This document shows, piece by piece, positions 1 to 64,000 of a stretch of 64,000 bases of DNA. Numbering within the stretch: position 1 is the stretch's first letter; each line of letters starts with the position of its first letter. The notes under the pieces were generated by a model. That model was not told where the DNA came from. It did not search any database and saw only the letters and a list, made by a program, of their open reading frames with translations. The translations under genes and the position numbers were made by a program. The DNA lies in the IMG/VR virus record IMGVR_UViG_3300045976_000096, positions 48,423-112,422 of that record; one strand, given 5' to 3'. The stretch comes from a virus.

Positions 1-121
1 ACACCAAGGCTACCCGCTGCCGCTGGCGACGCAATCGTCGAAGAACTTCTTCGGCTGGCGCCAGCACCGCGAACTGGTCGAGCACGAGATTTATCACACC
101 CACAACTAAGGAGAAGCACAG

Positions 122-379
122 ATGTTCACTTTTGGCAAGAAAACCACCGCAACCGTCCTGGCGTCGTTCAACCAAACCCTGGCCGACCTGCAGCAGGTGG
201 AGCAGGAGCACGCGATCGAAGCGGAAGCCAAGCGTGTCGAGGCTGACCAGGCGCTCGCCGCCTCGCTGGCCGCCGCCGAAGAAGCGAAGGCCGCACGTAC
301 CGTCGCCGGCCGCATCCAGGCCCTGCTGAACACCGAAGGCATCGCTGACGGCATCGGCGGCGCTGCTCCTGCCCTGTAA
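122..379 (+). CDS. hypothetical coiled-coil protein
   Basis: ORF with AAGGAG RBS, phage-like codon usage. Confidence 0.8.
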   Translation: MFTFGKKTTATVLASFNQTLADLQQVEQEHAIEAEAKRVEADQALAASLAAAEEAKAARTVAGRIQALLNTEGIADGIGGAAPAL

Positions 380-436
380 GACAAACACCGACCGCGGCGC
401 CGGGCGCCGCACCCACCACAATAACGAAAGCATCAC

Positions 437-1090
437 ATGGACTCGAACACCTATATCGCCAACGCCCTGCGCACCGAGAGCGTGCCGACGCAGCTGGACA
501 TCAATGAAGTGGCGCTGCACGCCATTCTCGAGCTGGCGATCGCCGCCGGCATCCTGGTCGACCAGGCCAAGCGCCGTCTGTACTACAACAGCGCCGCCAA
601 GACCGTCCTGCTGGACAAGGACAAGATGCTGGGCGCGCTGGCCACGCTGCACGGCCTGTCAGGCTTCCTGGGTCACGCGCTGCAAAACGACGAGATGGAC
701 TTCGACACGCGCCTGGAGCCGCAAGCGCTGACCGCCATGACCGAGGGCATGAAGGAGGGCGGCAACTTCCAGCTGGCCAACCTGGACGTGCGCCTGACCC
801 ACGCGGCGCTCGGCTGCTTTACCGAATCGGGCGAACTGCTGGAAGCGATCAAGGCCCAGTACGAGACCGGCATCATCGACCGCGTCAACTTCGGCGAGGA
901 AATCGGCGGTGACATCTCCTGGTATCAAGCCATCGGCATCGACGCGGCCGGTCTTGACCTCGACGACCAGCGTGCCAAAAACATCGAGAAACTGCGCATC
1001 CGGTTCCCGGACAAGTTCAGCTCCGAGAACGCCATCACGCGCGACTTGACTGCGGAACGCGCAGCACTGGAAGGCAAAGCAAGCACTTAA
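437..1090 (+). CDS. MazG-like nucleotide pyrophosphohydrolase
   Basis: HAALGCFTESGELLEAIK...EEIGGDISWY...NIEKLRIRFPDKFS motifs. Confidence 0.8.
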   Translation: MDSNTYIANALRTESVPTQLDINEVALHAILELAIAAGILVDQAKRRLYYNSAAKTVLLDKDKMLGALATLHGLSGFLGHALQNDEMDFDTRLEPQALTAMTEGMKEGGNFQLANLDVRLTHAALGCFTESGELLEAIKAQYETGIIDRVNFGEEIGGDISWYQAIGIDAAGLDLDDQRAKNIEKLRIRFPDKFSSENAITRDLTAERAALEGKAST

Positions 1091-1108
1091 CATTGAAGAA
1101 AGATAATT

Positions 1109-1408
1109 ATGGCAAAGAAGAAATTCCCAATCACGATGTTCCAGGTCACGCCCAGCATGAACATCAAGGAAGTCGTCCTGACCGGCAAGGCTATGCGCTC
1201 CGGCTGGGGTGGCACCTACGAAATGACCGGCTATGCGAAGGATGAAAAGGGACGCGAACATTATGTCGCCTCCCTGTTCGACAGCCGTGCCGCCGCGCTG
1301 GAAGCTGCCGAGCGTGCAGTCGTCGATCAGGAAGCGCGCCACAAGAAGGCGGGCGAGAACATCGCCAAGCGGCGCGCCAACCTGGAAAAGGCGAAAGGAG
1401 CCGCATAG
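1109..1408 (+). CDS. hypothetical protein
   Basis: ORF in operon. Confidence 0.75.
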   Translation: MAKKKFPITMFQVTPSMNIKEVVLTGKAMRSGWGGTYEMTGYAKDEKGREHYVASLFDSRAAALEAAERAVVDQEARHKKAGENIAKRRANLEKAKGAA

Positions 1409-1409
1409 C

Positions 1410-2045
1410 ATGATTGGCATTGTCGGCCCGCATCGATGTGGGAAATCAACACTGGCAAGGGCGTACGCGGACAAGAACGGCGCGACCTTCGTCGAGACTT
1501 CGGTCTCGGCGATGTTCAAGGATATGGGCTACAGCCCGTCCGGCACCTTCGACTTCGCGACGCGCCTGACCATCCAGGAGGAGATCCTCAAACGCATCGA
1601 CGTGGTCTACGCCGGCGTCAAGCCGGGCAGCTTTGCGATTACCGATCGCACGCCGCTGGACCTTCTTGGCTACACGATGGCCGAGGCGGCGGGCGACGCG
1701 GTGCCGGCCGCCCTGCAGGACCGCTTCGAGCAGTACGTCACCGACTGCTTCGATGTCCTGAACAAGCGCTTCTCGATGGTGGTCCTGGTCCAGCCCGGCA
1801 TCCCGCTGGTCGAAGCCGAGGGCAAGGCGGCGCTGAACCGCGCCTACATCGAGCACCTGTCGGCGATCATGTTCGGCCTGATGATGGGTGAACGTACGAA
1901 GTGCGCGCGCTTCTACATCCGGCGCCTGATGCTGGACCTGGACGAGCGCGTCGCGGCGCTGGAGTCGGCCGCGATGACGACCGAGCATCAGGTGCACCAG
2001 GAAATCAAGACCTACATCAACGCCACCGGCGGGCGGCTGCAGTAG
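1410..2045 (+). CDS. P-loop nucleotide kinase-like / AAA_28-type ATPase
   Basis: MIGIVGPHRCGKSTLA Walker A, ITDRTPLD motif; start re-set to ATG 1410. Confidence 0.75.
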   Translation: MIGIVGPHRCGKSTLARAYADKNGATFVETSVSAMFKDMGYSPSGTFDFATRLTIQEEILKRIDVVYAGVKPGSFAITDRTPLDLLGYTMAEAAGDAVPAALQDRFEQYVTDCFDVLNKRFSMVVLVQPGIPLVEAEGKAALNRAYIEHLSAIMFGLMMGERTKCARFYIRRLMLDLDERVAALESAAMTTEHQVHQEIKTYINATGGRLQ

Positions 2046-2062
2046 AGGCATGACGTCAGGCT

Positions 2063-2078
2063 AAGTCACCCATGACTT
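2063..2078. promoter_or_regulatory. AAGTCA-N4-TGACTT palindromic operator
   Basis: aagtca-ccca-tgactt, intergenic, one of about 18 copies. Confidence 0.8.
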
Positions 2079-2110
2079 GTAAGTCCTGACGTTCTTATTC
2101 ATACTGTGTA

Positions 2111-2127
2111 TGTCGCGATGTGCGACA
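2111..2127 (+). promoter_or_regulatory. leader hairpin TGTCGC-GATGT-GCGACA
   Basis: Repeated at 15317, 18031 and 27031, each just after a -10-like hexamer. Confidence 0.6.
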
Positions 2128-2147
2128 GACATTTAGAGAGACGCTCG

Positions 2148-2927
2148 ATGAGCCAAATGAAAACCCAAATCCTGACCGTCACCAAAGAGCTGGCGGATAA
2201 AATGCTCGAGTCCAACACCACGAACCGCGAAGTACGCCCGGCCAACGTGGAGAAGTACGTCAAGATCCTCAAGGCGGGCGAGTGGAAGCTGACCCATCAG
2301 GGAATCGCCTTCGACACCGACGGCAAGCTGGTCGACGGCCAGCACCGCTTGATGGCAATCTCGCAGACCGGCATCGAGGCGACGATGATGGTCACGCACG
2401 GCGTCGACCCGGAGACCTTCATGGTGCTCGATCAGGGCGCGCGCCGTAACGCCGCCGACATTCTGCACCTGAACCCGCGTGTCGCCGAAGTGATCAACCT
2501 GGCGGCGCGCGTGCTGACGCATGAGCAGTCGCCTTCGCCCGCGAGCCTCAAGAAGATGGAAGCGGCGATTCGTCCGATCGTCGAGCGATTGATGGCGAAA
2601 TGCAACCTGAACGCCATCTTCTTCTCGTCGGCGGCCATGAAGCTGGGCGCCGTTTCGCGCGTCCTGCTGGGCGAGGACGAGGATTACGTCTTCAACCTGT
2701 ACGCACAGCTGTGCCGCAGCGAGGTGGACCAGCTGCCGCCGGTGGCCGCCGCGTTGGTCAAGGCGCATCTGCAGGGCCGCACCAGCGCCGTCAACAAGAA
2801 TCAGACGATGGCCCAGGCGCTCTACGTGTTCACCCGCAGCAACGCCAATTTCAAACAGCTGCGCATCGACACGGCCGGCGCCGGCGATGTGATCCGCTTT
2901 GCGATCGCTACCGTGTACGGCCGCTAA
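2148..2927 (+). CDS. ParB/Srx-like DGQHR-domain protein
   Basis: N.NR...V.KY...GEW..THQGIAFD..G.LVDGQHRL motif. Confidence 0.8.
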   Translation: MSQMKTQILTVTKELADKMLESNTTNREVRPANVEKYVKILKAGEWKLTHQGIAFDTDGKLVDGQHRLMAISQTGIEATMMVTHGVDPETFMVLDQGARRNAADILHLNPRVAEVINLAARVLTHEQSPSPASLKKMEAAIRPIVERLMAKCNLNAIFFSSAAMKLGAVSRVLLGEDEDYVFNLYAQLCRSEVDQLPPVAAALVKAHLQGRTSAVNKNQTMAQALYVFTRSNANFKQLRIDTAGAGDVIRFAIATVYGR

Positions 2928-2943
2928 TGTTGCCTGGAGCGAT

Positions 2944-2959
2944 CAGTCAGTTATGACTT
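2944..2959. promoter_or_regulatory. AGTCA-N4-TGACT operator
   Basis: cagtca-gtta-tgactt. Confidence 0.75.
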
Positions 2960-3027
2960 GTCGCTCCTGATTCGCACCTGTAAGATGGTGCTTGTTACAA
3001 CTACGCGCATGTGCGCAGGGATGATCA

Positions 3028-3450
3028 ATGAGCGCCGTACCCGATCTTCGCGAGGAACTCGACCGTAAGTCGATGGAGACCATCGAATTCCTGTACACCG
3101 GACTGGACAATGGCAAGCTGACGCTGCCCCAGTTCTCGACCGGCCTGGACACCCTGTTCATGGCGGTTGCCGGTCTTGTCGACAAGGAAATTGTCGACTT
3201 CGTCAGCAACGGCAGCCTGATCGTTGCCAACGCCCCGGACCAGTTCTGCGCCAAGCGCGCGTTCCTGAACCCGGTCCAGACCGTCGCGCTGTGCCGCAAG
3301 CTGGGCGGCGACACCTTTACCGTGGACGTCTATCAGGGCGGCCACCTCGTCAAGCAGGAGCGCAAGGAATACCTGCTGGCCAAGCAGGCGACTGACGCCA
3401 TGAACACCCTTGCCGGCCGATTGCTGGCGGCGGGCTATATCGAAATTTAA
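3028..3450 (+). CDS. hypothetical protein
   Basis: ORF, codon usage. Confidence 0.75.
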   Translation: MSAVPDLREELDRKSMETIEFLYTGLDNGKLTLPQFSTGLDTLFMAVAGLVDKEIVDFVSNGSLIVANAPDQFCAKRAFLNPVQTVALCRKLGGDTFTVDVYQGGHLVKQERKEYLLAKQATDAMNTLAGRLLAAGYIEI

Positions 3451-3462
3451 TCAGGAGGAAAT

Positions 3463-4284
3463 ATGGCAAATAACAAGAATGCCGCCCACCCTATCGGACA
3501 GGTATCGCCCGCTATCGAACAGGCTGCGCCGGCCGGCTGGGCGAGCCGTCGAGTAGACAATGGCGAGTTCGGCAGTTGGCTGCACGCATCGAAGGAAGCC
3601 GCCGAGCGACACAGCGCGAACAACGGGCCAGCGGCACCGAAGTATGAACACGTTCCCGTCTACGCCGCCCCTGCCGCTGTCTCGCCTGCCGACGCGACGG
3701 GGAAAGCTACCGACCTGACTGACGCCGAGTTCCTGTCGAAGCGCCTCGCCCGCGTGGCAAGGGCGGCTGGCGTCAAGATACCCGAAGGCCCGCACGAGTT
3801 CATCGCTGGGGTGGCTGGGACGATTCTGGGCGAAATCGCGCGCAAGCTCGAATCCGCAACGGGGAAAGCCGACGATGCCAGTGCGGGCGGCGCGGAGCCT
3901 GAAGGTTGGCGTGAGTTCATCGAGAACATCGCAACGCCGTATAGCGAGCCAGTAAACAGCATGGTTGCCTATCGTGACCTGGCATCCCGACAGGAACACA
4001 TGCGCGATTTACGGGCCGCTGCCGCCGCACTGCTGACCAGCCACTCCCCCGCCACCAGCGCGTCTGCCGCGATGGACGCGACGCACGAGGCAATCCAGCG
4101 CGCGTGCCGTGATCTGCCCGACGACTACGAAATCTCCATTGAGCTTGAACGCGGCTCGGGGTGCGTCATGTGGCACGAACGCGGCGGCGACTGGAATGCA
4201 ATCGAGGGCGAAGGCTACCTCTGCGACGACATCCACAAGGCCATCGATTCGGCAATGGCGGCAAGCCGCAAGGGCACCAAATAA
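3463..4284 (+). CDS. hypothetical mosaic phage protein
   Basis: AGGAGG RBS; Ala-rich linkers between domains. Confidence 0.75.
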   Translation: MANNKNAAHPIGQVSPAIEQAAPAGWASRRVDNGEFGSWLHASKEAAERHSANNGPAAPKYEHVPVYAAPAAVSPADATGKATDLTDAEFLSKRLARVARAAGVKIPEGPHEFIAGVAGTILGEIARKLESATGKADDASAGGAEPEGWREFIENIATPYSEPVNSMVAYRDLASRQEHMRDLRAAAAALLTSHSPATSASAAMDATHEAIQRACRDLPDDYEISIELERGSGCVMWHERGGDWNAIEGEGYLCDDIHKAIDSAMAASRKGTK

Positions 4285-4308
4285 TTTTATTTAACCAAGG
4301 AGGAAAAC

Positions 4309-4551
4309 ATGAGCATCAGCAAAGACTTGAGCGTTGCCGTATTTGGCCGCGCCGGCACCGGCAAGAGCACGGTCGCCATCATCATCGCCGACGCCCTGAA
4401 GGCGGCCGGCATCAACGTTACCGTGCGCGACGAGGACACGCATCCCGAGGCGCTGGTGAACAATCAGGAATCGCGCCTGACGGTGTTGAAGGACCGCCTG
4501 AACGGCGACACCGTCGAAATCATGCAGGTTCAGCTGCCGCGGAGGACTTGA
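4309..4551 (+). CDS. small P-loop protein
   Basis: GRAGTGKST Walker A; AAGGAGG RBS. Confidence 0.7.
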   Translation: MSISKDLSVAVFGRAGTGKSTVAIIIADALKAAGINVTVRDEDTHPEALVNNQESRLTVLKDRLNGDTVEIMQVQLPRRT

Positions 4552-4552
4552 C

Positions 4553-5164
4553 ATGCCGACCGGATACACGCACGCGCTGACCGAGCGCGACCTGAGCTTC
4601 CAGGAATACGCACTGACCTGCGCGCGCGCCTTTGGCGCCTTCGTTCATATGCGCGACGAGCCGCTCGGCGCGCCGCTGCGCCCAGACACCGTCACGTCAT
4701 ACTACGACGACAAGCTGACCGAAGCCAAAGCCGACCTGGACAAGTTCCAGCACATGTCGCTGGAAGATGCGCGCGTCCTGTACAACGCCGAACGTGCCGA
4801 ACGGCGCACGCGTGCCGAGCAGCGCATCGAGGAAATGAAGGTGATCGAGGCGCGCTATCGCGCGCTCAAGGAAAAGATCGACGCCTGGGCGCCGCCGACA
4901 CCGGAACACCAGAGCCTCAAGCGCTTCATGCTGGAGCAGTTGATGGTATCGGCCAGCGATTACGACTCGTCCTATTACGCGGAAGACGCCGCCCTGGCGC
5001 CGACCGTGACCGACGCCGAAGCGAGCGAATGGGTGCAGGAAAAGATCCGGGCCGCCATCAAGCAGATTGGCTACTGCAGCGACCAGCGTCGCAAGGAGCA
5101 GGAGCGCGTCGACCAGCGCAACGAATGGGCGCGCCAACTGCAGGAGTCGTTGAAAGATGGATAA
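4553..5164 (+). CDS. hypothetical phage protein (MPTGYT N-terminus)
   Basis: ORF in operon. Confidence 0.8.
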   Translation: MPTGYTHALTERDLSFQEYALTCARAFGAFVHMRDEPLGAPLRPDTVTSYYDDKLTEAKADLDKFQHMSLEDARVLYNAERAERRTRAEQRIEEMKVIEARYRALKEKIDAWAPPTPEHQSLKRFMLEQLMVSASDYDSSYYAEDAALAPTVTDAEASEWVQEKIRAAIKQIGYCSDQRRKEQERVDQRNEWARQLQESLKDG

Positions 5165-5708
5165 AAAGGTTGAGCTGAAGGATTTCGTCGGCAAGGAGTT
5201 CGACCTGACGGCGGTCTCCACCGCCGAGGTCGTCGCCAACGATAAATATGGCGACTTCGCAAACGCCAGCACCATCACCTTCACGCTCGATGGCGTGACG
5301 TATCAGGCGGTGGAAGACCCGAGCGACGGCTACCGGTCCTCGCTTCGGGAAATCTTCATCTGCGACACGGAACCGGCAAACCGGTTTCCAGCCCAGCGCG
5401 TGAAGGCGACGTGGAAGGAGCCGGGTTCTTACGACAACGACACGGTCGAATTCCGTTCGGTCGCCTCGGACCTGATCGTGATGGAAGTCGGCACCGACCA
5501 TGTGAATGACTATTATCCATGCTTCGTCAGCAATTTCGAGCCGAAGAACATGGACATCAACCGCACGGACGACATCCGGCAGAAGATCGCGATGGAGGAA
5601 GCCAAGCGACTCGAGGACGAACGGCATGCCCAAGATGTGCGGGACAAGCTGAACGCCAAAGCAAAGCTGGACGCGCAGCGCGACGACGCAGGCTGGGGCA
5701 CCTTTTGA
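5157..5708 (+). CDS. hypothetical phage protein
   Basis: Overlapping start; EDPSDGYRSS motif. Confidence 0.8.
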   Translation: MDKKVELKDFVGKEFDLTAVSTAEVVANDKYGDFANASTITFTLDGVTYQAVEDPSDGYRSSLREIFICDTEPANRFPAQRVKATWKEPGSYDNDTVEFRSVASDLIVMEVGTDHVNDYYPCFVSNFEPKNMDINRTDDIRQKIAMEEAKRLEDERHAQDVRDKLNAKAKLDAQRDDAGWGTF

Positions 5709-5742
5709 CTTATCAGCCGGGCTGAACGCCCGGTTTTTGCTC

Positions 5743-5768
5743 TATAATGTGTAAGTCAGCAATGACTT
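5743..5768 (+). promoter_or_regulatory. -10 box (TATAAT) followed by AAGTCA-N4-TGACTT operator
   Basis: tataat 5743-5748; aagtca-gcaa-tgactt 5753-5768. Confidence 0.75.
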
Positions 5769-5788
5769 TTAATATAAACGAGGACAAC

Positions 5789-6322
5789 ATGACGCGAACC
5801 ATCCCGCAACTCGGCCATATCGTGCGCGACGCCACGACCGGCTTTACCGGCACTGCCACCCAGTACATCGAAATGCTGTCCGGCACCGTGCAGCTGGCGG
5901 TGCAGCCGATGCTGCCCGAAGGCTCCACCCACACCGGCGACGCGCTGGCGATTCCGACCGCGCTCTCCATCGACCTGCCGCAGCTGGACTACGTCAGCGC
6001 CGGCATCGCCAGCCGCGTGATCGCGCCGGCGCCGCAGACCATCAGGCTGGGCGAGGAAGTCGAGGACATCGTGACGGGCCTGCGCGGCATCACCGTGCAG
6101 CGCTCGACCTTCATCAACGGCTGCGTCTACTACAACGTGCAGCCGAAGCAGACCGCCAAGCAGAAGGAAGAAGGCACGTTCAGCGATACCGGCTTCGTCG
6201 CGGCGCAGCGCCTGGAAGTCGTCGGCGACGGCGTGGCGGCCAAGATGGCGCCGGCAACCGCGGCCCCGGCCGCCAAGCGCCCCGGCGGCCCGACCACCCG
6301 CGCACAGCGTCCGGGCTGCTGA
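5789..6322 (+). CDS. hypothetical protein with internal domain duplication
   Basis: LG..V.D..TG..G......G.V...VQP occurs twice; GAGGA RBS. Confidence 0.8.
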   Translation: MTRTIPQLGHIVRDATTGFTGTATQYIEMLSGTVQLAVQPMLPEGSTHTGDALAIPTALSIDLPQLDYVSAGIASRVIAPAPQTIRLGEEVEDIVTGLRGITVQRSTFINGCVYYNVQPKQTAKQKEEGTFSDTGFVAAQRLEVVGDGVAAKMAPATAAPAAKRPGGPTTRAQRPGC

Positions 6323-6672
6323 TGAAGACCCTGCACATTCCGCCGCTCGGCACCGAACTGACCCTGGCGGCCGACTGGACCTTCACCCTGTACGACGAGC
6401 ACCGCAACAGCGCCTTGTTCGCCGGCTTGAAGCTCAAGTTTCCGGTCGACGCCAGGGGTCATCGCCAGTGCTGGGGCGCCAACATGCTCAGCGTGCCGGC
6501 GACGCTCCCGGCCGGCACCGTGCTGACCGTGCGCCGCTACTACATCCGGCTGGGCCAGGGCGCGTTCGACAGCGTCACCTTCTCGGCCCGGATCGGCAAG
6601 AAGTCGCACCGCTTCTGGGTCAAGCTGGCGGACGCGAACCGCATCCAGCTGGCCGACGAGGAGGCGGCATGA
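6322..6672 (+). CDS. hypothetical protein
   Basis: Coupled start/stop. Confidence 0.75.
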   Translation: MKTLHIPPLGTELTLAADWTFTLYDEHRNSALFAGLKLKFPVDARGHRQCWGANMLSVPATLPAGTVLTVRRYYIRLGQGAFDSVTFSARIGKKSHRFWVKLADANRIQLADEEAA

Positions 6673-6923
6673 TCCGCGGTGCCTGGGAAGGCTTCAAGGC
6701 CGGTGTGCGCTGGTGCGTCACCACCTGGCCGTTCGGCTACCTGTGCGACTTCGAGTGGGGCCATCAGGGCCGCATCCGGGTCACGAAGGACTTGTGGGTG
6801 ATCGTCGGCGACAAGGGCGGCGGCACCGACGCGCTGCCGATCACCTTCTGCTCGCCGCAGCTGATCGCCCGCGTCGAGGAAGAACTGACGGGCCGCTGGT
6901 ACGCGCCAACGACCAAGAACTGA
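6669..6923 (+). CDS. hypothetical protein
   Basis: ATGA overlap, GGAGG RBS. Confidence 0.65.
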   Translation: MIRGAWEGFKAGVRWCVTTWPFGYLCDFEWGHQGRIRVTKDLWVIVGDKGGGTDALPITFCSPQLIARVEEELTGRWYAPTTKN

Positions 6924-7009
6924 ATCCGCGCACGCTCCAGATATGGGCGTGCATAATACCACCATGACAACAACGTCATGACTGACTTACTTAACCACAT
7001 GGAGAAAAT

Positions 7010-8158
7010 ATGTCCGAAACCATTCTGCAATCGAAGGCGGTGTTCTTCCGCGACGGCAACGACTTCACGATCGGCGACCGCGAGAACCTGCAAATGTCCG
7101 ACACGCTGCCGGTCGGCACCTACCGCCTGGATGCGGACATGCAGCGCGGCCTGTTCCTGACCAAGATCGAGAACATGACGACGCCGGCCAAGCTGTACGG
7201 TCACACCCGCGAGCAGGCCGAGCGCATCCTGGCCACGTTCAAGGATCGCCCGTACACCACCGGCGCCCTGCTGTCGGGCACCGCCGGCTCGGGCAAGACC
7301 ATGCTGTCCATGCTGATTTCGCAGATGGGCCTGCAGCAGGACTACATCACCATCGTGGTCAACCAGCGCCTGGTCGGCGAACAAGTGAATGCCTTCCTGA
7401 CCCAGATCAAGCAGCCGGCGATCATCCTGTTCGACGAGTTCGAGAAGATTTTCGACGCCGAAAGCCAGAACAAACTGCTGACGCTGCTGGACGGCTCGTT
7501 CAAGTCCAAGAAGCTGTACATCCTGACCGTGAACGACACGACCAAGGTCAACCGCTACATGACCAACCGGCCCGGTCGCCTGTTCTACGCGCTGGAATTC
7601 CGCGGTCTGGACAAGGACTTCATCAAGGAGTACTGCGACGACAAGCTGATCAACAAGGCCAACACGCTCGGCGTGATCATGGCGTCGCAATTCTTCTGGG
7701 AATTCTCCTTCGACATGCTGCAGGCGCTCGTCGAGGAAATGAACCGCTACAACGAGAACGCCACCCAGGCCATGAAGATGCTGAACATGCGCCCGCTGAA
7801 CTCGTCCTCGGGCACGTACGAAGTCCACCTGTACCACAATGGCAAGGAACTGAATGTGCGCAAGGGCCACGACACGACCATTGACGGCACGCCGATGGCC
7901 AAAGCGGAGCAGGAATACCAGCTGGACCTGTACCCGCCTGTCTACCGCGACAAGGACGGCAGCGCCGACTACTCCGGCAAGCAGGTCAAGGAAAACGACC
8001 TCAAGGAGCACATGTCCATCGTGATCGACAACGACAAGATGATCAAATACGACATGGACAAGGACGTGTTCATCTACAACACCGAGCACGACGGCTATCA
8101 GGTCCACTTCAAGCGCGTGAAGGCCCGCTCCACCTACTACAACTACGACGCCCTCTAA
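7010..8158 (+). CDS. AAA+ ATPase
   Basis: GTAGSGKT Walker A, IILFDEFEK Walker B, NRPGR arginine finger. Confidence 0.9.
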   Translation: MSETILQSKAVFFRDGNDFTIGDRENLQMSDTLPVGTYRLDADMQRGLFLTKIENMTTPAKLYGHTREQAERILATFKDRPYTTGALLSGTAGSGKTMLSMLISQMGLQQDYITIVVNQRLVGEQVNAFLTQIKQPAIILFDEFEKIFDAESQNKLLTLLDGSFKSKKLYILTVNDTTKVNRYMTNRPGRLFYALEFRGLDKDFIKEYCDDKLINKANTLGVIMASQFFWEFSFDMLQALVEEMNRYNENATQAMKMLNMRPLNSSSGTYEVHLYHNGKELNVRKGHDTTIDGTPMAKAEQEYQLDLYPPVYRDKDGSADYSGKQVKENDLKEHMSIVIDNDKMIKYDMDKDVFIYNTEHDGYQVHFKRVKARSTYYNYDAL

Positions 8159-8214
8159 CAACCCGCAAGGGCCGGCCCACGCCGGCCCACCCTCAACCTC
8201 AACTAGGAACCACG

Positions 8215-8529
8215 ATGTCCGACAATACCGTCACCGAAAAAGCCGAGACCTACAACCCGAATCACCTGCTGGACGTCCTGCTGGCCAAGATGCAGCTGAA
8301 AAACGACGCCGCGCTGTCGCGCATGCTGGAAGTGGCGCCGCCGGTGATCAGCAAGATTCGCCACAACAAGCTGCCAGTCGGCGCCAGCCTGCTGCTGCGC
8401 ATGCACGAAGTCACCGGCATTTCCGTGCGCGACCTGCGCGACCTGATGGGCGACCGCCGCCAGAAGTACCGCCTGTCCGACGCGCAGGGCAAGCCGAAGA
8501 CCACCGAATCCACCACCAACCAGGAGTAA
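8215..8529 (+). CDS. XRE/Cro-like helix-turn-helix protein
   Basis: KNDAALSRMLEVAPPVISKIRH HTH pattern. Confidence 0.7.
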   Translation: MSDNTVTEKAETYNPNHLLDVLLAKMQLKNDAALSRMLEVAPPVISKIRHNKLPVGASLLLRMHEVTGISVRDLRDLMGDRRQKYRLSDAQGKPKTTESTTNQE

Positions 8530-8532
8530 TCC

Positions 8533-8940
8533 ATGAGCAAAGTCATCATGTACAAGGCGAACGACGGTTCGCTGCACGAAACCCAGAAGGCGTGCGACGC
8601 CAAGAACATCGAACTGCGCACCGCGCCGCTGGTCGAGGAATTCGTCAACAGCCTGACCGCCGGCTCTGTCGGCGTAACCGCCGACAGCGGTCATGTCTAC
8701 ATCGACCTTGCCAACCTGCCGGACTTCCTGGTCGCGCATGCCGATGTTCTGCGCGCGCTGCTGAACCGCGCCGTGCAGCCGGCGGGTCGCCCGCGCAAGC
8801 CGCGTGATCCGAACACGCCGAAGGCGCAGCGCAAACCGCGCGCCAAGAAGACCGATGCGCCGCCGGCCCCGGTCGATACGCCCGCACCCGCCGGCGGCAT
8901 CGACGACGTCCTCAAGGATCTGGGCGGCGATGCGGCCTAG
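8533..8940 (+). CDS. hypothetical protein with basic Pro/Lys/Arg tail
   Basis: AGGAG RBS. Confidence 0.75.
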   Translation: MSKVIMYKANDGSLHETQKACDAKNIELRTAPLVEEFVNSLTAGSVGVTADSGHVYIDLANLPDFLVAHADVLRALLNRAVQPAGRPRKPRDPNTPKAQRKPRAKKTDAPPAPVDTPAPAGGIDDVLKDLGGDAA

Positions 8941-9176
8941 TGACGGCGGCAAGGGCGACGACCGTCGTCCCGAGGACAATGAGCGCTATCGGCAGAACCA
9001 CGACCGGGTCGACTGGTCGAAGAAGGTGCCGCCAGCGCCACCCAAGCCCCAGGCGTGCTCCCGCTGGCCATTCGATGTCCGCAGGATCGACGAATAGCCG
9101 GTCCCGCATCCTGACATAGCTTGGTATCATGTGCGTCAGTCAGCAATGACCGACGCACTTTTCATTTGAGGACAAC

Positions 9177-9464
9177 ATGGAAGACAAAAGTAAATCACCA
9201 ATTAAATCCGGGTGGCGCGGCGACCTGAATGGCTATGTTGAAAATTGCGACAATACGCATGTTGCGGTGTCGGAGATTACGCTGAAACTGGATGGCGGCA
9301 CCGCCTGGGCATTGTGCAATCTGCTGACCGATAGCCAGGTCGAAAACCACCCAATGCTGGAAAAGCACCAGCGTGAAAAGATGTCCACTCTTGGCGCCGC
9401 GCTGGGTCGCTTGATCGACCACGGCGCCGCAAACAACGGCAAACGCGAGGTTATCAAACCATGA
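9177..9464 (+). CDS. hypothetical protein
   Basis: GAGGA RBS; operator copy at 9137-9152 upstream. Confidence 0.7.
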   Translation: MEDKSKSPIKSGWRGDLNGYVENCDNTHVAVSEITLKLDGGTAWALCNLLTDSQVENHPMLEKHQREKMSTLGAALGRLIDHGAANNGKREVIKP

Positions 9465-10024
9465 CCTTCCTGATCAACGGCATCGATACCGAAACCACCG
9501 GCGTCGACCAGCCCAAAGGCGACCGCATCATCGAGGTCGCGATCCTGACCTTCGATTTCGCCACTCGCAAGATGGTGGACCGCTACGTGCAGCGGATTGA
9601 CCCCGAGCGTCCCATCGCCGCGGCCGCCCAGGCGGTACACGGCATTTCCTACAGCGACCTCGTCGGCCAGCCGAAATGGGAAGACGTGGCGCCCGAGGTT
9701 GGTCGCCGGCTGGACGCGGCGCCGCTGGCGATCGCGCACAACATGGATTTCGACGGCCCCTTCATCGCCGGCGAAATGGTGCGCGTGGGCCTGCCGCCGC
9801 CGAATCCGGTCGCCTTCTGCACCATGCGGAACGGGCGCTGGGCGACGTTCGACGGGAAAAGCCCGAAGCTGCAGGAATTGGCGTTCAGTCTTGGCGTCAA
9901 TTATGATCCGAAGCTCGCACACGCCGCCGAGTATGATGTTGCAATTATGATGGCGTGCTTCTTCCGCGCATACGATCGTGGCTTTTTCAAGCTGCCGGAA
10001 TCCCTTCTGGCGAAAGCAGCATGA
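9461..10024 (+). CDS. DEDDh 3'-5' exonuclease (DnaQ/epsilon-like)
   Basis: DTETTG, IIEVA, AHNMDFD, AHAAEYD motifs. Confidence 0.92.
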   Translation: MTFLINGIDTETTGVDQPKGDRIIEVAILTFDFATRKMVDRYVQRIDPERPIAAAAQAVHGISYSDLVGQPKWEDVAPEVGRRLDAAPLAIAHNMDFDGPFIAGEMVRVGLPPPNPVAFCTMRNGRWATFDGKSPKLQELAFSLGVNYDPKLAHAAEYDVAIMMACFFRAYDRGFFKLPESLLAKAA

Positions 10025-10779
10025 TCCCGGCGCAGCCTGGCATTTATGCCATCGTGAACCTGACCAACGGCCGGCACTATGTCGGCAGCGCCATCAACAT
10101 CAGAAAACGCAAGGCTGTCCACCTATGCGAGCTACGTAAGGGTAAGCACGATAACTCCAAACTGCAGCGCGCTTTCAACAAGTACGGCGAAGCCGAATTC
10201 AGGTTCGATGTGTTGGAGCTGGTAGCGGACACCACGCTGCTGATCGAGCGCGAGCAGTTCTGGATGGATTCAACCAGGCCCTTCTACAATATCCTGCGCG
10301 TCGCCGGCAGCTCGCTTGGTCGAAAGGCGACCGACGAAACCAAGGCGAAGATCGCGGCTAAAGCCCGTGGCAGGAAGTGCAATTTCACTGCCGAACATCG
10401 AGCGAACATCAGTAGGGCGACCAAGGGCAAGCGTCACGGACCACTGTCGGAAGCGCACCGGGCGCAGATCAGCGAGGTCCAAAAAGCCCGCTGGACCGAT
10501 GAAGAACGACAGCGGTATGGCGAGCGCGCAGCGACGCTATTTCTCGGCAAGGAGCACACCGAGGAGACCAAGCAGGCGCTGCGTGACGTCAAGGCGGTCT
10601 ACGACTACCTGATTACGGCGCCGGATGGCACCGAGCACCGGACCAACAGCATGACGAAGTTCTGCGCCGACCATCCCGAACTGCATGCCTGCGCCATGAT
10701 GCGGGTCGCGCACGGCAAGCAGAAGGCGCACAAGGGATGGACGGTCATAGCCACGCACAAGCCTGGCACCGTCGCGTAA
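10021..10779 (+). CDS. GIY-YIG homing endonuclease with NUMOD3-like repeats
   Basis: GIYAIVN...YVGSA...R...H, EREQFW, YN; start ATG 10021 overlapping exonuclease stop. Confidence 0.9.
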   Translation: MIPAQPGIYAIVNLTNGRHYVGSAINIRKRKAVHLCELRKGKHDNSKLQRAFNKYGEAEFRFDVLELVADTTLLIEREQFWMDSTRPFYNILRVAGSSLGRKATDETKAKIAAKARGRKCNFTAEHRANISRATKGKRHGPLSEAHRAQISEVQKARWTDEERQRYGERAATLFLGKEHTEETKQALRDVKAVYDYLITAPDGTEHRTNSMTKFCADHPELHACAMMRVAHGKQKAHKGWTVIATHKPGTVA

Positions 10780-10812
10780 GATGGTGTCAGTTACACAACA
10801 GGGAGAAAGAGC

Positions 10813-10977
10813 ATGACGAGAAAGCCAAAGCTGACCGGCTGGAAGGACGATCGAGCGCGCACTGACGACGCCGGTCGAAACGAAGAAAAGGAAGAAAACA
10901 TGAAGATGACTGAATGCTTCTGGCGCGGCCTGGATCGTGGCTTCTATCAGCTGCCGGAATCAAGGAGGGCAGCATGA
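10813..10977 (+). pseudogene. chimeric remnant: start of the 11248 gene joined to a diverged exonuclease C-terminus
   Basis: MTRKPKLTGWKDD...CFWRGLDRGFYQLPESRRAA* matches MAQQPKMTGWKDD (11248) and CFFRAYDRGFFKLPESLLAKAA* (exonuclease end). Confidence 0.7.
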
Positions 10978-11171
10978 TCGAAGCGCCGGTACTCAAAACG
11001 GCCAACGATTTCGACCACGCTGTTCTGGTCTGGGACGCGATGACCGACGTCGTCGGCGATGACGAAAGTCACCCGCTGTTTCCGATGATGATCCTGCTGA
11101 TGGAAAGTATCGGCGCATGGGAAAAGGCAGACCCGGAAGTGCAGACTTTCCTGAACAGCGAAGGCAAATGA
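10974..11171 (+). CDS. small protein resembling the N-terminal part of HigA antitoxins (no HTH)
   Basis: DFDHAVLVWDAMTDVVGDDESHPLFPMMILLMESIGAWE; AAGGAGG RBS. Confidence 0.55.
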   Translation: MIEAPVLKTANDFDHAVLVWDAMTDVVGDDESHPLFPMMILLMESIGAWEKADPEVQTFLNSEGK

Positions 11172-11247
11172 TCGTCGCCAGCTGAATCATCCGAACGGGC
11201 GCCGCGTGCGCCCGTTCATACTTGAGACTCAACAAAGGGAGAAATAC

Positions 11248-11514
11248 ATGGCGCAACAACCAAAAATGACCGGCTGGAAGGACGATCCACCACCGATGGT
11301 GGGCGAATATAACGCCAGTACCTGCTACGACAGGGACGTGCTGCGCTGGTGGAATGGCCGCACTTGGTCATCGCCGTACTGGCCGCACTGGGAAGATTGC
11401 CAGAAGCGCATTCGTCGTCGCATGGCGGCCCAGTCCAACATCAGCATCAAGTGGCGCGGCCTGGTCGAGAAGCCGGACTATCCATTCCCGCCCGGTCCAC
11501 TGGAGAAGCCGTGA
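11248..11514 (+). CDS. Trp-rich small protein, paralog 1
   Basis: P..G.Y...WWNGRTWS...WRGLVEKP. Confidence 0.75.
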   Translation: MAQQPKMTGWKDDPPPMVGEYNASTCYDRDVLRWWNGRTWSSPYWPHWEDCQKRIRRRMAAQSNISIKWRGLVEKPDYPFPPGPLEKP

Positions 11515-11759
11515 TGACGCGCACCACCGAAACACAATATTTCGACCCCGAAGTCAAGCCGGCCGTGGACGGCGTCTACAAGGTCAAGCACGACATCTGG
11601 TGGGGTGGCACGCGGTTCTCGCTGTGGAAGAACAGCCAATGGCACTTTGCAAGCAGTTCGCCGGATATCGCCGAACGCGAGACAATGCGTAGCATCCTGC
11701 TGTACGAGCGCGGCTTCGAGGGCTGGTGCGGCGTGATCGAGAAGCCGGAGTGGGCATGA
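11514..11759 (+). CDS. Trp-rich small protein, paralog 2
   Basis: P..GVY...WKNSQW...WCGVIEKP. Confidence 0.75.
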   Translation: MTRTTETQYFDPEVKPAVDGVYKVKHDIWWGGTRFSLWKNSQWHFASSSPDIAERETMRSILLYERGFEGWCGVIEKPEWA

Positions 11760-11980
11760 GCGAGTGGGCGGTCAGCGGCACGCCGGCGATCGGCGTACAC
11801 GAAACGGCGGTGGCCTACAGCGACGTCATCAAGCCCCGGCGCAAGCGCTACCAGCACTGGAACGGCCGCTTCTGGGGCGCCATCGGCACCACCCCGGAAC
11901 AGGCTCGCGCATACCGCGACGAGCCAACCCAATATCTGCCCGCGTACTGGCGGGCCATCGAGGAGGAAGTATTCGCATGA
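11756..11980 (+). CDS. Trp-rich small protein, paralog 3
   Basis: P.IGVH...WNGRFWG...YWRAIEE. Confidence 0.7.
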   Translation: MSEWAVSGTPAIGVHETAVAYSDVIKPRRKRYQHWNGRFWGAIGTTPEQARAYRDEPTQYLPAYWRAIEEEVFA

Positions 11981-12327
11981 AACTGAACTGCAAAGTCGGC
12001 GACCTGGCCTACGTGAAGACGTCGAAGAAGACGCCGGAACTGGTCGGACGCGTCGTCGTGGTCGTGCGCGCGGCGAACGAAACGGAAGAAATCTGCGGCA
12101 TCAAGGGGCGCTTGCCGAACCGGCCCGGCGACCAGTGGTGGATCATTCGCTCGGCGGTCGATGGTGAAAGCCTGCCGGCCCACATGCCACATGTCGATGG
12201 CCCGATCATCAAGATCATGCTGCCGGAGCGCCCGGTGCTGGATAGCCAGCTGCGTCCGATCAGGGACGGCGAAGGTCCGGACGAAACGATGGTGTGGAAG
12301 CGCCGCGAAGACAAGGTGACGGCATGA
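11977..12327 (+). CDS. hypothetical protein
   Basis: MKLNCKVGDLAYV...LRPIRD; ATGA overlap. Confidence 0.75.
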   Translation: MKLNCKVGDLAYVKTSKKTPELVGRVVVVVRAANETEEICGIKGRLPNRPGDQWWIIRSAVDGESLPAHMPHVDGPIIKIMLPERPVLDSQLRPIRDGEGPDETMVWKRREDKVTA

Positions 12328-12797
12328 GCGAGCGCGCCCCGATCTGCCCGTACTGTGGCCGGCCATCCAAGCTCGTCACCGGCGCCGCCATCTACACGCC
12401 CTGCCCGCCCGACCTCCTGGCGCGCTACTTCTGGCGATGCGATCCGTGCGACGCCCACGTGGGCTGCCACCGCGCCAACAACGGCATGCGCCAGACCTTC
12501 AACGACGGCAAGGTGCCGCTCGGGCGCCTGGCCAACCCCGAACTGCGCATGTGGAAGGGTAACGCGCATGCCGTGTTCGACGGTTACTGGCAACGCCGGC
12601 TCGACGCCGAGATTCGGTCGCGCGGCGGCCACGCGCCCAAGGGCATCAAGCAGCGCCACCGCACCGAAGCCTACAAGCGCCTGGCGCAAGACCTCAAGAT
12701 CGAGCAGGACCAGTGCCACATCGGCATGTTCGATGTGGATATGTGCAAACGTGTGGTGCGCGTCGTGCGTGCCTGGACAGGAGACAACCCGATATGA
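12324..12797 (+). CDS. zinc-finger protein (DUF3268-like)
   Basis: CPYCG...CDPCDAHVGCH...PLGRLAN...CHIGMFD. Confidence 0.8.
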   Translation: MSERAPICPYCGRPSKLVTGAAIYTPCPPDLLARYFWRCDPCDAHVGCHRANNGMRQTFNDGKVPLGRLANPELRMWKGNAHAVFDGYWQRRLDAEIRSRGGHAPKGIKQRHRTEAYKRLAQDLKIEQDQCHIGMFDVDMCKRVVRVVRAWTGDNPI

Positions 12798-13267
12798 AGA
12801 TCGACCTTCCCAAACTGCCTGAACTGAACGGCGGCGGCTATTCCGCCGACGCCCTGGCCCGGATGCTGACCGACTACGCCGAGAAGGCGGTGCGGCTGGA
12901 GCGCGAAAGGCTGCTCGGCCCGGCGGTCGACGAGCCGGTCGACCTGACCCAGGCGAAGCGCCTGATCGTCCAGTTGCGCGGGCGGGTGGCCGACCTGAAC
13001 GCCGCCCTGGCCGCGCCGATCAACCTGAACTCGCGCGCCAGCGTCACGCTGTCGGCCAATGGCGCCGAAGTGTTCAACGCCTACTACGACCGCCTGTACG
13101 CGCTGATGCCGCCGGCGGCCCAGGAATACAAGCCGGCGCGCGCCGCAGCCGGCCATGTGCATGAGGACCAGTTGTGGAGCATCCTGCAGATTTTCGGGCC
13201 GAACATCATCATGGGCATGGCTTCGCCGTTCGATCCGAATGGCATCACGATCCTCAAGCGCGTGTAG
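12794..13267 (+). CDS. hypothetical protein
   Basis: ATGA overlap. Confidence 0.7.
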   Translation: MKIDLPKLPELNGGGYSADALARMLTDYAEKAVRLERERLLGPAVDEPVDLTQAKRLIVQLRGRVADLNAALAAPINLNSRASVTLSANGAEVFNAYYDRLYALMPPAAQEYKPARAAAGHVHEDQLWSILQIFGPNIIMGMASPFDPNGITILKRV

Positions 13268-13359
13268 GCGCGCTGCGCGGCGGGTGCGCGTTGGCCACAC
13301 CAGCGCCGCATGCCCGCTGCGATAATGCATTCATCGACAACAACCCAAAAGGGAAAATC

Positions 13360-13572
13360 ATGCAGCAGACCACCCGCGCGGCCCAGCCCGCCACGCCCAT
13401 CACCGACCCGAGCTTCGCTTACGTGTCGTCGGCGGCGACCGACATCACGGCGACCCTCAAGCGCTTCGGCTGGACCGAGCCGGATCGCGAACGCCAGCGC
13501 GCCACCAAGCGCCGCCTGAACCCGATTGACGAGACGGGCCTGGGCGAGCAGCTGGTCGACGCGCGCCTGTAA
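13360..13572 (+). CDS. hypothetical protein
   Basis: GATAAT box and AAGGGA RBS upstream. Confidence 0.7.
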   Translation: MQQTTRAAQPATPITDPSFAYVSSAATDITATLKRFGWTEPDRERQRATKRRLNPIDETGLGEQLVDARL

Positions 13573-13598
13573 CGGTCAGTCACAACTGAGAGAGCAAC

Positions 13599-14045
13599 AT
13601 GGCAACAGTCTTATACCTGGACCACGACGGCAACCGGATCAGCCTTGAGCAGTACAAGGCGCATCAGGCCGACCCGACCTACACGCAGGTACACGCCTAC
13701 GACAACGGTCGTGTGCGCGCCGTCGTGACCTGGATCGGCCGCATCGTCGACCCCGGCTCGACCTTCCCGGACTACTACAAGCTGTTCAAGGTGGAAGTCT
13801 GGAACTACACCGAGGGCGGCGAGCTGGCGAAAGATCCTGGCTATCCGAAATTCTTCCCGACCAGGGACAAGGCGGTCGAGGAATACAACTTCTTCGTCGC
13901 GCGCTGGAGCGAATCCGAGCTGGATGACGAGGGGCAGCTGATCGAGGCGGGCAACACCCTGACACCTCCGCCACCACCCAACCCGGACGCGCCAAGCTCG
14001 GCGCCGCCGGCCGACGACGACATTGCAGGAGTAGGAGCATGGTAA
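13599..14045 (+). CDS. hypothetical protein, Pro-rich acidic tail ending GAW
   Basis: ORF, codon usage. Confidence 0.75.
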   Translation: MATVLYLDHDGNRISLEQYKAHQADPTYTQVHAYDNGRVRAVVTWIGRIVDPGSTFPDYYKLFKVEVWNYTEGGELAKDPGYPKFFPTRDKAVEEYNFFVARWSESELDDEGQLIEAGNTLTPPPPPNPDAPSSAPPADDDIAGVGAW

Positions 14046-14380
14046 GCAAATCGATCAAGGATAGCGACATCCTGAAGGAGGCGCGCAAGCACATCGAGCA
14101 GGACAAGTACATCGTCCTGTGCGTGGCGATCAGAAATTCATTCAGGTACTGCGGCGTCATCGAGCGCCACGCCAAGCTGATCGCCTGGATCGAGAAGATG
14201 CTCGGCCCGCACTTCTACTACTCGCACTGGCTGAAGGCAAACCATCCGGCCTTCTACCACAAACAGTACCGCAAGTGGAAGATGGGTGGCCGCTGCGGCT
14301 CGCCCTGGAAGGAAGGCCGGCTCGCCTGGCTCGACTGGATGATCGCCGAGTGCGAAAGGGAGGAGACCCAGCATGGCTAA
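14039..14380 (+). CDS. hypothetical protein
   Basis: Coupled ORF; RLAWLDWMI motif. Confidence 0.75.
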   Translation: MVSKSIKDSDILKEARKHIEQDKYIVLCVAIRNSFRYCGVIERHAKLIAWIEKMLGPHFYYSHWLKANHPAFYHKQYRKWKMGGRCGSPWKEGRLAWLDWMIAECEREETQHG

Positions 14381-14594
14381 GAAGGCGAACTACTCGGCGT
14401 CGAAGCGTATCAACGACGTCATCGTGGCCCTGATCCGGGCGGGCTGGGAATACCTCGGACGCAACAAGCATTCGCGCGTGCGCAGCCCGGACGGCAAGAC
14501 CACGATCACGGTGCCATTCAAGATGAGCGACCACCGCGCGGAGCTGAACTGGATCAGCCAGCTTCGCCGCATGGGTGTGGAGGTGCCAGCATGA
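14373..14594 (+). CDS. HicA-like (dsRBD-fold) toxin/RNase
   Basis: ALIRAGWEYLGRNKHSRVRSPDGKTTITVP...SDHRA pattern. Confidence 0.65.
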   Translation: MAKKANYSASKRINDVIVALIRAGWEYLGRNKHSRVRSPDGKTTITVPFKMSDHRAELNWISQLRRMGVEVPA

Positions 14595-14989
14595 GCAAGG
14601 AACTGCAGAAGATCCTGAAACCGGGCGACCAGATCATCGCCATCGAGGACGCCCGGTTCCCGGCGCATATCTCGAAGGAGCGCCACTACTCCCAGCGCAT
14701 CGGCGACATCCTGATGGTGAACAACCCGAGGGCCTGGTCGAACAGCGTCGGCGGCACCCACCTGAACGGCCATTCGTACGACGGCCGGCCCTCCATCGGA
14801 CTGGGTGGATTGCTGAATATCGGCACCTTCCGCATGGCCACGCCGGACGATCCCGGCTTCATGGCCACACGCGCGCAGTGGGCGGACATCCGCGACGCCG
14901 AGATTCGTCGGCTGCGTGACATGAACTTCGTGCTCGGCGCATGTCTGCTCACCTGCATCGGTCTGGTCATCCTTCCCTGCCTTCGCTGA
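14591..14989 (+). CDS. hypothetical protein with C-terminal TM helix
   Basis: FVLGACLLTCIGLVILPCL hydrophobic tail. Confidence 0.7.
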   Translation: MSKELQKILKPGDQIIAIEDARFPAHISKERHYSQRIGDILMVNNPRAWSNSVGGTHLNGHSYDGRPSIGLGGLLNIGTFRMATPDDPGFMATRAQWADIRDAEIRRLRDMNFVLGACLLTCIGLVILPCLR

Positions 14990-14993
14990 AGGT

Positions 14994-15017
14994 GGCGCCT
15001 GCGGGCGCCTTTTCTTT
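14994..15017 (+). terminator. intrinsic terminator
   Basis: ggcgcc-tgcg-ggcgcc-ttttcttt. Confidence 0.75.
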
Positions 15018-15360
15018 CGGCCCGGCGCCGCCTTGGCGATCCTCGGCGCTGACGCGGACCACTGCAGCCATCCTGACCCGCGCCGCACATGGCGTGATAC
15101 GCGCGGGCGCGCATTTTCATCTACCCGCCTGCCCGGCCCAGGCAACGTGCAGCGCCGACCTGGCCCCGCCGCGAAACCCGCTATGCACGCCTGATCTGGA
15201 CCCGTAAAGTTCACCCATCGACGCAGCGTACAGAGCGCAGCGAACGACGCAGCAAGGGCAGCGCAGCGGGCCACGAAATTGTCCCTATCGCCATACACCG
15301 ACCTGCATACTTGACCTGTCGCGATGTGCGACACCACCAAACCTTTTTATGGAGTTTGAC

Positions 15361-16428
15361 ATGGCAGCGAAAAAGAACAAAGCGACGGACGGCAACCTGA
15401 ACGTGGCGAGCGACACCGTCGCGGGGCCGGAAGACGCGGTGCTGGCGGGGCTGCTCGAAGAACTGGAAGTGGCCGATCCGACCGTGCAGCCCGACGGCGC
15501 GAGCGGCGACGAAATCCTGGAAATCGAACCCGATGCCTCAGCGGTGGGTGTCGCCGACGAACTGATCGGCGAGGTGAGCGCGCAAGCCGCCGACACCGTG
15601 GTCGCCCTGAATGCCGAAGTCGACGCCGACGACACCGACACCCCGGTCGCCGACGTGGTCATCGGCCAGCCCGAAGCGTTCGCCGCAGCTGACGACGCCG
15701 GCATCGACTCCCTGCTCGACGACGTGGCGGGCGAACTGCACGCCGATGGCGCCGCCCAACCCGACGCCGACCCGCTCGATTCCCTGCTCGAGGATGTCGC
15801 CAGCGACGCCGCGCGCATCGAAGCCAAGCAAAAGCTCTACGCGGAACAGGAAGCGCCCGCTGCCGCCGGCGAGGGCGACACGCCGCAGGAGGCCGCACCG
15901 GGCAAGAAGGGCGGCAAGAAGAAGGACGCGGCGCCGAAAGAGCCGAAGGCACCCGCTCCGTCCAAGGTGACGCACAAGCGCGGCGACCTGCTGCTCGCCA
16001 AGCTGGGCGCGAAGGTCGGCGACTACCTCGTATTCGATGCCGATCCCGCCATCAACGACATGAAGCGCGACGCCTTCATCGAGCGCATGAACGACAACAA
16101 GGCGATCGCCGACAAGGTGCGCGACAAGATCCTGATGCTCATGACGTGGATGGCCAACGGCCGCGCGCCGAGCGAACTGAACGAGGTTCTGCGCCGGGCG
16201 TTCACGGTCCTGCACGAACAGGGCGAACTCACCAGCGGAGATAAAGGCAATCTCCAGCTCAATCTTCTGGAGAAGCCGTACTCGATCGGGACTAGCCGGA
16301 GCCAGGCTTCGCAAATCTTCATGCTCTTGCCTGAACTCGACATGGTTGTAAAAACCAAAGGCAAGATGGTGCCGAATCCCAACAGTGTCATGCTCCAGGC
16401 GGTAAATCATCAGCTCGGACTGGTATAA
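15361..16428 (+). CDS. hypothetical protein, acidic N-terminus plus conserved C-terminal domain (paralog of 28411 gene)
   Basis: Asp/Glu/Ala-rich N-half; PYSIGTSRSQASQ motif. Confidence 0.8.
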   Translation: MAAKKNKATDGNLNVASDTVAGPEDAVLAGLLEELEVADPTVQPDGASGDEILEIEPDASAVGVADELIGEVSAQAADTVVALNAEVDADDTDTPVADVVIGQPEAFAAADDAGIDSLLDDVAGELHADGAAQPDADPLDSLLEDVASDAARIEAKQKLYAEQEAPAAAGEGDTPQEAAPGKKGGKKKDAAPKEPKAPAPSKVTHKRGDLLLAKLGAKVGDYLVFDADPAINDMKRDAFIERMNDNKAIADKVRDKILMLMTWMANGRAPSELNEVLRRAFTVLHEQGELTSGDKGNLQLNLLEKPYSIGTSRSQASQIFMLLPELDMVVKTKGKMVPNPNSVMLQAVNHQLGLV

Positions 16429-16458
16429 GGCGAGGGCGGGCCTCGCGCCCGCCCAAAT

Positions 16459-16503
16459 AAGTCACGAAGGACTGTTGACACGGACTCGGCGGCATCCTAC
16501 GAT
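16459..16503 (+). promoter_or_regulatory. operator plus sigma70 promoter of GIY-YIG gene
   Basis: aagtca-cgaa-ggactg then TTGACA-17bp-TACGAT. Confidence 0.7.
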
Positions 16504-16530
16504 AGGGTTTTACTTTCTAGGAACAGCAAG

Positions 16531-17409
16531 ATGACAAGTGGCGTCTACTCCATCACCAACACCGTCAGCGGCAAACGGTACATTGGTAGCTCGCAGAAGA
16601 TCGCGACACGCTGGCGCATCCACCGTAACGATCTGCGAAACGGCAAGCACCACAGCCGGCATCTGCAGCACGCCTGGAACCTGGATGGCGAGGATGCCTT
16701 CGTATTTGAAATCCTGCTCGAGTGTGGCGTCGACGATCTGTTACGTGAGGAGCAGCGACTGATGGATGAAAGGCGCGCAAGGGAAGGCAACCACGGCTAC
16801 AACACGGCACCCGTTGCTGGCTCCCGTCGTGGTGTTCCGCATTCGCCCGAGGTGCGCGCCAGGATGAGTGAGAAGGCACGCGCTCGCCCGCCAATGAAGG
16901 ATGAACATCGCAAGGCGCTATCTGCCGCACTGCGTAAGGCACGATCGGAGGGTCGTCTGTTCACCGACGAGCATCGACGCAAGATTTCGGAGTCACTCAC
17001 CGGAAGGCAGTATTCGGATGAAACCCGCGCGAAGATCGGCGCCGCCGGCCGCGGTCGTCCGGTATCGGACGAAACGAAGGAGAAGCTGCGTGCCGCCTTG
17101 AAGGGCAAGCCGCTCTCCGACGAGAACTACCAGCGGCTCTTGGAGCGCAGCCGCACGACCAATGTGATCACGCCTGAAATTCGAGCCAAGATGGTCGAAT
17201 CGCGCAAGGCAACACTGGCCGCCAGGCGCAAGGAGGTCGCCGCACAAATCATCGCGCTCAAGGAGGAAGGGCTGTCGTTCTCCAAGATCGCGAAGCGTCT
17301 CACCGAGGATAAGGTGCCGACGCTGAATAGCAGGAAAGAAGGCGCGGAGCCAAGCTATAACTGGTTTCCCGCCATTGTTATCAAAATCTATAACGAGGCA
17401 ACACCATGA
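16531..17409 (+). CDS. GIY-YIG homing endonuclease, NUMOD3 repeats, C-terminal recombinase-like DNA-binding domain
   Basis: GVYSITN...YIGSS; S.ETRAKI repeats; EGLSFSKIAKRLTEDKVPT...W...V.KI. Confidence 0.88.
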   Translation: MTSGVYSITNTVSGKRYIGSSQKIATRWRIHRNDLRNGKHHSRHLQHAWNLDGEDAFVFEILLECGVDDLLREEQRLMDERRAREGNHGYNTAPVAGSRRGVPHSPEVRARMSEKARARPPMKDEHRKALSAALRKARSEGRLFTDEHRRKISESLTGRQYSDETRAKIGAAGRGRPVSDETKEKLRAALKGKPLSDENYQRLLERSRTTNVITPEIRAKMVESRKATLAARRKEVAAQIIALKEEGLSFSKIAKRLTEDKVPTLNSRKEGAEPSYNWFPAIVIKIYNEATP

Positions 17410-17747
17410 ACGACAAACTGAAGGCATTACCGGACGACGCGCTGGTTCGCCTCAAGGAGCAGGTGGACGAGGAATTCAAGCGCCGGCGCAACCACCTGTT
17501 CGCCATCGGCAAGCACGCCACCTTCTTCTCGGAGCGGTATGGGCGCGAAGTGCGCATCCTGATCACCGGGCGCGGCCCGAAGAACCTCGTCGGCTTCGAG
17601 TGCGACGAGTACGGCAACAAGGTCGGCCCGCAATGGCGCTGCCACCCCAGCGCGCTGACGCCGGTGCTGCCGAAACCGAAGCCCGTCGCGCCGACGGTGG
17701 GCGTGGGCCGCGACGCGCCCGCGTCGGCAATGGCGGGATCGTTTTAA
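17406..17747 (+). CDS. hypothetical protein
   Basis: ATGA overlap. Confidence 0.75.
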   Translation: MNDKLKALPDDALVRLKEQVDEEFKRRRNHLFAIGKHATFFSERYGREVRILITGRGPKNLVGFECDEYGNKVGPQWRCHPSALTPVLPKPKPVAPTVGVGRDAPASAMAGSF

Positions 17748-17752
17748 GGAAG

Positions 17753-17774
17753 GGCGCCGCGGGCGCCTTTTCTT
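17753..17774 (+). terminator. intrinsic terminator
   Basis: ggcgcc-gcg-ggcgcc-ttttctt. Confidence 0.7.
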
Positions 17775-17980
17775 CGCGCCGGCCAAGCGCCTAGGACCGG
17801 GCCGCGATACTGGGCACCCAGCGTGCGCGTCGCCCGCGCACGACCCGCGCATGCCTGCCCACAGAACGCGCTGTACGCGCTTGGATCAGTCCCGCCCATA
17901 CCCGCGCACCAGTCGCGCATCCGGCCGCCCAGAACGCGCGCTATGCGTTTCGCGGCAATGGGCATTGGCTGTTCGGCTAT

Positions 17981-17996
17981 AAGTCAGCCCTGACTT
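17981..17996. promoter_or_regulatory. AAGTCA-N4-TGACTT operator
   Basis: aagtca-gccc-tgactt. Confidence 0.8.
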
Positions 17997-18062
17997 GCAG
18001 GCGAGTGGCAGGACGACGTACCATTCTGTTGTCGCGATGTGCGACGCAACCGGGAAATCCAA

Positions 18063-18368
18063 ATGTCGAATTTCACAACACCCGCCGACGCGGGCGCGGG
18101 CTTCCGCACCCGCCTGACCATCTTCAACGCCGACGTGCATGTCAGCTTCCACGTCGCGCGCGACGGCTCGGGCCTGGGCAAGATGGTGGTGATGCCGCTG
18201 AATCGCGTGGGCGGCACGGTGTACTACTGCAATCTGCGCCAGCAGAACCACTACGCCAATGAGGTCAACTACCGCCTGCTCAACGACGAGGGTTTGTCGA
18301 GCGCTTCCTACGAGGGCATTGTCGCCTGGCTCGACACGCACGAAGCGCTGGTCAAGGAGAGGGCGTGA
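18063..18368 (+). CDS. hypothetical protein
   Basis: ORF after leader hairpin. Confidence 0.7.
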   Translation: MSNFTTPADAGAGFRTRLTIFNADVHVSFHVARDGSGLGKMVVMPLNRVGGTVYYCNLRQQNHYANEVNYRLLNDEGLSSASYEGIVAWLDTHEALVKERA

Positions 18369-18814
18369 TGGGCAAGATCCACGAGCGCTTCAAGAGCCAG
18401 GCGACGCGCCAGCACACGATCATGGTGGACGCACGCGTGGCCCAGGCGGCCGCCAACCAGAAACCCGACACCGCGCGCCGCATGAGCGTCTTCATGGCCG
18501 ACCTCGACCGCGTGCGCGCCGACCGTACGCTCGATACCGCGGCGCGCCACTTCACGATGGATCGCCTGGCCGAGGAGGCGCGGGCGCTGGGTCTCAAGGG
18601 TCGCTGGAACCTGCTGTGCAACCGGGCCCAGTGCCTGCGCACGCCGGCGACGTGGTACAACCGCGGCAGCTACGCCTTTTACTGCGCCGACTGCGCGCGC
18701 GACCTGAGCGCCGACCGGTTCAACCGGCGCGAAGCCGAGAGACTGTTTGGCGGGTCGCTGTGCATCAACATCGGCAGTGCCGAAGAAGCAGCCGAGCTGC
18801 ACGTAATGCCATGA
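18368..18814 (+). CDS. hypothetical Cys-containing protein
   Basis: CNRAQC...YCADCA possible zinc site. Confidence 0.75.
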   Translation: MGKIHERFKSQATRQHTIMVDARVAQAAANQKPDTARRMSVFMADLDRVRADRTLDTAARHFTMDRLAEEARALGLKGRWNLLCNRAQCLRTPATWYNRGSYAFYCADCARDLSADRFNRREAERLFGGSLCINIGSAEEAAELHVMP

Positions 18815-19068
18815 TCACGCCATTTCCGTACCCGGTGGGCCACAAGGTCCGCCGCCTGACCGAAAAGCCGAAGCTGTACCGCGGCTGGACGATCTACGCC
18901 TACCAGACATGGTGTCAGCAGTACGGTGCCGCGCACGGCGAGTGGCACGACCTGGCGCTGGCGTGCAAGACAGGCGCGCCGGTGATCGCCGGCGTGGGCG
19001 ACCTGTACAAGGCAATCGACCAGGCGGTCGAGACGGGCCAGCCACCCGCCGCACTCTGGGCGTCATAA
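18811..19068 (+). CDS. hypothetical protein
   Basis: ATGA overlap. Confidence 0.6.
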   Translation: MITPFPYPVGHKVRRLTEKPKLYRGWTIYAYQTWCQQYGAAHGEWHDLALACKTGAPVIAGVGDLYKAIDQAVETGQPPAALWAS

Positions 19069-19103
19069 TAGCTTTACCGCAACAACGTAATAAGGGAACA
19101 ACG

Positions 19104-19373
19104 ATGGACGACAATATCAAGTGGCGCGATTTCACGCGCACGCACAAGGCGATCGGGCAGTTCAAGGCGACGCAGGGTCAGCGCAACGGCTTGTGGAACA
19201 CGGTCGAATGCATCGCCGACATCGAGAAAGCGGACGCCGCCGAGCGCGCCGCGCTGCAGCTGGTGCAGGACGCCTTTTACCAGGATACGGCCGACATCAA
19301 CCGCCTGGACGACTGCCGGCTCCTGCAAGTGCAAGACATCATCCACATGACCGACTGGAAGGCACCGGCATGA
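19104..19373 (+). CDS. hypothetical protein
   Basis: CATAAT box and AAGGGA RBS. Confidence 0.7.
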   Translation: MDDNIKWRDFTRTHKAIGQFKATQGQRNGLWNTVECIADIEKADAAERAALQLVQDAFYQDTADINRLDDCRLLQVQDIIHMTDWKAPA

Positions 19374-19999
19374 GCGCGTTCCTGAACCTCACCGATCCGG
19401 GCGTGCGCGCCGCGCTGCGTCACCCGGCCCTGGCCGGCAAGAAGCGCATCGGGCGCGGCGGCTTCTGCGCCGTGTACGACAACGGCGACACGGTCCTGAA
19501 ACTCACCGCCGACGGCGTCGCGCACGACTTCGCGGCGTCTGCGTGGCGCCCGCAGGGCGAGCACTTCCCGCGTCTGGTCGACAGTCACTTCTGCATCGGC
19601 GAAACCAGCGGCGGCGATCTGCTCTACCTGTACGAGGCGGAAAAGCTGCAGCCGATCGGCCGCGACAGCCTGTACCACATCAAGAAGGCGGTCAAGGATC
19701 TGAACGTGAAGGTTGGCGCGACCTACGCCAATCAAGAGTTCAGAGGCCACAACACCGAGGTTTACAACAGCAGCCGCGCGTGCGAGGAATTGGCCCAGAA
19801 CGTGTCGCTGCCGGATACCATGCGCGACGCATTCAGCCAGCTGGCCACGTTCATCGCCAGCTGGAATGCCGCGCTCGACTTCCACAGCAAGAATGTCATG
19901 CTGCGCGGCGACACCATCGTCCTGAACGACCCGATCGTCGGCGCCGACGCCATCAAGAAATACCGCGACTTGAACCGGAAGAACCGGTTCGGCTACTGA
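19370..19999 (+). CDS. protein kinase-like protein
   Basis: IGRGGFCAVY Gly-loop, VLK, DFHSKNVM catalytic loop, LNDP. Confidence 0.75.
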   Translation: MSAFLNLTDPGVRAALRHPALAGKKRIGRGGFCAVYDNGDTVLKLTADGVAHDFAASAWRPQGEHFPRLVDSHFCIGETSGGDLLYLYEAEKLQPIGRDSLYHIKKAVKDLNVKVGATYANQEFRGHNTEVYNSSRACEELAQNVSLPDTMRDAFSQLATFIASWNAALDFHSKNVMLRGDTIVLNDPIVGADAIKKYRDLNRKNRFGY

Positions 20000-20006
20000 G
20001 GGCACC

Positions 20007-20264
20007 ATGAAGATACTCGCCAAGCTGTACCTGCCGCCTGGCCCGCACAAGACCGGCGAAATGCATCTGTTCGAGGACAGCATGTATGCGGCGCGTGACC
20101 GCGTCGCCGCCAGTCTTGCGCTGATCGACTGGATGACGGAAGAAAACTGGTGCGTATGCTCCGGCGCGCTGGACGCGCCGCGCATCCTGCACTACCGCAT
20201 GAAGAAGGGCGACGACACCGCCTACTTCACACTTCGCAATTTGGATCACGTTTGGGAGGAATAA
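20007..20264 (+). CDS. hypothetical protein
   Basis: ORF in operon. Confidence 0.65.
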   Translation: MKILAKLYLPPGPHKTGEMHLFEDSMYAARDRVAASLALIDWMTEENWCVCSGALDAPRILHYRMKKGDDTAYFTLRNLDHVWEE

Positions 20265-20464
20265 TGCAGATCATCATCACCGAGCACATCAGGAAACCCG
20301 GACGCGGCTGGCTGCGCGGCCGCCAGGCACCCGCCACCGACCCGCACTGGAGCGCGGGCGACAAGCTGTGGATCAACCAGCTGGTCGAATCCGGCGACAC
20401 CGTCCTGACCGTGGGCGACACCATGTACCAGGCCCAGCTGGTGCGCGGCGAGGTGGCGTCATGA
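20264..20464 (+). CDS. hypothetical protein
   Basis: GGAGG RBS, TAATG overlap. Confidence 0.65.
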   Translation: MQIIITEHIRKPGRGWLRGRQAPATDPHWSAGDKLWINQLVESGDTVLTVGDTMYQAQLVRGEVAS

Positions 20465-20655
20465 GCGCCGCGCCGATGACCCAGACCGACTACGTGGCGA
20501 TGGATGGCGGCTGCTGCCCGTTTTGCGGCGGCACCGACATCGTCGGCGGCGTGATCACGATCGCGGAAGGCGCGGCGCACCAGGAGGTCGGCTGCAACGA
20601 ATGCGACCGCGAGTGGAACGACACCTACAAGCTGACCGGCTACCAGGAGATATGA
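20461..20655 (+). CDS. small zinc-ribbon protein
   Basis: CPFCG...CNEC. Confidence 0.7.
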   Translation: MSAAPMTQTDYVAMDGGCCPFCGGTDIVGGVITIAEGAAHQEVGCNECDREWNDTYKLTGYQEI

Positions 20656-20694
20656 TGGCGGGAAGTCTGAAGCCCGCGCGCGGCGCGCGCCAGC

Positions 20695-21075
20695 ATGCCC
20701 ATCGAGGCGATCGAGGTCGGCGAGGACATCGTCGGCTGCGGTTACTGCGGCGGGCAGCTGCTGCTGATCGAAATGATGCCGGACGGCCACCACGAAATCT
20801 GCAACGACTGCGGACAGCACTACCATGTGACGGACGAAGGCGAGAGTGCCGAGGACATCACAGCGGCGTTGGCCGCCGACATCGAAATCGTGGACGACGC
20901 CACCGGCGAGGTGGTCGGCACCACCGCGCCCGGCATGACCCACCCGTCCGAGCTGGACCGCCTGCTGCAGGAGCTGGGCGGCGAGGTGCCGATGGCCAGC
21001 GCCGCGGACCTGAACCACCTGTTCGGCATCAAGGACAAGCCCTGCCCGTATGGCGACGAGTTTGGCTCATTCTGA
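20695..21075 (+). CDS. acidic zinc-ribbon protein
   Basis: CGYCG...CNDCG. Confidence 0.7.
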   Translation: MPIEAIEVGEDIVGCGYCGGQLLLIEMMPDGHHEICNDCGQHYHVTDEGESAEDITAALAADIEIVDDATGEVVGTTAPGMTHPSELDRLLQELGGEVPMASAADLNHLFGIKDKPCPYGDEFGSF

Positions 21076-21156
21076 CGCGCCGCGCACACGCCGCAGTTGC
21101 GCAACGATAATAACTACATCGCAAGTTCGCGATGACACGAAAGGGAGAAGGACAAA

Positions 21157-21420
21157 ATGTTAACGGCGCAGATTCACGACGTCACGCTCGGCAAGTACGA
21201 CATGCCGCAGATTCACTTCAGCCTGCACGACGGCGAGGACACCGGCATGGTGTCGTTCGAGGACACGATCGGGTTGGCGCATGCGACCTTCCTGATCGAG
21301 CACTCGATCGTCACCGCCAACAACGCCTACGGCCGCATGCTCAACGCCTTCATCGGTGCCGATCACCCGCAGGGCCTGGTTGGCCAGGAATTCATCGATG
21401 TCGAGGAGAACGAGGAATGA
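21157..21420 (+). CDS. hypothetical protein
   Basis: GATAAT box, AAGGA RBS. Confidence 0.7.
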   Translation: MLTAQIHDVTLGKYDMPQIHFSLHDGEDTGMVSFEDTIGLAHATFLIEHSIVTANNAYGRMLNAFIGADHPQGLVGQEFIDVEENEE

Positions 21421-21677
21421 AAACCATCGAATGCAAGCGCGTCGACCTGTGGGACGGCGGCGAGCGGCACAACTTCGGCTACCGGGTCAACATCGGCGTG
21501 CCGGACGGACTGATCGAACTGCGCGATCCGCATTGCAACATCACGAAGGAAGTGATCACCGTTTTTGACAGCCTCGCCGAAGTCGACGACAACAGCGTCG
21601 CCAAGCTGCGCAAGAGCGCCTGGAACAAGCTGACCCCGCAGGAACGCCAAGCCCTGAACATGAAGGAGCCGACATGA
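21417..21677 (+). CDS. hypothetical protein
   Basis: ends AWNKLTPQERQAL. Confidence 0.7.
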   Translation: MKTIECKRVDLWDGGERHNFGYRVNIGVPDGLIELRDPHCNITKEVITVFDSLAEVDDNSVAKLRKSAWNKLTPQERQALNMKEPT

Positions 21678-22102
21678 GCCGCCACACCATCGCCATCACC
21701 ATCGACAGTCCCGCCGACATGAGCGCAAACCAGGCGACCGCGTTTGTCGCCGGCGCGATCGACACTGTGCGTGGCAACTACCTTGCCATGCAGCGCACCG
21801 GCATGCTGAACGGCAGCGCCGACAAGTTCGCCGAGAACCTCGGCGGCAGCGTGATCGTCACGGCGCTGCAAAGTCCGATGCGCGCCAAATTCGCGCTGGA
21901 GGTTGGCGCGGAACTGCAGAACGACATCGCCAAGCTAATCGAGGAAAAGGACGGCATGCTGCCGGCGCCGGCCCGCGGCCTGGCGCAGGACATCATCGAC
22001 ATCGTGATGCGCAGCCAGCTGGTTCACCCGGAAGCGCGCGCGCTGTACGAAGTGATGCCGGACACGGCCGGCTCGGTGCCGCGAACCCAGAAGGCGGACT
22101 GA
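21674..22102 (+). CDS. hypothetical protein
   Basis: AAGGAG RBS. Confidence 0.7.
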   Translation: MSRHTIAITIDSPADMSANQATAFVAGAIDTVRGNYLAMQRTGMLNGSADKFAENLGGSVIVTALQSPMRAKFALEVGAELQNDIAKLIEEKDGMLPAPARGLAQDIIDIVMRSQLVHPEARALYEVMPDTAGSVPRTQKAD

Positions 22103-22194
22103 AACCCAGCCTCGTTGCCAAATTGCACTGCCTGTGTTGCGTTGCGATAATGACTCTATCGACACAACGCGCACAGCGCAGAAAGGGAAACATC

Positions 22195-22494
22195 ATGCAG
22201 CAAGTCAAGACCTTATTTCCGCCCGCCAGCCTGCAGCGCGACGCCTGGTTCGGGTACGCGCCGCAGCTGGTCGCCGCCTACCGCGCCGGCCAGTACCGCG
22301 CCGGTCCCGCCTTCTACACCCGCAAGGCGGGCGAGGACGCGGTCGAGGAAGCGTTCGACCTGTCCAACAACCCGTCGCGCCAGGACGAGCGCGACCTCGT
22401 GTTCGGCGACCACCGCAGCGTTTCGGTTGGCGACATCGTGGAGGTGGGTAGTGATGCCTACCTGTGCAAATCCTCGGGCTGGGAGAAACTGTGA
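22195..22494 (+). CDS. hypothetical protein (YodL-like RSVSVGDIV motif)
   Basis: EEAFDLSN...RSVSVGDIVEV...YLC...GW. Confidence 0.7.
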   Translation: MQQVKTLFPPASLQRDAWFGYAPQLVAAYRAGQYRAGPAFYTRKAGEDAVEEAFDLSNNPSRQDERDLVFGDHRSVSVGDIVEVGSDAYLCKSSGWEKL

Positions 22495-22811
22495 TGCTGT
22501 GGATGATCACCGGCGACAAACTGCACAGGGACGGCCCGAACCTGATCGGCCGCTGCGGCGACGACCTGTGCGCGAGCCTGGGCGACATTCGCGTGCCGCC
22601 CACCCGGCAGCCCGGCATCAAGGCGGACTGCAACTACGATTTCCGTCTGCTCGATGGCGACGGCGAGCATTGCTTCACCGGCGTGTGCAAGGATCTCGAC
22701 GACCAGGATGGCGACGCCGCCTTCGAGCCGCTCGACATGTTCATGCACGGCTTCGGCGTGGTGGAAATGCAGTACCGGAAGAAAGGCGAGAAAGAATGGA
22801 AAACACTGTGA
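22494..22811 (+). CDS. hypothetical protein
   Basis: FRLLDGDGE motif; coupled. Confidence 0.7.
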   Translation: MLWMITGDKLHRDGPNLIGRCGDDLCASLGDIRVPPTRQPGIKADCNYDFRLLDGDGEHCFTGVCKDLDDQDGDAAFEPLDMFMHGFGVVEMQYRKKGEKEWKTL

Positions 22812-23044
22812 ACCCCGCCGAGCGCATCACCGACACCATGCTGCAGGCAGCGCTCGGCGTCGACGACCTCGACGAGGCGATCGGCACCATCATGGAGCAG
22901 GTCGGCATTACCGATGGCGGCATCGCCGGGATGGTATTCTCGGGCGCCTACAACCACGACTGGTGGCGCGAAGCTGACCGTCAGGACCGCTTGTGGAAGC
23001 TGTGCGAGTGGCGCGACTACGAACAGACGCTCGCCTGCATTTAA
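22808..23044 (+). CDS. hypothetical protein
   Basis: GTGA overlap. Confidence 0.65.
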   Translation: MNPAERITDTMLQAALGVDDLDEAIGTIMEQVGITDGGIAGMVFSGAYNHDWWREADRQDRLWKLCEWRDYEQTLACI

Positions 23045-23099
23045 CGGATTTTTACAATGACCGGCATACCGCCGGTCACTTTACCAAGAGGAAGTGAAG

Positions 23100-23483
23100 A
23101 TGTGCCAAACTGAAAACAAAACCCCGGCCCTGTCGCTGGAAGCGAACCTGCTGGCTGCCCTGCTGGGTCGCGGCATCGCCCTCGACGTGGCCCAGGCGGC
23201 GACCAAGGACGTGATCACCACCTTCGCCAACAGCGAGGTGGCGCACCCGTGCTGGGCCGATCAGGTGCGCGGCATTGCGCCGGCGGAGAGCATCGAGGAA
23301 AAAGAGACCACCCAGGCCAGCATCGACCCGGACGGCACGATGGAGCTGTTTCCCGGCGTACGCGTGCAAGTCGTGCGCATCGGCGAGGACGACAAGCCGG
23401 AAGACGTCACTGCCGGCATGCCAGAGAGCCTGAAGGCGGTGTTGCGCGGCATTGCCACGACGCTGGAGGCGCGCCGCAAGTAA
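23100..23483 (+). CDS. hypothetical protein
   Basis: GAGGA RBS. Confidence 0.7.
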   Translation: MCQTENKTPALSLEANLLAALLGRGIALDVAQAATKDVITTFANSEVAHPCWADQVRGIAPAESIEEKETTQASIDPDGTMELFPGVRVQVVRIGEDDKPEDVTAGMPESLKAVLRGIATTLEARRK

Positions 23484-23511
23484 CCCACAGACAACTTGAC
23501 ACTTAGGCAAG

Positions 23512-23537
23512 AAAAGCAGGCTTCACGCCTGCTTTTT
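23512..23537. terminator. bidirectional intrinsic terminator
   Basis: aaaagcagg-cttcacg-cctgcttttt. Confidence 0.75.
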
Positions 23538-23859
23538 GCGTGATAAAATCCCTCCTAGGAAAAGTTCTTTGAAATCAAGGACTTACGCCAATCTTATTGC
23601 GGAGTAAGTGCGGGCCTAACGCTGAACTCCTGCAACCACAAACCAGCACAGCAGGTCAGCACGCGCGACACCGTCGGAAAGGGCATCAGAACGCGCTACA
23701 AGCGCTTGGATTGACCCGGTTGATACCCGCACACCACCCAGCGCAAAAACGTCTCAAAAGCCCGATTTTGCGTTTTCAGGCTTGACCATTGCCGGGCACA
23801 ATCCGCGCACCGGGCGCTACACTTGCGTATCGAGTACTCAACCATACGAGGAGAGCAGG

Positions 23860-24138
23860 ATGAACGGCTACCGGGTAGCGAACGACATGGAGTACAAGCT
23901 GTACCAGGAGATTACCGGCCCGAGCGTGGCCATGATGGAGAACGGTGCCGGCATGCGGGAACTGGAGCGGGCGGTGAAAATCGCGGAAGCCCGGCTCGAG
24001 CGCCTCGGCATGGTGACGACCCAGGCGGGCCTGCTGGTGCGCGACGACCAGGACATCTTGGATACCGACGACCTGACCGCCGCGGCAGCACGACTGAAGA
24101 TGTTCGACATCCTCAACAGGGTCATGCAGGCTCCCTAA
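23860..24138 (+). CDS. hypothetical protein
   Basis: GAGGAG RBS. Confidence 0.65.
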   Translation: MNGYRVANDMEYKLYQEITGPSVAMMENGAGMRELERAVKIAEARLERLGMVTTQAGLLVRDDQDILDTDDLTAAAARLKMFDILNRVMQAP

Positions 24139-24275
24139 GAACGCGACCTACCGGCGCAAGGAAATTATAGCCCGGATTGCAATCGACGCAACTTATCGCG
24201 CCGCAACGCTTCCGAAAATAATTGTTTAAGCTGTAGAAGTATGAAATACCTATAGAAAGCAGAGGAGAGTGATAA

Positions 24276-24581
24276 GTGAACGCACCGGCCCCAAGTCCAC
24301 GCCCGCCGCTACATTTCATCGTGTGGCGCGTGACCTACAGCAGCGGCAGGACCACCGTCTCGGCGATCGACAAGAACCAGTTCGAGGCGCACATGGAGGA
24401 AAGCCCCGACTACCTCGACGGCTCGGCCTGTGTGAAAGCAATCAGCATCGCCGAGGCGGAAGACCTCGCGCGTGATCCGAACCTGTGGGAACCGATCCCG
24501 GCCCACGTAATCGAACAGGCACAAGAGCAACACCGGCAAGCAAAACTCGCGGCCAAGGCCCATTACCCGGCCGCATGGTAA
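24276..24581 (+). CDS. hypothetical protein
   Basis: GAGGAG RBS, GTG start. Confidence 0.6.
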   Translation: MNAPAPSPRPPLHFIVWRVTYSSGRTTVSAIDKNQFEAHMEESPDYLDGSACVKAISIAEAEDLARDPNLWEPIPAHVIEQAQEQHRQAKLAAKAHYPAAW

Positions 24582-24612
24582 GCGAAACCACCAGGCCACA
24601 ACAAGGAAAACC

Positions 24613-24978
24613 ATGAAACCCGAATACGAACAGGCCTTGAAGGAAGTCGCCGACCTGCACAACGAAATGTACCGGATGCGGCGGCAAGCGGACAACAAGC
24701 TGCGGCAACTCGTCAACGACCTCGTCAAGGAAGACAACCCGCACACGATCATGGAAATGCTCAGGAAGATCCCACCAGGCCCATACCGCATGGAACTGAG
24801 CATTCACCACGCCGACCGGCTTCAGGACAAGAACTACCGGCACCGCAGCGAACAGGCAGCAATCAACCTGCCCAACGCACGCACGCAATGGAACAACGCA
24901 GTGAAAGGACTGCTGCACGGCACACCAAACGGCATCATGACCACATACACGGGAGGAACAGGAACACCACGACGGTAG
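24613..24978 (+). CDS. hypothetical protein
   Basis: AAGGA RBS; T-poor coding strand. Confidence 0.65.
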   Translation: MKPEYEQALKEVADLHNEMYRMRRQADNKLRQLVNDLVKEDNPHTIMEMLRKIPPGPYRMELSIHHADRLQDKNYRHRSEQAAINLPNARTQWNNAVKGLLHGTPNGIMTTYTGGTGTPRR

Positions 24979-25162
24979 ACAGACATCATGACCACCATAC
25001 CGGTCCTCACATACACATCACATGCCTGTGTAGAGACAAGGATTGCATGGGCACATGGAAGGATCGCCTGGCGACGTATTGCCTCCTTCAATCCACCCGC
25101 AATCCCGGCTTTCCTTCCGTTCTCCCTATGAGAACACCCCGTTGCCAAGGCGGTAGCGGGTA

Positions 25163-25178
25163 TGTTTCACGTGAAACA
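25163..25178. other. parS: parS site (chromosomal ParB/Spo0J consensus)
   Basis: Perfect TGTTTCACGTGAAACA palindrome, intergenic. Confidence 0.88.
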
Positions 25179-25579
25179 TCGCTATAAGGATCGATCCTCG
25201 GCCCGCCTTGGCCCTATAAGAACGCGGCTTTCATCCTATAAGGACACTCTTATACTTTGACCCGAAATCCTATAAGGATGGGGTTGCGCCTAGGCGAAAA
25301 CGACTCTTATACATTATATCGCGACAGCAAACGGCAGCTGCGGCGACGGGTAATCCGAAGTTTCGCGCGGGCGCGCGGAAGGGCCAAGGATCGCCTAGGA
25401 ACCCACCCGGCCACGGCGTGCCGAGGCTTTCCTAGGCCCAGGGAGCGGACGATGCCTGCGGTGCGCCAAGGATTTCCTAGGCCCTCGCCTGGTCGGTGAG
25501 ACGGGCGTGAACGAGCCACCCACGCGCCGCACCTGCGCGGTCATACTACGTTCTCACCAACCACACATGAAAGCACAGC

Positions 25580-25870
25580 ATGACCCTCTTACACATCACC
25601 ACGGGCGCCGAGACCGAAACCGAAGGCACGATGGTTGTCGTCTTCAACGTCACCGAGAACGGTAAGCCTTACGCCCAGATCGCGACCGAGTCCAACAATG
25701 ACGACCAGTGGGCCAAGATGCAGGTCACGCTCGCCGCGGGCGTCTACGTCGATCCGCTGTGGGTGCAGGTCGAAGCGATGAAGGCGGTGTACGACGTCCT
25801 GAACCGCGACGGGTACAGCACCTTCGCCGACCTGTTCGCCGAGGTCGGGCACATCGTCTTCGAGATGTAA
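25580..25870 (+). CDS. hypothetical protein
   Basis: CATACT box upstream. Confidence 0.7.
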   Translation: MTLLHITTGAETETEGTMVVVFNVTENGKPYAQIATESNNDDQWAKMQVTLAAGVYVDPLWVQVEAMKAVYDVLNRDGYSTFADLFAEVGHIVFEM

Positions 25871-26029
25871 GGCGATCACACCGGTTCGCACCGGTGTTTG
25901 TCTCCCAGGCCATGCCAAGGCTTGCCAAGGCTTGCCGGCCACCCTTGAGGACGCTGCGAACAAGCCACCCACCCGCCTGTGTCGGGTGGGCATAATGGTG
26001 TTTCTTCAACGACACATGAAAGGGACATC

Positions 26030-26374
26030 ATGCACCATGTACAGGCCACCATCACCCATTACAGCAATGCCCAGGCGCGCAACCAAGCTGTCGGCTTATC
26101 GGCCTTGCGCGCGCTTGCGCACGACCCGGCCTGCAAATTCTACGCGCACGACGGGAACGACTACCTGATCGTCGAGACCGAGCTTGCGGGCGCGCCTCTG
26201 TACACCTTGATCGTGCTGACCAACCTGATCGACATCGGCGCGCACAACGGGATGCAGAAAGTCGAGACCGGCCTGGGCGACGTCATCGCGCTGTTCAGCA
26301 CAGGCATCTACCACGAAGCGCTTGCTGAGGCGCTGCAGATCATGAAAGACGATGCAGGCCTGCACGACGAATAA
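26030..26374 (+). CDS. hypothetical protein
   Basis: CATAAT box, AAGGGA RBS. Confidence 0.7.
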   Translation: MHHVQATITHYSNAQARNQAVGLSALRALAHDPACKFYAHDGNDYLIVETELAGAPLYTLIVLTNLIDIGAHNGMQKVETGLGDVIALFSTGIYHEALAEALQIMKDDAGLHDE

Positions 26375-26573
26375 AGTACAAGGCGGTTGTGAGGCCCAGT
26401 GCTGACCTGGGCCTCGAAACGCTGACCTAAAATTGCCTAGGCGACAATGGGTCCGCACGCCAACGCTGACCCAATGCTGACCGGCGTGCTGAAGGAAGGC
26501 TGACCTGGGCCACGCACACGCCTCACCTGGCTTGCGACAATGGGTCTTCACCAACCACACAGCAGAGGTTTTC

Positions 26574-26801
26574 ATGTCCAAGTTCTACAACTTCCGTCCC
26601 GAAACCATCAACGGCGTGACCATCCCGGCCGGCACCGCCTTACGCGACCTTGGCGACGGCGCCATGCCCCAGATGCTCCGCTTTGAATTGCCGACCAGCC
26701 TGCACCACTGCGGCATGCGCCACATCGACCTGTATCCACATCAGGTCGGTGACAGCGCCTTGTATGACGAGTTCGCGGCAGCGATGCGCGACCGGCCGTA
26801 A
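26574..26801 (+). CDS. hypothetical protein
   Basis: GAGGT RBS, terminator at about 26811-26832. Confidence 0.65.
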   Translation: MSKFYNFRPETINGVTIPAGTALRDLGDGAMPQMLRFELPTSLHHCGMRHIDLYPHQVGDSALYDEFAAAMRDRP

Positions 26802-27068
26802 CAAGCCACAGGCGCCCACCAGGCGCCTTTTGTATTGACCGGGCCACGCCAAGGCTTTCCTAGGCCGTTACGAGGCCGTACGCCGGCCACCAGGCGCAAG
26901 CCAGGCCACCAGGCTTGCCGAGGCCACAGCCAGGCCATAGGCCGTGCGGCGGGCGCGGGATGGACACGGGTATGGATGATGTGACCGGGCCAGCCACCCG
27001 CCGCAGCTGCGTCGTCATACTGTGGTCTCTGCTGCGATGTGCAGCGCAACCCACCCTAGAAAGAGACC

Positions 27069-27263
27069 ATGAGCACCTTACTGACCTGCCTCGCGACCCT
27101 GATGCACGCCCAGCGCACCCGTACCGTACCGGCATGCGTCGACGTGCGTGAAAGCACCCATCTGGTCCTGTGCAACGACAGCGGGCGCGTGCTGGGCCTG
27201 CAGCGCAGTGTCACTATGCAGGGCCGCACCTTCTCCGCCGCCATCGAGCAGGTGATCGCATGA
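27069..27263 (+). CDS. hypothetical protein
   Basis: Follows leader hairpin at 27031. Confidence 0.6.
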   Translation: MSTLLTCLATLMHAQRTRTVPACVDVRESTHLVLCNDSGRVLGLQRSVTMQGRTFSAAIEQVIA

Positions 27264-27436
27264 ACGGCTACAGCCTCACCGACTTCGACCCGACCCCGCG
27301 CCTGTTCTACTCGCAGCGCGCCAGGGTATGCCACGGTTACACGTTCTGCCAAGGTCCGTTCGTGACAGACGACTTCGGCAACAGCGTGCGGGTCAGCAAC
27401 GACAGCCTGACGCACTACCTGCGCCAGAGCCATTAA
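27260..27436 (+). CDS. hypothetical protein
   Basis: ATGA overlap; terminator at about 27457-27481. Confidence 0.55.
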   Translation: MNGYSLTDFDPTPRLFYSQRARVCHGYTFCQGPFVTDDFGNSVRVSNDSLTHYLRQSH

Positions 27437-27673
27437 GCCAGCCGCATAGCCACATCAAGGGCGCCGACCGGGCGCCCTTTATATTGCGCCACCCAGTTGC
27501 CAAGGAAGCGCCTGTCACTGCGCTGCAGGAACACCATGCGAGCACGCCTTGGCAACGCCAGCCGCGGCGAAGGTATTCCGTGGACGTTCCGCTTTCAACG
27601 CCAGCTGCGGCGACGTCATATGCAGGATTTGTCGCGCCGCCCTCGCGCCTTGGCATGCCGGTCGCGACAGAGG

Positions 27674-27883
27674 ATGATTCACATGCGAACCATTCACATG
27701 CTAATAGTTCGTAACCTAACCATTTGCGTGCTAATGATTCGCATACACATAGTTCGCATACGAACCATTCACATGCTAATGATTCGTATGCTAATCGTTC
27801 ACATGCTAATCGTTCGCGTGCTAATGATTCGTATGCTAATCGTTCGCATGTGAACAGTTGACGTATCAACAGTTGAATACGCA
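27674..27883. repeat. 15-bp tandem array (12 clear + 2 degenerate units)
   Basis: Units such as atgattcgtatgcta, atcgttcacatgcta, accattcacatgcta at exact 15-bp period. Confidence 0.92.
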
Positions 27884-28231
27884 AGTAACCCGAATCGGGT
27901 TTAGCTCACCTGTGACTGACCTTGTCAATAGGTCATTGACCAATGCACAAACAAATTTCTTGCGCAAGCTGTGCATTTGTACAGTAAAAACCACTCTTGT
28001 ATAAGACATGGTCAAACTGACAATTTTAACGCTTGTAAGTCATTGATTTTAAAGCGAACCCTCTAGGTTCAACGAACAGACAGGTCCCGGTATGGTTCTA
28101 TCAACAAAGGGAAAAACCTCACCACGGGCTTAAAAAGGGCATTTGCGGGCATATATTTTTGCGTGATGTTTTTGTGCGTCTACATGACATCAGAATCTAA
28201 TTTCACGCATAAAAAAAATCACGCAAAAGTA

Positions 28232-28260
28232 TTGACCTGGCAATTTTCGATCTGTATAGT
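28232..28260 (+). promoter_or_regulatory. strong sigma70-type promoter with A-rich UP element
   Basis: TTGACC-17bp-TATAGT, A8 tract upstream. Confidence 0.8.
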
Positions 28261-28410
28261 TCTATTCATGCACTGACGAACACAACGATTCGCAGCGCTG
28301 CGCAAGCAAGTGGTTACATAACCCGCGCGCCCGGTACTGTGGTTCGCTCTCGCAGATACTGACCGGGCAAACAAAATACTCTTTCACAACATTATATAAA
28401 GGTAACTATC

Positions 28411-29097
28411 ATGGGTAAGCAATTGAAAGCTGCAACTATCGTTAACAAACTGGGCGCAGCAGTCGCACAGCGCGTGCAAGCGCTGAAAGACAACGAGACG
28501 CACGTCGCGACCGAGTTTAAGGGCATCTTAGCGTGCTACGCGCCCGACGGTAACAATCGCGGTTCGTTCGAGCGTGCAATCGAAAGCGTGAAAGATCAGA
28601 TCGATTTTGACTTCTTAATCAAGATCATCGGTAAGCACGCAGAAACGGGCAAGAACGACCCGAACTATGTGCAAGCAAAAACGATTGTGAAAATCAATCG
28701 CTTGCTATTCGGTCTCGCAACGAAAGACATGCGCGCGCTCGACAACCATTCGCGCTCGTTGATCGTGAATGCAACGCTGAATGGTAAGCTCTCTAGCAAA
28801 GCAGCGTTCGCAACGCTGGTACGTGTTCAATGGGGGGAAGAGATCGAAGAAGCGCTGCGCGAGCGTAACAACTACAGCGCGGGTACGGGTTCGACGCAAC
28901 TCTCTAGCACAAAAGAAATGATGCGCGTTTTGGGATTAAGCGACAACCCGAAGGGCACGAAAAACGCAGACTTCGCTTTCACCGACGAAGCTCGTACGCT
29001 ACTGTGCGAACGGTTCGCGCGTCTCGCAGAACTGGTCAAGACCGCTGACAAGATCGATGCAGAGCTTGACGCAGCAATCGAAGAAGCAGCAGAGTAA
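28411..29097 (+). CDS. hypothetical protein, probable immediate-early gene (paralog of 15361 C-domain)
   Basis: AAAGGT RBS; NYSAGTGSTQLSS motif; atypical codon usage. Confidence 0.85.
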   Translation: MGKQLKAATIVNKLGAAVAQRVQALKDNETHVATEFKGILACYAPDGNNRGSFERAIESVKDQIDFDFLIKIIGKHAETGKNDPNYVQAKTIVKINRLLFGLATKDMRALDNHSRSLIVNATLNGKLSSKAAFATLVRVQWGEEIEEALRERNNYSAGTGSTQLSSTKEMMRVLGLSDNPKGTKNADFAFTDEARTLLCERFARLAELVKTADKIDAELDAAIEEAAE

Positions 29098-29100
29098 ATC

Positions 29101-29130
29101 ACAAGGGCGCACTACGGTGCGCCCTTGTTT
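29101..29130 (+). terminator. hairpin/terminator overlapping parS
   Basis: acaagggcgcac-tacg-gtgcgcccttgt-tt. Confidence 0.75.
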
Positions 29131-29141
29131 CACGTGAAACA
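29126..29141. other. parS: parS site (second perfect copy)
   Basis: TGTTTCACGTGAAACA. Confidence 0.88.
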
Positions 29142-29156
29142 CACAAGGGAAACATC

Positions 29157-29330
29157 ATGCACAAGATCGAAGAATACGACGAGCAAAGCGACGAATTCAC
29201 GGTGCGCGCACCTGACGGGACGCGTTATTTCGCTAACGCAGAAACACTCGCGCATATGCTGAATCATTACGACGAACCGAGCGCGTTTCTTGGTATGCAG
29301 TTCACTACAACCATTAAGGTGCAAGCATGA
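29157..29330 (+). CDS. hypothetical protein (57 aa)
   Basis: AAGGGA RBS; MHKIEEYDEQ...IKVQA; below ORF-track cutoff. Confidence 0.65.
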   Translation: MHKIEEYDEQSDEFTVRAPDGTRYFANAETLAHMLNHYDEPSAFLGMQFTTTIKVQA

Positions 29331-29593
29331 AAAGCGAATATCTGAAACAGCAGCGCGCGACGCGCAACGACGAGATCACGCTGTGCGTCGTCGCGCTGCT
29401 GTGTGTCGTGCTGTGCATGGGCGTGCTGATTAACGCAGCAATTGAGAGTGAACAGCGCGCAGCGCAGCGCGCGAGCGACGCACGGTTAGCGCGTACGGGT
29501 TCGCGCTTATGCTTGCAAGACGGTCGCACGATTGACCAAATGCGGTTTGACGAACCCGTACGCGCGATGTCTGCGCGTTGGTGCAAACGTTAA
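29327..29593 (+). CDS. small membrane protein
   Basis: ITLCVVALLCVVLCMGVLI TM segment. Confidence 0.7.
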   Translation: MKSEYLKQQRATRNDEITLCVVALLCVVLCMGVLINAAIESEQRAAQRASDARLARTGSRLCLQDGRTIDQMRFDEPVRAMSARWCKR

Positions 29594-29603
29594 GGGGAAA
29601 GAC

Positions 29604-29831
29604 ATGACTGACTTAGAAAAAGCAATGCAAGAGTTCGCAGCGCGTAACGGTGTGACGCAATGCGCACCCGTCACGAGCGCGAAGCAAGCAAACGAGCTTG
29701 CGAAAGCGCGACGCGTCGAACAGCGCGAACGCGAACGTGCAGAACGCGCTGCGCGCTGCGCAGAACAGAACGCAGAGAACGCGCGCTATGATCGCGAAGG
29801 TGTGTGGTACGTGGGCGGGTTCGCATCGTAG
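29604..29831 (+). CDS. hypothetical protein
   Basis: AAGGGG RBS; hairpin at 29848-29875 downstream. Confidence 0.7.
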   Translation: MTDLEKAMQEFAARNGVTQCAPVTSAKQANELAKARRVEQRERERAERAARCAEQNAENARYDREGVWYVGGFAS

Positions 29832-30051
29832 CACATACGCAACAGTAGCACGCACCGCTTGACACGGTGCGTGCGATATGCGATGTCTTAGAAAAATTTT
29901 CAACCCGAGGAGGCCCTGCCTTCCTCGACTTCCGGTCTCCGAACACCCTTCCTTACAGAATCCTGGGCGGCCGCAAAAGCCAATCCTTATACATCCAAGA
30001 TCCAAACATCCACGATCCAGGATTCCACATTTCCCCACTTATCCCCGCAAT

Positions 30052-30456
30052 TCACCAGTTATCCACAATCCCCTTGGGCCGATCCTTCGACGCCAGGCGC
30101 GAGCCATCGAAACGCCCGGCCGGCGCTGCCGCGCCTCGCCGGGGTACGTCCTGCGCGCGTGGAATGATTGCCGCCTGAATGAACAGAGGCTGGACCTCCC
30201 ATTCTGCTTTCGACTCGAATGACCGGTTGCCGCTTGGGACCAGCGCCAGGTAATTTTCCCACGACAGGTCGCGATCCTTCTGCAGGGCCAGGCACTTGCC
30301 GACCAGCTCCTTGATGATGCGCTTTTGCTCTAACGGCCAGACGCCATCCCACCTATGGGCAGGCATGTCGCCGTTCTCCTGCTCGCCCAGCTGACGCCGA
30401 AGGTACAGGTAGTCCTCGTAGTTCGGGAAGGACAGGATTTTCGCCAGGTCTCTCAC
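30052..30456 (-). CDS. small protein, two Y..Y...W helical repeats, tail SKDRPKGIVDNW
   Basis: GTG start coupled to upstream stop. Confidence 0.7.
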   Translation of the reverse strand: MRDLAKILSFPNYEDYLYLRRQLGEQENGDMPAHRWDGVWPLEQKRIIKELVGKCLALQKDRDLSWENYLALVPSGNRSFESKAEWEVQPLFIQAAIIPRAQDVPRRGAAAPAGRFDGSRLASKDRPKGIVDNW

Positions 30457-30656
30457 CAGATCACCTCCACGACGGTTTGCGGCCTGTCCGAGCCGGCGGC
30501 GCCTTGCGTTCTCGGGGTGCGCCGCACTTCCTCGCGCAGCTCCTCCATCATGTCCATCCGTGCTTTCAGGGGCATGGCGCGCCAGACGGCCTCTGAAATC
30601 GGCTCGTACTTGAGCGCCAGCGACAGCTCCACGTAGCGCTGGTAGGTGTTCACCAT
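30453..30656 (-). CDS. small protein, tail SDRPQTVVEVIW
   Basis: MVNTYQRYVEL...; coupled. Confidence 0.75.
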   Translation of the reverse strand: MVNTYQRYVELSLALKYEPISEAVWRAMPLKARMDMMEELREEVRRTPRTQGAAGSDRPQTVVEVIW

Positions 30657-30871
30657 ACGACGTCCACCGGGGTTTGCGGTTGATCGCCCTTCGGTTGGGC
30701 GGTGGCGCGCGCACGGTCGCGCATGACGCGCTGCTGGTGCTGTAGAACGTTGATCGTGATCTTGCGCATGATGGGCTTCATGTCGGTCCAGGCGTTGGCA
30801 TCGATGCAGACTTCGTTGTCGAAGTGCCCGGCCAGCCAGGTGCGCATGTAGTCGTCGTAGGAGATGTTCAC
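30650..30871 (-). CDS. small protein, tail GDQPQTPVDVVW
   Basis: MNISYDDYMR...; coupled. Confidence 0.75.
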   Translation of the reverse strand: MNISYDDYMRTWLAGHFDNEVCIDANAWTDMKPIMRKITINVLQHQQRVMRDRARATAQPKGDQPQTPVDVVW

Positions 30872-31056
30872 CAGTGGTCTCCGCCAAAACGTTCCAGTTC
30901 CTTGTTGCGTCGGTCGACGGCAGCCTGCATCTGGGCCACCATGCTCTCCTGCGCCTTCTGATCACAGCCATTCCAGACGTGCTCTGCAATAAGGCCGAAA
31001 TCGTCGTCGAACCCGGCTTCCACGCGCAGTCGGCGGTAGCGCTGGTACAGGCTCAT
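30868..31056 (-). CDS. small protein, tail FGGDHW
   Basis: MSLYQRYRRL...; coupled. Confidence 0.75.
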   Translation of the reverse strand: MSLYQRYRRLRVEAGFDDDFGLIAEHVWNGCDQKAQESMVAQMQAAVDRRNKELERFGGDHW

Positions 31057-31244
31057 GCGTCACCCCGCTGCCAGGCGATGAAGTCCTCGGTGCCGTCGGC
31101 AAAGCCGCGCTCCCAGGCCTCGACCAGCACGGGTGTAGTGTACGGACAGGCCGGCACTTCCGTGACCAGTTCGTAGCGCCCGGTGCGCCAGCCGGCATCG
31201 AGACCGTCGGCATAAGCGTCGGCGTCAGCGGTCCACTTCACCAT
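31053..31244 (-). CDS. small protein (G..AG...CPY...AW..GF, Rmf/CrpP-like pattern)
   Basis: AYADGLDAG...CPY...AWERGF. Confidence 0.65.
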   Translation of the reverse strand: MVKWTADADAYADGLDAGWRTGRYELVTEVPACPYTTPVLVEAWERGFADGTEDFIAWQRGDA

Positions 31245-31582
31245 ACCACCTCCACCGTGGTCTTCGGCGTGTCGCCCTTGCCGGTAAGCCGGTCAATCTC
31301 GTCCTGCGACGCCTCGCGCCACTCGCCGGCGCGCACGCTGGTGTCGATCGTCACGGTGGTATAGGTGATGTGCGGCACGGCACGCCCATCCCGGAACATC
31401 AGTCGCCCGGTATGGGTATCGTGACCCGGCTCGAAGTCGATGCAGATGGCGCGCAAGGTGTCGCGCCAGGTGCCGTGCGGACCCTGCACGAAGTAGCGTT
31501 TCATCACGTTCTTGCGCTGGCCACTGTCGTCGGCAGGCCTGCCGGCGCCGGCCACGCCGAGCCAGTCGATATTCGTCACCAT
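31238..31582 (-). CDS. small protein, tail GDTPKTTVEVVW
   Basis: Coupled; MKRYFV domain paralogous to the 32099 gene. Confidence 0.7.
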   Translation of the reverse strand: MVTNIDWLGVAGAGRPADDSGQRKNVMKRYFVQGPHGTWRDTLRAICIDFEPGHDTHTGRLMFRDGRAVPHITYTTVTIDTSVRAGEWREASQDEIDRLTGKGDTPKTTVEVVW

Positions 31583-31782
31583 GCGTCCACCCCGTCGGTC
31601 TTGGGTTTGTCGCCTCTTGGTGTGCCGGGGTCGACCTGGGCCTGCTTGGCCAGCGCCACGATGACGTTGCGGCGTTCCTCCTCGGGAACCAGATCGTTCC
31701 AGATCTCGTACGTGGCGGGCCTGTCCGCGCGCTTGGCCAGCCGGCACAGGCGCAGGTAGTTGTCGTAGCTGGTGTCTACCAT
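31576..31782 (-). CDS. small protein, tail GDKPKTDGVDAW
   Basis: MVDTSYDNYLRL...; coupled. Confidence 0.75.
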   Translation of the reverse strand: MVDTSYDNYLRLCRLAKRADRPATYEIWNDLVPEEERRNVIVALAKQAQVDPGTPRGDKPKTDGVDAW

Positions 31783-32099
31783 GCTCCGCCCTCCACTTCG
31801 GTTTGCGGCACGTCGGGCAGACGCACGCGCGCGCCGGCCGCCATCTTCAGCTGGTACTCGCTCGGCTCGAAGTAGGCGTTTTCGTTGTTAGGCTCCTGCA
31901 GCACCTCGATCATGGTGCCGGATTCGACGTGGCTCATCACGTCCTTGAAGCTCCACGGGCAGTGTACGGCGACGCTGCCATCGTGCTTGATGCCGCGCCG
32001 CGTCGTGATCGCGCCTTCTCCTTCGCCGAAGTCGAACTCGATGTGGTGAATGCGGTCGTTGATCGGCTTGGCGCCTGGCAGCATGAACACGCGCTTCAT
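31776..32099 (-). CDS. small protein, tail PDVPQTEVEGGAW
   Basis: MKRVFML...; ATGA overlap. Confidence 0.75.
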   Translation of the reverse strand: MKRVFMLPGAKPINDRIHHIEFDFGEGEGAITTRRGIKHDGSVAVHCPWSFKDVMSHVESGTMIEVLQEPNNENAYFEPSEYQLKMAAGARVRLPDVPQTEVEGGAW

Positions 32100-32377
32100 G
32101 GCGTCACCAGCGCCTCGACCTGGGCCAGCGCCTCGGGCGGCAGCGTGCGCAGCTTGGCGGCAAGCTCGCGCGCGCGGGTGCGGGCATCCAGCTTGTGCTG
32201 GCGCCGGGCCGCGAAGATGTGGTCGACATTGTCCAGTCCGCCGATGATGTCGAGCATGACCTCGATCGCCTCGCCCTGCGTCAGCTTGTGGGTCTTGGCC
32301 AGCTGGTTCAGATGCTCGCGCGCTTCGGCGCTCAGGTCGATGGTGTAGCGCGGGCGCGCCGGGTTGGTGGTGCCCAT
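32096..32377 (-). CDS. putative ribbon-helix-helix DNA-binding protein
   Basis: RYTIDLSAEAREHLNQLAKTHKLTQGEAIEVMLD; TATAAT and GGAGA upstream. Confidence 0.65.
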   Translation of the reverse strand: MGTTNPARPRYTIDLSAEAREHLNQLAKTHKLTQGEAIEVMLDIIGGLDNVDHIFAARRQHKLDARTRARELAAKLRTLPPEALAQVEALVTP

Positions 32378-32440
32378 GTTGTTTTCTCCCTATAAGGTTC
32401 AGTGACAACTGATTATAACGCACGCGCAAACTTATCACGC

Positions 32441-32466
32441 AAAAAAAGCGCCCCGAAGGGCGCTTG
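32441..32466 (-). terminator. intrinsic terminator
   Basis: aagcgccc-ttcg-gggcgc-ttttttt on minus strand. Confidence 0.8.
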
Positions 32467-32489
32467 AAAGGCACTACATGGGAAAGGAG

Positions 32490-32693
32490 TCAGGCGATGT
32501 CGGCGGTGAAACCGATCGGCTTCGAGTCGTCATCGTCGTCGCCGCCCTGCACCATGAAGCGGGGCAGCTCGGGGCCGTGCGCGTCCATCTGCAGAAAGGT
32601 CAGCGCCAAGAGCGCCAGCGGGTTCTGCAGCCAGACGACCACGGCCAGGATGGCCAGGACAATCATAACATTAACGGCCAGGGTGGATTTCAT
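32490..32693 (-). CDS. small membrane protein with acidic tail
   Basis: Hydrophobic N-half; DDDDDSKPIGF; AAGGA RBS. Confidence 0.7.
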   Translation of the reverse strand: MKSTLAVNVMIVLAILAVVVWLQNPLALLALTFLQMDAHGPELPRFMVQGGDDDDDSKPIGFTADIA

Positions 32694-32756
32694 GATGGTC
32701 CTTGGATAAGTCAGCGGTGAACCAACGGTAACACGCCGGCGCCGGCTGCGCAACCC

Positions 32757-34496
32757 CTACGCGGCCGTCATCAAGACGGGAAAGCCCAGCGCCGCCAGGT
32801 CCACATCGCGCCCGTGCTCGTGGATGAAGCGGTCGAACCCGGCAGTCTCCTTGATGATGCTCTGGCGCTGCTTGGCGTGCAGTTTCAGATGGTCGTTAAA
32901 GTCGTCGGCGAAGTCGGTCACGAAACACAGGTTCGGCCCCTTCTTTTTCGCCCGCAGGCCGCGCCCGATGCGCTGCCTGAGCGCCACCTCGGCCTTGCCG
33001 CCGCCGGCCAGGCAGACATGGCCCACGGCCGGCACGTCCACGCCCACGTCGAGGATCGTGGTGCCGATCAGGACGTCGATGTCGCCGGCGGCCAGGCGCG
33101 CAAGCGCGCGCTTCCGCTCGTCCTGGTCGTTCTCGCCGCGGATGAAGCACACGCGCAGGCCGGCCGCGCGCATGGCGGCTTCCAGCACGTCGCCATGCTT
33201 GGTCTGCTGGATCAGAACCATCGAGGTCAGGCCGTGGCGCGCGAACATGCTGCAGCGGTCCACGATGATGTCGTTGCGGTATTCGTTCTCGACGATGCCG
33301 ATCCGGTACGCGCTCTGCCAGCCGGTGCCGCGAAACAGCTTGGCCGGCTTGTGGCGCAGCTGGATGAAGGTGAAGTGCGGCTGCGCCAGGATGCCGCGGT
33401 CGATCAGCATTTCCTCGCTGATCTTGATGGCGATCGGGCCGGAGCACGCCATCAGGCGCATGTTCGATTCCTGGTCGCCCTTCATGAACGGCGTGCCGGT
33501 CAGCGCCAGGCGGTAATAGGCGTTCTTGCAGTGTTTCAGGATCTGGTAGTAGCTCTCGCCCGACGCCTCGTGCGCTTCTTCGAGAATCACGAGACCGAAA
33601 CGCTCCAGCAGGGCAATTACGCGCGCGCGCTCGCGCATATGTTCGTTCACCTTCACCGCGGCATCGGCGCGCAGGCTGGCCGCGATCTTCTTGCGCTCGA
33701 TTTCCTGGTTTTGCTCGAATTCCTTGAGCAGGCGACGCTTTTCCGCCGGCGGCGTGCGCAATAAACCGAGCTTCGTCTCGTATTCCTTGTAGTCCTTGAG
33801 TTCTTTCTTGACGCGCGCGTCCATCATTTTTTCGAGTTCGCCCTCGACGGTCTTCTCCTCGACGCGCGCGGCGAGCGTCTGCACCATGCCGACGCAGATT
33901 TTGCGCACCGCGCGCCCGCCGCCCGCCGTCTCGTGCCCGAACTGGCCGTCGCCCAGCACGGAGCAGGCGGTGCCCATTTCCTCGAACGCGTCCTTCATCT
34001 GGTACATCAGGATGCCGCGCGTGGTCAGGAACAGGGTCGGCAGGTTGATCGAAGCGTAGGCCATGCGCGCGATGCGGCTCTTGCCGCCGCCAGTGGCCAC
34101 GCGCGCGATGATCTGGCCGTGCTTGCGCAACTGCTTGACCACCTCCGGCTGGTAGTCGTAGCGCGGATCGTAGCCGAACGAGTCGATGTCGGGACGCTCC
34201 GGCCCCTGCGGCTCGGGCAGGGGGCGCTTGACGTGGCGCACCTGATAGCCTTGCGCGCGCAGCTTGGCCGAGACGTAATGCACGAAGCCGGCCGGGAAGG
34301 TGCCGGCGCGAAAGTCCAGGAACGAGCTGCGGCCATCCCAGTTGCCCTTCTTGAAGGACATGACGTGCTCGGCGCCGGCAACCGCGTACGAGAGAATCTC
34401 CTGGACCGCCAGCTTGACCACCCGGTCGGGGTCGTGCAACTTGGCGATGACGGCGTTACTGGCGATTGTGATTGTAAGGCTCATTGCGCTTGCCAT
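32757..34496 (-). CDS. superfamily 2 (DExH-type) helicase
   Basis: ATGGGKS, ILEEAH, LTGTP, GVDVP, QRIGRGLR motifs. Confidence 0.93.
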   Translation of the reverse strand: MASAMSLTITIASNAVIAKLHDPDRVVKLAVQEILSYAVAGAEHVMSFKKGNWDGRSSFLDFRAGTFPAGFVHYVSAKLRAQGYQVRHVKRPLPEPQGPERPDIDSFGYDPRYDYQPEVVKQLRKHGQIIARVATGGGKSRIARMAYASINLPTLFLTTRGILMYQMKDAFEEMGTACSVLGDGQFGHETAGGGRAVRKICVGMVQTLAARVEEKTVEGELEKMMDARVKKELKDYKEYETKLGLLRTPPAEKRRLLKEFEQNQEIERKKIAASLRADAAVKVNEHMRERARVIALLERFGLVILEEAHEASGESYYQILKHCKNAYYRLALTGTPFMKGDQESNMRLMACSGPIAIKISEEMLIDRGILAQPHFTFIQLRHKPAKLFRGTGWQSAYRIGIVENEYRNDIIVDRCSMFARHGLTSMVLIQQTKHGDVLEAAMRAAGLRVCFIRGENDQDERKRALARLAAGDIDVLIGTTILDVGVDVPAVGHVCLAGGGKAEVALRQRIGRGLRAKKKGPNLCFVTDFADDFNDHLKLHAKQRQSIIKETAGFDRFIHEHGRDVDLAALGFPVLMTAA

Positions 34497-34518
34497 TTCT
34501 CTTAGGAAGGAATAAAGT

Positions 34519-34538
34519 ATAAGTCACGACTGACTTAT
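34519..34538. promoter_or_regulatory. perfect ATAAGTCA-N4-TGACTTAT operator between divergent genes
   Basis: ataagtca-cgac-tgacttat. Confidence 0.85.
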
Positions 34539-34555
34539 CCGCAATCTCTCTGCAC

Positions 34556-35206
34556 ATGCCCACCACTCTCCTGCAGGACATCGACCCCCGGCTGCTGCAG
34601 CCGAACCCCTGGAACACGAACGTCGTGTCGCCTGACAACGAAGCCAAGATCGACGCCTCGGTCAAGCGTCTCGGCATGTTCAAACCCATCATCGTGCGCA
34701 CCCTCCCTGACGGCACCCTGCAAATTCTCGGCGGCGCGCACCGGCGCGATTCCGCGATCCGCCTGCACATGACCACCGTCCCGGTGATCAACCTCGGCAT
34801 CATCGACGACAAGAAAGCCAAGGAAGTCGGTATCGTCGACAACGGCCGCTACGGCGAAGACGACACGCTGGGCCTGGCCGAATTGCTGGAATCGCTGGGT
34901 TCGCCCGGCGAGCTGGCCGAATTCATGCCGTTCACGAACGCGGATTTCGAGTCGATCTTCGCTTCAAGCAATATAGCACTCGACGAGCTGGATTTGCCCG
35001 ACGAATCCGGTTCGCCGGCACCGTCGCCTGCAACCAAGCCTGCCCAGACCCACGTCGTCATGCGCTTCAAGGTGCCACTGGGCGACGACGGCATGATCGC
35101 CGACGCCATCGCGCAGGTGCAGAAGCAGCAGGGCTTCACCGACGAGGACGCGCTGTCCAACGCCGGCAACGCCCTGGTCCACATCTTCAAGAGGGCGGGG
35201 TACTGA
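34556..35206 (+). CDS. ParB/Srx N-terminal domain protein
   Basis: PNPWNTN...G...PIIVR...ILGGAHR. Confidence 0.88.
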   Translation: MPTTLLQDIDPRLLQPNPWNTNVVSPDNEAKIDASVKRLGMFKPIIVRTLPDGTLQILGGAHRRDSAIRLHMTTVPVINLGIIDDKKAKEVGIVDNGRYGEDDTLGLAELLESLGSPGELAEFMPFTNADFESIFASSNIALDELDLPDESGSPAPSPATKPAQTHVVMRFKVPLGDDGMIADAIAQVQKQQGFTDEDALSNAGNALVHIFKRAGY

Positions 35207-35207
35207 C

Positions 35208-35375
35208 ATGCCCAAGGCCCGCTTTGAATTCTGTGACGCCTGCGTCAACAGCGAAATTCCCTACGAGTGCGTGACCTGCAAGGACGGCAGCAAGTTCGAG
35301 GCGGCCGACGCCGTCGAGGAGCTGACCGTCCACGAGCTGCGCATGATGACCATCCCCACCGAAGACGACGAATAA
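35208..35375 (+). CDS. small Cys-rich protein
   Basis: CDAC...CVTC. Confidence 0.6.
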   Translation: MPKARFEFCDACVNSEIPYECVTCKDGSKFEAADAVEELTVHELRMMTIPTEDDE

Positions 35376-35674
35376 TGGACAACCAACACAGAAAAATTCG
35401 TGGCTACCGCGAGCTGTCGCAGGCTGAAATCGACCTGATGAACAAGATCAAGGAACAAGGCCTGGCCCTGGCAGCGCTGATCACCGAGGTCCAGCTGCAC
35501 CACAAGGCCCAGCGCGCGGCGTGCACCCAGACGCCGACTGCCGCCGGCGACGAGCAAGAGCAGGAGCGCCTGCGCCTGGCCGAGCCGGAGCGCTGGGCCT
35601 CGATTGGCCGCACCCACTTCCAGGAAGGTCTGATGGCCTTGACGCGCAGCGTGGCGCAGCCGGGGTTCTTCTGA
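35375..35674 (+). CDS. acb2: Acb2-family anti-CBASS cyclic-nucleotide sponge
   Basis: MDNQHRKIRGYRELSQAEIDLMNKIKE...AEPERWASIGRTHFQEGLMALTRSVAQP, recognisable Acb2 pattern. Confidence 0.88.
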   Translation: MDNQHRKIRGYRELSQAEIDLMNKIKEQGLALAALITEVQLHHKAQRAACTQTPTAAGDEQEQERLRLAEPERWASIGRTHFQEGLMALTRSVAQPGFF

Positions 35675-35792
35675 TGACGCCCGCTGACGTATTCGTCTGG
35701 ACCTGCACGATCACGACATGCTGCCTGGTTGTCGGGGCCGGCGTGGGCCTGCTGGCGCTTGGCTTTAACGCGCTCGAAAAGGAGATTTTCAA

Positions 35793-35975
35793 ATGATCGC
35801 CTGGTGGATTCTACCGCTGGCCATCAGCGTGTCCTGCCTGCTTACGATCGCCTGGTGGTGTGACGAGAACATGCCCTACCGCAGCCTGATGGCGGCCGTC
35901 GCAGTATTCCTCGCCATCGTGCCGAACGCCATCGTCTGGGTGTTTGCCTTCCTGATTTCCCGAATGATGCCATGA
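35793..35975 (+). CDS. small two-TM membrane protein
   Basis: Hydrophobic; AAGGAG RBS. Confidence 0.6.
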   Translation: MIAWWILPLAISVSCLLTIAWWCDENMPYRSLMAAVAVFLAIVPNAIVWVFAFLISRMMP

Positions 35976-36619
35976 CCGACCACAACATCCAGATGTGGGA
36001 CACCTCCCGTCCCAAACCCTACGCGCTGAACGCCAAGATTCACGACGACGCGCAGGTGACGAAGATCGCCGCCTCGATCCAGAAGTTCGGTTGGCGCGGC
36101 AATCCCATCGTCGTCGACGAGAACGAGGTGATCCTGGCCGGCCACGGCCGCCGCCTGGCCGCCCTGAAGCTGGGCCTGAAGCAGGTGCCGGTGGTCCAGA
36201 TGAAGGACATGACCGAGGACGAGAAGCGCGCGTATCGTCTGGCCGACAACCGCGTCGCCATCTCGAACCTGGACGCCGACATCCTGGCTCAGGAAATCGA
36301 GGGCCTGGACTTCGACCTGAACGAGTTCTTCGACGCCAAGGAAATCAGCTTCGTCACCGCCGACCTCGGCACCCTGAACGAAAGCGCCTTCGTGGCCGAC
36401 CTGGACGCGGAAATCGACGCCCAGAGCGCCGAGACGACGGCAACGATCGCCGCGGCCGCCGACAAGCCGGTGCCGGTCGCCAAGGCGCTCGGCTTCAAGA
36501 CCATCAAGGGGGCCGACGAACGGGCCGTGGCGCGCTTCATGGCCACGATCGAGGCCGACACCGGCAAGACCGGCGTCGACGCCTTCATGGCCTTCGTACG
36601 TAGCGTGGTGGGCAAATGA
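35972..36619 (+). CDS. ParB/Srx N-terminal domain protein (phage methylase-associated type)
   Basis: PYALNAKIH...SIQKFGW...PIVVD...ILAGHGR..AA...YRLADNR. Confidence 0.9.
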   Translation: MTDHNIQMWDTSRPKPYALNAKIHDDAQVTKIAASIQKFGWRGNPIVVDENEVILAGHGRRLAALKLGLKQVPVVQMKDMTEDEKRAYRLADNRVAISNLDADILAQEIEGLDFDLNEFFDAKEISFVTADLGTLNESAFVADLDAEIDAQSAETTATIAAAADKPVPVAKALGFKTIKGADERAVARFMATIEADTGKTGVDAFMAFVRSVVGK

Positions 36620-36777
36620 GGGACGACGTCTGCTTCTGGATTGCCCGCCATCTGCCGCGGCGCCTGGTGTACTGGTGCGCGGTGCGTCTGATGGCGCATG
36701 GCGCCGCCGCCAACCCGACCCGCGAAGTGCCGGCGATGACCGGCATCGACTACCTGATGGCTTGGAGGAAGCGATGA
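36616..36777 (+). CDS. hypothetical small protein
   Basis: WIARHLPRRLVYWC; coupled both ends. Confidence 0.6.
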   Translation: MRDDVCFWIARHLPRRLVYWCAVRLMAHGAAANPTREVPAMTGIDYLMAWRKR

Positions 36778-36956
36778 CCGAGCTGAAACGCGGCCGCCTG
36801 ACCATCAGGGGCAACCAGACCACGAAGGGCTTCGGCTGCCACTGCAGTGGCCCGGCCTACGGCACCGAGTTCTGCCTGTGCGAACTGGCCCGGATGCAGG
36901 CCGAGCAGGAGGAGCGCGGTGACGATGACGACGATTACGAGGATCGCAAGAAATGA
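36774..36956 (+). CDS. small Cys-rich protein
   Basis: CHCSGP...CLC. Confidence 0.55.
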   Translation: MTELKRGRLTIRGNQTTKGFGCHCSGPAYGTEFCLCELARMQAEQEERGDDDDDYEDRKK

Positions 36957-37609
36957 CCACTTTTACCATCGACAAGCGCTTCCACACGACCGTGGAGCGC
37001 ACCGACCGCGTGCTGGAAATCGCCGAAGCGTTCGGCCTGGGCCTGGACGACAAGGAATTCGTCGTGTTCGACCAGCAGCCGATCGACATCGAGCAGGGTG
37101 ACGTCGTCTACGTGACGGGCCAGTCGGGCGCCGGCAAATCCACCGTGCTGCGCGAGCTGGCGGCCCAGATGCAGGCCGCCGGCCTGGCCGTGACCGACAT
37201 CGACGCCATCCCGCTGCTGGACAAGCCGCTGATCGACCAGATCGGCAAGACCACCCAGGAGGCGCTGAACTTCCTGTCGATCGCCGGCCTGAATGACGCC
37301 TACCTGTTCATCAGGAAGCCGGCCGAGCTGTCCGACGGCCAGCGCTACCGCTTCCGCCTGGCCAAGCTGATCGAGTCGGGCGCGCGCGTCTGGGTCGCCG
37401 ACGAGTTCCTGGCCGTGCTCGACCGCACCACCGCCAAGGTGATCGCGTTCAACCTGCAAAAGACCGCGAGAAAGACCGGCGCCACCCTGATCGTGGCCAC
37501 CACCCACACCGACATGGTCGACGACCTGGCGCCCAACCTTTACGTGGAGAAGCGTTACAGGGAAAAGATCCAGATCATTCGCGCGCCAGAGGGCATGAAG
37601 AATGTCTAA
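36953..37609 (+). CDS. soluble ABC-type ATPase
   Basis: GQSGAGKS, LSDGQRYR signature, VADEF, ATTH; no permease nearby. Confidence 0.9.
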   Translation: MTTFTIDKRFHTTVERTDRVLEIAEAFGLGLDDKEFVVFDQQPIDIEQGDVVYVTGQSGAGKSTVLRELAAQMQAAGLAVTDIDAIPLLDKPLIDQIGKTTQEALNFLSIAGLNDAYLFIRKPAELSDGQRYRFRLAKLIESGARVWVADEFLAVLDRTTAKVIAFNLQKTARKTGATLIVATTHTDMVDDLAPNLYVEKRYREKIQIIRAPEGMKNV

Positions 37610-38159
37610 GGCGGGCATCTACCGGATCAGCAACCGCGAGAACGGCAAGTTCTATGTCGGCAGCGCGGTCAACCTGGAAAAGCGGTTCTACCTGCACCGC
37701 AACCAGCTCGACCTCGGCAAGCACCGGAACAGCCACCTGCAGCGCGCCTGGGACAAGCACGGCGCCGACGCCTTCGACTTTACGGTCCTGCAGTACGTCG
37801 AGGACAAGACGCAGCTGGTGGCGATCGAGCAGAACTGGATCGACACCCTGCGCGCTACCGAGCTCGGCTACAACATCTGCAAGGTGGCTAACAGCCGCCT
37901 GGGTGTGAAGGCCAGCGACGAGACCAAGGCGCGCATGTCGGCGGCAATGGCCGGGAAGACGCACACCGAAGAGACCCGAAAGAAAATGTCGGCCGCCAAG
38001 GCCGGCGTACCGAAACCACCACGATCGGCTGAGCATCGCGAAAAGCTCGGCGCCGTCCACCGCGGCAAGATCGTGTCCGAAGAAACGCGCGCAAAGCTGC
38101 GCGCCGCGCGAGCTGCACGCGAAGCACGTCGCGCACCCGAAGGAATGAAGAATGCATAA
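37602..38159 (+). CDS. GIY-YIG homing endonuclease with NUMOD3 repeats
   Basis: GIYRISN...YVGSA; H.EETRKKMS repeats. Confidence 0.9.
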   Translation: MSKAGIYRISNRENGKFYVGSAVNLEKRFYLHRNQLDLGKHRNSHLQRAWDKHGADAFDFTVLQYVEDKTQLVAIEQNWIDTLRATELGYNICKVANSRLGVKASDETKARMSAAMAGKTHTEETRKKMSAAKAGVPKPPRSAEHREKLGAVHRGKIVSEETRAKLRAARAAREARRAPEGMKNA

Positions 38160-38472
38160 CACCCACAACACCGCCTTTTTCGACGACGTGCTGAAGGCAT
38201 CCTACGCCGCGCCGGTCGTGGTCATGTTCCACGCCAGCTGGTGCGGCCCGTGCCGCGGCATGAAGCCGCTGGTCGAGGCCATGGCGGCCGAACTGGGCTT
38301 CACCCTGGTCGGCGTTGACGCCGGCGAGCAGCGCGACCTGGCTGCCATGGAAGGCGTGCGCGGCGTGCCGACCATCATCGTCTACAGAAACGCGGTCGCG
38401 GTCGGTCAGCCCTCGGTCGGCGGCAAGACCGAAGCCCAGCTGCGCAGCTTCCTGGCTGCGGCGGGGGTATGA
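38152..38472 (+). CDS. thioredoxin
   Basis: WCGPC active site, GVPT cis-Pro loop. Confidence 0.92.
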   Translation: MHNTHNTAFFDDVLKASYAAPVVVMFHASWCGPCRGMKPLVEAMAAELGFTLVGVDAGEQRDLAAMEGVRGVPTIIVYRNAVAVGQPSVGGKTEAQLRSFLAAAGV

Positions 38473-38530
38473 CCATGTTCCATACGCTCGCACACAAGCA
38501 GACCCGCCCGGTCGACACCAAGGAGAAGAA

Positions 38531-38884
38531 ATGACCGCCGACAATTTCGTCCACTGGCTGCAGGGCTTTTTCGACTGCATGGACGGCAAGCCGCTGCTGC
38601 CGGCCGACGTGGCCAAGATCCAGATGAAGATGGCCGAGATCGACAGCAAGCCGAGCCAGCACGTCAGCTTCCCGCCCGGTATCCGCGGCCTGGGCACCGG
38701 CGGGCCGGTCGCCACCGACCTGCTGTACCGGGGCGGCACCGTCGGCGTACCGTTCTCCACCTCGCGCGCACACCCGACCGACCCGAACATCGCCCTGTGC
38801 AGCTCCGGCGTCAGCGGCAGCCTGGTCGCCGCCGGCACGCTGGACGCATCCGCCGTGACCGCCTCGCGCGAGGTGGCGCAATGA
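38531..38884 (+). CDS. hypothetical protein
   Basis: MTADNFVHWLQGFF; AAGGAG RBS. Confidence 0.65.
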   Translation: MTADNFVHWLQGFFDCMDGKPLLPADVAKIQMKMAEIDSKPSQHVSFPPGIRGLGTGGPVATDLLYRGGTVGVPFSTSRAHPTDPNIALCSSGVSGSLVAAGTLDASAVTASREVAQ

Positions 38885-38992
38885 GCTGGATGGCCATCCT
38901 GATGATCATCTTCGGCGGAGGCAAGAAGTGAATACCGGCCTTCTAATTTTGGTGATTTTAGCAATCATGATCTGGTTTTTGAGGGGTCGCAA

Positions 38993-39970
38993 ATGACGAC
39001 CATCATCGACAACGCGGACGTGCGCATCGTGCGCCGCGCCATGCCTGCCAACCACACGCTGTCGCTTCTGGACCGCATCTACGTCGAGCGCGGCACCAAG
39101 GCGGACTGGGATCTGCTGCACGAGCTGCACTACAAGGCCGAGCGTCTCGGGATCGGCCCGAAAATCTACCGCTGCGTGCTCGATGGCCAGGTGATCGGCG
39201 TGGGTGTGATGACGGTGCCGAAAATGCTGCTTTCGGGCCGCAACGAGGCCATGCCGCACATGCGTCCCAACGTGGACGGGCGCGACACGCGCCTGATCAA
39301 CCGCACACGCGCGCTGTGGCTCAACGCGCACGCCTGCACCAACAGCCGCCTGGTGCTGGACACGATGTACCGCGGCGCCGGCATCGCGTACCGCATGCAG
39401 AACCTCATGATGCGCATGACCGGCTGCCGCTACGTCGAATTCCAGTCGTCGATGAGCAAATTCAACCCGTTCGCGGCGAAGGCCGGCATGCGCTTCACGA
39501 AACCCAAGCGCAGCTCCAACTACGAGAAGGGCCTGGCCTTTTTCCAGCGCTGGTTCGAGAGCGTGCCGATGGATTATGTCGGCATCAAGGCGGAAATCGA
39601 CGCCATGCCGCCGGCGGTACAGACAAAGTGCATCGCCGAGATGCGCAAGTTCTACTACACCTGCTCGTCGATGGAGAAATCCGGCGACAACCGCGCCAAT
39701 GGCACCACGCGCGTCGACGCGATGGCGGTCGGCTACCTCTTGAAAAGCCTGCAGCAGCTCGTGCTGGCCAGTCCGCTGTACGGGATTTTCGAGAACCCCG
39801 ATTTCTGCCACCCGCTGCCAGCGCGCCTGCCGCTGGTCGCGTTCGACAATCAATCCCTCGGGTCGCCACTCGATTTGGAAGCCGCCTACGTGCAAATGGG
39901 CCGCATTCCGGTCGTCGACGACCTGACCAACCCGGAAGACGAAGATGCACCTGACAGCCAAGCAGATTGA
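38993..39970 (+). CDS. GNAT-fold (Mom-like) acyltransferase, putative DNA modification enzyme
   Basis: LHELHYK, SRLVLDTMYRGAGIA acyl-CoA motif A, MSKFNPFAAKAGM. Confidence 0.7.
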   Translation: MTTIIDNADVRIVRRAMPANHTLSLLDRIYVERGTKADWDLLHELHYKAERLGIGPKIYRCVLDGQVIGVGVMTVPKMLLSGRNEAMPHMRPNVDGRDTRLINRTRALWLNAHACTNSRLVLDTMYRGAGIAYRMQNLMMRMTGCRYVEFQSSMSKFNPFAAKAGMRFTKPKRSSNYEKGLAFFQRWFESVPMDYVGIKAEIDAMPPAVQTKCIAEMRKFYYTCSSMEKSGDNRANGTTRVDAMAVGYLLKSLQQLVLASPLYGIFENPDFCHPLPARLPLVAFDNQSLGSPLDLEAAYVQMGRIPVVDDLTNPEDEDAPDSQAD

Positions 39971-40265
39971 ACTTTTGCGCGTGATCGGCGCCGGCGGGCC
40001 GGATGGTTCGTGCGACCTGGACGAAATTCTCGCCAACGTGCGCTACCAGACCACCAAGGCCAGCCTGCAGTTCTCGATCCGCGCGCTGGTCAACCACGGC
40101 CTGATCGAAAAGCTGGCGGTCGAGAAGCGCCGCGGGCGCCAGCGCCGGCCGATCGGCCTGACGGAAATGGGTCGCGCACTGGCCGGCACCGGCAAGAAGT
40201 CCGAAGCCGCGGTGTTGGTCGCGCCCGAGGATGACTTTCTGGACGAAATCATCGAGTTGTCATAA
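39945..40265 (+). CDS. winged-helix DNA-binding protein
   Basis: LTAKQIELL...SLQFSIRALVNHGLIEK...RGR...LTEMG. Confidence 0.75.
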   Translation: MHLTAKQIELLRVIGAGGPDGSCDLDEILANVRYQTTKASLQFSIRALVNHGLIEKLAVEKRRGRQRRPIGLTEMGRALAGTGKKSEAAVLVAPEDDFLDEIIELS

Positions 40266-40318
40266 TGGGTACGTTTTTACGATGTGAAAAACGTACTCAG
40301 GATGACAACACTCCCGCG

Positions 40319-40602
40319 ACTTATCTCACGCAGGATTTTGCGGGCGATAAGTACCAAAAGTTACCCGCTTCCGCGCGAGATAAGTACCAAAAGTTACTCC
40401 ATTCCGCGGTTTCTGCGTGAGATAAGTCGCCAAAAACAGTGGAAAAACGATGCTTTTTGGAACTTATCATTTCCCGGATGAAACTTATCACTCGGGGTCT
40501 CTTCTATAAAGTATTTAATACTTATAGAGAGTAAGAAGTAAGAAGTAAAAAGTATTTCGGAAAATCCGCGGAGTGATAAGTTTCCCGGATGCAATGATAA
40601 GT
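40319..40602. repeat. iteron-like GATAAGT/ACTTATC repeats around an AT-rich core (origin- or pac-like)
   Basis: 19-bp direct repeat 40346/40379; 13-bp inverted repeat 40481/40571; 8 GATAAGT cores. Confidence 0.7.
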
Positions 40603-40648
40603 CCGGGCGCGGAAGGATCGCGGAATGGAAAACCTGCGGCCCGAAAAT

Positions 40649-40691
40649 AAGTCATCACTGACTTGACACCGGACCCCGGACGGGTTACAGT
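40649..40691 (+). promoter_or_regulatory. operator overlapping sigma70 promoter of packaging genes
   Basis: aagtca-tcac-tgactt overlapping TTGACA-17bp-TACAGT. Confidence 0.8.
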
Positions 40692-40709
40692 GCGTCCATA
40701 TTGTTCTCC

Positions 40710-40743
40710 AATGGGCGCCCTTCTCCCAGCGCCCATTTTTTTT
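40710..40743 (+). terminator. terminator in leader of terminase operon
   Basis: aatgggcgc-ccttctccca-gcgcccatt followed by a T tract. Confidence 0.65.
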
Positions 40744-40762
40744 GCCTTGAAGGAATAGAACA

Positions 40763-41410
40763 GTGACAGCAGCACCGAAGACCACGAAACACCGCCTGTC
40801 CGCGAAGCAGTGGGCCGAGGCGGAAGCGCTCTGGGAGAGCGGCACCGTCACGTACGAAGACCTGATGAAGAAGTTCGGCCTGGCCCAGTCCAGCTTCGAG
40901 CGCCACTTCAAGAAGACCGGCACGGTCAAGGGTGCGCGCGCCGCCGCCATCAAGGCGAAGGTCGACGAGAAGCTGGCTACGGCCGCGATCGACGAAGCCA
41001 CCGTCATCGCCGCCCGCATCAAGGAGACCAAGGAGCAGCACTACACGATGTCGGCCAACCTGTCCAAGCTGGCCTACGCGGAAATCCTGCAGGCGAAGAA
41101 GGACGGGCACCCGGTCGCGGTGGCGCTAAACAACCTGAAAGCCCTCGACAAGGCGATGGACGTGCTGGCCAAGGGTCGCGCCGAGCGTTACGCGATCCTC
41201 GGTCTGGACCGCCCGGACGCCGTCAACCCGGACGAGCTGCCGGAACTGGTCATTTCCGAACTGACCGCGGAGCAGATCGAGGAGCTGCGCAAACGCGACG
41301 AGGCGGACCTGGACGAGGTGCCGACCGGCGCCAACCAGAACGCGGTGCAGGCGGACGAGGTCGATGACGACCTCGAGGACGACGGCGACGCCGTGGTCGA
41401 GGAGTCCTGA
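40763..41410 (+). CDS. terS: putative terminase small subunit
   Basis: N-terminal HTH, directly upstream of and coupled to terL. Confidence 0.7.
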   Translation: MTAAPKTTKHRLSAKQWAEAEALWESGTVTYEDLMKKFGLAQSSFERHFKKTGTVKGARAAAIKAKVDEKLATAAIDEATVIAARIKETKEQHYTMSANLSKLAYAEILQAKKDGHPVAVALNNLKALDKAMDVLAKGRAERYAILGLDRPDAVNPDELPELVISELTAEQIEELRKRDEADLDEVPTGANQNAVQADEVDDDLEDDGDAVVEES

Positions 41411-42675
41411 TGGCCGGCAAGGCGTCGCTCAAGCTGCACCCGAAGCAGATGATGGTGTACCGCTGCGAGAAGCGCTTTCGCGTGGTGGTCGCCGGTCGCC
41501 GCTGGGGCAAAACGGCGCTGTCGCGCGTCCTGATTATCACCCGCGCCAGGAAACGCAAGAGCAAAATCTGGTACGTCGCGCCGACCTACAAGATGGCCAA
41601 GCAGATCATGTGGAACGATCTGCTGGAAGCCGTGCCAAAGCGCTGGATCAGGAAGGTCAACGAGACGCGCCTGGAAATCACCCTCGTCAACGGCACCATC
41701 ATCGAGCTGAAAGGCGCCGACAAGGGCGACTCGCTGCGCGGCGTGGGCGTGGACTTCCTGGTGCTGGACGAATTCCAGGACATCGACCCCGAGACCTGGA
41801 CCAAGGTCTTGCGTCCGACCCTGGCCGACCGCCAGGGTCACGCGATCTTCATCGGCACGCCCAAGGCCTACAACTACCTGTACACGCTGTACCAGTACGG
41901 CCAGCGCGGCGACATCTACCTCGACGAGAACGGCCGCGAGCGCAAGAACCAGTGGGCGTCGTGGCAGTTTCCGACCATGACCTCGCCCTTCATTCCGCTG
42001 TCGGAAATCGAGGCGGCCAAGCAGGACATGGACGAGAAATCGTTCAACCAGGAGTTCAACGCCTCCTTCGAGACCATGAGCGGCCGGGTCTACTACCCGT
42101 TCGACCGCATGGAGCACGTCGGCAGCTACCCGTTCAATCCAAAGCTGCCGATCTGGGTCGGCATGGACTTCAACATCGACCCGATGTCCACCGTGATCTA
42201 CCAGCCGCAGAAGAACGGCGAGCTGTGGGCGGTGGATGAAATCGTGCTGTTTTCGTCCAACACCGAGGAAATCTGCGAGGAGCTGGAAAAGCGCTACTGG
42301 CGCCATCTGGTCCAGATCGTGATGTATCCCGACCCCGCCGGCGGCCAGCGCCAGCACGCGCGCGGCGAGACCGACCTCGATATCCTGCGCGAGAAAGGCT
42401 TCAAGCGCATCAAGTACCGCAAGAAGCACCCGGCCGTGGCCGACCGCGTCAACGCCGTGAACCGCATGCTGAAAGCGGCCGACGGCACCATCCGGCTGCG
42501 CGTGGACGAGAAGTGCAAGCATTTCATCAACGCCCTGGAGCAGACCATCTACAAGCCAGGCTCGCGCGACGTCGACAAGACCGGCGGCACCGAACACAGC
42601 GCCGACGCCGGCGGTTACTGCATCGAGCTGGAATTCCCGGTGCGTAAGGTGGAAATCGGCGGCATGTCGCGATAG
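41410..42675 (+). CDS. terL: terminase large subunit
   Basis: AGRRWGKT, LRG...LVLDE, GTPK, GMDFN, H.ADA motifs. Confidence 0.95.
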   Translation: MAGKASLKLHPKQMMVYRCEKRFRVVVAGRRWGKTALSRVLIITRARKRKSKIWYVAPTYKMAKQIMWNDLLEAVPKRWIRKVNETRLEITLVNGTIIELKGADKGDSLRGVGVDFLVLDEFQDIDPETWTKVLRPTLADRQGHAIFIGTPKAYNYLYTLYQYGQRGDIYLDENGRERKNQWASWQFPTMTSPFIPLSEIEAAKQDMDEKSFNQEFNASFETMSGRVYYPFDRMEHVGSYPFNPKLPIWVGMDFNIDPMSTVIYQPQKNGELWAVDEIVLFSSNTEEICEELEKRYWRHLVQIVMYPDPAGGQRQHARGETDLDILREKGFKRIKYRKKHPAVADRVNAVNRMLKAADGTIRLRVDEKCKHFINALEQTIYKPGSRDVDKTGGTEHSADAGGYCIELEFPVRKVEIGGMSR

Positions 42676-42677
42676 GC

Positions 42678-42707
42678 TTGACATATAAGTCACCACTGAA
42701 TTACCAT
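42678..42707 (+). promoter_or_regulatory. promoter with operator in spacer
   Basis: TTGACA-18bp-TACCAT enclosing aagtca-ccac-tgaatt. Confidence 0.7.
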
Positions 42708-42716
42708 CGGAATCCT

Positions 42717-44345
42717 ATGAGCACAGACCTGCAGATCACCAAGCCCGGCGCCACCGGCGTCATCGACCCGAAGGACGAAAGCAACTTCGCCGTGCCGGTG
42801 ATGACGGACGACCAGAAGCGCCTGCGCGCGCTGATCACCCGCCGCCATCCCGAGTATTCGGACAAGATGAAGCACTGGGAATTCCTGTGCGCCACCTACG
42901 AGGGTGGCCGCGACTGGTTCAAGGCTGGCAACATCTTCCGCTACATCAAGGAAGGCGACGGCGAGTATCGCGACCGCGTGGCGCGCTGCTACCGCTTCAA
43001 CCACTCGCGCGAGGTGGTCGACCTGCTCAACAAGTACCTGTTCAAGCAGAACATCACCCGCAGCACCGACGCCCCGGAAAGCGTCAAAGCATTCTGGGAC
43101 AAGTCCACCAAGAACGGGCTGGGGATTCGTGACTTCGTGCGCCAGGCGGGCAAGAAAGCGTCGGTATCGGGCCGGATCGGGGTCGTGATCGACAACAACG
43201 CGCAGGGTGACGTCGTCACCAAGGCGGACGAGAAGGAAGCTGGCGTGCGCACCTACGGCTACATCGTCAGTCCGACCCAACTGCTCGACTACGACTTCGA
43301 CGAAGACGGCGACCTGAACTGGATTCTCATCCAGGAAGTCGCGCGCGACGCCGCCGATCCGTTCACCTCCAGTGGCGCGCAGGTCGAGCGCTACCGCCTG
43401 TGGGACAAGCAGACCTGGCGCCTGTTCGAGGAGCGCCAGATCGGCCGCAGCGGCAAGACTCGCGTGGTCGAGATCGCCAACGGCGAGCATGGCCTGGGCG
43501 AAGTCCCGGTGATCCTGCACGACCACATCATCAGCGACGAGGACTACGCGCCGCAGGCCCTGATCGACGACATCGCCTACCTGGACCGCGCGGTCGCGAA
43601 CTACCTGTCCAACCTGGACGCGATCATCCAGGACCAGACCTTCTCGCAGCTGGCCATGCCGGCGCAGAACGTGCTGCCGGGCGAGGACAACTACAACAAG
43701 CTCTTGGAAATGGGCACCAAGCGCATCTTCCTGTACGACGGCGAAGGCGGCGCGCAGCCGTTCTACCTGTCGCCGGACCCGAAGCAGGCCCAGATGATCC
43801 TGGCGGTCATCAACAAGATCATCAACGAGATTTACCACACCGTCGGCCTGGCCGGCGAGCGCACCAAGCAGGACAACGCGCTCGGCATCGACAACAGCTC
43901 CGGTGTGGCCAAGGCGTATGACTTCGAGCGCGTCAACGCGCTGCTGCAAGCGAAAGCGGACAGCCTGGAAGTGCTCGAGAACCGGATCGTCCGGCTGGTC
44001 GCGCTGTGGAATGGCGAGGAGAACAAGGTCGACAAGCCCCTGGTTTCGTACCCGGACAACTTCGACACCCGCGGCCTCTACGACGAATTCGACATCGCGG
44101 CCCGCCTGATGCTGGTCGATGCGCCGAAGGAAGTGCGTCAGCACCAGATGGAAATGGTCATCGACAAGCTGTTCCCGCAGCTGGCCGAGGATCTGAAGAC
44201 CAAGATGCTCGACGCGCTCAAGGACTGGCCGGTAGACCCGGTCGAGCAGGCCGCCGCGATGGCACAAGCCACCGCCCCTGACCAGGCCGCGCTCCAGAAG
44301 GGCGCGGCCAAGCAGACGGCCGGCGAAACACTGAGCAACAACTAA
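42717..44345 (+). CDS. portal protein
   Basis: Position after terL, size, HPEY...YEGG, LGEVP, SGVAK motifs. Confidence 0.88.
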   Translation: MSTDLQITKPGATGVIDPKDESNFAVPVMTDDQKRLRALITRRHPEYSDKMKHWEFLCATYEGGRDWFKAGNIFRYIKEGDGEYRDRVARCYRFNHSREVVDLLNKYLFKQNITRSTDAPESVKAFWDKSTKNGLGIRDFVRQAGKKASVSGRIGVVIDNNAQGDVVTKADEKEAGVRTYGYIVSPTQLLDYDFDEDGDLNWILIQEVARDAADPFTSSGAQVERYRLWDKQTWRLFEERQIGRSGKTRVVEIANGEHGLGEVPVILHDHIISDEDYAPQALIDDIAYLDRAVANYLSNLDAIIQDQTFSQLAMPAQNVLPGEDNYNKLLEMGTKRIFLYDGEGGAQPFYLSPDPKQAQMILAVINKIINEIYHTVGLAGERTKQDNALGIDNSSGVAKAYDFERVNALLQAKADSLEVLENRIVRLVALWNGEENKVDKPLVSYPDNFDTRGLYDEFDIAARLMLVDAPKEVRQHQMEMVIDKLFPQLAEDLKTKMLDALKDWPVDPVEQAAAMAQATAPDQAALQKGAAKQTAGETLSNN

Positions 44346-44426
44346 CCCACCCGTGGCGCCCAGCGAACCGGCGCCACACAACCACCACCCACTGATGGCC
44401 GAGAGATAGGCCCGAAAGGTAAAACG

Positions 44427-45308
44427 ATGCACCCGAAATACTGGAAATTCCCTGGCGCGGCATACCGTGACGCAGCAACCGGCGACGAGGGCGGCAAGTC
44501 CGCGGGCGGCTCCGGCGGCAACGAGCCGAGCGACGCGGACAAGGCTGCGGCCGAAAAAGCTGCTGCCGAAAAGGCCGCCGCTGACGCCGCGGCGGCCGCC
44601 GGCAAGCCGACCGACGCGGAAGCCAAGCTGCTCAAGGAAGTCATGCAGAAGAAGGAAGCCCTGAAGGCGCTCGAAGCCGAGGCCGCAGCCGCCAAGGCGC
44701 GCCTGGCCGAATTCGACGGCGTCGACCCGGCCGAAATCAAGAAGCTGCTGGCCGAGCGCAAGAGCGCCGAGGAAGCGGCGCTGGCCGCCAAGGGCGACTT
44801 CGAGACGCTGAAGGCGCGTATGGCCGAGGAGCACACCAAGGTCACGTCCAGCCTGTCCGACCAGATCAAGGCGCTGCAGGAACAGCTGGCCGCCAAGGAC
44901 CGCGTGGTCGACGAGCTGTCGATCGGCAACCAGTTCGGGCAGTCGCAGTACATCACCAAGGAGCTGACCCTGACCCCGGCCAAGGCGCGCGCCCTGTATG
45001 GCGCCCACTTCGACCTGGAAGACGGCAAGGTGGTCGGCTACGACAAGCCGCGCGGCGCCGCCGGCCGCGCGCCGCTGGTCGACCAGCGCGGCGACGCGCT
45101 GCCGTTCGAGCAGGCGATGGCGCGCATCATCGAAGCGGACCCGGACAAGGATTCGCTGCTGCGCTCGAAGGTCAAGCCCGGCGCCGGCAGCCAGTCGGCC
45201 ACCAGCGCCAAGCCGGTCGACGCCAGTCGCTCGACCAACCTGGAACCGTCGGCCAAGATCGCGGCCGGCCTGGCCAGCCTGAATCTGCTGGGACAGGCGC
45301 CACTGTAA
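44427..45308 (+). CDS. capsid scaffolding protein
   Basis: Coiled coil, KPGAGS C-terminal motif, precedes capsid gene. Confidence 0.8.
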   Translation: MHPKYWKFPGAAYRDAATGDEGGKSAGGSGGNEPSDADKAAAEKAAAEKAAADAAAAAGKPTDAEAKLLKEVMQKKEALKALEAEAAAAKARLAEFDGVDPAEIKKLLAERKSAEEAALAAKGDFETLKARMAEEHTKVTSSLSDQIKALQEQLAAKDRVVDELSIGNQFGQSQYITKELTLTPAKARALYGAHFDLEDGKVVGYDKPRGAAGRAPLVDQRGDALPFEQAMARIIEADPDKDSLLRSKVKPGAGSQSATSAKPVDASRSTNLEPSAKIAAGLASLNLLGQAPL

Positions 45309-45323
45309 GGCCGAGTCGTGAGT

Positions 45324-45366
45324 AAGTCACCGGTGACTTGACAATTTCCTCAAAATAGGATATTGT
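45324..45366 (+). promoter_or_regulatory. operator overlapping capsid promoter
   Basis: aagtca-ccgg-tgactt overlapping TTGACA-17bp-TATTGT. Confidence 0.75.
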
Positions 45367-45445
45367 CTCGCCTCAACCGGTGACTAGAGCGACTTAGGCC
45401 CGAGTAACGAAACTCACTTTTTCTTTCTCTTTAAGGAATCGAAGA

Positions 45446-46378
45446 ATGCCTTTGCTGCGCACCGAAGCCGAGGGTTTGAGCAACAACCAGCTCATCTCCG
45501 GCGTCATCGACGAAATCATCGACCGCGATGATATGTTCGCCATCCTGCCTTTCGTTCGTACCGAAGGCAAGGCGTACATGTACAACCGCGAAAAGACCAA
45601 TGCCGGCGCCGACTGGCTCGACCCGAACGATCCGATCAATGAATCGGCATCGACCTTCCAGGAAGTCGTGGCGAAGCTGCGCATCCTGGCTGGCGACGTG
45701 GACATCGACAAGTTCCTGCAGGCGACCATGAGCGACACCAACAACCAGATGGCGACCCAGATCGCCAAAAAGGCCAAGGGTGTTGCGCGCGCGTTTCATA
45801 TCGCGATGGCCACCGGCGATTCGACCGTGGACCCGAAGGTGTTCGACGGTCTGCCGAAACTGCTGGCTGACGCGCAAGCCTACTCGGCCACGGCCGGCGG
45901 CTCGCAGATCGTCTCGGCTGGCGCCAATGGCAATCCGCTGACGCTGACGATGCTGGACGAACTGTGCGACGCGGTGCCGAACGGCGCCGACGTCATCGTG
46001 ATGCGTCGCGGCACGATCCGCGCCTTCCGCGCCCTGCTGCGCGCCACCTACGGCACCGACGCCGTGATGCAGCAGCTGGAGAACTTCGGTCGCCCGATGC
46101 TGACCCACAACGGCATCCCGGTCATCATGAACGAGTTCCTGGCCGGTAACGAGACCAAGGGTTCCAACAACAACACCTGCTCGGTCTACGCGCTGCGCCT
46201 GAACGAGACGGACGGTCTGCACGGCCTGTACGGCGGCGACAACGCCGGCATCGTGGTCGAGAACATCGGCACGGTGCAAAACAAGGACGCGACGCGCATC
46301 CGTCTGAAGTGGTACACCGGCATGGCCCTGAAGTCGACCCGCTCGATTGCCGGCCTGCAAGGCGTCACCAACATCTAA
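45446..46378 (+). CDS. major capsid protein (HK97 fold)
   Basis: LPF...YNRE...GDVDIDKF...FDGL...GIPV pattern; strong RBS; terminator after. Confidence 0.9.
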   Translation: MPLLRTEAEGLSNNQLISGVIDEIIDRDDMFAILPFVRTEGKAYMYNREKTNAGADWLDPNDPINESASTFQEVVAKLRILAGDVDIDKFLQATMSDTNNQMATQIAKKAKGVARAFHIAMATGDSTVDPKVFDGLPKLLADAQAYSATAGGSQIVSAGANGNPLTLTMLDELCDAVPNGADVIVMRRGTIRAFRALLRATYGTDAVMQQLENFGRPMLTHNGIPVIMNEFLAGNETKGSNNNTCSVYALRLNETDGLHGLYGGDNAGIVVENIGTVQNKDATRIRLKWYTGMALKSTRSIAGLQGVTNI

Positions 46379-46381
46379 TCG

Positions 46382-46438
46382 TTGCGACTCAGTCACGACT
46401 GATTTAGAATGAAAGGCGGGCTTCGGCCCGCCTTTTTC
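46382..46438 (+). promoter_or_regulatory. promoter with operator, overlapping the capsid terminator
   Basis: TTGCGA-17bp-TAGAAT with cagtca-cgac-tgattt; aaggcgggc-ttcg-gcccgccttttt. Confidence 0.7.
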
Positions 46439-46455
46439 ACATTCAAGGACCGAAC

Positions 46456-46908
46456 ATGAAAATCCGCCTGACCCAACCGGGTTATGAATCCTTCACCGGC
46501 CAGATGGGCACGGTGTTCTTCGAGAACGGCCTGTCGACGACCGATGTGCGCCCGAACGACGCCGTGCGCATGGCCGCCCAGTTCCTGTGCGAATGGGAGG
46601 ACGGCAGTACCGCCAGCGTGGCCCAGTCGATCCTGGACCACTCGCATGCGACCGTCCACACGATCGGCGTGGCGCAGAACGCCGACCAGGCCTTGTCCGC
46701 CGAAACCGCGTACGCGGCCCGGCTGGCCGGCGCCGAACTGCAGCCGGATGGCACGGAAGCTCCGGCGCACCGCTATACCGAGGACGAGCTGGCCGCGGTG
46801 GCCGACAAGGATGGCATCAAAGGTCTGCGCGCCATCGCCGACCCGCTCGGCATCAAGGGCAACGCGATCGCCGAGCTGATTCGCGCCATTCTGGCCAGGC
46901 AGGAGTAA
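46456..46908 (+). CDS. head-associated hypothetical protein
   Basis: Position; C-terminal HeH-like motif. Confidence 0.7.
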   Translation: MKIRLTQPGYESFTGQMGTVFFENGLSTTDVRPNDAVRMAAQFLCEWEDGSTASVAQSILDHSHATVHTIGVAQNADQALSAETAYAARLAGAELQPDGTEAPAHRYTEDELAAVADKDGIKGLRAIADPLGIKGNAIAELIRAILARQE

Positions 46909-46911
46909 TCG

Positions 46912-47754
46912 ATGAACGTGTTCTCCGCCGGCACCGACGTGACGATGTATGTGCCGCTCCAGGACGCCAGCGGCAACCTGCTGAACGTCACGGCGGTTCA
47001 GTACCGCGTGGTCGATCAGAATGGCAGCGAACTGGTTGCCAGTACGGCGCTGGATGCCTTCGCGCCTGGCAGTGAGACCGCCGACATCACCGTGCCGGCG
47101 GAGAGCAACGTTCTGGCGGCCGGCAGCGCGCGCGATCTGCGCGCCATCGAGCTGACCTGCGTCATCGACGACGTCAACACGATCGTCCTGCATGCGGCCT
47201 ACGCCATCCAGGTGGCCGACGCGCTGGTGGTCGGCGTCAACTCGTTCGCCACCTTCGTTCAGGCCCACTTCGCGGCGCTGTCGATCCCCGCCCTGGACGC
47301 CTGGAAGGCCGCGTCCGAGCAGGAACAGACCGAGGCCCTGATCGAGGCCAGGTCGCACATCGTCCGGCTCAACTTCGCGCCGCTCAACAGCAACATCAAC
47401 TGGGGCCAGGACAGCCTGAACTTCATCCCCGAGGGCGCGTACGACACCAACTACATCGGCAGCTCGGACATGTTCATGTTCAACGGCAGCCTGGAATTGC
47501 TGCGCCCGGACCAGTTCGCGAAACTGCCGTCGCGCTTCATCGAGGCGCTGATCAAGGCCCAGGTGGCCGAGGCCGATTACATCCTGGGTGGTGGCGACAT
47601 CGAGAAGAAGCGCCAGGATGGTCTGATCATGGACAACATCGGCGAGTCGCGCCAGAGTTTCAGGCAGGGCAAGCCGCTGCAGTTGCCGGTGTGCCGCAAG
47701 GCGCTCGGCTACCTATCCTACTTCGTCACCTTCAAACAACGCATCGGCCGATAA
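46912..47754 (+). CDS. head-tail adaptor/connector
   Basis: Position; NSFAT...W...ALIEA...AQVAEA. Confidence 0.65.
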   Translation: MNVFSAGTDVTMYVPLQDASGNLLNVTAVQYRVVDQNGSELVASTALDAFAPGSETADITVPAESNVLAAGSARDLRAIELTCVIDDVNTIVLHAAYAIQVADALVVGVNSFATFVQAHFAALSIPALDAWKAASEQEQTEALIEARSHIVRLNFAPLNSNINWGQDSLNFIPEGAYDTNYIGSSDMFMFNGSLELLRPDQFAKLPSRFIEALIKAQVAEADYILGGGDIEKKRQDGLIMDNIGESRQSFRQGKPLQLPVCRKALGYLSYFVTFKQRIGR

Positions 47755-48413
47755 TGGAATACGACCGTTTCGCATCCAGCCTGCGCGCCGACTATGCCGG
47801 CTTCGCCGCCAACCTCGTCGCCCGCTACCTGGCCGCAGCCGCCGCCGGGCGCGGGATCGAAGCGGTTTCCGGGTTTCGCGTACAGGGTCTCGCGGACATC
47901 AGCGCGCTCTTGGGGCGCGCCATCGCGCGCACCAACGACTACCTCGCCCCGCTGGGCGCGGCGACCATCACCGACGCGCGCGAGAAGCCCTTCCTGAATC
48001 AGCTGCGCCAGATCGCGCTCAAGAACCTGAACGACCTGATCGTGAAACTCATGGGCGGCGCCGGTCGCATGGCCGACGTCTTCAACCGGCCGGCGGGCGC
48101 CGTCGGCCTGCTGCTGCAAAAGAAGCTGGAAGCGCCGCCGCGCCTGCTTGTCCGCGACCGCGCCGGCCGCGCCTGGCAAGCCGAGACGTTCGTGGCCAGC
48201 CTGGCGCGCGATTTTGCCTACCAGAGCTACCTGGACAGCGTGATCGAGCGCCTGGACGCCGCCGGCGTCGACATGGTGCAGGTGGTCTACCCGGACCCGA
48301 CCCACGAGCACCACGGCATGCCACTCAGGCTCGACGAGGTCGGCCTGATCCGCAAGACCATCTTCCATCCGAATTCCAACGCCACGCTGGTGCCCTATGT
48401 TCAAGCCGAATAA
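47754..48413 (+). CDS. minor head/morphogenesis protein
   Basis: DRAGRAW...FHPNS motif; TAATG overlap. Confidence 0.65.
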   Translation: MEYDRFASSLRADYAGFAANLVARYLAAAAAGRGIEAVSGFRVQGLADISALLGRAIARTNDYLAPLGAATITDAREKPFLNQLRQIALKNLNDLIVKLMGGAGRMADVFNRPAGAVGLLLQKKLEAPPRLLVRDRAGRAWQAETFVASLARDFAYQSYLDSVIERLDAAGVDMVQVVYPDPTHEHHGMPLRLDEVGLIRKTIFHPNSNATLVPYVQAE

Positions 48414-48747
48414 GACCTGCCGCATCCAGCTCGCCTCGGGCAAGAACGACGTGTTCGGCCAGCCGATTCCCGGCCCGTTCGTGACCGAGCGCTGCGCCAT
48501 CGTCAAGCTGGAAGTGTCGAATGAAAAATCCAGCGTGCGCGCCGATTCGTCAGCCACACGCGGCAACGCGATCGAGGAGGAGGTCACGTCGGTGATCCTT
48601 CTGGCCCCGACCACGCGCGCCAACAAGAACGACATCATCGACGTGGCGGGCGTCAAGCTGCGCGTCGTCTTCAAGCACCCGCGCTTCGACGTCGGCGGCC
48701 GTCTGGACCACTACGAGGTGCGCGCAACCATGTGGAGTCAAGAATGA
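48397..48747 (+). CDS. head closure (stopper) protein
   Basis: Position, size, DVFGQP...HYEV. Confidence 0.65.
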   Translation: MFKPNKTCRIQLASGKNDVFGQPIPGPFVTERCAIVKLEVSNEKSSVRADSSATRGNAIEEEVTSVILLAPTTRANKNDIIDVAGVKLRVVFKHPRFDVGGRLDHYEVRATMWSQE

Positions 48748-49133
48748 ACGTCATGCCGCTGGCGAACCTGCTGGAAGGCGCGGGCCTGGCCAAGAAGGGC
48801 GAGACCCTGTTCGTCAACATGCTGCCGGCCGAGGCCAGGCAGGCGGTGCTGCTGAGAAGTCCACTGAATGGCACGCCGATCGACTACGAGCTGCCAGGCT
48901 ACTTCCACGCCCAGTTCACCGTCGTGGTCAGGACGCCGGCTGCCGACTACGAGGCCGGCCTGGAGCTGATCGACAGCGTCACGCAGGCCCTGACCCTGTC
49001 GGAAGCGCAGGTCGAGAACCAGTTCTACAACTACTGCCGCCCGAAAACGCTGCCCGTCACCTTCCCGCTGTCCAAGGGCAACCTGCTGGAAACCTCGATC
49101 CAGTTCGAGGCGAACTACGTGGAGTCGCCGTGA
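48744..49133 (+). CDS. tail terminator/completion protein
   Basis: Position, size. Confidence 0.6.
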   Translation: MNVMPLANLLEGAGLAKKGETLFVNMLPAEARQAVLLRSPLNGTPIDYELPGYFHAQFTVVVRTPAADYEAGLELIDSVTQALTLSEAQVENQFYNYCRPKTLPVTFPLSKGNLLETSIQFEANYVESP

Positions 49134-49606
49134 CCCTCGTCGTCGAAGGCATCCTTGGCGTCGAGCAGATGCTCCTGAACCTGGATACGCAGGGCCGAAA
49201 GCGCGTGGTCAAAAGCCTGTATGCCCAGGCGCTCAAGCTGCGCGACCTGGCCAGGAAGTTCGCCCCGGTCGACGATGGCAACCTGGAAAAGGCCATCCTG
49301 ATTCATCCCGAGAGACTGGAGGGCGCGATCCGCGATGAGCGCGGCCGCTTCGCGCGCCAGGAAATCGAGGTCTACATCGACATGGAGATGCCGGTCCCGG
49401 AGCGCCCCGGCAAGACGGTCGGCGACTATGCCTACGTGGTGCACGAGCATGTCACGCCCTACGGCCCCAAGAATCTCGGCCCGCTATCCGAGCTGAAGCA
49501 GGCCGGCCAGAGTGAAATCGTCGGCGGTGGCTTTCTCGAGCGCGCCGCCGAGGAAATCGAGGAGCAACTCGACGATGTTCTGCTGGACATTCTTCACGAC
49601 TTGTAG
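49130..49606 (+). CDS. HK97 gp10-like tail completion protein
   Basis: APVDDGNLEKAI, YAYVVHE, FLERA. Confidence 0.75.
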   Translation: MTLVVEGILGVEQMLLNLDTQGRKRVVKSLYAQALKLRDLARKFAPVDDGNLEKAILIHPERLEGAIRDERGRFARQEIEVYIDMEMPVPERPGKTVGDYAYVVHEHVTPYGPKNLGPLSELKQAGQSEIVGGGFLERAAEEIEEQLDDVLLDILHDL

Positions 49607-49632
49607 TATTAGCCAAATGGACTGAACTGTGG

Positions 49633-49661
49633 TATAGTCGCCGCTCAGTCATGACTGACTT
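49633..49661 (+). promoter_or_regulatory. extended -10 promoter plus operator
   Basis: TGG-TATAGT then cagtca-tgac-tgactt. Confidence 0.7.
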
Positions 49662-49686
49662 ATTCCCCTTTGCAAAGGAGCTGTAA

Positions 49687-50559
49687 ATGGCAAGTAACAC
49701 CAAGAACGTCAAGCTGGGCGTGTGCAAGGTGATCTACGACGGCGTGGATCTCGGCTACACCCAGGGCGGCGTCGAGGTTTCGGTGAAATCCGAAACCCAC
49801 AAGGTCAATGTCGACCAGTTCGGCAAGACCACGATCAACGAATACATCATGGGGCGCGACGTGACCGCCAAGGCGCCGCTGGCCGAGACGACCATCGACA
49901 ACATGGTCGCGATCATGCCGGGCGCCACGATGTCGACCACGGGCGGCACGGTGGCCACCGGCACCATCACGGTGACGACCAACCCGCTGACCGGCGACAC
50001 CATCATCGTCAACGGCGTGACCCTAACCTTCAAGACCGCGGCCGCGCTGCCGACCGAAGTGACGATCGGCGCCGCCGCCGCCAACACCGCCGCCAACCTG
50101 GCCGCCGTGCTGAACGCCTCGACCCTGCCGGGCCTGGCCGCCGCGTCGTACAGCGCCGCCGCCGCCGTCGTCACCGTCAAGTACGGCAACCAGCTGGTGT
50201 ACGGCACCGCGGGCAACCCGTCGGCCGACGGCAACGCCTTCACGCTGAACGCGGGCACGGCCGGCGCCAAAGTCACCATGTCGGGCGCGACCCTGGCCGG
50301 TGGCGCCGACGCCACCAGCCGCTCGGTGGTCGTGACCTCGGGCACCGGCGTGGACCTGCTGTCGATCGCCAAGGAGCTGCGTCTGCACCCGACCAACAAG
50401 CCGGACACCGACGTGTCGGAAGACTTCGTCATGCCGCTGGCGGCGACCTCGGGCGGCCTGAACTTCGCCTACAAGCTGGAAAACGAGCGTATCTACGACG
50501 TCGAGTTCACCGGCTACCCGGACCCGGTCACTGGCAAGCTGTTCACCGTCGGCGTATAA
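49687..50559 (+). CDS. major tail tube protein with inserted domain
   Basis: LGYTQGGV...VDQFG...PLAE; Thr/Ala-rich insertion. Confidence 0.85.
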   Translation: MASNTKNVKLGVCKVIYDGVDLGYTQGGVEVSVKSETHKVNVDQFGKTTINEYIMGRDVTAKAPLAETTIDNMVAIMPGATMSTTGGTVATGTITVTTNPLTGDTIIVNGVTLTFKTAAALPTEVTIGAAAANTAANLAAVLNASTLPGLAAASYSAAAAVVTVKYGNQLVYGTAGNPSADGNAFTLNAGTAGAKVTMSGATLAGGADATSRSVVVTSGTGVDLLSIAKELRLHPTNKPDTDVSEDFVMPLAATSGGLNFAYKLENERIYDVEFTGYPDPVTGKLFTVGV

Positions 50560-50585
50560 TTCAGTCACCACTGACTAACCCAAGC

Positions 50586-50615
50586 CAGGCCCGCAGTGAT
50601 GCGGGCCTGCTTTTA
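50586..50615 (+). terminator. intrinsic terminator
   Basis: caggcccgca-gtga-tgcgggcctg-ctttt. Confidence 0.75.
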
Positions 50616-50629
50616 TCAAGGACCATCCC

Positions 50630-50953
50630 GTGAAAATCCTGAACCTCGACAAGCTCGACACCAGCACCGGCCGCCAGCTGACCATCGACGGCAAGAATTA
50701 TCCGATCCACTCGATGAGCGTGGAAGACTTCATCGCCACGAGTCGCAAGGTCGACGAAATCATCGAGAAGAACGCCGGCGTGGCCGAGCAGCTGGAATCG
50801 ACCATTGACGCGATTCTGCGTCAGGTGCCGGACCTGTCGCGCGAGAAACTGGCTAAGTTTCCGCCGCAAACGCTGCAGACGATCGTCCAGTTCATCCAGG
50901 GCGAGGACGTCGAGGGCGCCGAGGAAGCCGCGGCCGAGGCAGCGGGAAAGTAG
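50630..50953 (+). CDS. tail assembly chaperone (gpG-like)
   Basis: Between tail tube and tape measure; ends in G GGA AAG TAG. Confidence 0.85.
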   Translation: MKILNLDKLDTSTGRQLTIDGKNYPIHSMSVEDFIATSRKVDEIIEKNAGVAEQLESTIDAILRQVPDLSREKLAKFPPQTLQTIVQFIQGEDVEGAEEAAAEAAGK

Positions 50954-51312
50954 ACGACCCGAAAGTGGAGGAACTCGACTTCGGGTTCTTCTTCTGTCGG
51001 GTCTCCCACTTCTATTCGATGGGTTACGGAGAGGTGATGCGCTTGCCGATTCGTACGTTCTGGCTGATGGCTTCCAACATCGACCGGATCGAAGCCCGCA
51101 AAGACATGCGCGCCATTACCGTCGCCCAGTTCGCCCAGGCGACGCCCGAAGGTGTGCAGCAGTTCCGCGACGCACTGGTGATCGAGGCCGGTTCCATCGT
51201 CAAAATGGACGATACCCCGACCGATCCGCGCGCAGCGAAGCGTGACGATGCCGGTTTCGCCGATTTGCGGCGCATGGCCGGAGAGAGTATTGGATCGCCA
51301 ACAATGAGGTAA
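50944..51312 (+). CDS. tail assembly chaperone gpT part, via -1 frameshift
   Basis: GGGAAAG slippery heptamer 50944-50950; -1 frame is open to 51312. Confidence 0.8.
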   Translation, partial: GKVDDPKVEELDFGFFFCRVSHFYSMGYGEVMRLPIRTFWLMASNIDRIEARKDMRAITVAQFAQATPEGVQQFRDALVIEAGSIVKMDDTPTDPRAAKRDDAGFADLRRMAGESIGSPTMR

Positions 51313-51315
51313 GTC

Positions 51316-54300
51316 ATGCCAGTAGGTAAGGAAATCAAAGTCAGTCTGTCGCTCGACGACAGCGGCTTTTCCGTCAAGGTAAAAGGCGCCGGCCAGGCCG
51401 CGCGTGATCTGCAACGCACCCTTGGCGGCCTTGCCGGGCAAACCGACAAGACCGAGGCTGCGGTTGGCGAACTGGCAAGCAGCTTCAAGGGCTTCACCGA
51501 GAATTTTGGAGCCATGCAAAAGCAGCTGGCGGCGTCGGTTGAAACATTGACCGGCGTCGTCACGCGCAGTTTTACCGACATGTCCGCGCGCACGCGCGCA
51601 AGTACGAAAGAAGCCGAGGATTCGGCCACCCGCCAGATCAACGCGCGCGAGCGCGTGCTGCGCAACGAAATCGACACCAACCGCAAGCTGATGGAGTCGC
51701 GTACCAAGATGTACGCTGACCTCAAGCGCGCCGAGAACGACGCTGTCAACCGCGCGCTGGCCGCGAAAAACGCAATCGACGCGCGTCGCGATTCCTACAT
51801 GAAGGCGCCGATCGGCTCGCCCGGCGCCAGCTATTCCAGCTATGCGGCCGACACCGAGGCGCTCCAGAAGGAAGTCGCGCTGCATGAGCGCAACGCCGCC
51901 GTCATTGGCCAGGAGGCTGCCAAGGCAAGTCAGCTGATCGCTGTCATGCGCGAGGAGCAGGCTGTGCGCAATGCCGGCCTGGGCGCGTTGCAGAAGGAAC
52001 GCGAGATGGCCAGCGTCACCGCGGCCATCGCCAAGTCGAACGCCGCCGAGGTTGCGCGCGTCAAGCAAATTGCCGCCGCGCGCGCCGCGCAGGCGGCGAG
52101 AGACGAGCAAAAGGGCGCGGAGGACGCTGCGCGCCTGGCCAAGCAGCTCTCCAACGAGCAGGTCGCCGGCAAGCGCGCCGAGGAGGCGGAAAAAACCCGT
52201 ATCGCCCGCGAGGCGGCGGCTGAACGCGCCCGCATCGCGCGCATGGAGGCGGAGCAGCAGCGCCGCGAAATGAAAGCCGTCGCCGACATGTGGAAGGGCA
52301 TGGCGGCGATGTATTCCGGCGCCAAGATCAGCGGCGGGCTGATAGCCGGCATCAAGGAAGCCGACGATTACGAGCGCGTCATGGAGCGCATGCGCGCCAT
52401 GAACATCGACGGCGCGCAGGGTCAGCGCAACACGCTGGCAATGGCCAAGCGCGTACAGGACGAAAACCCGAACATCTCCAAGACCGAGGCGCTGAAAGTC
52501 ACGCTGGCAACCACTGCCGGCGCGGTCACGACCGATCCGGCCATTGTCGGCCGCGTGGTGCCGGAAATCGCCAAGTTCACCACCGTCATGACCCGCCTGT
52601 TCCCCGAACAGGCGCACAACATCGAGCAGTTCACGCAGAACATGATGGGCGTGATGGAGGCGCGCGGCATCGCCAAAGACCCCGACAAGATGATCGCGGC
52701 GCTTGACAACCTGGCGCGCGCCCTGATTCTCACGCAGGGCAAAATCTCGGTGCAGGATTACGAGACGCTGTCGCGCCGCGGTGGCGCCGGCAATGCGCTG
52801 TTCAAAAACGACGAGTCGATCCTGTACGACGTCGCGGCGGCCAGCCAGCTCAAGTCGATGGGCGGTGGCGGCGGCGGTGGCGCGGGCGGCGTGTCGAGCT
52901 ATGCGACCATGATGCGTCAGGCCTCCAAGCGCGCGCAGGGTGGCGTCATGGAGAAGAAAAGCGCACTGGAAAATCTGGTGGAATTCGGCGTCATCGACAA
53001 GGATGAGCTGATGGCCGCCAACGGCAACAAGCCGATCACCCGCAATGGCAAGACGGTGCCATATGTCGGCGCCGAGAAGGCCGCCGACAACATGACGCTG
53101 TTCGCGATGGAATTCGCGGAAAAGATCAAGGCCAAGCTGGCCAAGCTGCCCGAGTCGGATACCCGCTTCTTCGCCAAGGGCGCCGACCGCAAGGACGACC
53201 TGGTGCAGGCCAAGGCGTACGGCCGCTGGCTTGACCAGTCGATCGGCAACACCAGCGCCAACGAGTTCTACAAGATGTTCGCCACCCACGGCGCGCAGGA
53301 GCGCATTCAGGCCGAGGTGGGCGCGGCCAAGAACGCGGAAAGCTATGGCGAGACCCAGAAAAAGGCGATGGAGTCGTGGGGCCTGGCCACCGACAAGATG
53401 GTCACGTCGGTCAAGAACCTTGGCAACACGATCGGCACGGCCCTGATTCCAGTCCTGCAGCCAGTGGTGGAATGGGTCACGAAGCTGACCGCCGACTTCG
53501 GCAAGTTCCTTGAGGAGAGCAATAACGGCTTGGCCGCGCTGACTGGAATCACGGCCGGCTTCAACGGCGTGATGTTGAGCGTGCGCGGCTTCGCGTCCAT
53601 GTTCGGCGCCCTCGGCCTGACCAAGCTGATCAAGGAACTGATCGGTGTTGGCGGCGGCCTGGGCAGCGCGCTGAAAATCCCGTTCGTGTCACTGGAAAGC
53701 TGGGCCAACTTCAAAATTCTGGTCAGCAACTTTGGCACGGCGATCGGCTCGGTGATGTCGAAAATCCCCGGCGTGGCCTCCGTGATGGGTCTGCTGACCA
53801 AGCACCTTGGCGCCGGCAGCCTGGCGTTCCGCGCCCTGGGCATGAGCGTGAAAAACCTTGGCTCGGTGATGATCGCGTTCGACATCGGCTACATGATCGG
53901 CACCTGGCTGTCGACCGTGAAGGTGGCCGGCGTCACCATCGGCGACCATGTGACCAACATGTTCACCCGAATCGAGGTTGCGCTCAAGCGCCTGATGATG
54001 GGCACCGAAGGCACCATGCTCAAGGTGCGCAACTTCCTGCACATCGACAGCGACGACGAAACCAAGAAGGCTACCGCCGACCTCGAGGCGCGCAAGAAGG
54101 CGCTCGACGAATACGCCAAGTTCATGATCGTCACCGAGGAGGACGTGAACAAGCGCGAGGCTGCCGCCACCGCGAAAGCTGCCGCCGACCGCGAAAAGGC
54201 CGCGGCGAAGGCGCGGATGGAGAAGGAGAAGAATAAGAAGAACGGGGCGCTTGGCGACTCGGGTCAGGATGAAAGCGAAGCCGATACCGGCACCGTCAAC

Positions 54301-56013
54301 ACCAAGGGCCTGTTCAAGGATACCGAGCGGCCGGATCGCGACCCGCTGGGCGCCGCGCTTGCCGCCGCCGAGGGCAAGGTCAACGAGCAGAAGGAAAAGC
54401 TGGGCGCGATCATCGCTGGCGCCGAGACCCTGGATTCGCTGCGACGCCAGGCCGCCGCGCGCATCGAGGGCAAGCGCATGGCGGACGACTACTCCGTTCT
54501 GCACCTGGCCAAGAATCGCCCGGCCGCCGACGACGCGCGCATCACCCAGCTGAAAGAGGCGACGTATCAGGAACTTCTGCTGACCGAGCAGACCAAGGCG
54601 CTCGACTTCGCCAAGCAGCGCGTGGCCGCGTCGACGCAGGAGGCTGATGCCGCAATGCAGCGCGTGGCGGACGCGGGCGCCCCGAAAGAGACCGACGCGT
54701 TCCGCGCGCTGAATCGCGAGCTGGAGCGCGCAGAGGTGCGTCTTGGCGCCGGCGCCCAGTCGTTCGACCGTTGGGCGGCAGCGAAGGCGCGCGCCCTGTT
54801 CGAGCAGTCCCGCGCCGACGCCGGCAACTATACGGCCGACCTGCACCAGTCCAACGACAAGAGCAAGATCGACTTGCAGGACACCGACCGGGAGCGCATC
54901 GAGGCCGAGCTGGCCGTCACGCGCAACCTGGAGGAGCAGAAGTACAAGGTGCGCAGCGATACGCTGGCCAAGAGCGCCAAGGATGCGCGCGACGCCGCAA
55001 TCAAGGAAGCCTACGCCTACGGCCCGCCCACCAAGGCCGCGCTGGAGGAAGTGACCAAGATCGACCGCGAGAACCAGGAAGCGCGCGACGCCCTGGATGC
55101 TGAATACGCCGAGCGTCGCCGCTTGCGCATCCTGGAGGAAGGGCGCGCGCGCGAAACCGCCATGCAGAAGCAGGCGCGCGAATGGAAGGACGTGGGCAAG
55201 CAGATGGACGACGTTGGCGCGCGCGCGGGCGAGAACTTCGTCGGCATGCTGACCTCCTCCCTCGGCACCGGCCGTATCGAGTTCGGCAAGTTCGTCAAGG
55301 ACGTGCTGGCCGACATCGCCAACGTCCAGCTGAAATCCGCCATCGCCGACCCGATGAACGCGATCATCCAGCAGGGCACCGACTGGATCAAGGAAAACCT
55401 GTTCGGCATGACCAAGGACATGAGCGCGGCGACCGCAGCGACAGCCAAGGCTGCGGCGGACACCAACGCGGCTGCGGCGTCGACCACCATGGCCGGCGTC
55501 ATCTACGGCGAGGTGATCCCGGCGCTGCACATGATGACGGCCAAGGCGTCCGGTGGCAGCGTCGGCAGCCTGTTCGGCGGCAGCACCTTCGACTACGCGG
55601 GCGCCGCCGGCGCAGCTGAAGCGAGCACCTCGACCGGTTCCATCGCCGAGTTCATGTTCGCCAACGGCGGCATCATGACCAGCATGGGACCGATGCAGCT
55701 GCGCAAGTACGCCAATGGCGGCGTCGCCAACAGCCCGCAGGTGGCCGTCTACGGCGAAGCCGGCCCGGAAGCCTACGTTCCGCTGCCGGACGGCCGCACG
55801 ATCCCGGTCACGATGAACGTCAAGGGCGCCGGCCAGCAACAGGCGCAGGCGCCGGCGGTGCAGGTCAATGTGATCAACCAGACGTCCAGCTCGGTCAACG
55901 CCAGCCAGGGCCAGCCGCGTTTTGACGGCAAGCAGATGATTCTCGATGTGGTGCTGACGGCGGCATCCCAGCCCGGCACCTTCCGCTCCGGCATGAAAGA
56001 GGCAATGAAATAA
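51316..56013 (+). CDS. tail tape measure protein
   Basis: 1565 aa helical Ala-rich; FANGG...GEAGPEA C-terminus. Confidence 0.93.
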   Translation: MPVGKEIKVSLSLDDSGFSVKVKGAGQAARDLQRTLGGLAGQTDKTEAAVGELASSFKGFTENFGAMQKQLAASVETLTGVVTRSFTDMSARTRASTKEAEDSATRQINARERVLRNEIDTNRKLMESRTKMYADLKRAENDAVNRALAAKNAIDARRDSYMKAPIGSPGASYSSYAADTEALQKEVALHERNAAVIGQEAAKASQLIAVMREEQAVRNAGLGALQKEREMASVTAAIAKSNAAEVARVKQIAAARAAQAARDEQKGAEDAARLAKQLSNEQVAGKRAEEAEKTRIAREAAAERARIARMEAEQQRREMKAVADMWKGMAAMYSGAKISGGLIAGIKEADDYERVMERMRAMNIDGAQGQRNTLAMAKRVQDENPNISKTEALKVTLATTAGAVTTDPAIVGRVVPEIAKFTTVMTRLFPEQAHNIEQFTQNMMGVMEARGIAKDPDKMIAALDNLARALILTQGKISVQDYETLSRRGGAGNALFKNDESILYDVAAASQLKSMGGGGGGGAGGVSSYATMMRQASKRAQGGVMEKKSALENLVEFGVIDKDELMAANGNKPITRNGKTVPYVGAEKAADNMTLFAMEFAEKIKAKLAKLPESDTRFFAKGADRKDDLVQAKAYGRWLDQSIGNTSANEFYKMFATHGAQERIQAEVGAAKNAESYGETQKKAMESWGLATDKMVTSVKNLGNTIGTALIPVLQPVVEWVTKLTADFGKFLEESNNGLAALTGITAGFNGVMLSVRGFASMFGALGLTKLIKELIGVGGGLGSALKIPFVSLESWANFKILVSNFGTAIGSVMSKIPGVASVMGLLTKHLGAGSLAFRALGMSVKNLGSVMIAFDIGYMIGTWLSTVKVAGVTIGDHVTNMFTRIEVALKRLMMGTEGTMLKVRNFLHIDSDDETKKATADLEARKKALDEYAKFMIVTEEDVNKREAAATAKAAADREKAAAKARMEKEKNKKNGALGDSGQDESEADTGTVNTKGLFKDTERPDRDPLGAALAAAEGKVNEQKEKLGAIIAGAETLDSLRRQAAARIEGKRMADDYSVLHLAKNRPAADDARITQLKEATYQELLLTEQTKALDFAKQRVAASTQEADAAMQRVADAGAPKETDAFRALNRELERAEVRLGAGAQSFDRWAAAKARALFEQSRADAGNYTADLHQSNDKSKIDLQDTDRERIEAELAVTRNLEEQKYKVRSDTLAKSAKDARDAAIKEAYAYGPPTKAALEEVTKIDRENQEARDALDAEYAERRRLRILEEGRARETAMQKQAREWKDVGKQMDDVGARAGENFVGMLTSSLGTGRIEFGKFVKDVLADIANVQLKSAIADPMNAIIQQGTDWIKENLFGMTKDMSAATAATAKAAADTNAAAASTTMAGVIYGEVIPALHMMTAKASGGSVGSLFGGSTFDYAGAAGAAEASTSTGSIAEFMFANGGIMTSMGPMQLRKYANGGVANSPQVAVYGEAGPEAYVPLPDGRTIPVTMNVKGAGQQQAQAPAVQVNVINQTSSSVNASQGQPRFDGKQMILDVVLTAASQPGTFRSGMKEAMK

Positions 56014-56387
56014 TGGCAAATCCGGTATTCCCCACACTGACCCTGGCCCGTGGCGGCCAGGACTCCCAGACCTACAGCGTGCAGCTGGAGGACGTGGCCA
56101 TCAAATCCGAAATGGAGGGCGGCTACGTCGTCTCGCGCGCCAGGCACACGCGCGCGCCCAGAAGGACGTTCAACGTCAACTACAAGGCGATCACCGACGC
56201 CGACAGGAAGACGCTGGAGACCTTCTACGGCACCACCGTGCGCGGCGGCTCGGTGATCTTCGACTGGACCGATCCGATCGATCTGCAGACCTGGCAGGTG
56301 CGCTTCCAGGGTGAATTGACCTTCGACTATGCCGGGGTTGGCGTCAGCAAGTTGTGGGATGTCACCTTCAAGGTCCAGCAGGCCTGA
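56013..56387 (+). CDS. distal tail protein (lambda gpM-like)
   Basis: Position; FDWTDP...VRF. Confidence 0.75.
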   Translation: MANPVFPTLTLARGGQDSQTYSVQLEDVAIKSEMEGGYVVSRARHTRAPRRTFNVNYKAITDADRKTLETFYGTTVRGGSVIFDWTDPIDLQTWQVRFQGELTFDYAGVGVSKLWDVTFKVQQA

Positions 56388-56392
56388 TTGAT

Positions 56393-56417
56393 AAGTAATC
56401 GGTGACTGATGTATAAT
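56393..56417 (+). promoter_or_regulatory. operator plus -10 box
   Basis: aagtaa-tcgg-tgactg then TATAAT. Confidence 0.65.
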
Positions 56418-56424
56418 CGGCGCC

Positions 56425-57057
56425 ATGACTACTTCCCTCTCCGTTGCCAGCATCATCGAGAAGAACCGGCTGTCGTCCGATGTTCCATGGCTGATCATGC
56501 TCGATGTCGACGTGGTCGACCCCGCCACGCTGGCGGTGGTCGAGACCATGCATCTTGTCCGCAACGTCGACCCGGTCACGTACAACGGCGTCACCTATCA
56601 GCCGGCCTCGTTCGACGTCGAACTCAAGACCAGCGCCGGCGAGCAGTCGACCATCAACCTGTCGATCAGGGATTACACGCTGGCGGTCCAGAAGAAGATG
56701 CAGGACTACGGTGGCGGCGTCGGCTTCAACGTCACCATCATGGTCGTCAACGCCGGCAACCTGACCCAAAGCCCCGAGGTGATCGAATACTTCCAGGTGG
56801 TCGGCGCTGAAACGGCCAACTACGTCTGCTCGTTCACGCTGGGCGCCGAGAACTACATCACCAAGGCGTTCCCGCGCCGGCGCCAGACCAAGGATTTCTG
56901 CCAGTTCCGCTACAAGGGGTCGGAGTGCGGCTACACCGGCCCGCTGCCGTCCTGTGACCTGTCCCTGAAGGGGCCGAACGGCTGCGCCGCGCACAACAAC
57001 ATCATCCACTTCGGCGCCTATCCAGGCATCAACACGCGCGACGTCCGCTATGGCTGA
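56425..57057 (+). CDS. minor tail protein (lambda gpL-like)
   Basis: C-terminal CQFRYKGSECGY...C...C..H...FG Cys cluster. Confidence 0.85.
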   Translation: MTTSLSVASIIEKNRLSSDVPWLIMLDVDVVDPATLAVVETMHLVRNVDPVTYNGVTYQPASFDVELKTSAGEQSTINLSIRDYTLAVQKKMQDYGGGVGFNVTIMVVNAGNLTQSPEVIEYFQVVGAETANYVCSFTLGAENYITKAFPRRRQTKDFCQFRYKGSECGYTGPLPSCDLSLKGPNGCAAHNNIIHFGAYPGINTRDVRYG

Positions 57058-57430
57058 TTTTTCCGATCTGGTCGGCGTGCCGTTCGCATACGGCGGCCGC
57101 GGCCCCGACGCGCTCGACTGCTATGGGCTGGTGATGGAGTGCGCGCGCCGCGAGGGCGTCGAACTGCCCGACTTCGGGCACTCGAAGGACCAGGCTGAAA
57201 TCATGGCGATGATGGTCGCCAGCCTGCCCCAGTGGCGCCAGATTGAACAACGCCACGGCGCGGTCGCCTTCATGCGCGTGGGTCGCACCACCCACGTCGG
57301 CTATGTGTTCGGCCCCAACCACATGATTCACGCCTGGGAAGACTCGGGTGGCGTCACGATCGTTCGCCTCGCGGACTGGCAGCACCGGATTTTAGGATTC
57401 TATGAGTATGTCGGAAAAGAAGCACCGTAA
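57050..57430 (+). CDS. NlpC/P60 tail assembly protein (gpK-like)
   Basis: GGRGPDALDCYGLV...HVG...IHA. Confidence 0.88.
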   Translation: MADFSDLVGVPFAYGGRGPDALDCYGLVMECARREGVELPDFGHSKDQAEIMAMMVASLPQWRQIEQRHGAVAFMRVGRTTHVGYVFGPNHMIHAWEDSGGVTIVRLADWQHRILGFYEYVGKEAP

Positions 57431-60400
57431 CGGCAGGCGCCGCCCGATGGACGGCACGGCGCGCCCGGTCGCGCGCCGTCACATGATCCCGGTGATTCGC
57501 ATCCTGAACCCGTTCGACGCGCGCCAGCAGGAGCGCACCGAGCTGGTTTGGCGCGCCAAGAGCACCCTTGCCGATTATTTCCCGCTGGTCGAGCGCGAGC
57601 AGGTGGTCGTGTCCGTGTCGGGCCGCATTGTGCAGGCCGAGCAGTTCGGTGTGACCTATCTGGACAAGACCGACAACATCGTGGTGTGCCCGGTTCCGGC
57701 CGGCGGCGGCGGCGGCAAGCAGATTCTTGCGGTCGTGGCTATGATTGCGGTCACGGTCATGGCGCCCTATGCGGCGGCTGCGATCAACAACGGCCTGGGT
57801 ATGGGCCTGGCTGCCGGCTCCACCGGCCTGGCGGCACTGACCGCAGGCGTATCGGTGGCCGGTTCGCTTCTGGTCAACGCCGTCTTTGCTCCGCCCAAGC
57901 CCACCAACAATGTCGGCGACACCAGCTCCTCATATGGCGTGGACGGCGCCAAGAACACTTCGGTCGAAGGCATCCCGGTGCCGGTTTGCTATGGCGAATT
58001 CCGCACCGCCGGCAATATCCTGGGCTTGTACACGACCACTGATGGCGACGACAACCAGACGCTGTACATGCTGATTTCGGCCGGCGAAGGCCCGGTCGCC
58101 TCGATCACCGACATCGAAATCAACGACAATCCGCTGACCGACTACCACGACGTTGAGGTCCAGACCCGCCTGGGCCTGGCCAACCAGACCATCATTCCGT
58201 GGTTCGACGACTCGATTCGCGCCATCAACAAGGGTCAGAAACTCACGACGGACTGGTTTTACAGCACCACCACGGCGGCGGTCGACAAGCTGCGTCTGGA
58301 CTTCACGGCGCCCTCCGGCCTGTGCGAAATCGACACCAAGAGTGGCGACACCAGGAACATCAGCGTCGACCTGGAGGTGGAATACCGCAAGGTCGGTGAT
58401 ACCAACTGGGCGACCCTGCCGCTGCAAACCGATATCGCCTCTTGGGAATACGCGACCTATGACGGTCACACCTGGAGCGGCCCGAGCGGCGACCCGGTCG
58501 ACGACCTGTTCACGCTCACCTATATTCAGGGTTCGGGCGCGGTGATCAGTACCGTCGATGGCGTCAAGGCGGCGCGCTACCCGGTCTACACCAATGGCGT
58601 GACCATGTCCGGCGCCAAGCGCTCGACTGTGCGCCGTTCGTACACCACCAACCAGCTCGACGCGGGCAACTACGAGGTGCGCGTGCGCCGCGTCACCGCC
58701 AAGTCGACCAAGGACAACGTCATCGACGACGTGTACCTGGCAGACATCAACGAAATCACGCTGGAGAACATTTCCTATCCGTACACGGCCCTGCTGGCGC
58801 TCAAGATCAAGATGACCGACCAGCTGTCCGGCCTGCCGACGGTGACGTTCATGAATGGCGGCAAGCTTGTCAGCACCTATGACGGCACCGGCTGGAGCCA
58901 GGATGCCTCGCAGAACCCGGCCTGGGTGACGTGGGACATTCTGACCAACACGCGCTATGGCGCCGCCATGCCGGCCGCGCGTCTGGATCTGGTGGCGTTC
59001 AAGGAATTCGCCGACTACTGCGACGCCAACAGCCTGACCTGGAATGGCCCGATCGAGACTGAAACCAACGTCTGGGACGCCTCCCAGATGGTGCTGCGCG
59101 TTGGCCACAGCCAGATCGTGCCGTTCGGCACGCGCTACACCGTTGTCACCGAAAAGCCGTCGATCCCGGTCATGATGTTCTCTGTGGCGAACATGATCGA
59201 GGGTTCCTACAAGGAGACCTGGCTCAATCGCGCCGACCGCGCCAACGAAATCGACGTCACATTCTTCGACAAGACGGACAAGTACCGGCAGCGCACCATC
59301 AAGGTCTACGATCCGGCCGCGCTGGCCGCCGGCGCGCCCCAGCGTTCCTCCGCCATCACCCTGTATGGCGTGGTCGACTATGACCGCGCCTACCGCGAGG
59401 CCCAGCTCCAGCTGAACCTGAACAATTACATCCTCAAGACCATCAGCTTCGGCGCCCCGCTCGAAGCGATCGCCTGTCGCGTGGGCGATCTGATCTATGT
59501 GCAGACCGACCTGACCGACTGGGCGCAGGCCGGGCGCTTCGAGGCCGGGTCCACCGCGTCGGTGATGAAGCTCGACCGTGCTGTGACGATGACGGCGGGC
59601 AAGAACTACAAGCTGCTGACGCTGCGTGACGCCATTCAGCGCGGCGCCTATACCATCGCCAACGTGATCGGCAACAGCGTGTTCCTGTCCGGCTTCGTGC
59701 CGGGCGCCAGCGTCAAACGCCTGCAGGTCGCCGGCATCGACGTCGGCATCGATAGCACCTTCAGCGGCGGCGTGATCGTGCAGAACAGCGCCGGCCTGGT
59801 CGCCGGCCAGGTCTGCTCGCTGTGGGACACCGACGTGATCGAGGAATACAGCGTCGTCAACGTGCCTGGCAGCGCCACCAGCGTGACCCTGCAGTCGCCC
59901 GCCAGCAGCGCCCCGAGCCAGTTTGGCCAGTGGATGTTCGGCGAAGCCGAGAAGGTCAAGAAACCATTTCGCGTCAAGATGATCACCGGCGACACTGAGT
60001 ACCGCCGCGACATCACCGCCATCGAATACCGCGAGGAGGTCTACGACAACAGCCGCTATGGCAGCAACACGCCGGTGACGCTGGACCCGAGCACGCCGAT
60101 CGGTCCTGTCTCCAGCCTGGCCGTCTACGAGGAAACCTATGTCGCCGGCAGCGAAGTGGTGTCCAGCGTGGTCGCCAGCTGGGCCGCCAGCGCGGTCGGC
60201 CTGTACGCCGGCGCCGACGTCTACGTGCAACGGAACGACGGCCCGGTCGAGAAGCTGACCACCGCCAAGAACCGCACCAGCGCCGTGATCGCGGCCTCGC
60301 GCGGCGATGTGCTGTCGGTGCGCGTGGTCGCCTATGACGTGTTCGGCAAGCGCAGCGCCTACGAGAGCGCGCCGATTGCAAGTTACACCGTGATCGGCGA

Positions 60401-62132
60401 GGCGCCCGGACTGGATGTTGGCAAGGCTACCGGCGCCGAATTCGTCTGGGCCGGGCGCGACTGCAAGATCAACTGGCGCTACAACTCGGTCACGCACAGC
60501 TACGAATTCGGCTCTGAACCGACAGGCGCCGATGCCGGTGCGCTCGATCCGCACTTCAAGGATTACGAGATTCGCGTGTACGAAGCCGACGGCACCACGC
60601 TGCGCCGTACCGAGTACACGACGGACAACAGCTACGTCTACATCTACGACAAGAATTTCTCGGACGGGCTGGCGCGCCGCCTGGTGTTCGAGATTCGCCA
60701 GCGCGACATCTTCAACAACCTCGGCAGCCCGGCGGTCCTGGACGCGTACAACCCGGCGCCGGTTCTGGTCTCGACCTCGGTCACGTCGTCGTTCGAGTCG
60801 GCCGCGTTCTCGTACATCCACTCGGACGATGCGGACTTTGCCGGCGCCAAGCTGTGGATTTCGCAGAACGCCGCCGACTTGAATGGCACGCCGAGCGACA
60901 CCTATCTGGTCTACAGCGGCCCCGATACGTCGTTTGTGGTGCCCGGCCTGATGTTCGCCGCTACCTACTACTACAAGATCGCCGCACTCGACGCCTTCGG
61001 CCCGACCGATCTTGTCGTGAGCGCGATCCAGAGCTTCACCACCACCAACCTGAACGTGAACGCGATCGCCAATGGCGTTCTCGCGGACTCCAAGCTGCTG
61101 CCGGCGCTCAAGACCCGTATCGACCTGATCGACGCCGCGGACACCGTGCCCGGCAGCGTCAACGCGCGCGTCAAGACCGTCAGCGACATGGTCAACGACC
61201 CGACCACCGGCCTGCCGGCGACAACCGCCAAGATCACCGCGATCGAGGACGTGTCGGCCACGTCAGCCTCGACCAACGCCAAGGCGCTGTACCAGCTCAA
61301 GGCCCAGGTCAACGACGCCGTCACCGGCCTGCCAGCAGCCACTGCGGCGATCACGCAGCTCAACAATGTGTCGGCCACGTCGACGTCGGCCGCGGCCCAG
61401 TCGATCTACCAGATCACCAGCCGCCTGAACAATGTGGGTGGCGTCACGATGGAGCAGCAGTTCACGACCAACGCGAACGCCATCAGCGGCCTGTCCGGCC
61501 AGTATTCGCTCAAGATCGACAACAACGGCTACATCGCCGGCTTCGGCCTGTCGTCCAGTTCCAGCATCGCCGACGGCAACACGTCCGAGTTCGTGATCTA
61601 CGCCGACAAGTTCGGCCTGACCATGCCGAGCTACCCGAACGTGCAGCCATTCACGGTCGGCGCTGTGAACGGCGTGCCGCGCGTGATCCTGTCGAACGCC
61701 CTGATCGGCGACGCCTCGATCTCGTCCGCGATGATCGGCGACGCCCAGATCAACACCCTGAAGCTGGCCGGCGAGGCGGTCACGGTGCCAATCGTCGTCA
61801 CCGCGCCGGACCGCCAGCGCAAGGGCGCCGGCGAAGGCACCTGGATCGTGGTCAACGAGGGCTACATGGCGATGCCGCAGGACGGCCTGGCCTACATCCT
61901 GGTCACGAGCGCGCAGGGCTTCGCCAACAACAGCCGCTACTGGTCGATCCGCATCAAGGTCGGTGGCGTCGTCGTGCGCGCGATCATGGGTCGCGTCGCC
62001 AACGACGCCCCGGTGTGCTCGGCGTCGGTCAAGCTGCCGACCGGCACCAGCAAGGTCGAAGTCGAATGGTCGGCCCACCCCGACGTCATCCTCGGCTACA
62101 ACGAAATCTTCATGATGGGCGTTAAGAAATGA
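57402..62132 (+). CDS. tail tip/host-specificity protein (gpI+gpJ-like fusion)
   Basis: GGGGKQIL + hydrophobic segment, PVPVCYGE, SQNPAW, FN3 and DUF1983-like regions; true start may be slightly downstream. Confidence 0.9.
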   Translation: MSMSEKKHRNGRRRPMDGTARPVARRHMIPVIRILNPFDARQQERTELVWRAKSTLADYFPLVEREQVVVSVSGRIVQAEQFGVTYLDKTDNIVVCPVPAGGGGGKQILAVVAMIAVTVMAPYAAAAINNGLGMGLAAGSTGLAALTAGVSVAGSLLVNAVFAPPKPTNNVGDTSSSYGVDGAKNTSVEGIPVPVCYGEFRTAGNILGLYTTTDGDDNQTLYMLISAGEGPVASITDIEINDNPLTDYHDVEVQTRLGLANQTIIPWFDDSIRAINKGQKLTTDWFYSTTTAAVDKLRLDFTAPSGLCEIDTKSGDTRNISVDLEVEYRKVGDTNWATLPLQTDIASWEYATYDGHTWSGPSGDPVDDLFTLTYIQGSGAVISTVDGVKAARYPVYTNGVTMSGAKRSTVRRSYTTNQLDAGNYEVRVRRVTAKSTKDNVIDDVYLADINEITLENISYPYTALLALKIKMTDQLSGLPTVTFMNGGKLVSTYDGTGWSQDASQNPAWVTWDILTNTRYGAAMPAARLDLVAFKEFADYCDANSLTWNGPIETETNVWDASQMVLRVGHSQIVPFGTRYTVVTEKPSIPVMMFSVANMIEGSYKETWLNRADRANEIDVTFFDKTDKYRQRTIKVYDPAALAAGAPQRSSAITLYGVVDYDRAYREAQLQLNLNNYILKTISFGAPLEAIACRVGDLIYVQTDLTDWAQAGRFEAGSTASVMKLDRAVTMTAGKNYKLLTLRDAIQRGAYTIANVIGNSVFLSGFVPGASVKRLQVAGIDVGIDSTFSGGVIVQNSAGLVAGQVCSLWDTDVIEEYSVVNVPGSATSVTLQSPASSAPSQFGQWMFGEAEKVKKPFRVKMITGDTEYRRDITAIEYREEVYDNSRYGSNTPVTLDPSTPIGPVSSLAVYEETYVAGSEVVSSVVASWAASAVGLYAGADVYVQRNDGPVEKLTTAKNRTSAVIAASRGDVLSVRVVAYDVFGKRSAYESAPIASYTVIGEAPGLDVGKATGAEFVWAGRDCKINWRYNSVTHSYEFGSEPTGADAGALDPHFKDYEIRVYEADGTTLRRTEYTTDNSYVYIYDKNFSDGLARRLVFEIRQRDIFNNLGSPAVLDAYNPAPVLVSTSVTSSFESAAFSYIHSDDADFAGAKLWISQNAADLNGTPSDTYLVYSGPDTSFVVPGLMFAATYYYKIAALDAFGPTDLVVSAIQSFTTTNLNVNAIANGVLADSKLLPALKTRIDLIDAADTVPGSVNARVKTVSDMVNDPTTGLPATTAKITAIEDVSATSASTNAKALYQLKAQVNDAVTGLPAATAAITQLNNVSATSTSAAAQSIYQITSRLNNVGGVTMEQQFTTNANAISGLSGQYSLKIDNNGYIAGFGLSSSSSIADGNTSEFVIYADKFGLTMPSYPNVQPFTVGAVNGVPRVILSNALIGDASISSAMIGDAQINTLKLAGEAVTVPIVVTAPDRQRKGAGEGTWIVVNEGYMAMPQDGLAYILVTSAQGFANNSRYWSIRIKVGGVVVRAIMGRVANDAPVCSASVKLPTGTSKVEVEWSAHPDVILGYNEIFMMGVKK

Positions 62133-62593
62133 CAATCCAATACACGGTGTACGACACCGCCACCGGCGCCATTCTGCGCACCGGCACCGCGATGACGGAG
62201 GCGTCCGCGCGGCTGCAGGGCAGCTCGCCTGGCACCAACGTGATCATCACCGGCTCGGACCCGGTCACGCAAGTGGTGGACGTCACCGCGATCCCGATCG
62301 GTGGCGACCTGCCCACCAAGGCGCGACCGCCGATCACGGTCAGCGGCACCCAGATCGCCGCCAACAAGACTTCGATCGTGGCCAATGGCGCCGACGCGCT
62401 CACGATCAGCCCGATCCCGAATGGCGCAACCTACCAGATCGACGTCCCGACCGGCGTCGGCATCGACCCGATCGCCAATGGCACCATCGGCGACGGCTCG
62501 CTGACGCTGACGACGACGGTAGCCGGCAGCTATACCGCGACCATCAAATATGGCACCAACCTCGACTTTGTGGTGAACTTCAATGCTGCTTAA
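62129..62593 (+). CDS. tail-associated hypothetical protein
   Basis: YDTATGAILRTG; coupled. Confidence 0.7.
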   Translation: MTIQYTVYDTATGAILRTGTAMTEASARLQGSSPGTNVIITGSDPVTQVVDVTAIPIGGDLPTKARPPITVSGTQIAANKTSIVANGADALTISPIPNGATYQIDVPTGVGIDPIANGTIGDGSLTLTTTVAGSYTATIKYGTNLDFVVNFNAA

Positions 62594-64000
62594 TATCCGC
62601 CCCGTTCCGGCGCCGACCCTGAATAACCTGACGGCCACGCCGAGCTTGCGCGCCGTCGTCCTGCTGTGGGATATGCCCACCGACACGACCTATGCCGGCG
62701 CCGAAATCTGGTCCAACTCGACCAACAACGTCGCCACCGCGACCAAGATCGGCACCGTCACGACCAACACCTTCACGGACTCGTCGACCAGCGTCAGCCC
62801 GGTCGCGAACCGCTACTACTGGGTGCGCGCGATCAACGTCTACGGCCGCACCGATGGCGCCTGGTCGAACTCGGCCGTGGCCAAATCTCTGCTGGCGACC
62901 AACCTGGACATTGCCGCCGGCGCCGTGCAGGCGTCGAACCTGTCGGTGGCGGCAATCGATCCGGTGACGGGCCAGCTGGCATCGGGGGCCGTTTCCACGA
63001 CCAAGTTCGCCAGCGGCATCGAGCCAGTGTCGATCGTGTCGGCCTTGCCGGCGACCTCCGGCTATACGGGGCCGAAGGTGGTCATGCTCACGACCGACGG
63101 CAAGCTGTACCGTTACAGCGGCGGCGCGTGGGTGAATGCCACGGCCGCGGCCGACATTTCCGGCACGCTCACCAGCAGCCAGATCGCCTCGGTCGACAGC
63201 TCCAAGCTGGTTGGTGCCCTGACCAGCGCGCAGATCGCATCCATCGATGCGGCCAAGTTGGTCGGCAAGATCACCAGCGCCCAGATCAACACGTTGTCGG
63301 CGACGCAGCTGATTGGCGCACTGACCAGCGCCCAGATCAGTTCCCTGTCGGCGGGCCAGATTACGGGTCAGCTCACCAGCGCCCAGATCGCCTCCCTGCA
63401 GGCAAGCCAGATCACCGGCCAGATCACCAGCAACCAGATCGCCTCGCTGTCTGCCAGCCAGATTGCCGGCACACTGACGAGCGCCCAGATTGCATCGGTC
63501 GACGCCACCAAGTTGATCGGTCAGGTGACGTCAGCTCAGGTGGCGTCGCTCGCCGCCACGCAGATCACCGGCCAGCTGACGGCATCGCAGATCGCGTCGC
63601 TGCAAGCGAGCCAGATCACGGGCACGCTGACCAGCAACCAGATTTCCTCGCTCAATGCGAGCCAGATCGCGGGCGCCCTCACCAGCGCGCAGATCGCGTC
63701 GATGGACGTGACCAAGCTGGTCGGCCAGGTCACGAGCACGCAGATCACCGACAGCGCGATCACGACAGCCAAGCTCGGCGCCGGCGCGGTCACGGCTGCC
63801 AAGATCCTCGCCGGGACGATCACCGGCAACGAAATCGCGGGCACGACGATCACCGCCGCCAATATTCTGGGTCGAACCATCACCGCTGCACAGATCGCCG
63901 CAGGCACGGTAACCGCCAATGAGATTGCAGCGCGTACTATTGCCGCAAACAATATCATTGCTGGAGCTATCACGGGCAATGAGATTGCGGCCAATACCAT
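62583..64000 (+). CDS. tail fibre/adhesin-like protein (partial; FN3 domain + 17-aa repeats)
   Basis: MLLNIRPVPAP...RYYWVRAIN; repeats like GQLTSAQIASLQASQIT; open to window end. Confidence 0.8.
   Translation, partial: MLLNIRPVPAPTLNNLTATPSLRAVVLLWDMPTDTTYAGAEIWSNSTNNVATATKIGTVTTNTFTDSSTSVSPVANRYYWVRAINVYGRTDGAWSNSAVAKSLLATNLDIAAGAVQASNLSVAAIDPVTGQLASGAVSTTKFASGIEPVSIVSALPATSGYTGPKVVMLTTDGKLYRYSGGAWVNATAAADISGTLTSSQIASVDSSKLVGALTSAQIASIDAAKLVGKITSAQINTLSATQLIGALTSAQISSLSAGQITGQLTSAQIASLQASQITGQITSNQIASLSASQIAGTLTSAQIASVDATKLIGQVTSAQVASLAATQITGQLTASQIASLQASQITGTLTSNQISSLNASQIAGALTSAQIASMDVTKLVGQVTSTQITDSAITTAKLGAGAVTAAKILAGTITGNEIAGTTITAANILGRTITAAQIAAGTVTANEIAARTIAANNIIAGAITGNEIAANT

Follow-up and report, generated by a model that had tools for sequence, protein, structure and literature searches.

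Why should two ParB-like proteins, a soluble ABC ATPase and a GNAT-fold protein be encoded together beside the packaging genes of a virus, and on what would such proteins act? The window analyzed here, a stretch of 64,000 nucleotides, comes from the 112-kb genome of an SSU5-like phage-plasmid that carries this module, and an earlier note had proposed that the module marks HGGM/KCCD sites in the DNA. We find that region 34556-39970 forms the front part of the late operon for DNA packaging in this phage-plasmid. As to function, we tentatively favor, at somewhat short of an even chance, a candidate acyltransferase formed by the ABC and GNAT proteins with their ParB-like partners, acting most probably on phage DNA around packaging.

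Layout and conservation of the module

The left border of the module is a divergently transcribed UvsW-like SF2 helicase gene (32757..34496, minus strand; PF04851, PF00271 and PF21241). All of the following genes lie on the plus strand, beginning with ParB-A (34556..35206; PF02195 at 32.2 bits, above cut-off; phrog_723, E=1e-58), an Acb2/Tad1-like hairpin-domain protein (35267..35674, with a putative start; PF24729, E=3.8e-17, 62.6 bits with the cut-off at 27) and ParB-B (35972..36619; phrog_930, E=1.2e-73; phrog_498, E=9.5e-36; PF02195 at 19.4 bits, below cut-off). The soluble ABC ATPase (36953..37609; PF00005) is followed by a GIY-YIG and NUMOD3 homing endonuclease (37602..38159; PF01541, PF07460), a thioredoxin (38152..38472; PF00085, E=7e-20) and the 325-aa GNAT-fold acyl-CoA transferase (38993..39970; here P0001), which was assigned from an AlphaFold2 model and from homology to fused proteins. 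Beyond it lie a small winged-helix protein (39945..40265; weak PF13463 and PF18622 matches), the probable small terminase subunit, terS (40763..41410), and the large subunit, terL (41410..42675), which shares 60-62% identity with terL as annotated in SSU5, RHEph10 and nickie. The putative terS gave no Pfam match and is assigned by its position immediately 5′ of terL; its counterparts in Cyrano and nickie are annotated as small terminase or DNA-binding. The winged-helix gene is kept 3′ of the GNAT gene, and in Cyrano a 'DNA binding domain' gene occupies the equivalent position.

The two ParB/Srx genes, the permease-less ABC ATPase, the thioredoxin and the GNAT-fold protein that the earlier note had listed were all found in their places, whereas the Acb2/Tad1-like, GIY-YIG/NUMOD3 and winged-helix genes were missing from its list. 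The cluster had also been described as directly upstream of terS and terL; it is upstream, but the winged-helix gene and a 340-bp intergenic region separate the GNAT gene from terS, so the cluster lies near, rather than strictly adjoining, the terminase genes.

No GenBank phage matched the 5.4-kb cluster by megablast, and relatives were found at the protein level, as terL-anchored loci (n=51) and as a separate set of ParB-A-anchored loci. The order helicase, ParB-A, ParB-B, ABC, GNAT, terL is kept in all 51 terL-anchored loci, which upholds the view of the ParB, ABC and GNAT genes as a conserved unit beside packaging genes, and the same ParB-A, ParB-B, ABC, GNAT order is found in Cyrano and nickie. 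Our analysis shows an ABC ATPase-GNAT system to be a core, kept without exception, of a large phage-plasmid family whose cultured members include phages of E. coli, Salmonella, Klebsiella, Pseudomonas, Rhizobium and Stenotrophomonas. The Acb2/Tad1-like gene, the GIY-YIG gene, the thioredoxin and small ORFs are cargo inserted in the operon. Among the ParB-A-anchored loci, the GIY-YIG/NUMOD3 insertion that parts ABC from GNAT was seen only in the window and in one relative (L028), and the thioredoxin is missing from about half, for which reason it was rejected as a core member and, having once been counted in the cluster, is now treated as variable cargo. The Acb2/Tad1-like protein, a putative sponge of the anti-CBASS/Thoeris hairpin family, is encoded in only a few relatives.

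A split ABC-GNAT enzyme

The GNAT-fold protein, which contains the previously quoted motif SRLVLDTMYRGAGIA, was modeled with a pLDDT of 92, and the model matches many GNAT acetyltransferases (Foldseek probability 1.0; VIA-align Z 10-11.3, 125-168 residues aligned). The GNAT alpha/beta fold that had been proposed for it is thereby confirmed at the level of the predicted structure; a sequence search against the PDB had given nothing useful. In the model the GNAT domain spans residues ~27-170 and 262-270, with a helical insertion at 175-258. Motif A, the acyl-CoA pyrophosphate-binding element (R/Q-x-x-G-x-G/A) after strand beta-4, corresponds to R127-G-A-G130, which is invariant or nearly so across 54 homologues and is precisely where the family profile matches GNAT chains. 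Residues H46, Y47, R83, R119, R127 and E149 are invariant in the homologues.

Mu Mom (PF25680; PDB 8bv8), a GNAT-fold DNA-modifying enzyme that makes N6-carbamoylmethyl-adenine, is likewise encoded by a phage gene, and the present protein had been called Mom-like. Mom does give the longest structural alignment to P0001 (168 residues, Z 10.7), at a score level with generic GNATs. At the sequence level, however, the two are unrelated: P0001 has no PF25680 match at E<=5, where Mu Mom itself scores 253 bits, and hhalign of the family profile against Mu Mom gives a probability of 0.7%. Unlike Mom, P0001 retains the classical acyl-CoA motif A, and neither an ABC ATPase nor a ParB protein partners Mom. 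The Mom-like label is not supported.

The ABC ATPase carries a Walker A motif (GQSGAGKST), a signature (LSDGQ), a Walker B motif (VWVADEF) and an H-loop (TTHT), and it resembles transporter-type nucleotide-binding domains (CcmA, FtsE, LolD), not the DNA-handling Rad50/SMC/UvrA/MutS clades. A role as a transporter subunit was rejected because no permease or membrane-protein gene is coupled to it among the identified neighboring genes and because its partner in relatives is a GNAT domain, joined to it by fusion. Distant homologues of P0001 are proteins of 450-500 aa with an N-terminal ABC_tran domain and a C-terminal P0001-like GNAT domain; residues ~18-170 of P0001 align to ~230-390 of these fused proteins, and the ABC ATPase shares 46% identity over 201 aa with residues 17-217 of one of them (P0163). 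Judged by sequence, the ABC and GNAT proteins each make up one half of a COG2401/MK0520-type enzyme, an ABC-type ATPase joined to a predicted acetyltransferase domain, which in many archaea is a single polypeptide. They share with it the homologous domains, a viral context beside packaging genes and the same invariant residues (HY, the GRN Arg, SR, RGxG, E, M and F). They differ in being two genes, parted by 1.4 kb of inserted genes that include the homing endonuclease and the thioredoxin, and in that two ParB-like genes are always present. ABC and GNAT are also two genes in Cyrano and nickie, adjacent or overlapping. Some homologues are joined to a family-B DNA polymerase, and an intein is present in one.

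In archaeal proviruses the fused gene lies directly 3′ of the terL gene (PF03237+PF17289) in 42 of 80 loci, with capsid and portal genes close by. This adjacency assigns the enzyme to packaging, and linkage of the system to the terminase is seen in two distant groups of viruses, bacterial as well as archaeal. TmcA and NAT10, the ATP-dependent RNA cytidine N4-acetyltransferases, offer a parallel to the candidate enzyme in that they couple a P-loop ATPase to a GNAT, which in their case acylates the amine of a nucleobase, although they have a helicase-type ATPase domain instead of an ABC domain and act on RNA; 2zpa and NAT10 appear in the Foldseek list for P0001 with poor alignments (TM 0.28, rmsd 14).

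Probable substrate and proposed ParB-like partners of the enzyme

ParB-A consists of a ParB/Srx N-domain, an acidic disordered linker and a C-terminal strand with two helices, and its AlphaFold2 model (pLDDT 80) has the ParB/Srx fold. Its conserved boxes are NPWNTN, GGxHRxxxA and DNxRYG, and those of ParB-B are GHGRR and aDNr. The N-domain of ParB-B most closely resembles those of phage ParB-methyltransferase fusions. Neither protein has an HTH, and we infer that their small C-terminal domain is RHH-like. Orphan proteins of the ParB-CTPase fold occur beside or fused to other phage DNA-modification enzymes: a phage thymine dioxygenase (5mYOX) needs a ParB-like protein to act (bioRxiv 10.1101/2025.08.14.668559), and phage ParB-methyltransferase fusions exist (PMC12704722). 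The present system differs from these in that the candidate partner is an ABC and GNAT pair and that the ParBs are two paralogues.

The core comprises two orphan ParB/Srx-fold proteins with their NTP-binding boxes kept, a soluble ABC ATPase complete in its catalytic motifs and a GNAT-fold acyl-CoA transferase. ATP-driven dimerization of the ABC domains may clamp the enzyme onto its substrate, to which the GNAT domain would move an acyl group from acyl-CoA. The substrate would most probably be phage DNA, modified on an exocyclic base amine during packaging or immediately before it, and the ParB-like proteins would serve as NTP-dependent DNA-loading or regulatory partners, like the ParB-like partners of other phage DNA-modifying enzymes.

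Several observations favor this overall reading, namely the GNAT fold with its motif A, the relation of the split genes to the fused proteins, the fusions to family-B DNA polymerase, the kinship of ParB-B with the ParB-methyltransferase fusions, the thymine dioxygenase/ParB precedent, the 51/51 core order, the terL linkage in a second, archaeal virus group, the recurrence of ParB-like neighbors in two archaeal loci and the lack of any other recognizable modification enzyme in the genome. The association with DNA modification on which the earlier note had drawn has a counterpart in PMC7824862, where the passage citing Iyer et al. 2013 has GNAT and ABC ATPase systems predicted to acylate a DNA base. 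This new base acylation has been a prediction for more than 10 years: literature searches on COG2401/MK0520, SSU5 DNA modification and archaeal provirus ABC-GNAT proteins found no characterization, nor did they show the DNA of SSU5, Cyrano, nickie or RHEph10 to have been reported as modified.

A protein substrate is an unlikely alternative, though the likeliest of those considered. Here the target acylated by the ABC and GNAT pair would be a protein of packaging or of the virion (terminase, portal or capsid) or a host protein late in infection, with the ParBs and the winged-helix protein serving pac-site recognition and packaging initiation with terS. GNATs usually acylate proteins or small molecules, and the structural matches of P0001 are generic, the top ones being protein N-acetyltransferases such as RimI, Ard1 and NatA; the ABC domain is of the transporter type. 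The strict co-inheritance of the core with terS and terL, and the adjacency to terL in archaeal proviruses, fit a morphogenetic role equally well. It also counts against the DNA reading that no more than four of the 80 archaeal loci have ParB-like genes near the fused enzyme, directly adjoining it in two. Against a protein substrate, the polymerase fusions and the ParB-B kinship point to DNA, and no phage assembly pathway known to us uses a protein acetyltransferase coupled to an ABC ATPase.

The HGGM/KCCD desert and the remaining alternatives

Outside region 34556-39970, a 2.2-kb segment (27671..29908) contains one HGGM/KCCD site against about 178 expected, so the desert that the earlier note had described is real. 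It is sharp and has no counterpart elsewhere in the 112-kb genome, and HGGG, HGGT and GGGN occur inside it at normal frequency. Most relatives likewise have a desert, 3-7 kb upstream of the cluster, and the words avoided differ by lineage; in Pseudomonas phage nickie, a stretch of 1,137 bp lacks GG and CC altogether. The 228-aa protein of the desert has no Pfam family and no similarity to the nickie desert gene gp019, and gives only weak wHTH-like leads (Atlas).

That the cluster marks these words genome-wide, the desert being kept word-free so as to stay unmarked, seems to us improbable. In its favor, the ban is conserved across hosts of differing GC content, which points to a phage-borne reader. 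The 112-kb genome encodes no recognizable DpdA, QueC or DNA methyltransferase, which leaves the cluster, earlier named the best candidate writer within the window, as the only candidate in the whole genome; T5, without the cluster, is also without a desert in its first 50 kb. On the other hand, one relative (G002) has an intact cluster and a desert that is merely eroded, and no desert is seen within 8 kb of the fused enzyme in archaeal proviruses. CAjan, which carries a known motif-specific modification at GA/GGC, does not avoid those words in any desert, which leaves the idea of a self-mark-free zone with no checked precedent. Nor does the avoided word track GNAT phylogeny: avoided-word sets show weak correlation with each protein tested (Spearman 0.17-0.36; 0.28 for GNAT, 0.18 for terL and 0.36 for ParB-B). 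The sets also switch between close kin (L014 and L028 differ, with terL 95% and GNAT 84% identical), while the same sets recur in lineages whose GNATs are 41% identical. Cluster and desert do co-occur across relatives, but because both are near-universal in the family this discriminates nothing, and a search of cultured phages with the fused GNAT half led back to the same 31 SSU5-like records and no others, leaving no independent cultured family for such a comparison. None of the tests of GNAT phylogeny, archaeal loci and CAjan ties the cluster to the desert, and the link is unproven.

We likewise regard as doubtful the wider conjecture that the ParB-ABC-GNAT system is a packaging-stage, ATP-dependent DNA acyltransferase marking words that contain GG/CC throughout the genomes of SSU5-like phages, with each lineage keeping a 0.7-2.3-kb regulator cassette free of the words of its own enzyme. 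If it were true, the enzyme and its sequence 'blind spot' would be one heritable system. Since the same family carries a segment free of GG/CC words, a concrete read-out for the old acylation prediction now exists. The nick-associated motifs of PMC11780129 were set aside, as they concern an unrelated phage group.

It is quite improbable that the cluster is a counter-defense island in which the ABC and GNAT pair, acting next to the Acb2/Tad1-like sponge, inactivates a component or signal of host immunity. Counter-defense genes are usually variable, whereas the four core genes are present in 51 of 51 relatives, with the ABC ATPase 57-87% identical within the phage family; the Acb2-like gene is confined to a few relatives, and the module also lies within the structural modules of archaeal proviruses. 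These points outweigh the Acb2/Tad1-like gene and other variable cargo gathered in the operon and the existence of GNAT enzymes that are toxins or host-takeover factors (PMC7824862). Least credible of all is that the two ParB genes are partition proteins of the phage-plasmid, unrelated to the ABC and GNAT genes: they are the sole ParB_N proteins in the genome and two perfect chromosomal-type parS sites lie nearby, but they match only the N-terminal half of TIGR00180 (positions 8-98 of 186; 35.7 and 22 bits, cut-off 58.45), have neither a parS-binding HTH nor an adjoining ParA gene, are co-oriented with the packaging genes in fixed order beside them in all relatives, and have ParB-like counterparts adjoining the fused ABC-GNAT enzyme in the two archaeal loci.

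Gene order and conservation of the ParB-ABC-GNAT cluster

The window is the right-hand 64 kb of a single virus contig of 112,422 bp that CheckV rates as complete. Its large terminase (TerL) is 60-62% identical to those of Salmonella phage SSU5, Rhizobium phage RHEph10 and Pseudomonas phage nickie, and the cluster proteins have close homologues in records of Herbaspirillum, Duganella, Undibacterium and Polaromonas; judged from these relationships, the virus is an SSU5-like phage or phage-plasmid whose host probably belongs to the Burkholderiales. The plus strand carries, between 34556 and 42675, ParB-A, a 55-aa ORF, an Acb2/Tad1-like gene, small ORFs, ParB-B, further small ORFs, a soluble ABC ATPase (36953-37609), a GIY-YIG/NUMOD3 homing endonuclease, a thioredoxin, an unassigned ORF, the 325-aa GNAT-fold protein P0001 (38993-39970), a winged-helix protein, a 340-bp intergenic region, a probable terS and terL, followed by the portal gene. 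A gene for a UvsW-like helicase starts at 34496 and runs away from the cluster on the other strand.

The order helicase, ParB-A, ParB-B, ABC, GNAT, terL recurs in 77 IMG/VR loci found through ParB-A, wherever the contig extends far enough, and when loci were instead anchored on terL and restricted to those extending 7 kb or more upstream, all four core genes were present in the same order in 51 of 51. The ABC ATPase is the most conserved of them (57-87% identity to the window's protein), followed by the GNAT protein (42-84%), ParB-A (41-81%) and ParB-B (39-73%). In the set anchored on ParB-A, about half of the loci have the thioredoxin and a few have the Acb2-like gene, and the GIY-YIG gene is confined to the window and one other locus (L028); because of this patchy presence, the three genes are cargo. 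The Acb2/Tad1 hairpin-domain protein, of the anti-CBASS/Thoeris sponge family, is encoded at 35267-35674 between both ParB genes, and the homing endonuclease gene (37602-38159) is inserted directly behind that of the ABC ATPase. The ORF between the thioredoxin and GNAT genes (38531-38884, start approximate) encodes about 118 aa beginning MTADNFVHWLQGFFD and has no family match.

The ABC ATPase, the GNAT protein and their fused homologues

P0001 has no match in Pfam or NCBIfam. Its AlphaFold2 model, built from a 54-sequence alignment (pLDDT 92), contains a GNAT domain into which a helical segment (residues 175-258) is inserted, and is matched to many GNATs with a Foldseek probability of 1.0 and VIA-align Z scores of 10-11.3. 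R127 is invariant across the 54 sequences, G128 and G130 are nearly so, and the family profile matches PDB acetyltransferases exactly at motif A. The GNAT assignment made in the earlier note therefore stands, since the predicted fold, Foldseek and VIA-align agree and the motif quoted there is the classical acyl-CoA motif A. Its description of the protein as "Mom-like" lacks support at the family level: P0001 has no match to PF25680, against which Mu Mom itself scores 253 bits, and aligning the P0001 family profile to Mom with hhalign gives a probability of 0.7%. The Mom crystal structure (8bv8) gives the longest alignment to the P0001 model (168 residues), with a Z score of 10.7 that is tied with those of generic GNATs.

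An exhaustive HMMER search for homologues of P0001 yielded 347 representatives, most of which, outside the close family, are 450-500 aa long. Residues ~18-170 of P0001 correspond to residues ~230-390 of these longer proteins, and their N-terminal halves are ABC_tran domains. Because the fused homologues thus join ABC_tran to a P0001-like GNAT, and their N-terminal half shares 46% identity with the ABC ATPase of the window, the two window genes are, by sequence comparison, the two halves of a COG2401/MK0520-type protein. The split and fused forms have the same invariant residues. In Cyrano there is a 4-bp overlap between the ABC and GNAT genes; in the window the homing endonuclease, the thioredoxin and one further ORF are wedged between them. 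Among four distant ABC-GNAT homologues (P0173, P0174, P0196, P0164), two are fused to family-B DNA polymerases, one carries an intein with LAGLIDADG inside the ABC domain, and one ends in a TFIIB repeat.

Archaeal genomes (Bathyarchaeia, Nitrososphaeria) often carry the fused gene, and at least 436 matches were confirmed. When the neighbouring ORFs of 80 archaeal loci (L081-L160) were clustered, a large terminase (PF03237+PF17289) was found directly upstream on the same strand in 42, with HK97-type capsid and Mu-type portal genes nearby; ParB-like neighbours occurred in 4 of the 80, directly adjacent in two. Two very distant virus groups thus encode the enzyme next to the terminase, which is the strongest evidence for its action at the packaging stage. 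In archaeal tailed-virus-like proviruses where the fused gene directly follows terL (e.g., L102:6535-7890), conserved genes of ~131 and ~87 aa lie upstream.

We tentatively favor, as the most likely mechanism, one in which the enzyme would acylate phage DNA in an ATP-dependent manner at the packaging stage. The main rival, that its substrate is a protein involved in packaging or assembly, we regard as rather unlikely. A passage of one article predicts DNA-base acylation for GNAT+ABC ATPase systems (PMC7824862, citing Iyer et al. 2013), and the module is a member of this class already predicted in print. ParB-like partners also have precedents: a subclass of phage thymine dioxygenases requires one (2025 preprint, bioRxiv 10.1101/2025.08.14.668559), and ParB fusions to methyltransferases are documented in phages (PMC12704722). 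Our literature search returned neither experiments on the ParB-ABC-GNAT module nor reports that any SSU5-like phage has modified DNA; as several family members are cultured, a bench test of the module is worthwhile.

The GG/CC-word desert and the proposed mark

The desert described in the earlier note was confirmed, with one HGGM/KCCD word at 27671-29908 against ~178 expected from the genome-wide frequency. It is the sole such gap in the genome, is purged on both strands, and contains HGGG, HGGT and GGGN at normal frequency. Most relatives have a desert of 0.6-2.3 kb located 3-7 kb upstream of the helicase. That of nickie (NC_042091, 103937-105074) spans 1,137 bp with zero GG or CC, compared with 132 per kb outside it, and that of Cyrano lies at ~99.8-100.7 kb of OV696614. 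The avoided words vary by lineage, forming at least five "dialects" among the window, nickie, Cyrano and loci L005-L080 with a shared core of MGGC/GCCK: the window and many others avoid HGGM only, the enteric SSU5/Cyrano group avoids MGGB plus GGGD, and some lineages avoid every GG/CC word, others everything except CGGT, everything except WGGT, or everything except HGGA. The main gene of the window desert (28411-29097) encodes a 228-aa protein with PHROG matches of unknown function only, no Pfam family, no similarity to the nickie desert gene gp019, and weak MarR/MukE-like structural leads.

It has been proposed that the cluster writes marks on HGGM words and that the desert is kept free of marked words. 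This proposal is unsupported, and we consider it improbable. The genome encodes no TGT/DpdA, QueC, or N6/N4, C5 or Dam-type methyltransferase, so the cluster is its only recognizable candidate writer; the word ban persists in hosts that differ greatly in GC content, which suggests a phage-borne reader, and T5 has neither cluster nor desert in its first 50 kb. Within the SSU5-like family, where one relative has an intact cluster and an eroded desert (G002) and another a weak desert (G001), both features are near-universal, and their co-occurrence is therefore uninformative. Against the proposal, the avoided words do not track GNAT phylogeny, the Spearman correlation of word-set distance with protein divergence being weak throughout (ParB-B 0.36, GNAT 0.28, helicase 0.26, ParB-A 0.25, terL 0.18, ABC 0.17). 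Loci L014 and L028 have different word sets despite terL and GNAT identities of 95% and 84%, the same word sets return where GNAT identity between lineages is 41%, and no desert lies within 8 kb at the archaeal provirus loci that encode the fused enzyme. The DNA of CAjan carries an experimentally known GA/GGC modification, yet its genome has no desert for these words, leaving the idea of a self-mark-free zone with no checkable precedent. A nuclease or other reader, of host or phage, acting on the first-entering or first-expressed DNA would account for the desert equally well.

ParB-like proteins and parS sites

No ParB_N protein other than ParB-A and ParB-B is encoded in the genome, and the boxes of the ParB NTP pocket are retained in each (NPWNTN / GGxHRxxxA / DNxRYG in ParB-A, GHGRR / aDNr in ParB-B). 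Against the partition-ParB model each aligns over the N-terminal half only, and the HTH of that model is missing from both. The model of ParB-A (pLDDT 80) comprises a ParB N-domain, a disordered acidic linker and a C-terminal strand with two helices, from which we infer an RHH-like C-terminal part; ParB-B most resembles the ParB domains found in phage fusions of ParB to a methyltransferase (phrog_498, E=1e-35). The window also contains two perfect chromosomal-type parS sites (TGTTTCACGTGAAACA), at 25163-25178 and 29126-29141, where none is expected by chance. A canonical HTH-bearing ParB is absent from the genome, which suggests that these sites may recruit the ParB of the host. The site at 29126-29141 falls within the desert.
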